From IMG/VR virus record IMGVR_UViG_2690316243_000005: a stretch of 16,415 bases of DNA, one strand, 5' to 3'. This document shows, in pieces, positions 1 through 16,415 of the stretch. The position numbers and the translations under genes were made by a program. Within the stretch, counting starts at the first letter, position 1, and each line of letters begins with the position of its first letter. The notes below the pieces were generated by a model that was not told where the DNA came from, ran no database searches, and worked only from the letters and a program-made list of their open reading frames with translations. Source of the DNA: a virus. Its lineage: Duplodnaviria; Heunggongvirae; Uroviricota; Caudoviricetes.

Positions 1-7989: not shown

Positions 7990-10900
7990 ATGGGAAAAGG
8001 TGGCGGTAAGGCACACACGCCTCGTGAGGCGAAGGATAATCTCAAATCCACGCAGATGATGAGCGTGATTGATGCGATTGGTGAGGGACTGATAGAAGGT
8101 CCGGTGAAGGGACTGCAGAGTATCCTGGTGAACAAAACCCCGCTGACGGACACGGACGGTAATCCCGTGATACACGGTGTGACGGCGGTCTGACGCGCCG
8201 GGGAGCAGGAGCAGACACCACCGGAAGGCTTTGAGTCCTCCGGTGCTGAAACCGGACTGGGCGTGGAAGTGACGAAGGCAAAACCGGTGACGCGCACCAT
8301 TACGTCCGCGAACATTGACCGCCTGCGGGTTACCTTCGGGGTGCAGTCACTGGTGCAGACCACGTCAAAGGGTGACCGAAACCCGACATCCGTCCGCCTG
8401 CTGATTCAGTTACAGCGTAACGGTAACTGGGTGACAGAAAAGGATGTCACCATTAACGGCAAGACCACCTCGCAGTTTCTGGCGTCGGTGATTCTGGATA
8501 ATCTGCCTCCCCGTCCTTTTAACATCCGGATGGTCCGGGAGACAGCGGACAGCACCACGGACCAGCTGCAGAATAAGACGCTGTGGTCGTCATACACCGA
8601 AATCATCGATGTGAAACAGTGCTACCCGAACACGGCCATTGTGGGGCTGCAGGTGGATGCGGAGCAGTTCGGCGGCCAGCAGATGACGGTGAACTACCAT
8701 ATCCGCGGTCGCATCATCCAGGTGCCGTCAAACTATGACCCGGAAAAACGCACGTACAGTGGTATCTGGGACGGCAGCCTGAAACCGGCATACAGCAACA
8801 ATCCGGCCTGGTGTCTGTGGGACATGCTGACTCACCCGCGCTACGGCATGGGAAAACGTCTGGGGGCGGCGGATGTGGACAAGTGGGCGCTGTATGCCAT
8901 CGGGCAGTACTGCGACCAGACGGTCCCGGATGGTTTCGGGGAGACCGAGCCGCGGATGACCTTCAATGCGTACCTGGCACAACAGCGTAAGGCATGGGAC
9001 GTGCTCAGTGATTTCTGCTCGGCGATGCGCTGTATGCCGGTATGGAACGGCCAGACGCTGACGTTTGTTCAGGACCGCCCGTCGGATGTGGTGTGGCCGT
9101 ACACCAACAGCGATGTGGTGGTGGATGATAACGGCGTGGGTTTCCGCTACAGCTTCAGTGCCCTGAAGGACCGGCACACGGCGGTGGAGGTGAATTATAC
9201 CGACCCGCAGAACGGCTGGCAGACCTCCACGGAACTGGTGGAAGACCCGGAAGCCATACTGCGCTACGGACGCAACCTGCTGAAGATGGACGCGTTCGGC
9301 TGTACCAGCCGCGGTCAGGCCCACCGTGCCGGACTGTGGGTGATAAAGACCGAACTGCTGGAAACGCAGACGGTGGATTTCACGCTCGGGTCTCAGGGGC
9401 TGCGGCACACACCCGGTGACATCATTGAAATCTGTGATAACGACTATGCCGGGACCCTGACCGGCGGACGTGTCCTGTCCATTGATGCTGCCACCCGCAC
9501 TCTGACGCTGGACCGTGAAGTGACACTTCCGGAGACCGGTGCCGCCACGGTGAACCTGATTAACGGCAGCGGTAAGCCGGTGAGTGTGGACATCACCGAA
9601 CACCCCGCGCCGGACCGGATACAGGTCAGTACCCTGCCTGATGGTGTGGAGACATACGGGGTGTGGGGACTCTCCCTGCCGTCACTGCGCCGTCGCCTGT
9701 TCCGCTGTGTCTCCGTCCGGGAAAACACGGACGGCACCTTTGCCATCACGGCGGTGCAGCACGTACTGGAAAAAGAAGCCATCGTGGATAACGGTGCCCG
9801 CTTTGAGCCGCAGTCAGGTTCCCTGAACAGCGTCATCCCACCGGCAGTGCAGCACCTGACGGCCAGTATCTGGCGCAGGCGAAATGGGACACGCCGCGGG
9901 TGGTGAAGGGTGTGCGCTTCAGTCTGCGCCTGACCAGTGGTAAGGGAACGGATGCCAGACTGGTGACCACCGCCATCACCGCAGACACGGAGCACCGTTT
10001 CAGCGGCCTGCCGCTCGGGGAATACACCCTGACGGTGCGGGCGATAAACAGCTATGGCCAGCAGGGTGAACCTGCCACCACCACCTTCCGGATTGCCGCA
10101 CCGGCAGCACCGTCGCGGATTGAGCTGACGCCGGGCTATTTTCAGATAACCGCAACGCCGCATCTTGCCGTTTATGACCCGACGGTACAGTTTGAGTTCT
10201 GGTTCTCGGAAAAGCGGATTGCGGATATCAGGCAGGTTGAAACCAGCGCCCGCTATCTTGGCACGGCGCTGTACTGGATAGCCGCCAGTATCAATATCAG
10301 GCCGGGCCATGATTATTATTTTTACGTTCGCAGTGTGAACACCGTTGGCAAATCGGCATTCGTGGAGGCTGTCGGTCGGGCGAGCGATGATGCGGAAGGT
10401 TACCTGGATTTTTTCAAAGGAGAGATAGGGAAAACACATCTGGCTCAGGAGCTGTGGACGCAGATTGATAACGGTCAGCTTGCGCCTGACCTGGCTGAAA
10501 TCAGGACGTCCATTACGGATGTCAGCAATGAAATCACGCAGACTGTCAATAAGAAACTGAAAGACCAGAGTGCGGCAATCCAGCAGATACAGAAGGTTCA
10601 GGTTGATACAAATAATAATCTGAACAGCATGTGGGCTGTGAAGCTGCAACAGATGAAGGACGGACGCCTTTATATTGCGGGTATCGGTGCCGGTATTGAG
10701 AATACGCCAGCAGGAATGCAGAGTCAGGTGCTGCTGGCGGCAGACAGGATTGCGATGATTAATCCTGCGAATGGCAACACAAAGCCGATGTTTGTTGGTC
10801 AGGGCGATCAGATATTCATGAACGACGTGTTCCTGAAACGCCTGACGGCTCCCACCATTACCAGCGGCGGTAATCCTCCGGCATTTTCCCTGACACCTGG

Positions 10901-11441
10901 CGGACGGCTGACGGCGAAAAATGCCGATATCAGCGGTAACGTGAACGCGAACTCCGGGACGCTCAACAACGTCACGATTAATAAGAACTGTCGGGTTCTG
11001 GGAAAATTGTCCGCGAACCAGATTGAAGGCGATCTCGTTAAAACAGTGGGCAAACCTTTCCCACGGGACTCCCGGGCACCGGAGAGGTGGCCATCAGGGA
11101 CCATTACCGTCAGGGTTTATGACGATCAGCCGTTTGATCGGCAAATTGTTATTCCCGCGGTGGCGTTTCGCGGTGCTAAACATGAGTGGAAGAATAACAA
11201 TATTTATTCGTCATGCCGCCTGATAGTGAAGAAAAACGGTGCTGAAATTTATAACCGAACGACCCTGGATAATACGCTGATATATACGGGTGTTATTGAT
11301 ATGCCTGCCGGTCACGGTCACATGACGCTGGAGTTTTCTGTATCGGCATGGCTGGTAAATGGCTGGTATCCCACAGCAAGTATCAGCGATTTGCTGGTTG
11401 TGGTGATGAAGAAAGCCACTGCAGGCATCACGATTAGCTGA
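7990..11441 (+). pseudogene. J: Central tail fiber / host-specificity protein J, disrupted by an in-frame opal codon and a frame switch
   Basis: Three ORF-track pieces (7990..8193, 8263..9906 both frame 1; 9900..11441 frame 0) read as contiguous J-like protein, total ~1150 codons (lambda J 1132 aa). TGA at 8191-8193 sits inside conserved GVT.V-x-RAGEQEQTPPEGFESSG; frame changes near 9864. Confidence 0.85.
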
Positions 11442-11460
11442 ATTTTATAACCCAGATACG

Positions 11461-11484
11461 GGCACCAGAAATGGTGCCTTTTTT
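11461..11484 (+). terminator. Rho-independent terminator after J (copy 1)
   Basis: ggcacc / agaaat loop / ggtgcc followed by TTTTTT; the lom RBS follows. Confidence 0.6.
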
Positions 11485-11508
11485 ATTGCAGAAAAGCGAG
11501 AGGTAATT

Positions 11509-11553
11509 ATGCGTAAAGTTTGTGCAGCCATTTTGTCCGCAGCCATCTGTCTG
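11509..11553 (+). pseudogene. lom: lom 5' stub (first 15 codons, MRKVCAAILSAAICL) fused to the second J 3' copy
   Basis: Identical to the first 45 nt of lom at 12444 and 13880, with the same RBS gagagg; continues out of frame into J-derived sequence and stops at 11632-11634. Confidence 0.65.
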
Positions 11554-11563
11554 ACTGAACAGC

Positions 11564-12376
11564 ATGTGGGCTGTGAAGCTGCAACAGATGAAGGACGGAC
11601 GCCTTTATATTGCGGGTATCGGTGCCGGTATTGAGAATACGCCAGCAGGAATGCAGAGTCAGGTGCTGCTGGCGGCAGACAGGATTGCGATGATTAATCC
11701 TGCGAATGGCAACACAAAGCCGATGTTTGTTGGTCAGGGCGATCAGATATTCATGAACGACGTGTTCCTGAAACGCCTGACGGCTCCCACCATTACCAGC
11801 GGCGGTAATCCTCCGGCATTTTCCCTGACACCGGACGGAAAACTGACCGCTAAAAATGCAGATATCAGTGGCAGTGTGAATGCGAACGCCGGGACGCTCA
11901 ACAATGTCACAATTAATGAGAACTGTCAGATTAAGGGGAAACTGTCAGCCAACCAGATTGAAGGCGATATAGTCAAAACAGTGGGTAAGGCTTTTCCGCG
12001 GGACTCCCGGGCACCGGAGCGGTGGCCATCAGGGACCATTACCGTCAGGATTTATGACGATCAGCCTTTTGACAGGCAAATTGTTATTCCGGCGGTGGCA
12101 TTCAGCGGCGCTAAACATGAGCGGGAGAATAACGATATTTATTCGTCATGCCGCCTGATAGTACGGAAAAACGGTGCTGAAATTTATAACCGTACCGCGC
12201 TGGATAATACGCTGATTTACAGTGGTGTTATTGATATGCCAGCTGGTCGCGGCCACATGACGCTGGAGTTTTCGGTGTCAGCATGGCTGGTGAATAACTG
12301 GTATCCCACAGCAAGTATCAGCGATTTGCTGGTTGTGGTGATGAAGAAAGCCACCGCAGGCATCAGTATCAGCTGA
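11564..12376 (+). pseudogene. J: Orphan second copy of the J C-terminal (receptor-binding) region, 270 codons, no J upstream and no obvious RBS
   Basis: Track ORF 11564..12376 parallels the last 270 aa of J copy 1: first ~90 aa identical, then ~20 substitutions. Starts at an internal Met of J. Confidence 0.7.
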
Positions 12377-12395
12377 ATTTTATAACCCATATACG

Positions 12396-12419
12396 GGCGC
12401 CAGAAATGGCGCCTTTTTT
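12396..12419 (+). terminator. Rho-independent terminator after the orphan J 3' copy
   Basis: ggcgcc / agaaat / ggcgcc plus TTTTTT; differs from copy 1 by a compensatory pair in the stem. Confidence 0.6.
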
Positions 12420-12443
12420 ATTGCAGAAAAGCGAGAGGTAATT

Positions 12444-13043
12444 ATGCGTAAAGTTTGTGCAGCCATTTTGTCCGCAGCCATCTGTCTGGCCTTATCCGGT
12501 GCGCCTGCATGGGCGTCTGAACATCAGTCCACGCTGAGCGCCGGGTATCTTCAGACCCATACTGATATGCCAGGCAGCGATGACCTGAAGGGCATTAACG
12601 TGAAATACCGTTATGAGTTTACGGACACGCTGGGGCTGATTACGTCATTCAGTTATGCCAACGCTGAAGATGAGCAAAAAACGCATTACAGCGATACCCG
12701 CTGGCATGAGGATTCCGTGCGTAACCGCTGGTTCAGCGTGATGGCGGGGCCGTCTGTGCGCGTGAATGAATGGTTCAGCGCGTATGCGATGGCGGGCGTG
12801 GCTTACAGCCGTGTGTCGACCTTCTCCGGGGATTATCTCCGCGTAACTGACAACAAGGGGAAAACGCACGATGTGCTGACCGGAAGTGATGACGGTCGCC
12901 ACAGCAACACGTCTCTGGCGTGGGGGGCTGGCGTGCAGTTTAACCCGACCGAATCCGTGGCCATTGACCTTGCTTATGAAGGTTCCGGCAGTGGTGACTG
13001 GCGCACTGACGGTTTCATCGTGGGTGTCGGTTATAAGTTCTGA
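12444..13043 (+). CDS. lom: Lom outer-membrane protein, copy 1 (Ail/Lom/OmpX-family beta-barrel)
   Basis: 199-aa ORF; signal peptide with AWA|SE cleavage site; C-terminal aromatic residue (..GYKF); matches recalled lambda Lom along its length; own RBS and flanking terminators. Confidence 0.9.
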   Translation: MRKVCAAILSAAICLALSGAPAWASEHQSTLSAGYLQTHTDMPGSDDLKGINVKYRYEFTDTLGLITSFSYANAEDEQKTHYSDTRWHEDSVRNRWFSVMAGPSVRVNEWFSAYAMAGVAYSRVSTFSGDYLRVTDNKGKTHDVLTGSDDGRHSNTSLAWGAGVQFNPTESVAIDLAYEGSGSGDWRTDGFIVGVGYKF

Positions 13044-13070
13044 TTAGCCAGGTAACACAGTGTTATGACT

Positions 13071-13095
13071 GCCCGCTGGTTCAGGCGGGCTTTTT
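13071..13095 (+). terminator. Rho-independent terminator after lom copy 1
   Basis: gcccgc / 8-nt loop / gcgggc followed by TTTTT; resembles the lambda lom-stf intergenic arrangement. Confidence 0.6.
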
Positions 13096-13106
13096 GTGGG
13101 GTGAAT

Positions 13107-13418
13107 ATGGCAGTAAAGATTTCAGGTGTACTGAAAGATGGGGCGGGTAAACCTGTCGTAAATTGTGCGATTGAACTGCGGGCCAGAAGAACCAGTCCGA
13201 CCGTTGTGGCACACGTTGTTGCCACTTGCGTGACGGACAATAACGGTGCTTATGTGATTGAGGCTGAGCCGGGGTATTACGAGGTTGCGCTTCACTGTAA
13301 CGGCTGGCAGCCAACCCGTGTCGGGGATATTGATGTGGCACCGACTGATGCACCGGGGACACTGAACGCGTTTCTGAATGCACCAAAGGATGGTGATTTA
13401 CGTCCGGAGGTGATGAAG
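13107..13418 (+). pseudogene. stf: Side tail fiber N-terminal fragment, variant allele, truncated by the IS21 remnant
   Basis: MAVKISGVLKDGAGKPV.NC.I.L.ARR... parallels the start of the stf at 14631 but diverges after ~30 aa; the open frame runs into IS sequence and stops at 13433. Confidence 0.7.
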
Positions 13419-13736
13419 TGTCAGCGCCAGTGATATAAGACGGTAATTCGCCATTTGGATTGTCCGCTCCACCCAACATGTTGTTTCCTTAAGGTTCTCA
13501 CACCAGAAAGGACATCAACATGCTGAGCAGAGAGGACTTTTACATGATAAAGCAAATGCGCCAGCAGGGCGCGTACATCGTCGATATTGCGACTCAGATT
13601 GGTTGCTCTGAACGGACGGTCAGACGCTACCTCAAATACCCTGAACCGCCAGCCAGAAAGACCCGCCACAAAATGGTTAAGCTGAAACCGTTTATGGATT
13701 ACATCGACATGCGCCTGGCAGAGAATGTCTGGAAAA
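13419..13736 (+). mobile_element. IS21-family insertion sequence remnant (terminal repeat plus 5' end of istA, ~318 bp)
   Basis: Begins TGTCAG..., carries the N-terminal 72 aa of an IstA-type transposase; homology to the J 3' end resumes at 13737. Confidence 0.8.
13520..13735 (+). pseudogene. istA: Truncated IS21 transposase IstA (N-terminal helix-turn-helix region only)
   Basis: MLSREDFYMIKQMRQQGAYIVDIATQIGCSERTVRRYLKYPEPPARKTRHKMVKLKPFMDYIDMRLAENVW matches the recalled IS21 IstA N-terminus; the following 14 residues are J-derived out-of-frame sequence. Confidence 0.8.
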
Positions 13737-13812
13737 GTATCCCACAGCAAGTATCAGCGATTTGCTGGTTGTGGTGATGAAGAAAGCCACCGCAGGCATC
13801 AGTATCAGCTGA
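13737..13812 (+). pseudogene. J: Third copy of the extreme J 3' end (last ~24 codons plus stop)
   Basis: [24 protein letters not shown] matches copy 2 (ISIS ending, not ITIS of copy 1); offset 1436 from copy 2. Confidence 0.7.
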
Positions 13813-13831
13813 ATTTTATAACCCATATACG

Positions 13832-13855
13832 GGCGCCAGAAATGGCGCCTTTTTT
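13832..13855 (+). terminator. Rho-independent terminator before lom copy 2
   Basis: Same ggcgcc / agaaat / ggcgcc + TTTTTT hairpin as at 12396-12419. Confidence 0.6.
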
Positions 13856-13879
13856 ATTGCAGAAAAGCGAGAGGTAATT

Positions 13880-14479
13880 ATGCGTAAAGTTTGTGCAGCC
13901 ATTTTGTCCGCAGCCATCTGTCTGTCCGTATCCGGTGCGCCTGCATGGGCGTCTGAACATCAGTCCACACTGAGCGCGGGGTATCTTCATGCCCGTACGA
14001 ACGCTCCCGGCAGCGATAATCTGAACGGGATTAACGTGAAATACCGTTATGAGTTTACGGACGCGCTGGGGCTGATTACGTCCTTCAGTTATGCCAATGC
14101 TGAGGATGAGCAAAAAACGCACTACAGCGATACCCGCTGGCATGAAGATTCCGTGCGTAACCGCTGGTTCAGCGTGATGGCGGGGCCGTCTGTACGCGTG
14201 AATGAATGGTTCAGCGCGTATGCGATGGTGGGTGTGGCTTACAGCCGTGTGTCGACTTTCTCCGGGGATTATCTCCGCGTAACTGACAACAAGGGGAAAA
14301 CGCACGATGTGCTGACCGGAAGTGATGACGGTCGCCACAGCAACACGTCTCTGGCGTGGGGGGCTGGCGTGCAGTTTAACCCGACCGAATCCGTGACCAT
14401 TGACCTTGCTTATGAAGGTTCCGGTAGTGGTGACTGGCGAACGGATGCATTTATTGTTGGTATCGGATACCGTATCTGA
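13880..14479 (+). CDS. lom: Lom outer-membrane protein, copy 2 (diverged paralog)
   Basis: 199-aa ORF with the same signal peptide and barrel signature; differs from copy 1 mainly in the signal peptide, residues ~36-49 and the C-terminus (GIGYRI). Confidence 0.9.
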   Translation: MRKVCAAILSAAICLSVSGAPAWASEHQSTLSAGYLHARTNAPGSDNLNGINVKYRYEFTDALGLITSFSYANAEDEQKTHYSDTRWHEDSVRNRWFSVMAGPSVRVNEWFSAYAMVGVAYSRVSTFSGDYLRVTDNKGKTHDVLTGSDDGRHSNTSLAWGAGVQFNPTESVTIDLAYEGSGSGDWRTDAFIVGIGYRI

Positions 14480-14584
14480 CAACAGACGCCGATTTATCTT
14501 CTGTAAATATTGTTATGATACGCAGGTTCATCCACCTTATGGGGTGAACTGCGTTTGAGGAAACGTAAAGTTACACTGTCCTGA

Positions 14585-14616
14585 AGCCCGTGGCGTCACT
14601 GCTGCGGGCTTTTTTT
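14585..14616 (+). terminator. Possible terminator between lom copy 2 and stf
   Basis: agcccg ... cgggct stem with a large 14-nt loop followed by a 7-T run; weaker than the other terminators. Confidence 0.35.
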
Positions 14617-14630
14617 ATTGGTGGAAAAGT

Positions 14631-16415: not shown

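What the first reader, a model, noticed from the sequence alone, without database searches (positions are those of the whole stretch)
8191..8193. In-frame opal codon inside conserved J sequence, in a UGA-C context
The J frame is continuous from 7990 to 9906 except for one TGA at 8191-8193, flanked on both sides by conserved J sequence (..IHGVTAV * RAGEQEQTPPEGFESSG..); my recollection of lambda has Phe at this position. The next base is C, and UGA-C has been reported as a weak termination context in E. coli, so some readthrough is conceivable. Alternatives are a true inactivating mutation in a decaying prophage or a sequencing error.
Basis: partly seen in the sequence, partly recalled or inferred. 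Interest (0 to 1): 0.45.

Follow-up and report, generated by a model that had tools for sequence, protein, structure and literature searches.

The report
Nonsense mutation in dead prophage J gene
The in-frame TGA is real, but it is an ordinary inactivating Trp-to-stop mutation, fixed in Shigella sonnei, in a tail-tip gene (J) that also carries a 22-base frameshifting deletion and sits in a prophage remnant without head genes, so it is not a recoding signal.

Summary
In detail: TGA at 8191-8193, next base C, interrupts the J (tail tip attachment protein) frame at codon 68. It is a single G>A change at 8193 from TGG (Trp), the codon in the closest intact J genes; lambda has TTC (Phe). It is not a sequencing error. 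All 20 related loci fetched carry it, among them S. sonnei 53G and eight other contigs of 4.5-5.0 Mb, and the exact 67-aa product is recorded on 551 contigs. No complete E. coli genome has the TGA 43-mer (0 places), while the TGG version occurs at 3,622 places in 1,262 genomes. A 22-bp deletion between two 7-bp direct repeats (CTGACGG; retained copy 9856-9862) shifts the frame, which is why the "J frame" ends at 9906 while J sequence continues to 11441. Undoing both lesions restores a 1157-codon ORF 97.5% identical to an intact E. coli J. In the complete genomes an IS21 replaces the head genes upstream of Z. UGA-C is a documented weak terminator, and tRNA-Trp misreading would restore the ancestral Trp. 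But a readthrough product would end at 9906 without the receptor-binding half. Verdict: an ordinary pseudogene lesion of low interest.

The parts
7990..11441 (+). J (tail tip attachment / host specificity protein) pseudogene, split into three ORFs: 7990-8193 (67 aa), 8263-9906 (547 aa) and 9900-11441 (513 aa)
   Evidence: Translations. Pfam hits FNIII-A_GpJ, Phage-tail_3, Ig_J, Ig_J_second, Phage_Tail_Tip and Ig_GpJ_C. With both lesions undone it gives a 1157-codon ORF, 97.5% identical to the intact Z1002 gpJ.
8191..8193 (+). Premature opal codon (codon 68), TGG(Trp)->TGA by G>A at 8193; the +4 base is C
   Evidence: Present in all 20 S. sonnei loci fetched. The TGA 43-mer has 0 places in 5,426 E. 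coli genomes; the TGG 43-mer has 3,622 places.
8090..8090 (+). C>T substitution (Pro34->Leu in the EGPIEGP motif), specific to a sub-lineage
   Evidence: T in L002-L011 and L017, C in the other nine draft loci L012-L016 and L018-L021, and all of them have the TGA.
9856..9862 (+). Retained copy of the 7-bp direct repeat CTGACGG, marking a 22-bp deletion (CTGACGGTGGAGGTGAGCGCAA lost) that shifts the J frame
   Evidence: Alignments to ATCC 25922 and Z1002 J. All 25 listed E. coli matches span 1023 bp against 1001 query bases. The junction is identical in all 20 S. sonnei loci. No E. coli genome covers the whole junction. The deletion lies inside the Pfam Ig_J domain.
9904..9906 (+). Out-of-frame stop that ends the original J frame after the deletion; this is where any readthrough product would end (638 aa)
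1..34 (.). Probable outer end of the IS21 copy that replaces the head genes upstream of Z (the contig ends inside the repeat)
   Evidence: Window 1-34 is an exact inverted copy of 13419-13452. It maps next to istA/istB in S. sonnei 53G. The exact boundary position is inferred.

Best explanation
The TGA is a fixed loss-of-function (nonsense) mutation in the J gene of a defective lambdoid prophage of Shigella sonnei. A single G>A transition changed Trp68 (TGG) to opal. Release factor 2 ends translation after 67 residues, before any recognisable J domain. The same gene also lost 22 bp by slippage between two CTGACGG repeats, which shifts the frame at codon 623, so J is dead twice over. The prophage itself has lost its head genes to an IS21 insertion and cannot make virions, so J is under no selection and decays neutrally. 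Shown: the ancestral codon, the second lesion, its fixation across strains, and the IS21 upstream. Inferred: termination by RF2, neutrality, and the slippage mechanism. A small amount of UGA-C readthrough by tRNA-Trp is chemically plausible and would reinsert the original Trp. It could only yield a 638-residue N-terminal fragment ending at 9906, without the Ig-like, tail-tip and receptor-binding domains.
For: TGA confirmed. The closest intact J genes have TGG at this codon; ATCC 25922 differs at only 2 of 511 bases, one of them 8193. The TGG 43-mer is found at 3,622 places in 1,262 E. coli genomes, the TGA 43-mer at none. All 20 S. sonnei loci carry both the TGA and the identical 22-bp deletion junction; they include 53G (HE616528.1), eight other contigs of 4.5-5.0 Mb and 11 draft assemblies (53G identified in PMC5447701). 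The exact 67-aa product is on 551 contigs and sources name it as S. sonnei. The deletion is flanked by a 7-bp direct repeat. Undoing the two lesions gives an uninterrupted 1157-codon ORF 97.5% identical to intact Z1002 J, so there are exactly two lesions. Upstream of Z lie IS21 istA/istB and an IS3-family element, with no head genes. Individual strains show further lesions: I split in L007, tape measure split in L009, IS in the tail fibre gene in L008 and L011, and a shorter J fragment in L010. The RNA downstream of the TGA folds no better than shuffles (z = -1.1), and no Rfam family reaches its gathering score.
Against: The ten tail genes upstream (Z, U, V, G, T, H, M, L, K, I) are still intact ORFs in the window, so decay is recent and incomplete. 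Expression was not measured, so trace readthrough or expression of fragments cannot be excluded. The order of the two lesions is unknown: no locus with only one of them was found.
Confidence: 0.93

Rival explanations
1. Leaky or programmed readthrough: the weak UGA-C signal is read by tRNA-Trp often enough to give a biologically used J product.
For: +4C, especially after UGA, is documented as an inefficient termination context in bacteria, and tRNA-Trp misreads UGA in E. coli (PMC5289835). Trp is the ancestral residue, so readthrough would restore the wild-type residue.
Against: A readthrough ribosome meets the 22-bp frameshift and stops at 9906, so the C-terminal 520 or so residues, including the receptor-binding domain, are lost. 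The stop is absent from all E. coli relatives. There is no unusual downstream structure. The prophage lacks head genes.
Confidence: 0.02
2. Sequencing or assembly error: the true codon is a sense codon.
For: The window is a short-read draft contig whose 3' third looks chimeric.
Against: The same TGA is in all 20 related loci fetched, including nine contigs of 4.5-5.0 Mb. The exact 67-aa product is on 551 contigs. From 7601 to 10600 the window differs from eight of those long contigs at only 3-6 positions.
Confidence: 0.005
3. Exaptation: one or more J fragments (67 aa, 547 aa, about 510 aa) are expressed on their own and serve the host, for example a free receptor-binding domain that blocks superinfection.
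For: All three fragments are kept as open frames in most of the fetched strains. The third ORF has its own GTG start and holds the whole tail-tip and receptor-binding part.
Against: S. sonnei is too clonal for retention to indicate selection. L010 already has a further change in the middle fragment. No promoter, expression or function evidence was obtained.
Confidence: 0.03
4. Selenocysteine or another reassignment of UGA.
For: None beyond the presence of an in-frame UGA.
Against: The ancestral codon is TGG, not a Cys or Sec codon. No significant hairpin follows the UGA. TGA ends another gene in the same window, G at 2294-2296.
Confidence: 0.002

Closest known systems
Phage lambda gpJ (tip attachment / host specificity protein; NP_040600.1) and its E. 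coli prophage orthologues (WP_086352851.1 of strain Z1002; WP_016265923.1 of ATCC 25922)
   Same: Same gene order (Z-U-V-G-T-H-M-L-K-I-J-lom-tail fibre), same Pfam domain series, and a near-identical N-terminus. The restored ORF is 97.5% identical to Z1002 J.
   Different: Here the gene is broken by a nonsense codon at residue 68 and by a 22-bp frameshifting deletion at codons 623-630. Lambda has Phe where this lineage had Trp.
Pseudogenes and IS-disrupted prophage remnants of Shigella genomes
   Same: A point nonsense mutation, a small repeat-mediated deletion and IS insertions in a non-essential mobile element, fixed in a clonal pathogen. That Shigella genomes are rich in pseudogenes and IS elements is general knowledge, not tested here.
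   Different: Nothing distinctive.
Programmed UGA readthrough (e.g. phage Q-beta coat/A1 extension) and the UGA-C site of prfB autoregulation
   Same: Same stop codon and, for prfB, the same +4 C, a weak termination signal (PMC5289835).
   Different: Those sites are conserved and lead into an intact functional downstream frame. This one is lineage-specific, recently derived from TGG, and followed by a frameshift.

Membership tests
Lambda-type J (tip attachment protein) gene | J domain series (FNIII-A_GpJ, Phage-tail_3, Ig_J, Ig_J_second, Phage_Tail_Tip, Ig_GpJ_C) | tested here: met
   Pfam scan of the fragments, E-values 4e-23 to 4e-42
Lambda-type J (tip attachment protein) gene | Position after tail genes L, K, I and before lom and the tail fibre gene | tested here: met
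   Gene tables of the window (L017) and of related loci
Lambda-type J (tip attachment protein) gene | One uninterrupted ORF of about 1130-1230 codons | tested here: not met
   Stop at codon 68 and a frameshift at codon 623; it is a pseudogene of this family
Pseudogene in a defective prophage | Closest intact homologues carry a sense codon at the site | tested here: met
   TGG in ATCC 25922 and Z1002. The TGG 43-mer is at 3,622 E. coli places, the TGA 43-mer at 0.
Pseudogene in a defective prophage | Additional independent disabling lesions in the gene or the element | tested here: met
   22-bp deletion; IS21 in place of the head genes; strain-specific breaks in I, H, the tail fibre gene and J
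Pseudogene in a defective prophage | The lesion is heritable, i.e. reproduced in independent assemblies of the lineage | tested here: met
   20 of 20 loci; 551 contigs carry the exact 67-aa product
Programmed stop-codon readthrough | The stop codon is conserved among homologues | tested here: not met
Programmed stop-codon readthrough | An intact downstream frame that encodes a functional extension | tested here: not met
   The frame ends at 9906 because of the 22-bp deletion
Programmed stop-codon readthrough | Weak termination context | tested here: met
   UGA followed by C; the weakness of this context is taken from PMC5289835
Programmed stop-codon readthrough | Measured readthrough product | not testable with these tools
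   Needs a reporter assay or proteomics
Selenocysteine insertion (bacterial SECIS) | Stable hairpin immediately 3' of the UGA | tested here: not met
   Fold of 8185-8260: z = -1.1, and 28 of 200 shuffles fold as well. No Rfam hit at gathering score.

The most novel reading that the evidence does not exclude
The tail genes Z to I upstream are still intact. Trace tRNA-Trp readthrough of UGA-C would restore Trp68 and yield a 638-residue N-terminal J fragment. Alternatively, the separately initiated C-terminal fragment might be made. Either product could be used by S. sonnei, for example for receptor masking or in a tail-like particle.
Probability: 0.02. Interest if true: 0.3.

Novelty: already known. 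Interest (0 to 1): 0.05.

Why it matters
It matters little. It is one of many pseudogene lesions in the IS-ridden prophage remnants of Shigella sonnei. Its practical uses are for annotation and typing. The three 'host specificity protein' ORFs should be annotated as one J pseudogene. The TGA, the 22-bp deletion and the 8090 C/T site could serve as lineage markers. The case also shows that an apparent recoding site should be checked for further lesions downstream before readthrough is proposed.

Tried and rejected
An exact-pattern scan of the GTDB species representatives for the TGA context found nothing; no fetched or matched record outside the look-up collection was S. sonnei, so the source was found through the exact-protein look-up instead. 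The 43-mer across the deletion junction gave only partial hits (query 12-43), because the retained repeat lets the right flank seed alone. I therefore read it as 'no full-length junction in E. coli', not as a clean zero. Rfam gave no hit at gathering score and only sub-threshold chance-level hits at E<=1. SECIS or a stimulatory structure was rejected. I considered dN/dS between the window's J and intact J genes and did not compute it, because the differences mostly predate the lesions and the gene is mosaic. I looked in two papers for a named sRNA in the I-J spacer (AgvB/AsxR and the Pas sRNAs), but no sequences or coordinates were available to test identity.

Full report
OBSERVATION. The window has ATG at 7990 opening a frame that reads MGKGGGKAHTPREAKDNLKST..IHGVTAV, then TGA at 8191-8193, then RAGEQEQTPPEGFESSG... 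The base after the stop is C. That frame has no other stop until 9904-9906. The description is therefore correct.

WHAT THE CODON WAS. The first 511 bases of the gene match 6,164 places in 1,889 complete E. coli genomes, nearly all annotated as gpJ. The best matches, such as ATCC 25922, differ at only two bases: 8090 (C in the relative, T here) and 8193 (G in the relative, A here). The relative reads ..GVTAVWRAGEQ... A second intact orthologue of exactly matching length (E. coli Z1002 gpJ, 3474 nt) also has TGG. The stop is therefore TGG (Trp68) changed to TGA by one G>A transition. I also searched a 43-mer centred on the codon, so that every 28-base seed contains position 8193. The TGA version finds nothing in 5,426 E. 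coli genomes. The TGG version finds 3,622 places in 1,262 genomes.

REAL, NOT AN ERROR. Exact look-up of the 67-aa product and of the 547-aa ORF that follows it identified the window as the whole contig CXCY01000103.1 of assembly GCA_001258795.1 (L017). It also returned 19 further loci, including HE616528.1, which is Shigella sonnei 53G (PMC5447701), and eight other contigs of 4.5-5.0 Mb. All 20 carry the TGA. The exact 67-aa sequence is recorded on 551 contigs and sources name it as S. sonnei. From 7601 to 10600 the window differs from eight of the nine long contigs at only 3-6 positions.

J-homologous sequence does not end at 9906. It continues in another frame to 11441. Alignment to intact J genes shows that 22 bp (CTGACGGTGGAGGTGAGCGCAA) are missing at 9862|9863. 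In the intact gene this stretch lies between two copies of CTGACGG, and one copy remains at 9856-9862. That is the signature of slippage between short direct repeats; the mechanism is inferred. All 25 listed E. coli matches of the 1001-base query 9400-10400 span 1023 bases, and no E. coli genome covers the whole junction. All 20 S. sonnei loci have the identical junction. The deletion falls inside the Pfam Ig_J domain, and the stop at codon 68 lies upstream of every Pfam-defined J domain. Changing A8193 back to G and reinserting the 22 bp gives an uninterrupted 1157-codon ORF that is 97.5% identical to Z1002 J, both for the window and for 53G. These are therefore the only two disabling lesions.

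CONTEXT. The window holds a lambda-type tail module in the order Z, U, V, G, T, H, M, L, K, I, J, lom, tail fibre. In the complete S. sonnei genomes the DNA just upstream of Z is an IS21 (istA/istB) followed by an IS3-family element, where the head genes would be. Window 1-34 appears to be the end of that IS21. Individual strains show further damage: I split in L007, the tape measure gene split in L009, an IS in the tail fibre gene in L008 and L011, and a shorter middle J fragment in L010. This is a prophage remnant in ongoing decay.

MECHANISM. The best-supported reading is plain loss of function: translation stops after 67 residues. By coincidence such misreading would reinsert the ancestral Trp. 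Any ribosome that reads through still meets the frameshift and stops at 9906. That would give a 638-residue fragment without the second Ig-like domain, the tail-tip domain and the C-terminal receptor-binding domain. Nothing else suggests programmed recoding. The stop is not conserved. The 76 nt from 8185 fold no better than shuffles (z = -1.1). No Rfam family reaches its gathering score anywhere in the window. TGA is used as an ordinary stop nearby, at the end of G (2294-2296).

COMPARISON AND NOVELTY. The gene is a pseudogene member of the lambda J family: domains and synteny are met, the intact ORF is not. It meets every test I could apply for a pseudogene in a defective prophage. It fails the defining tests for programmed readthrough (conservation, functional downstream frame) and for selenocysteine insertion. 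Public annotation already lists the pieces as separate 'host specificity protein J' ORFs of S. sonnei. I rate it as already known in kind and of low interest.

CAVEATS. Expression was not measured. The order of the two lesions is unresolved. The 43-mer tests miss sites that have another SNP within about 15 bases. The 3' third of the contig looks chimeric, but this does not touch the region of the finding.

SIDE OBSERVATIONS.
- The contig's 3' part is odd. 10620-11553 and 11555-12488 are 92% identical tandem copies of the J 3' end, and a J 3' end plus lom unit occurs again at 13737-14439.
- A 319-bp inverted piece of the IS21 region lies at 13419-13737.
- Of the 83 mismatches to 53G over 1-11553, 74 fall in 10898-11475.
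- The exact 513-aa product of 9900-11441 exists on no other contig. Together these points suggest assembly through paralogous repeats.
- The G/T pair has the lambda-type slippery heptamer G GGA AAG at 2272-2278, in the right frames for a -1 shift into T.
- The 343-nt I-J spacer is almost invariant among otherwise 93-97% identical prophages. It is present in 1,662 E. coli genomes and none of the eight listed matches has an annotated feature under it.
- That spacer contains a very stable hairpin (z = -5.15) and a minus-strand promoter-like and terminator-like pair, so it could encode a small RNA. I could not match it to any named sRNA.

Noticed in passing
window 7647-7989 (I-J spacer): The 343-nt AT-rich spacer (lambda has about 60 nt) differs at 1 of 356 aligned columns among the window, S. 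sonnei 53G, ATCC 25922 and Z1002, whose flanking genes differ by 3-7%. It occurs in 1,662 of 5,426 E. coli genomes, and none of the eight listed matches has an annotated feature under it. It holds a strong hairpin at 7852-7892 (z = -5.15) flanked by A- and T-runs. It also has a minus-strand promoter-like site (7784..7757, 11 of 12 matches) and a terminator-like site (7678..7662 plus a T-run), which could bound a small RNA of about 100 nt. There is no Rfam hit at gathering score. A link to the prophage Pas sRNAs could not be tested.
   Followed up: partly
window 10620-13737: The 3' part of the contig looks chimeric. 10620-11553 and 11555-12488 are tandem copies at 92% identity. A J 3' end plus lom unit is repeated at 12301-13003 and 13737-14439. 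A tail fibre N-terminal ORF (13065-13433) runs into an inverted 319-bp piece of the IS21 region (13419-13737), which then joins J 3' sequence abruptly. Mismatches to 53G cluster in 10898-11475, and the 513-aa product of 9900-11441 is found on this contig only. This is probably short-read assembly through paralogous prophage repeats.
   Followed up: partly
window 2272-2278: The lambda-type slippery heptamer G GGA AAG lies near the end of G (1865-2296), and a -1 shift there enters the frame of T (2323-2736). This is the known programmed frameshift that makes the G-T tail assembly chaperone, and it appears intact here (frames worked out from the coordinates).
   Followed up: partly
window 1-34 and 13419-13452; L003 772-2045: An exact 34-bp inverted repeat links the contig start to an internal site. 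It corresponds to the end of an IS21 copy (istA/istB) that abuts the Z gene in complete S. sonnei genomes, where the prophage head genes would be.
   Followed up: partly
window 8090: A C>T change (Pro34->Leu in the conserved EGPIEGP motif of J) separates the ten loci L002-L011 (nine contigs of 4.5-5.0 Mb and one 131-kb draft contig) plus this contig (T) from the nine other draft S. sonnei loci (C). It arose after the TGA and could serve as a lineage marker.
   Followed up: yes
L007, L008, L009, L010, L011 (related S. sonnei loci): The same prophage remnant carries strain-specific further damage: I split into 113 + 80 aa (L007), the tape measure gene split into 428 + 385 aa (L009), an IS3-family transposase inside the tail fibre gene (L008, L011), and a shorter middle J fragment of 503 aa (L010).
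   Followed up: no

What the first reader, a model, noticed from the sequence alone, without database searches (positions are those of the whole stretch)
9856..9906. Frame switch in J near 9864, consistent with a short deletion
J-like translation continues in frame 1 up to ..PPAVQHLTA (ending at 9864) and resumes in frame 0 from ..[19 protein letters not shown] (from 9864), with frame 1 terminating at 9904-9906. Against my recollection of lambda J (..HLTAEVTADSGEYQVLARWDTPKVVKGV..) about seven codons plus one base are missing, about 22 nt. With the opal codon this makes J non-functional as written. No slippery motif is present, so programmed frameshifting looks unlikely.
Basis: partly seen in the sequence, partly recalled or inferred. 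Interest (0 to 1): 0.4.

Follow-up and report, generated by a model that had tools for sequence, protein, structure and literature searches.

The report
22-bp deletion breaking prophage gene J
The frame switch is real: a 22-base deletion between two 7-base direct repeats, together with an upstream stop codon, has killed the tail-tip gene J of a decayed lambda-like prophage carried by Shigella sonnei, which is ordinary prophage decay.

Summary
Confirmed and ordinary. The window is a Shigella sonnei draft record (CXCY01000103.1) holding the tail half of a lambda-like prophage remnant. Gene J starts at 7990. It carries TGA at 8191-8193 where intact relatives have TGG. At 9856-9862 it lacks exactly 22 nt that are present, in frame, in intact gpJ of E. 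coli E2348/69, in the J sequence of phage VT1-Sakai, and as colinear residues in lambda gpJ.

In the intact allele the lost segment lies between two copies of CTGACGG spaced 22 nt apart, and one copy remains. This is the signature of repeat-mediated (slippage or microhomology) deletion. The upstream frame runs 14 aberrant codons to TGA at 9904-9906. The rest of J continues in the -1 frame to 11441. Reverting both lesions restores one 1157-aa ORF with the full gpJ domain set.

Both lesions are in all 10 S. sonnei chromosome-scale loci examined and in 5 IMG/VR contigs. Neither was found in 5,426 complete E. coli genomes. So this is not a sequencing error.

The overlap has no slippery heptamer and no unusually stable RNA fold, and the two-frame layout is not conserved outside this lineage. 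Programmed frameshifting is therefore rejected.

A sublineage has a second deletion of 17 nt, also between 7-bp repeats.

Interest is low.

The parts
7990..11441 (+). Gene J (lambda gpJ-type tail tip attachment / host specificity protein), a pseudogene with two lesions. It is 3452 nt against 3474 nt in the intact allele.
   Evidence: Translation. Blastn to E2348/69 gpJ, 95% over 3.6 kb. Reverting both lesions gives one 1157-aa ORF with 1125/1158 positions identical to E2348/69 gpJ, the full Pfam gpJ architecture, and colinearity with lambda gpJ PDB 8iyk.
8191..8193 (+). In-frame opal TGA at codon 68, where E2348/69 gpJ has TGG (Trp). This is a G-to-A nonsense mutation.
   Evidence: window CGGCGGTCTGAC against L001 CGGCGGTCTGGC. 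Lambda has Phe at the aligned position. No complete E. coli genome matches the 66-mer containing TGA exactly.
9856..9862 (+). Deletion junction: the single retained copy of the 7-bp direct repeat CTGACGG. The intact allele reads CAC-CTGACGG-TGGAGGTGAGCGCAG-CTGACGG-CCAG, and 22 nt (one repeat copy plus the 15-nt spacer) are missing here.
   Evidence: Alignment, repeat coordinates, repeat census.
9862..9906 (+). Out-of-frame tail of the upstream reading frame: 14 aberrant codons ([14 protein letters not shown]) and then TGA at 9904-9906.
9864..11441 (+). The remaining C-terminal part of J, read in the -1 frame (pos mod 3 = 0). It holds Ig_J (partial), Ig_J_second, Phage_Tail_Tip and the Ig_GpJ_C receptor-binding domain. 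Gene callers annotate it as a 513-aa ORF from GTG 9900.
9643..9666 (+). A second slippage substrate, still intact in this window: GGTGTGG at 9643-9649 and again at 9660-9666. A sublineage (L005, L017) has lost the 17 nt between and including one copy.

Best explanation
The frame switch is the scar of a 22-bp deletion in gene J, the tail tip attachment protein of a defective lambda-like prophage of Shigella sonnei. In the ancestral allele two copies of CTGACGG lay 22 bp apart. Mispairing between them removed one copy and the 15-bp spacer. The mispairing could have been replication slippage or another RecA-independent microhomology event. The loss shifts the reading frame by -1 at codon 623-630, inside the first Ig-like domain. 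Translation in the original frame ends 14 codons later at TGA 9904-9906. A separate TGG-to-TGA nonsense mutation at codon 68 already truncates the protein. The prophage is cut off by an IS21-family element just upstream of gene Z in finished genomes, so it cannot make particles and J is under no selection. The lesions are neutral decay that became fixed in the S. sonnei lineage. Shown: the deletion, its exact size, the flanking repeats, its inheritance, and the absence of frameshift signals. Inferred: the molecular mechanism of the deletion, the neutrality, and the order of the two lesions (unknown).
For: - A 22-nt gap, and otherwise near-identity, against intact gpJ of E2348/69 and against VT1-Sakai J.
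- Top phage and E. coli hits span 573 nt for a 551-nt query.
- The intact allele has CTGACGG on both sides of the lost segment, and one copy is retained at 9856-9862.
- Intact J has only 13 direct-repeat pairs of at least 7 bp with period 8-60. Only about 6e-4 of possible 8-60-nt deletions would be so flanked. Yet both deletions seen in this lineage (22 nt, and 17 nt in L005/L017) sit on such pairs.
- Reverting TGA to TGG and re-inserting the 22 nt yields a single 1157-aa ORF 97% identical to intact gpJ. It has all six gpJ Pfam domains and a gap-free alignment to lambda gpJ at the site.
- The junction and the opal are both present in all 10 S. sonnei loci taken from large contigs L009-L018, nine of them above 4.5 Mb. 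The junction is also in all 5 IMG/VR contigs, and the opal in each of them.
- The 67-aa N-terminal product is on record on 551 contigs, and the 547-aa middle product on 24 contigs, named Shigella sonnei.
- Neither lesion occurs in 5,426 complete E. coli genomes.
- An IS21-family transposase lies immediately upstream of Z in finished genomes, with no head genes there.
- Further independent lesions occur in other strains: tape-measure gene split in L016, gene I split in L014, the 17-nt deletion in L017.
Against: No reads could be examined for this particular assembly. The sequencing technology of the finished genomes is not known to me. Replication slippage cannot be told apart from other microhomology-mediated mechanisms on sequence alone. 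Neutrality is inferred from context, not measured. Expression of the downstream 513-aa ORF from GTG 9900 is not excluded.
Confidence: 0.94

Rival explanations
1. Sequencing or assembly indel error confined to this draft contig: the real genome has the 22 nt and an intact frame.
For: The window is a short-read-style draft scaffold with internal gaps (N at 11554 and 13733-13736 in the public record). Its J 3' end looks chimeric. So the assembly is not flawless.
Against: The identical 36-nt junction is present in 10 other S. sonnei assemblies, nine of them on contigs above 4.5 Mb, and in 5 IMG/VR contigs. The window is identical to the S. sonnei chromosome HE616528.1 around the site; the nearest mismatches are at 9695 and 10300. 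A 22-nt loss is not a typical homopolymer-type error.
Confidence: 0.01
2. Programmed -1 ribosomal frameshift, or another recoding event, that joins the two J frames into a functional protein.
For: The required shift is -1 and the two frames overlap by 100 nt (9807-9906). Lambdoid tail operons do use -1 frameshifting elsewhere (G/GT).
Against: The overlap has no XXXYYYZ heptamer and no homopolymer of 4 or more. The same scan finds the genuine G/GT site GGGAAAG at 2272 in the right phase. The RNA fold has z = 0.38 against shuffles. Relatives outside this lineage encode the region in one frame with 22 more nt. The upstream opal at codon 68 would still truncate the protein. A sublineage tolerates a further 17-nt deletion that brings stops at codons 595 and 600.
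Confidence: 0.01
3. The polarity is reversed: the window shows the ancestral state and the relatives carry a 22-nt insertion or duplication.
For: The 7-bp repeat flanking the segment would also be compatible with a target-site-like duplication.
Against: Only the allele with the 22 nt gives an open 1157-aa frame. Lambda gpJ, whose structure is solved, has the corresponding residues (HLTAEVTADSGEYQ) with no gap. More than 3,000 complete E. coli genomes and 170 phage records cover the region with the longer form. The 15-nt spacer is unique coding sequence, not a copy of its neighbours.
Confidence: 0.01
4. The split is functional or selected. Either the J fragments are expressed and used by the host (for example the 513-aa C-terminal receptor-binding part from GTG 9900), or inactivation of J was itself adaptive.
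For: The remaining tail genes Z to I are still open in most strains. The lesions are fixed in the lineage. GTG 9900 overlaps the TGA at 9904-9906, a layout that could permit translational coupling.
Against: No evidence of expression. Other strains accumulate further lesions in J, H and I, as expected for neutral decay. S. sonnei is a young clonal lineage (my own knowledge), so fixation needs no selection. Open neighbouring genes are expected if little time has passed.
Confidence: 0.03

Closest known systems
Bacteriophage lambda gpJ (tip attachment protein J; PDB 8iyk, 8k35, 8xcg)
   Same: The repaired protein is colinear over its full length (phmmer E = 0; residues 1-834 and 865-1156 aligned). 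It has the same six Pfam domains and the same gene order Z-U-V-G-T-H-M-L-K-I-J-lom-stf.
   Different: Here the gene is broken by a nonsense codon and a 22-nt deletion. The repaired protein is 1157 aa against 1132 aa, with a divergent region between the second Ig domain and the tail-tip domain and a different C-terminal receptor-binding allele.
Intact gpJ of E. coli prophages, e.g. EPEC E2348/69 WP_000514675.1 (NC_011601.1 1466496-1469969)
   Same: 95% nucleotide identity over the whole gene, and identical for at least 60 nt on each side of the junction. This is the allele from which the deletion can be read off.
   Different: It carries TGG at codon 68 and the 22 nt CTGACGGTGGAGGTGAGCGCAG, and is annotated as an intact 1157-aa protein.
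J of prophage VT1-Sakai (E. coli O157:H7 Sakai), annotated 'truncated protein by a mutation'
   Same: Another lambdoid prophage whose J is split into two ORFs by a mutation. This shows that J pseudogenisation in resident prophages is commonplace.
   Different: The break lies elsewhere, at about codon 350-390 of J (ORFs 1392-2567 and 2444-4864 of L002). VT1-Sakai retains the 22 nt.
Spontaneous deletions between short direct repeats (classical lacI studies by Farabaugh et al. 1978 and Albertini et al. 1982; cited from my own knowledge)
   Same: The deletion end points fall in short direct repeats, one copy is retained, and the deletion length equals the repeat period.
   Different: Here the event is only inferred from comparative sequence. 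No rate or genetic dependence was measured.
Lambda G/GT programmed -1 frameshift (tail assembly chaperones)
   Same: Two overlapping frames within a tail gene that a -1 shift would join. A genuine example sits in this same window at 2272-2278.
   Different: The J junction lacks a slippery heptamer, a stimulatory structure, and conservation of the two-frame layout.

Membership tests
Lambda gpJ-type tail tip attachment protein gene | Domain architecture FNIII-A_GpJ, Phage-tail_3, Ig_J, Ig_J_second, Phage_Tail_Tip, Ig_GpJ_C | tested here: met
   All six domains score above the Pfam cut-offs on the repaired translation. The same families appear on the fragments as called in the public record.
Lambda gpJ-type tail tip attachment protein gene | Full-length colinearity with lambda gpJ | tested here: met
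   phmmer against PDB 8iyk_J gives E = 0, with query 1-834 aligned to chain 1-836 and 865-1156 to 839-1131.
Lambda gpJ-type tail tip attachment protein gene | Position after genes K and I and before lom and stf in a lambda-type tail operon | tested here: met
   Gene order and Pfam assignments. The same order is seen in finished genomes.
Lambda gpJ-type tail tip attachment protein gene | A single uninterrupted open reading frame (a functional gene) | tested here: not met
   TGA at 8191-8193 and a -1 frame change at 9856-9864. It is therefore a pseudogene of this family, not a working member.
Programmed -1 ribosomal frameshift site | Slippery heptamer X XXY YYZ in the correct phase within the frame overlap | tested here: not met
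   None in 9807-9906 in any phase. The positive control GGGAAAG at 2272 was found by the same scan.
Programmed -1 ribosomal frameshift site | Downstream stimulatory RNA structure | tested here: not met
   The MFE of 9840-9960 is -45 kcal/mol against a shuffle mean of -46.4, z = 0.38.
Programmed -1 ribosomal frameshift site | Two-frame arrangement conserved among homologues | tested here: not met
   Homologues outside the S. sonnei lineage read through in one frame with 22 extra nt.
Deletion by mispairing between short direct repeats | The ancestral allele has direct repeats at both deletion end points, the derived allele keeps one copy, and the length lost equals the repeat period | tested here: met
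   CTGACGG occurs twice, 22 nt apart, in E2348/69 and VT1-Sakai, and once in the window at 9856-9862.
Deletion by mispairing between short direct repeats | Flanking repeats more frequent than chance would give | tested here: met
   About 6e-4 of possible 8-60-nt deletions in J are flanked by a repeat of at least 7 bp. Both independent deletions in this lineage are.
Deletion by mispairing between short direct repeats | Dependence on replication slippage (RecA-independent; rate falls with repeat spacing) | not testable with these tools
   This needs genetics. The only support here is circumstantial: the two deletions used two of the three shortest-period repeat pairs in the gene.
Defective (cryptic) prophage remnant | Loss of essential modules and multiple inactivating lesions | tested here: met
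   An IS21-family element abuts gene Z, with no head genes upstream within the 2 kb of each finished-genome locus that lies ahead of Z. J carries two lesions. Other strains show further lesions in H, I and J. Only about 10 kb on each side was seen, so the remainder of the prophage was not surveyed.

The most novel reading that the evidence does not exclude
The most novel reading not strictly excluded is that the J fragments are not dead. On this reading the 513-aa C-terminal piece (GTG 9900 to 11441) carries the receptor-binding domain, is translated by coupling to the TGA at 9904-9906, and has been kept by S. sonnei for a host function. Alternatively, the paired lesions (opal plus 22-nt deletion) are a strictly S. 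sonnei-specific marker useful for typing.
Probability: 0.03. Interest if true: 0.3.

Novelty: already known. Interest (0 to 1): 0.07.

Why it matters
It matters little biologically. It is a textbook case of prophage decay in a pathogen known for pseudogene accumulation.

Its practical value is threefold:
- The J fragments (67, 547 and 513 aa) that many S. sonnei annotations list as separate 'host specificity proteins' are pieces of one pseudogene.
- The junction sequence GCAGCACCTGACGGCCAGTATC, together with the TGA at codon 68, was found only in the S. sonnei lineage among the collections searched. It could therefore serve as a lineage marker.
- The two independent deletions, both at 7-bp repeats of short period, are a tidy natural illustration of repeat-mediated deletion.

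The check also showed that the window is a gapped scaffold. That bears on other findings from the same window.

Tried and rejected
- The junction 36-mer gave no hit in GTDB species-representative genomes. A 26-mer gave none in JGI metagenome contigs. This is uninformative about S. sonnei, which is probably not a separate representative there.
- A literature search for this specific lesion found nothing specific, only a general review of defective prophages (PMC6379469).
- An Rfam scan of the whole window at gathering thresholds gave no match.
- The antisense ORFs across the site (9444-10649 minus strand, 401 aa; 9833-10027 minus strand, 64 aa) have no Pfam match. I regard them as the usual spurious ORFs opposite a G+C-rich gene.
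- Programmed frameshifting, sequencing error and reversed polarity were each considered and rejected (see rivals).
- I ran no further search on the taxonomic spread of the frameshifted C-terminal tail, because the answer would not change the verdict.

Full report
**Observation.** I read 9700-10060 and translated 7601-11600 in three frames.

- A lambda J-like protein begins at ATG 7990 (MGKGGGKAHTPREAKDNLKSTQ...) in the frame whose codons start where position mod 3 = 1.
- That frame meets TGA at 8191-8193. It continues after the stop with clear J homology and reaches ...[12 protein letters not shown] (GCC 9862-9864).
- It then reads 13 further unrelated residues ([13 protein letters not shown]) and stops at TGA 9904-9906.
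- J homology resumes as ..[21 protein letters not shown].. in the frame where position mod 3 = 0 (CAG at 9864-9866). It runs open to the stop at 11439-11441.

The ORF list shows the same three pieces: 7990-8193, 8263-9906 and 9900-11441.

**Size and nature of the lesion.** A 551-nt query around the site hits intact J genes in phage records and in complete E. coli genomes over 573 nt of subject. The difference is 22 nt. I fetched the intact gpJ of EPEC E2348/69 (L001, annotated as a 1157-aa protein) and the J region of VT1-Sakai (L002). Aligning both with 9790-9960 gives one gap of exactly 22 columns and otherwise near-identity.

- Intact sequence: GCAGCAC CTGACGG TGGAGGTGAGCGCAG CTGACGG CCAGTAT.
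- Window sequence: GCAGCAC CTGACGG CCAGTAT.

The lost segment is one copy of a 7-bp direct repeat plus the 15-bp spacer. The retained copy lies at 9856-9862. At protein level HLT-VEVSAAD-GQY becomes HLT-A(SIW...).

**Are these the only lesions?** J in the window is 3452 nt against 3474 nt in E2348/69. I changed TGA 8191-8193 back to TGG, the codon in E2348/69, and re-inserted the 22 nt. This yields a single 1157-aa ORF with 1125 of 1158 aligned positions identical to E2348/69 gpJ. The repaired protein carries FNIII-A_GpJ (86-207), Phage-tail_3 (331-492), Ig_J (609-712), Ig_J_second (714-816), Phage_Tail_Tip (870-998) and Ig_GpJ_C (1028-1157). The deletion starts at codon 623, within the first strand region of the first Ig-like domain. 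The frameshift disconnects the hub-forming N-terminal part from both Ig domains, the tip fibre and the receptor-binding domain.

**Source, and whether the lesion is real.**

- An exact-protein look-up shows that the window is the whole record CXCY01000103.1 of assembly GCA_001258795.1. Its proteins are named Shigella sonnei in NCBI.
- The 67-aa N-terminal product, which ends at the opal, is on record on 551 contigs. The 547-aa middle product, which ends at the frameshift stop, is on record on 24 contigs, named S. sonnei.
- I fetched ten places that encode the 67-aa product. Nine lie on contigs of 4.5-5.0 Mb, including HE616528.1, which I recall as strain 53G.
- All ten carry the exact 36-nt junction and the TGA.
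- Five IMG/VR contigs also carry both lesions, and none carries one without the other.
- Around the site the window is identical to HE616528.1. The nearest differences are at 9695 and 10300.
- Among 5,426 complete E. coli genomes, the best matches to a 70-nt junction probe are all two-piece matches spanning 92 nt, which is the intact form. No record matches the 66-nt TGA-containing probe exactly.

The lesions are therefore real and inherited. Within the collections searched they are confined to the S. sonnei lineage. Reads for this isolate could not be examined.

**Mechanism.** Deletions whose end points lie in short direct repeats, with one copy retained, are the classical product of slipped mispairing or microhomology-mediated recombination (established knowledge; lacI work of Farabaugh and Albertini, cited from memory).

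To ask whether the repeat could be chance, I listed all direct-repeat pairs of at least 7 bp with period 8-60 in intact J. There are 13. About 6e-4 of all possible deletions of 8-60 nt would be flanked in this way.

A sublineage (L017 from GCA_000281815.1, and IMG/VR contig L005) carries a second deletion of 17 nt at window 9643-9659. It too lies exactly between two 7-bp repeats, GGTGTGG. The two deletions used two of the three shortest-period repeat pairs in the gene. That both would be repeat-flanked by chance is of the order of 4e-7. The repeat-mediated origin is thus well supported. Which enzymatic route was taken is inferred, not shown.

**Context.** In finished genomes an IS21-family transposase pair lies directly upstream of gene Z, and no head genes follow it. 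The window itself starts 123 nt before Z, at that IS boundary. Other strains have further lesions: the tape-measure gene is split in L016, gene I is split in L014, and L017 has the 17-nt deletion in J. This is the picture of a grounded prophage decaying neutrally, as reviewed in PMC6379469. J of VT1-Sakai is itself annotated 'truncated protein by a mutation' at a different place. Broken J genes in resident lambdoid prophages are therefore common.

**Rivals.**

- *Programmed -1 frameshifting.* The two frames overlap over 9807-9906. That stretch has no XXXYYYZ heptamer in any phase and no homopolymer of 4 or more. The same script finds the genuine lambda-type G/GT site GGGAAAG at 2272-2278 in the correct phase. 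The RNA fold of 9840-9960 is not more stable than shuffles, z = 0.38. Homologues are single-frame. The opal at codon 68 would defeat any rescue.
- *Sequencing error.* The 15 concordant independent sequences exclude it.
- *Reversed polarity (an insertion in the relatives).* Only the long form is open, and it matches lambda residue for residue.
- *A functional split gene.* This cannot be formally excluded, but nothing supports it, and continued lesion accumulation argues against it.

**Curiosity.** In L017, 17 + 22 = 39 nt are lost, so the frame downstream of both deletions is restored and J is 3435 nt, a multiple of 3. The 65-codon out-of-frame stretch between the deletions nevertheless contains stops at codons 595 and 600, and the opal at codon 68 remains. 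This is not a compensatory repair.

**Assembly caveat found on the way.** The public record has N at 11554 and NNNN at 13733-13736, while the window shows A at those five positions. The window is therefore a scaffold of three pieces. The apparent tandem copies of the J 3' end and lom (11555-13033 and 13737-14479) are absent from this locus in all ten other S. sonnei loci, where J is followed directly by one lom and the tail fibre gene. The J 3' end at 10898-11475 holds 74 of the 83 mismatches to HE616528.1. The resulting 513-aa product is unique among about 15 billion proteins. This points to a chimeric join between paralogous prophage copies, or to a gene conversion. None of this touches the finding at 9856-9906.

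**Verdict.** This is a 22-bp repeat-mediated deletion that, together with a nonsense codon, inactivates J in a defective S. sonnei prophage. It is ordinary and of low interest.

Noticed in passing
window 11554 and 13733-13736: The public record (CXCY01000103.1) has N at these five positions, while the window shows A. The window is therefore a scaffold of three pieces (1-11553, 11555-13732, 13737-16415), not continuous sequence.
   Followed up: yes
window 11555-13033 and 13737-14479: Extra copies of the J 3' third plus lom, and of the last 188 nt of J (window 13737-13924) plus lom, make J-lom look tandemly repeated. Ten other S. sonnei loci, nine on chromosome-scale contigs, have only one J-lom-stf at this locus. 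This is most likely scaffolding of paralogous prophage fragments.
   Followed up: partly
window 10898-11475: 74 of the 83 mismatches to S. sonnei HE616528.1 cluster here, in the J receptor-binding end. The 513-aa ORF product is unique in the protein collection (one member). This suggests an assembly chimera with another prophage's J, or a gene conversion.
   Followed up: partly
window 9643-9666; L017 and L005: A sublineage has a further 17-nt deletion between GGTGTGG repeats. With the 22-nt deletion it restores the frame (39 nt lost in total), but stops at codons 595 and 600 lie in between.
   Followed up: yes
window 2272-2278: The canonical lambda G/GT slippery heptamer GGGAAAG lies in the correct phase at the end of the tail chaperone gene (1865-2296), with the T frame following (2323-2736). 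This is a genuine programmed -1 frameshift site.
   Followed up: partly
window 7647-7989: The I-J spacer is 343 nt, against 240 nt in E2348/69. It has an A+T-rich 176-nt segment (7811-7986) with no counterpart in E2348/69, and a terminator-like hairpin at about 7859-7885 (AAAACCCCGGTATC..GATACCGGGGTTTCTCTTT). ORFs there have no Pfam match and there is no Rfam match.
   Followed up: partly
window 13419-13737 and 13520-13777: This is an inverted copy of the sequence just upstream of Z, including the IS21-family end seen in finished genomes. The 85-aa ORF has a weak transposase or resolvase-type HTH. The stf N-terminal fragment at 13065-13433 is cut off here.
   Followed up: partly
L009-L018, about 17000-19300 (downstream of the window's end): Finished genomes show stf followed by oppositely oriented tail-fibre assembly genes, gp37_C fragments and a 60-aa resolvase fragment. 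This looks like a decayed invertible tail-fibre (Gin/Pin-type) segment, and several strains have IS3-family insertions in stf.
   Followed up: no
L002 (VT1-Sakai) 1392-4864: J of VT1-Sakai is annotated as two overlapping ORFs 'truncated protein by a mutation'. This is an independent J pseudogene at a different site.
   Followed up: no

What the first reader, a model, noticed from the sequence alone, without database searches (positions are those of the whole stretch)
12444..14479. Two intact, diverged lom genes kept with their own expression signals while adjacent phage genes decay; differences cluster in one short segment
Both lom ORFs are full length (199 aa) with identical RBS context, signal-peptide cleavage site and flanking terminators, while J, stf' and FII around them are broken. 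The paralogs are near-identical except in the signal peptide (ALSGA vs SVSGA), residues ~36-49 (LQTHTDMPGSDDLKG vs LHARTNAPGSDNLNG) and the last residues (GVGYKF vs GIGYRI). In Ail/Lom/OmpX-type barrels the segment after the first strand is typically a surface loop, so this pattern suggests diversifying selection on an exposed loop. It fits lom acting as a host-beneficial moron retained after the phage is defective.
Basis: partly seen in the sequence, partly recalled or inferred. Interest (0 to 1): 0.45.

Follow-up and report, generated by a model that had tools for sequence, protein, structure and literature searches.

The report
Two prophage lom alleles, probably mis-joined
The two lom outer-membrane genes are real, ordinary alleles from two different defective lambda-like prophages, and they sit side by side here most likely because a draft genome assembly stitched the two prophages together; their differences are old, shuffled sequence blocks in a surface loop already known to vary.

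Summary
Both 199-codon lom ORFs exist as described: 183/199 residues are identical, and 7 of the 16 differences lie in residues 37-49. That segment is the first extracellular loop (L1) and is the most variable mature segment across 82 lom alleles.

The framing does not hold.
- The window is a whole 16,415-bp draft contig, probably Shigella sonnei.
- Finished genomes carry lom2 and a lom1-type allele in two separate prophages, A and B, each after its own J gene.
- The contig strings A and B blocks in series.
- The lom'/J' join lies exactly on sites where A and B differ. A sister draft has a literal N at the same kind of join.
- The chimeric products occur in no other assembly.
- The tandem layout, the J' and J'' fragments and the identical upstream context are therefore probably scaffolding artefacts.

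The L1 differences are not recent adaptive changes. Synonymous divergence there is also about nine times higher than in the rest of the gene (dS 0.95, dN/dS 0.31). Both L1 versions and both C-terminal versions recur in other prophages in all combinations.

Lom2 also ends in Ile instead of the otherwise invariant Phe.

Verdict: known gene family, known loop variability, low interest.

The parts
12444..13043 (+). lom1: a 199-aa Ail/Lom family outer-membrane beta-barrel precursor. It is the B-locus type, with L1 cassette LQTHTDMPGSDDLKG and C-terminus GVGYKF.
   Evidence: ORF. Pfam PF06316, 429.5 bits. It differs by 2 nt from the lom of the finished B locus L113. This exact protein occurs only in this contig.
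13880..14479 (+). lom2: a 199-aa Ail/Lom precursor. It is the A-locus type, with L1 cassette LHARTNAPGSDNLNG and C-terminus GIGYRI (terminal Ile instead of Phe).
   Evidence: ORF. Pfam PF06316, 416.4 bits, with the match ending at position 198 of 199. The exact protein is in 721 collection blocks, including Shigella sonnei 53G record HE616528.1.
12549..12593 (+). lom1 codons 36-50, the extracellular loop L1 cassette. The equivalent in lom2 is 13985-14029.
   Evidence: 7 of the 16 replacements fall here. dS 0.95, dN 0.29. Lies between strands 1 and 2 in both models. 16 nucleotide haplotypes fall into a few classes.
11509..11553 (+). lom': the first 45 nt of a third lom copy. It ends exactly before the first site at which A-type and B-type lom differ.
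   Evidence: Window 1509-11553 is collinear with L104 1-10045, which runs 45 nt into lom. Sequence. The first lom1/lom2 difference is at nt 46.
11554..11554 (.). Join 1: a single base 'A' that matches neither the lom nor the J sequence of either locus. Probably a filled 1-nt scaffold gap.
   Evidence: lom nt 46 is G (B) or T (A). J position -822 is T (A) or C (B). The sister draft L107 has 'N' at the equivalent join.
11555..12376 (+). J': the last 821 nt of an A-type J gene. It begins exactly at the first base of a 219-nt block that is identical in loci A and B.
   Evidence: 100% identical to L104-L110 over 11685-12376. A/B mismatch at -822, identity from -821 to -603. The 270-aa product is unique to this contig.
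10750..11441 (+). B-type C-terminal (receptor-binding) part of J, attached to an otherwise A-type, frameshifted J.
   Evidence: 99.6% identical to the B loci L113-L120, and carries 74 of the 82 differences from L104. The resulting 513-aa product is unique to this contig.
12301..12488 (+). A-type J-tail / terminator / RBS / lom-start module placed before the B-type lom1. It is identical to 13737-13924 and differs at 7 positions from 11366-11553.
13107..13418 (+). stf': the N-terminal ~104 codons of a side tail fibre gene, truncated by an IS21-family insertion. This is a real feature of locus B.
   Evidence: Pfam PF08400, E 1e-36. The exact 122-aa product is in 543 blocks, including finished chromosomes. 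Boundary.
13419..13734 (+). 5' part of an IS21-family element: the terminal sequence TGTCAGCGCC... and the first 72 codons of istA.
   Evidence: 99% identical to annotated IS21-family istA genes. In L006 and in the B loci the IS continues past this point.
13735..13736 (.). Join 2: 'AA' between the IS21 interior and J position -75. It lies 3 nt inside the A/B-identical block that starts at -78.
13737..13812 (+). J'': the last 76 nt of an A-type J. From here to 16415 the contig is 100% identical to finished locus A.
14631..16415 (+). stf: the A-locus side tail fibre gene, open to the contig end.
   Evidence: Translation. It is 918 aa in the finished genomes.

Best explanation
The window is a complete draft-assembly contig (CXCY01000103.1 of GCA_001258795.1), probably from Shigella sonnei. 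The isolate carries two defective lambda-like prophages.

- Locus A lies next to trpA. It has FII cut by an IS, J in three pieces, lom2 and a full stf.
- Locus B lies next to an ABC-3 transporter operon. It has an intact J, a lom1-type allele, and stf cut by an IS21 element.

The tail regions of A and B share long identical stretches. The assembler or scaffolder collapsed the shared parts and laid the differing parts end to end. The resulting order is: A backbone, B-type J end, lom', join, A-type J end, B-type lom1-stf'-IS21', join, A-type J tail-lom2-stf. The tandem lom pair is therefore an artefact, while the two alleles themselves are real.

Each lom encodes a signal-peptide-bearing, eight-stranded Ail/Lom/OmpX-type outer-membrane barrel. 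The differences between the two are pre-existing allelic cassettes: L1, the C-terminal strand and the signal peptide. Lambdoid prophages exchange such cassettes by homologous recombination.

L1 is surface-exposed and is the least constrained mature segment. Its replacement-to-silent ratio stays below 1.

By analogy with lambda Lom (inferred), the proteins are made from the prophage and act at the cell surface, in adhesion and/or in blocking adsorption of related phages.
For: Identity of the contig:
- Lom1, the 270-aa J' and the 513-aa chimeric J piece each occur only in this contig among the indexed assemblies.
- Lom2 occurs in 721 blocks and the stf'::IS21 product in 543 blocks.

Separate loci in finished chromosomes:
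- L103-L106 and L108 show J(67+547+513 aa)-lom-stf next to trpA.
- L113-L120 show J(1159 aa)-lom-stf'(122 aa)-IS21 next to ABC-3 genes.

Serial A/B pattern:
- Window 1509-10749 has 8 differences from L104.
- 10750-11441 is 99.6% B-type.
- 11685-12376 is 100% A-type. From about 12455 to 13734 the contig is B-type at all but two discriminating sites.
- 13737-16415 is 100% A-type.

Joins on variant sites:
- lom' ends at nt 45, and the first A/B difference is at nt 46.
- J' starts at -821, with an A/B mismatch at -822. Base 11554 fits neither type.
- Sister draft L107 has lom nt 183 (a variant site), then 'N', then J -866 (variant at -867). IMG/VR drafts L005 and L006 also have single-N joins in this region.

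Absence elsewhere:
- None of 5,426 complete E. coli genomes has one place covering at least 80% of 13000-13900. The best matches to 11400-15000 span only about 2 kb.

Family and topology:
- Pfam PF06316. Lambda Lom 9wso E 1e-50, OmpX and Ail about E 1e-19.
- Foldseek top hits are OmpX 1qj9 and Ail 3qrc. Both models have eight strands.

Mosaic cassettes:
- dS values by segment. Cassette combinations. Lambda-like L1 fused to a lom2-like body in P0069.

Function of lambda Lom:
- Expressed in lysogens (PMC7067206).
- Over-expression blocks lambda-vir but not T7 (PMC12366544).
Against: - No reads are available, so the joins cannot be checked directly.
- Join 2 is 3 nt away from the variant boundary rather than exactly on it. 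The IS21 side of that join could not be related to any repeat boundary.
- De Bruijn assemblers do not normally join sequences that lack overlap. The artefact therefore has to come from a scaffolding or gap-closing step that I infer but did not see documented for this assembly.
- I could not show locus A and locus B in one and the same finished genome. The accessions shown for A and for B did not overlap.
- The species assignment rests on 100% identity to record HE616528.1. I identify that record as S. sonnei 53G from my own knowledge, not from a tool output.
Confidence: 0.82

Rival explanations
1. The tandem arrangement is real. A replication template switch or illegitimate recombination copied a 2.2-kb piece of prophage B (J end, lom1, stf', part of IS21) into prophage A, duplicating 188 bp. 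The isolate then truly carries lom'-J'-lom1-stf'-IS21'-J''-lom2 in one locus.
For: - Both joins lack the long overlap at which an assembler would normally mis-join.
- Short shared motifs flank them: CTG at join 1 and CTGG at join 2. This is what microhomology-mediated switching would leave.
- An insert with a flanking duplication of the target (188 bp) fits a switch-out and switch-back event.
Against: - Both sides of join 1 sit exactly on sites that distinguish loci A and B.
- The same is true of a differently placed join in sister draft L107, which carries an explicit N.
- The inserted 'B piece' is itself A-type over J' and B-type from lom1 onward, and the resident J has a B-type end. Several extra exchanges would be needed.
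- The arrangement and its chimeric proteins are unique to one draft among hundreds of assemblies carrying the parts.
Confidence: 0.12
2. One reading: the two lom genes are paralogues that diverged from each other under positive diversifying selection on loop L1, and selection keeps both intact in a decaying prophage.
For: - L1 is extracellular.
- It holds 7 of the 16 replacements.
- dN in L1 is about 30 times that of codons 51-185.
- It has the highest piN and piN/piS of the mature protein across alleles.
Against: - dS in L1 is also about 9 times higher than in the rest (0.95 against 0.106), and dN/dS is 0.31.
- Both L1 versions are common, nucleotide-identical cassettes in other prophages: 51 and 7 of 82 alleles.
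- Only one private change exists per gene.
- In finished genomes the genes sit in different prophages.
- Ten neighbouring tail genes are intact too.
- Lom2 has lost the invariant terminal Phe.
Confidence: 0.04
3. This is an addition to the best explanation, not an alternative to it. The discrete L1 cassettes are kept in the lambdoid lom gene pool by balancing or frequency-dependent selection, from host immunity or from phages that see the loop. This would also raise silent diversity around L1.
For: - A few deeply diverged L1 classes persist and recombine freely onto different backbones.
- piN/piS is 0.49 in L1 against 0.14 elsewhere.
- An 8-residue longer, lambda-like L1 class also circulates.
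- Lambda Lom has a phage-specific adsorption-blocking effect (PMC12366544).
Against: - piS is equally high or higher in L2 (0.219) and in the C-terminal strand (0.456), where piN is low. High silent diversity is therefore not specific to L1.
- Simple relaxed constraint on a loop, combined with mosaic ancestry, explains the data without selection.
- The allele sample is the 80 closest hits to each query, so it is not a random sample.
Confidence: 0.25

Closest known systems
Bacteriophage lambda Lom (NP_040601; PDB 9wso)
   Same: - The gene lies between J and stf in a lambda-type tail module.
- It has a signal peptide.
- It aligns end to end with lambda Lom (E 1.2e-50).
- The conserved motifs are shared: NVKYRYE, AYEGSGSGDWRTDGFIVGVGYKF.
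   Different: - Identity is only moderate.
- Lambda Lom is 206 aa, with an L1 that is 8 residues longer, and it differs in L2 and L3.
- Lom2 ends in Ile rather than Phe.
OmpX (E. coli; 1QJ8/1QJ9) and Ail (Yersinia; 3QRA/3QRC)
   Same: - Eight-stranded barrel fold. They are the best structural matches to the model.
- Sequence E about 1e-19.
- The family pattern of conserved membrane strands and variable external loops, as described for OmpX by Vogt and Schulz 1999 (from my own knowledge).
   Different: - OmpX and Ail are chromosomal, not prophage-borne.
- They are about 25 residues shorter, because their L2 and L3 are shorter.
- Sequence identity is about 30%.
Scaffold concatenation of paralogous repeat variants in short-read draft assemblies
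   Same: - Collapsed shared sequence, with variant blocks from two loci laid in series.
- Joins at variant sites.
- Single-N or single-base fillers.
   Different: In the window the gaps are filled with A and AA rather than N. The pipeline step responsible is inferred, not documented here.

Membership tests
Ail/Lom family (Pfam PF06316) | Full-length match to the family profile above the curated cut-off | tested here: met
   Lom1 scores 429.5 bits and Lom2 416.4 bits against a cut-off of 23. Coverage is 1-199 and 1-198 of 199 profile positions.
Ail/Lom family (Pfam PF06316) | Eight-stranded antiparallel beta-barrel of the OmpX/Ail type | tested here: met
   Both AlphaFold models have eight long strands. 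The Foldseek top hits are OmpX 1qj9 and Ail 3qrc, probability 1.00. Caveat: the models have low confidence (pLDDT 59.5 and 64.0).
Ail/Lom family (Pfam PF06316) | N-terminal Sec signal peptide with an Ala-X-Ala cleavage site | tested here: inconclusive
   Read directly from the sequence: MRKVCAAILSAAICL(A/S)(L/V)SGAPAWA|SEHQ. No signal-peptide predictor was run. The models show residues 2-18 as a helix.
Ail/Lom family (Pfam PF06316) | C-terminal aromatic residue (Phe) of the outer-membrane beta-signal | tested here: not met
   Lom1 ends in F, so it meets the feature. Lom2 ends in I. F is present in 75 of 76 allele proteins and in every homologue with a complete C-terminus. This weakens the case that Lom2 is fully functional, not the case that it belongs to the family.
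Lambda-type lom locus | Position between tail-tip gene J and side tail fibre gene stf, on the same strand | tested here: met
   This holds in the window and in finished loci A and B.
Moron (autonomous prophage accessory gene: own promoter and terminator, expressed in the lysogen) | Own promoter upstream of the gene | tested here: inconclusive
   The consensus scan found no sigma-70-like site on the + strand in 11300-14750. The upstream hairpin ends 29 nt before the ATG. The scan is crude, and no promoter for lambda lom was located in the papers read here.
Moron (autonomous prophage accessory gene: own promoter and terminator, expressed in the lysogen) | Terminator directly after the gene | tested here: met
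   Hairpin plus T-run at 13071-13090 after lom1 and at 14583-14612 after lom2.
Moron (autonomous prophage accessory gene: own promoter and terminator, expressed in the lysogen) | Expression from the repressed prophage | not testable with these tools
   This is known for lambda lom (PMC7067206; PMC12366544). There are no data for these alleles.

The most novel reading that the evidence does not exclude
The L1 cassette of Lom may be matched to the receptor-binding end of the neighbouring J protein. Each lambdoid phage would then carry a Lom that blocks adsorption of its own kind (self- or kin-exclusion), and the cassettes would travel with J types. In the allele set, the Q-type L1 is enriched next to one J C-terminal cluster (9 of 16 against 3 of 38; odds ratio 15, p 3e-4). 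That association is stronger than the one between L1 and lom's own C-terminal cassette (odds ratio 5.7, p 0.10). Lambda Lom has been reported to block lambda-vir but not T7 (PMC12366544).
Probability: 0.07. Interest if true: 0.6.

Novelty: already known. Interest (0 to 1): 0.12.

Why it matters
It matters little for biology. lom is a well-known prophage accessory gene, and variable external loops are the textbook pattern for Ail/Lom/OmpX barrels.

The practical lesson concerns data quality:
- An apparently striking 'tandem duplicated, diverged moron' can come from the scaffolding of paralogous prophages in a short-read draft.
- Clustered amino-acid differences between such copies can be old recombined cassettes rather than recent adaptation.
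- Checking dS alongside dN, and checking the joins against finished genomes, settles both points quickly.

Two small residues of interest remain. The S. sonnei lom2 allele lacks the terminal Phe. There is also a possible link between L1 type and J type.

Tried and rejected
1. I looked for the arrangement in complete E. coli genomes. It is absent, but that collection excludes Shigella, so the result is not decisive alone.
2. An exact look-up of the chimeric 85-aa IS21/J ORF found nothing on record, not even for the source contig. It is therefore uninformative.
3. I took the IMG/VR contig with two loms 1,496 bp apart (L006/L089) as possible independent support for tandem loms. I rejected it because the link contains a single-N scaffold join.
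4. I ran two AlphaFold runs, on the precursor and on the mature protein. Both have low confidence (pLDDT 59.5 and 64.0), and the L1 stretch itself is below 50. I used them only for strand order, together with homology to OmpX, Ail and Lom.
5. The promoter scan found nothing on the + strand. It neither proves nor excludes autonomous expression.
6. Literature searches for the paper behind PDB 9wso, and for lom allele surveys, found no such paper.
7. I considered in-situ gene conversion between tandem copies as the cause of the 188-nt identity. I rejected it in favour of the A-type module having been placed before lom1 by the assembly path.
8. One representative genome per species would be unlikely to hold this S. 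sonnei-specific join.
Full report
**1. What is in the sequence**

- lom1 (12444-13043) and lom2 (13880-14479) each encode 199 residues.
- They share 183/199 identical residues with no gaps.
- Codon by codon there are 16 replacement differences, at residues 16, 17, 37, 38, 39, 41, 42, 47, 49, 62, 117, 173, 190, 195, 198 and 199. There are also 22 silent differences.
- The 143 nt before each ATG and the first 45 nt of each gene are identical.
- Terminator-like hairpins lie before and after each gene.
- Both proteins match Pfam Ail_Lom end to end, at 429.5 and 416.4 bits against a cut-off of 23.
- They match solved lambda Lom (9wso, E 1e-50) and also OmpX and Ail (about 1e-19).

**2. The neighbourhood is a three-fold nested repeat**

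The module 'last 76 nt of J, 67-nt spacer with hairpin and RBS, first 45 nt of lom' occurs three times: at 11366-11553, 12301-12488 and 13737-13924. The first copy is followed by only those 45 nt of lom (11509-11553). Then come:
- a single A at 11554;
- the last 821 nt of a second J copy (11555-12376);
- lom1;
- 104 codons of a side tail fibre gene (13107-13418);
- the first ~316 nt of an IS21-family element (13419-13734);
- the bases AA;
- the last 76 nt of J again;
- lom2 and a full-length stf.

**3. Where the window comes from**

An exact-protein look-up shows that the window is the whole of contig CXCY01000103.1 (16,415 bp) of draft assembly GCA_001258795.1.
- Lom1, the 270-aa J' product and the 513-aa J piece are each found in that contig and nowhere else in the indexed collection.
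- Lom2, in contrast, is found in 721 blocks, including finished chromosomes such as HE616528.1. I know that record as Shigella sonnei 53G.
- The 122-aa stf'::IS21 product is found in 543 blocks, also including finished chromosomes.

**4. Finished genomes have two separate loci**

- Locus A lies next to trpA. Its order is V-G-T-H-M-L-K-I, J in pieces of 67+547+513 aa, one lom (identical to Lom2), then a 918-aa stf.
- Locus B lies next to an ABC-3 transporter operon. Its order is L-K-I, an intact 1159-aa J, one lom, the 122-aa stf', then an IS21 that is itself interrupted by another IS.
- The B-locus lom differs from the window's lom1 by 2 nt.

**5. The contig is a serial concatenation of A and B blocks**

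| Window coordinates | Type | Evidence |
|---|---|---|
| 1509-10749 | A (8 differences from L104) | |
| 10750-11441 | B (99.6% to L113-L120; holds 74 of the 82 differences from L104) | |
| 11685-12376 | A (100%) | |
| 12301-12443 | A at all discriminating sites | |
| ~12455-13734 | B at all but two discriminating sites | |
| 13737-16415 | A (100%) | |

Every block in which A and B differ is present once, one after the other. This is what happens when a scaffolder orders paralogous variant contigs linearly between collapsed shared sequence.

**6. The joins give it away**

- lom' stops at nt 45, and the first A/B difference in lom is at nt 46.
- J' starts at position -821 from the J stop. A and B differ at -822 and are identical from -821 to -603.
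- The base between them (11554, A) fits neither lom (G or T) nor J (T or C) of either locus.
- A sister draft with the same CX accession prefix, so probably from the same project (L107, GCA_001259615.1), has a differently placed join of the same kind. There lom runs to nt 183 (a variant site), then comes a literal 'N', then J from -866 (variant at -867).
- That contig also abuts P2-type baseplate genes on J.
- IMG/VR drafts L005 and L006 show single-N joins in the same region. This disqualifies the one apparent independent case of tandem loms, L006/L089.
- No complete E. coli genome has the arrangement.

I therefore put about 0.8-0.85 on the tandem layout being an assembly artefact and about 0.1 on a real template-switch insertion. 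Reads were not available, so this remains an inference.

**7.

- The 'identical RBS context and terminator' arises because an A-type module precedes B-type lom1 in this contig. The copy of the module after the B-type J end (11366-11553) differs from the A-type copies at 7 of 188 positions, including a paired change in the hairpin stem (GGGCACC...GGTGCC against GGGCGCC...GGCGCC).
- Leu17 of lom1 is a private base 3 nt from the variant boundary. It is seen in none of the 75 other allele proteins.
- At nt 449, lom1 carries the A-type base.
- The J' and J'' 'broken genes' are artefacts.
- The J frameshifts, stf'::IS21 and the FII truncation are real or probably real. Window 1-33 is an inverted IS21 end that abuts the last ~25 codons of FII.
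- Ten tail genes of locus A are intact. An intact 600-bp lom is therefore not evidence of special retention.

**8. Is 36-49 a surface loop?**

Yes.
- Both AlphaFold models give eight strands with short turns at 59-64, 107-110 and 167-171, and long hairpins between them.
- The β1-β2 connection is residues 38-51 in the precursor model and 34-47 in the mature-protein model.
- Confidence is low (pLDDT 59.5 and 64.0, and below 50 in the loop). However, the models' best PDB matches are OmpX and Ail.
- The HMMER alignment places residues 36-50 opposite OmpX residues 10-23.
- In the published OmpX structure those residues are the top of β1, loop L1 and the top of β2, on the extracellular side. This rests on established knowledge (Vogt and Schulz 1999).

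**9. Is it unusually variable?**

Yes. I extracted 103 intact lom genes from 102 IMG/VR loci. Together with the two window genes, they give 82 unique nucleotide alleles and 76 unique proteins.

| Segment | piN | piN/piS |
|---|---|---|
| L1, codons 36-50 | 0.093 | 0.49 |
| Rest of mature protein | 0.022 | 0.14 |

In a deeper alignment of 37 homologues, L1 also carries an 8-residue indel class (lambda-like). L2 (residues 73-81) shows a second cassette, NAEDEQKTH against GDKNRQLTR.

**10. Is it diversifying selection between paralogues?**

No. Divergence between lom1 and lom2, by segment:

| Codons | dS | dN | dN/dS |
|---|---|---|---|
| 36-50 (L1) | 0.95 | 0.29 | 0.31 |
| 51-185 | 0.106 | 0.010 | 0.09 |
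| 186-199 | saturated (9.5 of 9.8 silent sites differ) | 0.19 | n/a |

- Silent divergence that jumps nine-fold within a gene marks a mosaic of old and young segments.
- The L1 versions are nucleotide-identical to cassettes carried by 7 (lom1 type) and 51 (lom2 type) of the 82 alleles.
- Apart from lom2's private F199I base, the C-terminal versions are likewise shared cassettes.
- L1 and C-terminal classes occur in all combinations.
- P0069 joins a lambda-like N-terminus and L1 to a lom2-like body.

The differences were therefore imported by recombination among lambdoid prophages. They did not evolve in this genome. Long-term balancing selection on L1 classes is not excluded, but silent diversity is just as high in L2 and in the last strand, where replacements are rare.

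**11. The Lom2 C-terminus**

Lom2 ends in GYRI. Every other allele and every homologue with a complete C-terminus ends in Phe, and the Pfam match stops one residue short. The C-terminal Phe is the key residue of the outer-membrane beta-signal. This rests on established knowledge (Struyvé et al. 1991). The S. sonnei allele, present in 721 blocks, may therefore be less well assembled into the membrane. This fits gene decay in Shigella better than retention by selection, but it is an inference.

**12. How it most likely works**

Shown here:
- family membership;
- barrel topology;
- position between J and stf;
- terminators.

Inferred from lambda:
- Lom is made in lysogens (PMC7067206).
- Lom rises late in infection and, when over-expressed, blocks lambda-vir but not T7. 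The authors proposed that it prevents non-productive adsorption of kin phage (PMC12366544).
- An adhesion role has also been reported (Vica Pacheco 1997, cited in those papers).

No + strand sigma-70-like promoter was found before either gene, so autonomous expression is unproven here.

**13. A speculative residue**

- L1 class is associated with the type of the adjacent J receptor-binding end (odds ratio 15, p 3e-4).
- That association is stronger than the one between L1 and lom's own C-terminal cassette at a similar distance (odds ratio 5.7, p 0.10).
- Physical linkage and non-independent sampling can explain this.

I rate a functional J-Lom matching at about 0.07.

**14. Verdict**

- The ORFs and their differences are real.
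- The tandem context is probably an assembly artefact.
- The loop assignment and its excess variability are correct, but they are the known pattern for this family.
- The selection and retention story is not supported.
- Interest is low.

Noticed in passing
window 1-107: The contig begins with 33 nt that are the reverse complement of the IS21-family end at 13419-13452. These abut the last ~25 codons of FII (SPDDGGSCYLWLNRGQPPAVNRRR*). FII is therefore truncated by an IS end, not merely cut by the contig edge.
   Followed up: partly
window 7647-7989: A 343-bp AT-rich spacer (42% GC against 55.5% for the window) lies between tail genes I and J. It holds a 113-aa ORF (7668-8009) with no Pfam match and a hairpin (CCCCGGTATCTGCTGATACCGGGG). 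Finished locus-A genomes have the same spacing between I and J. Lambda has only about 60 nt there (from my own knowledge).
   Followed up: no
window 14474-14479 (lom2 codon 199): Lom2 ends in Ile (ATC) where all other alleles and homologues have the beta-signal Phe (TTC). This allele is widespread: 721 collection blocks, including S. sonnei 53G.
   Followed up: partly
window 7990-11441: J is split into 67-, 547- and 513-aa ORFs. The same split is present in finished locus-A genomes, so that decay is real. In this contig, however, the last ~690 nt are of the locus-B type.
   Followed up: yes
L107 (GCA_001259615.1, CXDS01000012.1) 1-9100: The sister draft contig has P2-like baseplate genes (Baseplate_J, Tail_P2_I) running straight into a lambda-type J. 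It also has a single-N join between a lom fragment and a J fragment. This suggests systematic scaffold chimerism in that assembly set.
   Followed up: partly
L087 1501-2100: This is a lom2-like allele with a premature stop (W110*). It is the only clearly inactivated lom among 105 copies. The one other broken copy, in L012, contains an N (scaffold join).
   Followed up: no
J C-terminal 135 aa upstream of lom in loci L001-L102: The L1 cassette class is associated with the J receptor-binding-domain cluster (odds ratio 15, p 3e-4). Both combinations exist, and linkage is not excluded.
   Followed up: partly
window 14917-16011: The Ala/Ser/Thr-rich low-complexity middle of stf generates long spurious ORFs in other frames and on the opposite strand (for example 364 aa on + and 244 aa on -). 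One of these was called as a gene in several public annotations.
   Followed up: no
PDB 9wso: A solved structure of lambda Lom (206 aa, one entry, two chains) is in the PDB sequence file. It did not appear in the Foldseek results (library up to April 2026). No paper describing it was found in the library.
   Followed up: partly
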